Below, in pieces: positions 1-227 of a DNA stretch of 227 nucleotides. The stretch lies in NCBI RefSeq assembly GCF_003334355.1, contig NZ_QOWP01000119.1, one strand, 5' to 3'. Position numbers and translations under genes: made by a program. The notes beneath the pieces are model-generated. The model ran no database searches. It was given only the letters and a program-made list of their open reading frames with translations, and was not told the DNA's origin. Source of the stretch: Escherichia coli (GTDB lineage Bacteria > Pseudomonadota > Gammaproteobacteria > Enterobacterales > Enterobacteriaceae). How positions within the stretch are numbered: the first letter of the stretch is position 1; every line of letters starts with the position of its first letter.

Positions 1-1
1 G

Positions 2-77
2 TGGCGTCCCCTAGGGGATTCGAACCCCTGTTACCGCCGTGAAAGGGCGGTGTCCTGGGCCTCTAGACGAAGGGGAC
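2..77 (-). tRNA. gltU: tRNA-Glu (anticodon UUC), 76 nt, CCA encoded; spacer tRNA of an rrn operon
   Basis: Reverse complement of 2-77 reads GTCCCCTTCGTCTAGAGGCCCAGGACACCGCCCTTTCACGGCGGTAACAGGGGTTCGAATCCCCTAGGGGACGCCA. It folds as a canonical cloverleaf: 7-bp acceptor stem GUCCCCU/AGGGGAC, D stem GUCU/GGAC, anticodon stem CCGCC/GGCGG with loop CUUUCAC, 4-nt variable loop, T stem AGGGG/CCCCU with loop UUCGAAU, discriminator G and 3' CCA (plus 2-4 = tgg). The anticodon UUC is plus 41-43 (gaa). I recognise this as the E. coli tRNA-Glu sequence. The symbol is tentative: the E. coli K-12 copies gltT, gltU, gltV and gltW are identical in sequence. gltU (rrnG) is chosen only because the gene is on the minus strand, which fits K-12 orientation; in another genome or orientation it may be a different copy or carry no symbol. 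Confidence 0.97.
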
Positions 78-227
78 ACGAAAATTGCTTATCACGCGTT
101 GCGTGATATTTTCGTGTAGGGTGAGCTTTCATTAATAGAAAGCGAACGGCCTTATTCTCTTCAGCCTCACTCCCAACGCGTAAACGCCTTGCTATTCACT
201 TTTCATCAGACAATCTGTGTGAGCACT
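78..227 (-). other. 16S-23S rRNA intergenic transcribed spacer, 16S-to-tRNA-Glu segment (partial; 16S end lies beyond the window)
   Basis: The reverse complement begins AGTGCTCACACAGATTGTCTGATGAAAAGTG... and runs directly into the tRNA-Glu 5' end. I recognise this as the conserved sequence found shortly downstream of the 16S 3' end in Glu-type rrn spacers of E. coli and relatives. There is no credible ORF. Recognition is from recalled sequence, not a search, so exact species and operon copy are not established. Confidence 0.8.

Follow-up and report, generated by a model that had tools for sequence, protein, structure and literature searches.

We found that the tRNA-Glu(UUC) gene gltW of Escherichia coli is preceded in its transcript by a nested hairpin that ends exactly at the tRNA 5' end, and that this hairpin is one copy of a covarying tRNA-Glu leader fold common to Enterobacterales rrn spacers and Alteromonas-type tRNA arrays, which is undescribed as far as the searched sources show. 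Judging from the sequences compared, the fold is old and under selection, though it is optional in E. coli, where the sequence block that carries it is probably an old, known polymorphism. The preliminary description had read the hairpin as a plausible determinant of tRNA 5' maturation in the 30S pre-rRNA. This view holds in part. The structure exists, has been selected and is linked to the tRNA 5' end, but it is dispensable and is not confined to rRNA operons.

The nested hairpin and its upstream domain

The window (the whole stretch of DNA analysed, 227 nt) is identical to NC_000913.3 2729368-2729594 of E. coli K-12 MG1655 and comprises the rrsG-gltW spacer and gltW of the rrnG operon. At a locus that is 100% identical to it (L001), the window begins 21 nt past the 16S end. 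The minus strand is the transcript strand, and all features below are given on it:

2-77, minus: tRNA-Glu(UUC), gltW of the MG1655 rrnG operon (ARAGORN; Rfam tRNA model, 60.1 bits)
76-77, minus: tRNA nucleotides 2 and 1, able to join the leader helix
76-85, minus: outer helix, 3' arm, AUUUUCGUGU, made up of leader nucleotides -1 to -8 (78-85) and tRNA U2 and G1 (76-77)
86-90, minus: A-rich bulge of 5 nt (AAGCA), separating the two helices on the 3' side (RNAfold, alignment)
91-107, minus: inner hairpin, with AUCACGC (107-101), loop AAC (100-98) and GCGUGAU (97-91) (repeat finder, RNAfold)
108-117, minus: outer helix, 5' arm, ACACGAAAAU, beginning with AC (117-116) (repeat finder, RNAfold)
117-175, minus: predicted P1 domain, helix 167-175 with 117-124, enclosing hairpins a and b (leader-only RNAfold, window centroid)
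138-143/125-130, minus: predicted hairpin b, within P1, covarying among Enterobacterales
163-166/148-151, minus: predicted hairpin a, within P1
78-183, minus: optional leader block of 106 nt, probable "rsl" (spacer comparison, population counts)

Since the ARAGORN call spans 2-77 on the minus strand and the Rfam alignment on the window starts at 77, window 77 and 76 are G1 and U2 of the tRNA and the helix meets +1 without a linker. The tRNA-Glu body holds several mutually complementary CCCC/GGGG tracts according to the repeat finder, and E. coli tRNA-Glu genes lie inside rrn operons only (PMC4696680).

The preliminary description had proposed a 10-bp helix (76-85/108-117), an inner stem (91-97/101-107) and a bulge (86-90), and every one of these coordinates was confirmed by the repeat finder and RNAfold. 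The outer arms form a 10-nt inverted repeat with 100% complementarity, and 90-97/101-108 is a perfect 8-nt inverted repeat that contains the 7-bp version of the inner stem; the A/U residues at 108, 90 and 85 permit either 10 + 7 bp or 9 + 8 bp, with a 5-nt bulge either way. The place of the bulge and its A-richness are conserved across copies and its sequence is variable. That this structured element lies flush with +1 of tRNA-Glu on the transcript strand was also borne out (ARAGORN, Rfam, RNAfold).

Folding of the minus-strand RNA, which had been suggested as a check, returned the nested hairpin as the minimum free energy (MFE) structure in both the 42-nt and the 71-nt contexts. For the 42-nt transcript the MFE and centroid structures coincide (-16.6 kcal/mol, z = -5.26), and none of 200 shuffled 42-nt controls folded as well; the fold was unchanged with 71 nt. 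In the full 227-nt RNAfold run, the MFE swaps the outer helix for other pairings and the centroid retains it. Chance origin of the hairpin is excluded mainly by its conservation with compensatory changes (see below).

The AC at 117-116 has two alternative partners, U2/G1 of the tRNA or an upstream GU that closes helix P1. In leader-only folds the AC pairs with this GU in 33 of 43 sequences, so the 106-nt block can be read as P1 followed by the nested hairpin. No linker separates P1 from the outer helix or the outer helix from the acceptor stem. The leader is an autonomous two-domain structure (predicted P1 domain and nested hairpin, 106 nt in E. coli) that accompanies tRNA-Glu genes.

Competition between the outer helix and the acceptor stem, also claimed earlier, held for E. 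coli and not for the family. In the E. coli ensemble, G1 pairs with leader C-39 at p = 0.84 vs p = 0.09 with C72 according to the thermodynamic model; in the group-B relatives the acceptor stem forms at p = 0.98 and the AC pairs with P1, as it does in the 33 leader-only folds. We also considered a conformational switch in which an extension of P1 captures the 5' arm of the outer helix and frees the leader. This alternative appears in the 227-nt MFE of E. coli and in some Alteromonas copies; it is absent in group B, and changes in the outer arm are not followed by the upstream strand. We dropped it as the main model because it is not conserved.

Long and short spacer alleles in E. coli

The hairpin is the 3' (tRNA-proximal) domain of the 106-nt block at 78-183. 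The spacer between 16S and tRNA-Glu measures 171 nt in the long allele and 85 nt in the short allele, where 20 nt (CTTGCGAAGCAGACTGATAC) replace the 106-nt block and the hairpin is absent. In MG1655, rrnB and rrnG carry the long allele and rrnC and rrnE the short one, and the same tRNA comes from all four operons.

We searched 5,426 complete E. coli genomes with the window by BLAST and found the leader region upstream of the tRNA in only about half of them. The long allele occupied 4,008 places in 2,791 of the 5,426 genomes (median 1 per genome), and the 106-nt block was at least 99% identical in 2,775 genomes. The short-allele junction was found at 17,606 places in 5,369 genomes, and both alleles together (4,008 + 17,606) account for approximately all of the 21,632 tRNA-Glu places. 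The hairpin allele makes up about 18.5% of the E. coli Glu spacers, i.e. the element is absent from 81% of spacers and from 49% of genomes. As 49% of the genomes make all their tRNA-Glu without the hairpin, it is not required for tRNA-Glu maturation. The idea that it is a required determinant of 30S pre-rRNA maturation fails on the same counts, and MG1655 itself speaks against a need of tRNA-Glu for it, since rrnC and rrnE yield the same tRNA without the element. This is the kind of outcome that the preliminary description had named as refuting.

The block is probably the rsl block attributed to Harvey et al. 1988. Harvey, Hill, Squires and Squires reportedly described in that year, in the Journal of Bacteriology (170:1235), an rsl heterogeneity of the E. 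coli Glu-type 16S-23S spacers, said to be given as a sequence or heteroduplex polymorphism, with recombination spreading rsl between operons. The exchange of 106 nt for 20 nt and the heterogeneity among operons match what we take to be this "rsl" (ribosomal spacer loop). Both lie between 16S and tRNA-Glu, both alternate 106 nt with 20 nt, and both occur in only some K-12 operons; in contrast, rsl is not known to have been described as a covarying RNA fold common to non-rrn tRNA-Glu genes of another order.

Covarying leaders in Enterobacterales and Alteromonas-type arrays

We scanned one genome per species for the 3' end of 16S followed after 156-186 nt by the 5' end of tRNA-Glu. The scan yielded six loci, and four Enterobacterales species among the six had homologous long spacers. 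Compensatory changes distinguish both helices in Cedecea, Limnobaculum, Tatumella and Pantoea, as listed here (5' arm / 3' arm):

Escherichia coli: outer ACACGAAAAU / AUUUUCGUGU; inner AUCACGC / GCGUGAU
Cedecea colo: outer ACACAAAAAU / AUUUUUGUGU; inner AUCACCC / GGGUGAU
Limnobaculum eriocheiris: outer ACCCGAAAUU / AAUUUCGGGU; inner AUCGAACC / GGUUCGAU
Tatumella morbirosei, both operons examined: outer ACGUGAAAUU / AAUUUCACGU; inner GCGAAUCA / UGAUUCGC
Pantoea stewartii: outer ACGUGAAAU / AUUUCACGU; inner stem short and different

RNAalifold of the Enterobacterales spacers likewise recovered double changes in the outer and the inner helix. The covariation check proposed for Glu-type spacers is therefore positive, with compensatory changes in both helices, and the hairpin is a real, selected RNA structure.

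A second scan, of metagenomes, fixed only AC...AAA and TTT...GT beside the tRNA start and left out the E. coli type. The 25 loci that it yielded are not rRNA operons; their order is tRNA-Val(UAC) array, gltX, tRNA-Ala(GGC) and then 1-4 tRNA-Glu genes. One of the loci encodes the exact GluRS of Alteromonas macleodii, and the other copies are relatives. The nested hairpin lies flush with +1 before 46 of the approximately 50 tRNA-Glu genes at these 25 loci, and every Glu-Glu spacer (143-228 nt) closes with it in the same way; the Val-Val spacers of the same loci measure 27-37 nt. An example, with a slash at the tRNA start, is UUAC-UGAAAAUC-UCGAAAGC-GUUG-GCUUUCGA-AAGAA-GAUUUUCA/GU. The element is thus also found before tRNA-Glu in non-rrn Ala-Glu arrays of distant marine bacteria, and it is not restricted to the 30S pre-rRNA. 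The gltX locus of E. coli keeps the neighbourhood of Val array, gltX and Ala(GGC) without the Glu genes, and no vestige of the element was found there downstream of alaW-alaX. A scan of viral contigs, intended as an unbiased sample of tRNA-Glu genes, gave a single, uninformative match, a short-allele rrn fragment of E. coli.

We aligned 43 distinct sequences on an 18-pair structure (alignment A2), in which 96.5% of the cells are paired and 15 of the 18 pairs show changes on both sides. Double-changed pairs number 7 of 10 in the outer helix and 8 of 8 in the inner helix. None of 500 shuffles matched these figures, and when the partners were displaced by 1-3 columns only 29-49% of cells paired. 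The metagenome sequences were preselected for AC, AAA, TTT and GT, and many copies are paralogues within one array. Because the pattern fixed these positions, independent evidence comes solely from the remaining positions and from 14 copies not picked by the pattern; the 14 are the five Enterobacterales copies and bystander copies in arrays. Twelve of the 14 pair at 10 of 10 positions, with four pair types at -1 and four at -2. The suggestion that the outer two pairs can use G1 and U2 was borne out in all 14: opposite U2 we counted 13 A-U and 1 G.U, and opposite G1 13 C-G and 1 U.G.

A covariance model (R1) was built from 38 metagenome sequences, without any Enterobacterales, on an alignment (A5) anchored on 7 tRNA nucleotides. 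It matched the E. coli window at 71-126 (minus) with 44.5 bits (E ~1e-12), and it scored Limnobaculum at 55 bits, Cedecea at 47, Tatumella at 46.9 and Pantoea at 22.4. There was no match of R1 to short-allele spacers (which have the same tRNA start), to Avibacterium or to locus L013. Across 203 kb of metagenome loci, all 46 matches above 50 bits adjoin a tRNA-Glu gene. The family has an AU-rich outer helix of 8-10 bp, an inner helix of 7-9 bp, a loop of 3-4 nt and an A-rich 3'-side bulge of 4-7 nt, all of which are present in the window. In the window and in every copy examined the helix ends at -1 of tRNA-Glu(UUC) with zero linker; the loop and bulge sequences vary freely and the pairing alone is conserved.

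The tRNA was the sole Rfam 15 match in the window at E values up to 10; at the gathering threshold, Rfam 15 gave only tRNA, rRNA and StyR-44 in five related loci, with nothing over the leader. Our literature search found no description of a tRNA-Glu leader hairpin. Other conserved structured elements of 16S-23S spacers, such as spacer boxA/boxB and StyR-44 (RF01830), resemble the leader in kind and differ in place, as they lie 3' of the tRNA and outside the window (boxA at L001 1000-1012; StyR-44 at L011 575-707, both downstream of the tRNA). As a boxB-boxA antitermination signal the leader was rejected, with no boxA (TGCTCTTTAACAA) in the window at up to 3 mismatches. We also rejected a T-box-like reading of the bulge: a GAA Glu-codon specifier occurs in some copies only and is absent in E. 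coli, Cedecea, Limnobaculum, Tatumella and others. An internal promoter was not supported either, since the promoter scan found no sigma-70-like site in the window or in one Alteromonas-type array.

Candidate roles at the tRNA 5' end

We propose, tentatively and at somewhat less than an even chance, that the element may be a natural mask over the RNase P site (leader nucleotides -1 to -8), which would slow or gate 5' maturation. The proposal is drawn from modelled pairing and from analogy with studied RNase P substrates. The mean probability of being unpaired over -8 to -1 is 0.09 in the long allele vs 0.71 in the short allele, in a thermodynamic model that takes no account of tRNA tertiary structure or of folding during transcription. 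In the enzyme, the leader is contacted by the C5 protein at N-8 to N-3 and read by P RNA at N-1 and N-2 (PMC5602109). Leader pairing is an RNase P anti-determinant, and pairing of the proximal leader lowers kcat/Km (Niland et al. 2017, PMC5602109). Furthermore, E. coli RNase P is blocked, in vitro as well as in vivo, by an engineered sequestor hairpin that uses the leader just 5' of the tRNA as its 3' strand (PMC7897497). Because these studies predict that a helix over -1 to -8 hinders RNase P, the element would be an anti-determinant or gate rather than the positive determinant of RNase P maturation that the preliminary description had in mind (PMC7897497, PMC5602109), and a hairpin mask is more likely than a positive determinant.

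The mechanism we envisage is as follows. The AU-rich outer helix would pair leader -1 to -8, and in E. coli also G1 and U2, with the upstream A-rich arm. As the masked stretch is what RNase P must hold single-stranded, the element would sequester it and slow or gate the cleavage of pre-tRNA-Glu. The outer helix, being AU-rich and weak, is presumably meltable, and the stable inner hairpin may nucleate it. After cleavage, the leader would retain a fully paired, recessed 3' end. Since the tRNA-Glu of the short allele has an open leader, the element would modulate maturation and not be essential to it.

The closest known parallel is the sequestor riboswitch (Ender et al. 2021, PMC7897497), in which the 3' hairpin strand is likewise the leader at +1 and masks the single-stranded leader that RNase P needs. 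That system is synthetic, carries a theophylline aptamer and is switched by ligand; the natural element, in contrast, is a predicted mask, and neither a ligand nor a conserved alternative fold was found for it. In the pairing between leader and 3'-RCCA (Niland et al. 2017, PMC5602109), proximal leader nucleotides are also paired; there, however, the tRNA 3' end is the partner, and E. coli leaders are under selection against such pairing, whereas the element pairs with an upstream arm of the leader itself and selection has favoured that pairing.

Against the mask reading, persistent selection for slower maturation lacks an evident reason, and dispensability in E. coli is equally well compatible with a weak or neutral effect. 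RNase P does process some substrates with structured leaders, such as pre-4.5S RNA. Among the copies compared we found no conserved ligand, protein or alternative fold that would open the mask. A stricter version, in which a conserved RNase P gate would make the maturation of a subset of pre-tRNA-Glu conditional on temperature, on a helicase or protein, or on completed folding of the tRNA, is unlikely in our view.

The main rival, rather unlikely though to be taken seriously, is that the leader is a folding insulator or simply a tolerated structured spacer with no specific effect on RNase P. A self-folding leader would avoid mispairing with the misfolding-prone, G4/C4-rich tRNA-Glu or with neighbouring identical copies, and would also deny Rho and RNase E single-stranded entry. 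This fits the mutually complementary tracts of the tRNA, the long and fully structured Glu-Glu spacers (set against the short Val-Val spacers), the conservation of pairing and not of loop or bulge sequences, and the dispensability of the element in E. coli. However, an insulator would not need an exact end at -1, and yet in every copy not one nucleotide separates the helix from +1, and the helix spans exactly the RNase P footprint; nor does insulation explain the long spacer when 20 nt suffice in the short allele.

Little likelihood attaches to a positive processing site, i.e. cleavage by RNase E (or G) at the boundary of bulge and U-run, which would give RNase P a short, free leader in place of the masked one, or cleavage of the stacked helices by RNase III. 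In all copies a conserved U-run directly follows a single-stranded, A-rich bulge; the boundary is AA/UUU in E. coli and GA/UUU or AG/UUU in relatives, which fits the RNase E preference RN/WUU. RNase E cleavage in a tRNA 5' leader was reportedly described by Soderbom and colleagues in 2005. The U-run is base-paired, however, and RNase E requires a single-stranded substrate; we found no cleavage data for such a site, and operons with the short allele need no such step. As an RNase III processing stem the element was rejected, as 10 + 7 bp split by a 5-nt one-sided bulge falls short of the near-continuous duplex of about 20 bp at typical sites. We consider it very improbable that the released leader of about 100 nt is itself the product, resistant to 3' exonucleases through a blunt, paired 3' end and accumulating as a decoy, sponge or protein binder in trans. 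The predicted leader-only fold is compact, with its 3' end within a helix, and spacer-derived regulatory RNAs have precedents in E. coli, such as 3'ETS-leuZ. A tRNA-Ile fragment derived from an rrn spacer is another (PMC9514646). The leader has no conserved single-stranded seed, though, its loops and bulge vary freely, and no such RNA is reported in the searched literature.

Least credible of all is a role in DNA or in antisense RNA, with the plus-strand inner hairpin and TTTT acting as a terminator against antisense transcription into the operon, or with the DNA palindrome itself acting. The consensus terminator scan did call the antisense (plus) strand of E. coli at 90-108 (TTTTCGTGTA), as well as three Alteromonas-type copies including L033, and it found no site on the sense (minus) strand, where the 5-nt bulge precedes the U-run. 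The leader shares an A-tract, a GC-containing stem-loop and a U-tract with Rho-independent terminators of the bidirectional type, and its antisense strand fits their consensus. It differs from them on the sense strand by the 5-nt bulge between stem and U-run and by the tRNA gene directly after, and its helix runs past the A/U tracts with covarying pairs, three of which lie beside +1 and are superfluous for a terminator. Non-Watson-Crick cells in the alignment comprise 23 G.U/U.G vs 8 A.C/C.A, and R1 scores the sense matches at 53-77 bits vs 14-24 bits for the antisense of the same sites. The G.U excess and these scores favour an RNA structure in the tRNA-sense transcript. A terminator also does not account for the placement of the element before every tRNA-Glu within an array, always flush with +1.

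Bacterial tRNAs rarely have conserved structured 5' leaders, and for tRNA-Glu no such leader is catalogued (there is no Rfam family). The present fold spans the RNase P footprint and has been maintained through compensatory changes in two orders of Gammaproteobacteria, in rRNA operons as well as before stand-alone tRNA genes, and in E. coli it forms a natural presence/absence polymorphism within one genome and between strains. If the stricter gate were true, E. coli would have two kinetically distinct classes of tRNA-Glu genes (rrnB/rrnG vs rrnC/rrnE), and the engineered RNase P riboswitch would have in the element its first counterpart in nature. Even if it has no effect on RNase P, it would still be a clean case of a structured spacer maintained by selection. 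If the mask does modulate RNase P, the rrnG and rrnC leaders, and rsl+ and rsl- strains, would offer a ready system for the control of tRNA maturation by leader structure in vivo, and the spacer polymorphism known since the 1980s would have a function.

The long leader within E. coli

We examined the number of copies of the 106-nt block, which forms the long-allele leader before tRNA-Glu, in the collection of complete E. coli genomes. The median was one copy per genome, and strain H6 (NZ_CP010170.1) carried 7 copies, one of which is given as an example below. About 57 genomes of the collection had no short-allele junction at all. Either the long leader is present in all operons of these genomes, including those of non-Glu types, or the counts are assembly or polishing artefacts.

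NZ_CP010170.1 (strain H6) 89958-90063: copy of the 106-nt block

Inside the window, the transcript contains a perfect 8-nt complementarity between positions 94-101 and 174-181 (ACGCGUUG / CAACGCGU), so that the beginning of the 106-nt block could pair with the inner hairpin at its loop and 3' strand; a match of this length in 227 nt is near chance expectation. Inspection of the Cedecea spacer by eye revealed no counterpart of this complementarity.

Leader hairpin and gene order in the Alteromonas-type arrays

In the tRNA arrays, the leader hairpin of the first tRNA-Glu behind tRNA-Ala was sometimes degenerate (25 bits with the covariance model built from metagenome copies) or missing. L013, alone in having an Ala-Glu spacer of 47 nt, was among those without the hairpin; thus, the leader element is not universal even inside arrays. 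The Glu-Glu spacers contained more conserved hairpins 5' of P1, the upstream helix of the leader (e.g. GUCACAGU...ACUGUGA and a second stem-loop), and the Val-Val spacers of the same loci were only 27-37 nt long.

First tRNA-Glu with degenerate or missing hairpin: L025 2425-2481; L028 14456-14511; L023 3009-3065; L013 5035-5091
Glu-Glu spacers with extra hairpins: L033 250-1350; others e.g. in L025, L019, L015
Strong bidirectional-type terminator at the array end: L033 264-291
Loci compared for gene order around gltX: L015, L017, L021, L025, L027, L029, L030, L036, L037 (whole loci); L039

The Alteromonas-type contigs kept the gene order tRNA-Val(UAC) array, gltX, tRNA-Ala(GGC) and tRNA-Glu copies, whereas the gltX region of E. 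coli K-12 comprises valUXY-lysV, gltX, yfeCD and alaW-alaX, and neither Glu genes nor a vestige of the leader were found there.

Other spacer elements and the tRNA-Glu body

The Cedecea spacer matched StyR-44 (Rfam RF01830, 75.7 bits; L011 575-707) between tRNA-Glu and 23S; this is a separate spacer element that is already catalogued. One contig filed as viral (IMGVR_UViG_651053022_000007) combined the last 14 nt of a 16S gene, fused to unrelated sequence, with a following short-allele Glu spacer, and had tRNA-Ile and tRNA-Ala at other positions. The contig resembles an rrn fragment of E. coli type that is chimeric or has been misclassified.

The tRNA-Glu itself has several G4/C4 tracts that are repeated or mutually complementary (window 6-28 and 71-82): there are two copies of AGGGGA, each of which is a possible pairing partner for UCCCCU. 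E. coli tRNA-Glu has alternative conformers, with which these tracts are consistent. The tracts also bear on the possibility that the leader acts as a folding insulator, folding on itself and keeping the long spacer from mispairing with the tRNA-Glu body.

Follow-up and report, generated by a model that had tools for sequence, protein, structure and literature searches.

A 227-nt stretch of Escherichia coli DNA (the window, by which we mean the whole of the stretch that was analysed) ends on its right in a segment that a first-pass annotation, made from the letters alone, had taken for one strand of the 16S rRNA processing stem. The question raised by this locus is whether the segment is indeed a functional RNA strand or a piece of neutral spacer, and, if it is functional, which strand of which helix it represents and where its partner lies.

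Position of the window within the rrn operon

Read in reverse complement, the window corresponds to an E. coli 16S-23S spacer of the rrnG/rrnB type. Many complete E. coli chromosomes carry all 227 nt at 100% identity. A tRNA-Glu(UUC) gene with encoded CCA was identified at positions 2-77 on the minus strand by ARAGORN, by the Rfam tRNA model (60.1 bits) and by RefSeq annotation; this gene fixes the strand and shows the window to be 16S-23S spacer. Genomic context was inspected in K-12 ER1709 and in an unrelated strain isolated from human stool in India, and in both the RefSeq annotation gave the order clpB, 16S rRNA, tRNA-Glu and 23S rRNA, which is that of the rrnG position. The 16S gene and the leader partner discussed below lie outside the 227-nt window and were read from identical genomic copies.

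In both strains inspected, 21 nt lie between the annotated 16S 3′ end (…GGATCACCTCCTTA) and window position 227. Trailer positions are given here with a plus sign and counted from the mature 16S 3′ end, and a window position equals 249 minus the trailer position. The segment flagged in the first-pass annotation, the reverse complement of 205-227, had been read exactly: it is the minus-strand 23-mer AGTGCTCACACAGATTGTCTGAT. It had been assigned to a region about 25-45 nt past the 16S 3′ end, which is the right place, with an exact offset of +22 to +44. The minus-strand 16S gene that had been expected 25-30 nt beyond position 227 is present and begins slightly closer, 22 nt past the window edge, in both strains well within the roughly 50 nt that had been set as a limit. 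As had also been anticipated, this gene ends in the anti-Shine-Dalgarno sequence, CCTCCTTA.

Other annotation of the window was sparse. In an Rfam scan at a permissive E-value, the tRNA was the only family found and none covered window 200-227, where the sub-gathering scores were at noise level (STnc420, 13.1 bits with a gathering threshold of 70; MIR6224, 11.9 bits with a threshold of 171). A family match is not to be expected here because the helix is formed by two strands that lie 1.6 kb from each other. The open reading frames in the window, 22-33 aa long, overlap the tRNA gene and a hairpin described below, and were dismissed as chance, non-coding frames.

Pairing of the spacer segment with the 16S leader

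The 23-mer at 205-227 (minus strand) is an almost perfect complement of a sequence in the 16S leader of the same operon, ATCAGACAATCTGTGTGGGCACT, at -128 to -106 (positions 810-832 of locus L001). The two are joined by 22 Watson-Crick pairs and one G·U, in agreement with the leader complementarity that the first-pass annotation had proposed. The predicted duplex between the 23-mer and the 180-nt leader has an energy of -40.2 kcal/mol, compared with -12.9 ± 2.3 kcal/mol for shuffles (n=1000, best -22.9; z = -11.7). When the 80-nt trailer was paired with the leader, the duplex energy was -77.7 kcal/mol and that of shuffles -36.3 ± 4.4 kcal/mol (z = -9.4). Based on the predicted pair list and on the covariation described below, the core of the pre-16S leader-trailer helix was delimited as 26 uninterrupted base pairs, whose trailer (3′) strand is window 202-227 on the minus strand. 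This strand corresponds to trailer +22 to +47, its partner is leader -106 to -131, and the range of 200-227 given at first pass was therefore apt. The helix runs past the window edge to about +6 after a one-nucleotide bulge, and trailer +6 to +20 is also paired.

The leader strand of the helix lies about 1.65 kb upstream of the trailer segment and includes boxC, TCTGTGTGGG, at -119 to -110 (L001 819-828), downstream of boxA, TGCTCTTTAACAA, at -144 to -132 (L001 794-806). BoxC, defined as UCUGUGUGGG in PMC10250234, makes up the middle of the helix's 5′ strand according to the same paper. Its complement occupies window 214-223 on the minus strand (RNA CUCACACAGA, trailer +26 to +35), and the single G·U within the boxC pairing joins -111 and +27.

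An extended pairing between trailer +51 to +80 (window 169-198) and leader -136 to -179, which includes boxA, was also predicted. It is interrupted and was not counted in the element, because the operons of one genome diverge from about +45, with a large indel from about +66, and because published truncations beyond +42 were without effect. This pairing with the boxA region is probably not functional.

The helix in question is well known. As PMC10250234 recounts, Young & Steitz first proposed it in 1978, with sequences separated by about 1,700 nt coming together to form an RNase III site, and Warner, Bundschuh & Fredrick (2023; PMC10250234) found that covariation backs a helix of 25-40 bp across Enterobacteriaceae. 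The segment studied here is the same element as the E. coli leader-trailer helix (hLT), or RNase III processing stem, of Young & Steitz 1978 and PMC10250234, with the same position, partner and sequence; the published 17S ends fall inside the E. coli helix, which is present in all seven rrn operons. In comparison with the full hLT, the window carries the basal trailer strand only, whereas the top (+6 to +21), the 16S gene and the leader are outside. The pre-23S leader-trailer helix rests on the same principle, in that the flanks of an rRNA are complementary, serve as an RNase III substrate and are required for subunit biogenesis (PMC10250234); however, it is built from the flanks of 23S, and its 5′ strand lies downstream of tRNA-Glu, beyond window position 1. 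As the complement of leader boxC (UCUGUGUGGG), the segment is also related to the boxB-boxA-boxC antitermination elements of rrn operons and of lambda nut, but it is a pairing partner in the spacer and neither constitutes such an element itself nor lies in the leader.

Conservation, covariation and alternative readings

Conservation within the species was surveyed in 5,426 complete E. coli genomes. A trailer probe (16S end to +51) and a leader boxA-boxC probe each matched a median of 7 places per genome, and both were present in 5,425 or 5,426 of the genomes. This median indicates that the element occurs in every rrn operon. The 23-mer at 205-227 has about seven copies per genome and was found in 5,425 of 5,426 genomes. 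In one K-12 genome, +22 to +44 is identical in rrnC and rrnG-type operons, the identity spanning +16 to +44, and the leaders of rrnC and rrnG, aligned over 166 nt (-158 to 16S +8), showed one difference, upstream of boxA.

Two differences between operons within the helix were observed. At the helix base, +45 to +47 (window 202-204) reads GAA in the rrnG type and AGG in rrnC (L123). The leader UUU is unchanged, and the AGG of rrnC still pairs with it through one A-U and two G·U pairs, making this a small case of intragenomic variation that keeps pairing. Outside the window, trailer +15 (L001 2494) is A in rrnG and U in rrnC. It faces leader U at -99, the same base in both operons, and the A-U pair becomes a U·U mismatch in rrnC, in the part of the helix reported to be the most critical.

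In order to follow the helix beyond E. coli, representative genomes were scanned with a 16S 5′ pattern, which yielded 120 gammaproteobacterial loci. Complete 16S with both flanks was available for 32 of these and, with L001 added, the set comprised 33 operons, from which one representative per genus or species was taken (n=16). With a 220-nt leader, 15 of the 16 had a strong cognate duplex centred at about +15 to +50 of the trailer (z from -5 to -11.6), and the mean duplex energy was -76 kcal/mol for cognate and -53 kcal/mol for non-cognate combinations. The apparent exception, Pseudoalteromonas citrea (z = 0.2), proved to be an artefact of where the leader had been cut off: once the leader was extended to 500 nt, the partner was located at about -250 to -230 (z = -9.4, ΔG -64.8 kcal/mol). 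The leader-trailer duplex is therefore kept in 16 of 16 gammaproteobacterial genera.

Covariation was scored on the 26-bp E. coli helix in an ungapped alignment of the core helix from 12 genera. Of all cells in this alignment, 96.2% were paired, compared with 31-43% in slid registers. Changes on both sides were found in 12 of the 26 pairs and in 39 cells across the 12 genera, and none of 500 shuffles reached the observed covariation values. For example, enteric leader CAGAC / trailer GUCUG is replaced by CAAGC / GCUUG in Pseudomonas, Cellvibrio and others, and CUG/CAG by UCG/CGA or GCG/CGC. The core GTGTGGG / C(C/U)(C/U)ACAC shows no variation other than wobble across the 12 genera. The predicted duplex served as the anchor for the alignment, a choice that biases it somewhat towards structure, but an artefact is very unlikely in view of the slid-register control and of how many distinct types of compensatory pair were seen. 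Such covariation between species confirms, at the level of sequence comparison, that selection acts on the pairing.

With these data at hand, two other readings of the segment can be weighed. The two strands of the helix are near-perfect complements, so that the plus-strand sequence of 205-227, ATCAGACAATCTGTGTGAGCACT, is a single base off the true leader, ATCAGACAATCTGTGTGGGCACT, and might be mistaken for the boxC-bearing leader strand of an rrn operon on the plus strand. We give this reading next to no chance of being correct. All 227 nt match the 16S-tRNA-Glu spacer at 100% identity, the tRNA-Glu gene is on the minus strand at a distance of 127 nt from the segment (window 78-204), and the diagnostic position 222 is A, the trailer base, and not G. 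Moreover, real leaders have boxA, and the plus strand carries no TGCTCTTTAACAA upstream of the segment.

The segment might also be conserved as a single-stranded motif, such as a protein-binding or antitermination-like spacer site, with its complementarity to the leader being incidental. The invariance of the CACAC/GTGTG core across genera would fit such a motif, as would the original definition of boxC, that of a conserved sequence element with no clear role (PMC10250234). However, sequence conservation of this kind does not account for the 12 of 26 pairs that change on both sides with pairing kept, for the much poorer pairing of non-cognate leaders and trailers from distant genera than of cognate ones, or for the published compensatory mutants (PMC10250234), and we regard it as highly improbable. 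Taken together, the analyses lead us to conclude, with a probability of about 97%, that window 202-227 encodes on its minus strand the trailer side of hLT, the pre-16S leader-trailer helix, in an E. coli rrn operon. Nothing in the evidence contradicts the leader-trailer helix reading.

Processing, 30S biogenesis and the variable spacer block

The ends of 17S pre-rRNA have been reported at 115 nt on the 5′ side and 33 nt on the 3′ side (PMC3996153 and PMC6912228), and one of these two papers describes 17S as the RNase III product, citing Young & Steitz for the long 5′/3′ helix. On our pair list, both published ends map inside the helix. The partner of -115 is +31, which leaves +32 and +33 as a 2-nt 3′ overhang on a molecule that spans -115 to +33. 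Such an overhang is the geometry of an RNase III product. The predicted RNase III cut on the trailer strand (minus strand) would then fall between +33 (window 216) and +34 (window 215), and that on the leader, outside the window, is inferred to lie between -116 and -115. Placing the ends on the pair list in this way is a consistency check on a predicted cleavage, and the cut geometry is consistent with the published ends.

The importance of the helix for the small subunit comes from published mutagenesis. Disruption of the helix abolishes the activity of orthogonal 30S subunits, and activity is restored when pairing is restored (PMC10250234). Truncation of the trailer to 1589 or 1584 had no effect, truncation to 1579 or 1574 cost about 75% of activity, and truncation to 1569 or further abolished it (PMC10250234). 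Translated into window coordinates, this assay shows positions up to 206 (beyond +42) to be dispensable and 207-220 to contribute, and it places 221-227 (+22 to +28) in the most critical stretch, +6 to +28, of which +6 to +21 lies just outside the window. Judged by these data, the window contains the basal and less critical portion of the helix. Cells lacking RNase III (Δrnc) show the same dependence on the helix (PMC10250234), which means that its role in 30S biogenesis is independent of RNase III. The first-pass label of an RNase III processing stem is therefore supported by the 17S ends inside the helix and covers part of the function, the helix being essential for active 30S subunits with or without RNase III (PMC10250234).

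Based on these observations, we regard the following course of events as the most likely; the sequence of the two strands and their pairing are shown by the present analysis. The whole rrn operon would be transcribed as a single precursor, in which the trailer (+22 to +47) would emerge about 1.65 kb after the leader strand (the boxC region, -131 to -106), anneal to it and loop out the 16S rRNA. In the rrnTAC model, boxC is kept near the RNA exit channel for annealing with the trailer (PMC10250234). RNase III would then cut both strands, at -116/-115 and +33/+34 (window 216|215), positions that are taken from the literature and whose geometry was checked here, and the cleavage would release 17S pre-rRNA with its 2-nt 3′ overhang. 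According to the literature, the 33 remaining trailer nucleotides would be trimmed later by other RNases. Apart from cleavage, the published mutagenesis suggests that the helix would also serve as a scaffold required for active 30S subunits.

Next to the helix, the spacer carries an operon-specific block at about 81-183 (minus strand; spacer +66 to +168), which is missing from rrnC of the same K-12 genome. The 16S-tRNA-Glu spacer is 171 nt long in the window and 85 nt in rrnC of K-12. A probe for the block (window 78-200) matched 2,791 of 5,426 complete E. coli genomes, with a median of one copy. The block may be the long ITS-Glu variant or the "spacer loop" of the older E. coli literature; a search of the accessible literature for such a variable block, under the name "ribosomal spacer loop" and for rrnB/rrnG, yielded no directly relevant work. 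Within the block, a bipartite hairpin of 7 + 8 bp, CGAAAAU-AUCACGC-AAC-GCGUGAU-AAGCA-AUUUUCG, was observed at window 79-117 on the minus strand. It ends one nucleotide before the 5′ end of tRNA-Glu, which is the RNase P site. The predicted fold of the spacer at 78-204 has an energy of -35.8 kcal/mol (z = -2.7). Since the hairpin lies in an operon-specific block, it is not required in all tRNA-Glu operons. One could speculate that the block modulates the speed of trailer annealing or the processing of tRNA-Glu and 16S, and that 30S maturation differs between operons as a result, but we consider this unlikely. The block is the sole part of the window without an account in the literature examined.

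In conclusion, the element at the right edge of the window is already known, having been proposed in 1978 and dissected by mutagenesis in 2023, and its identification advances no open question. The value of the analysis is one of annotation: it establishes what the window is, on which strand the operon runs and how far away the 16S gene lies, and it marks 202-227 as functional RNA rather than neutral spacer.
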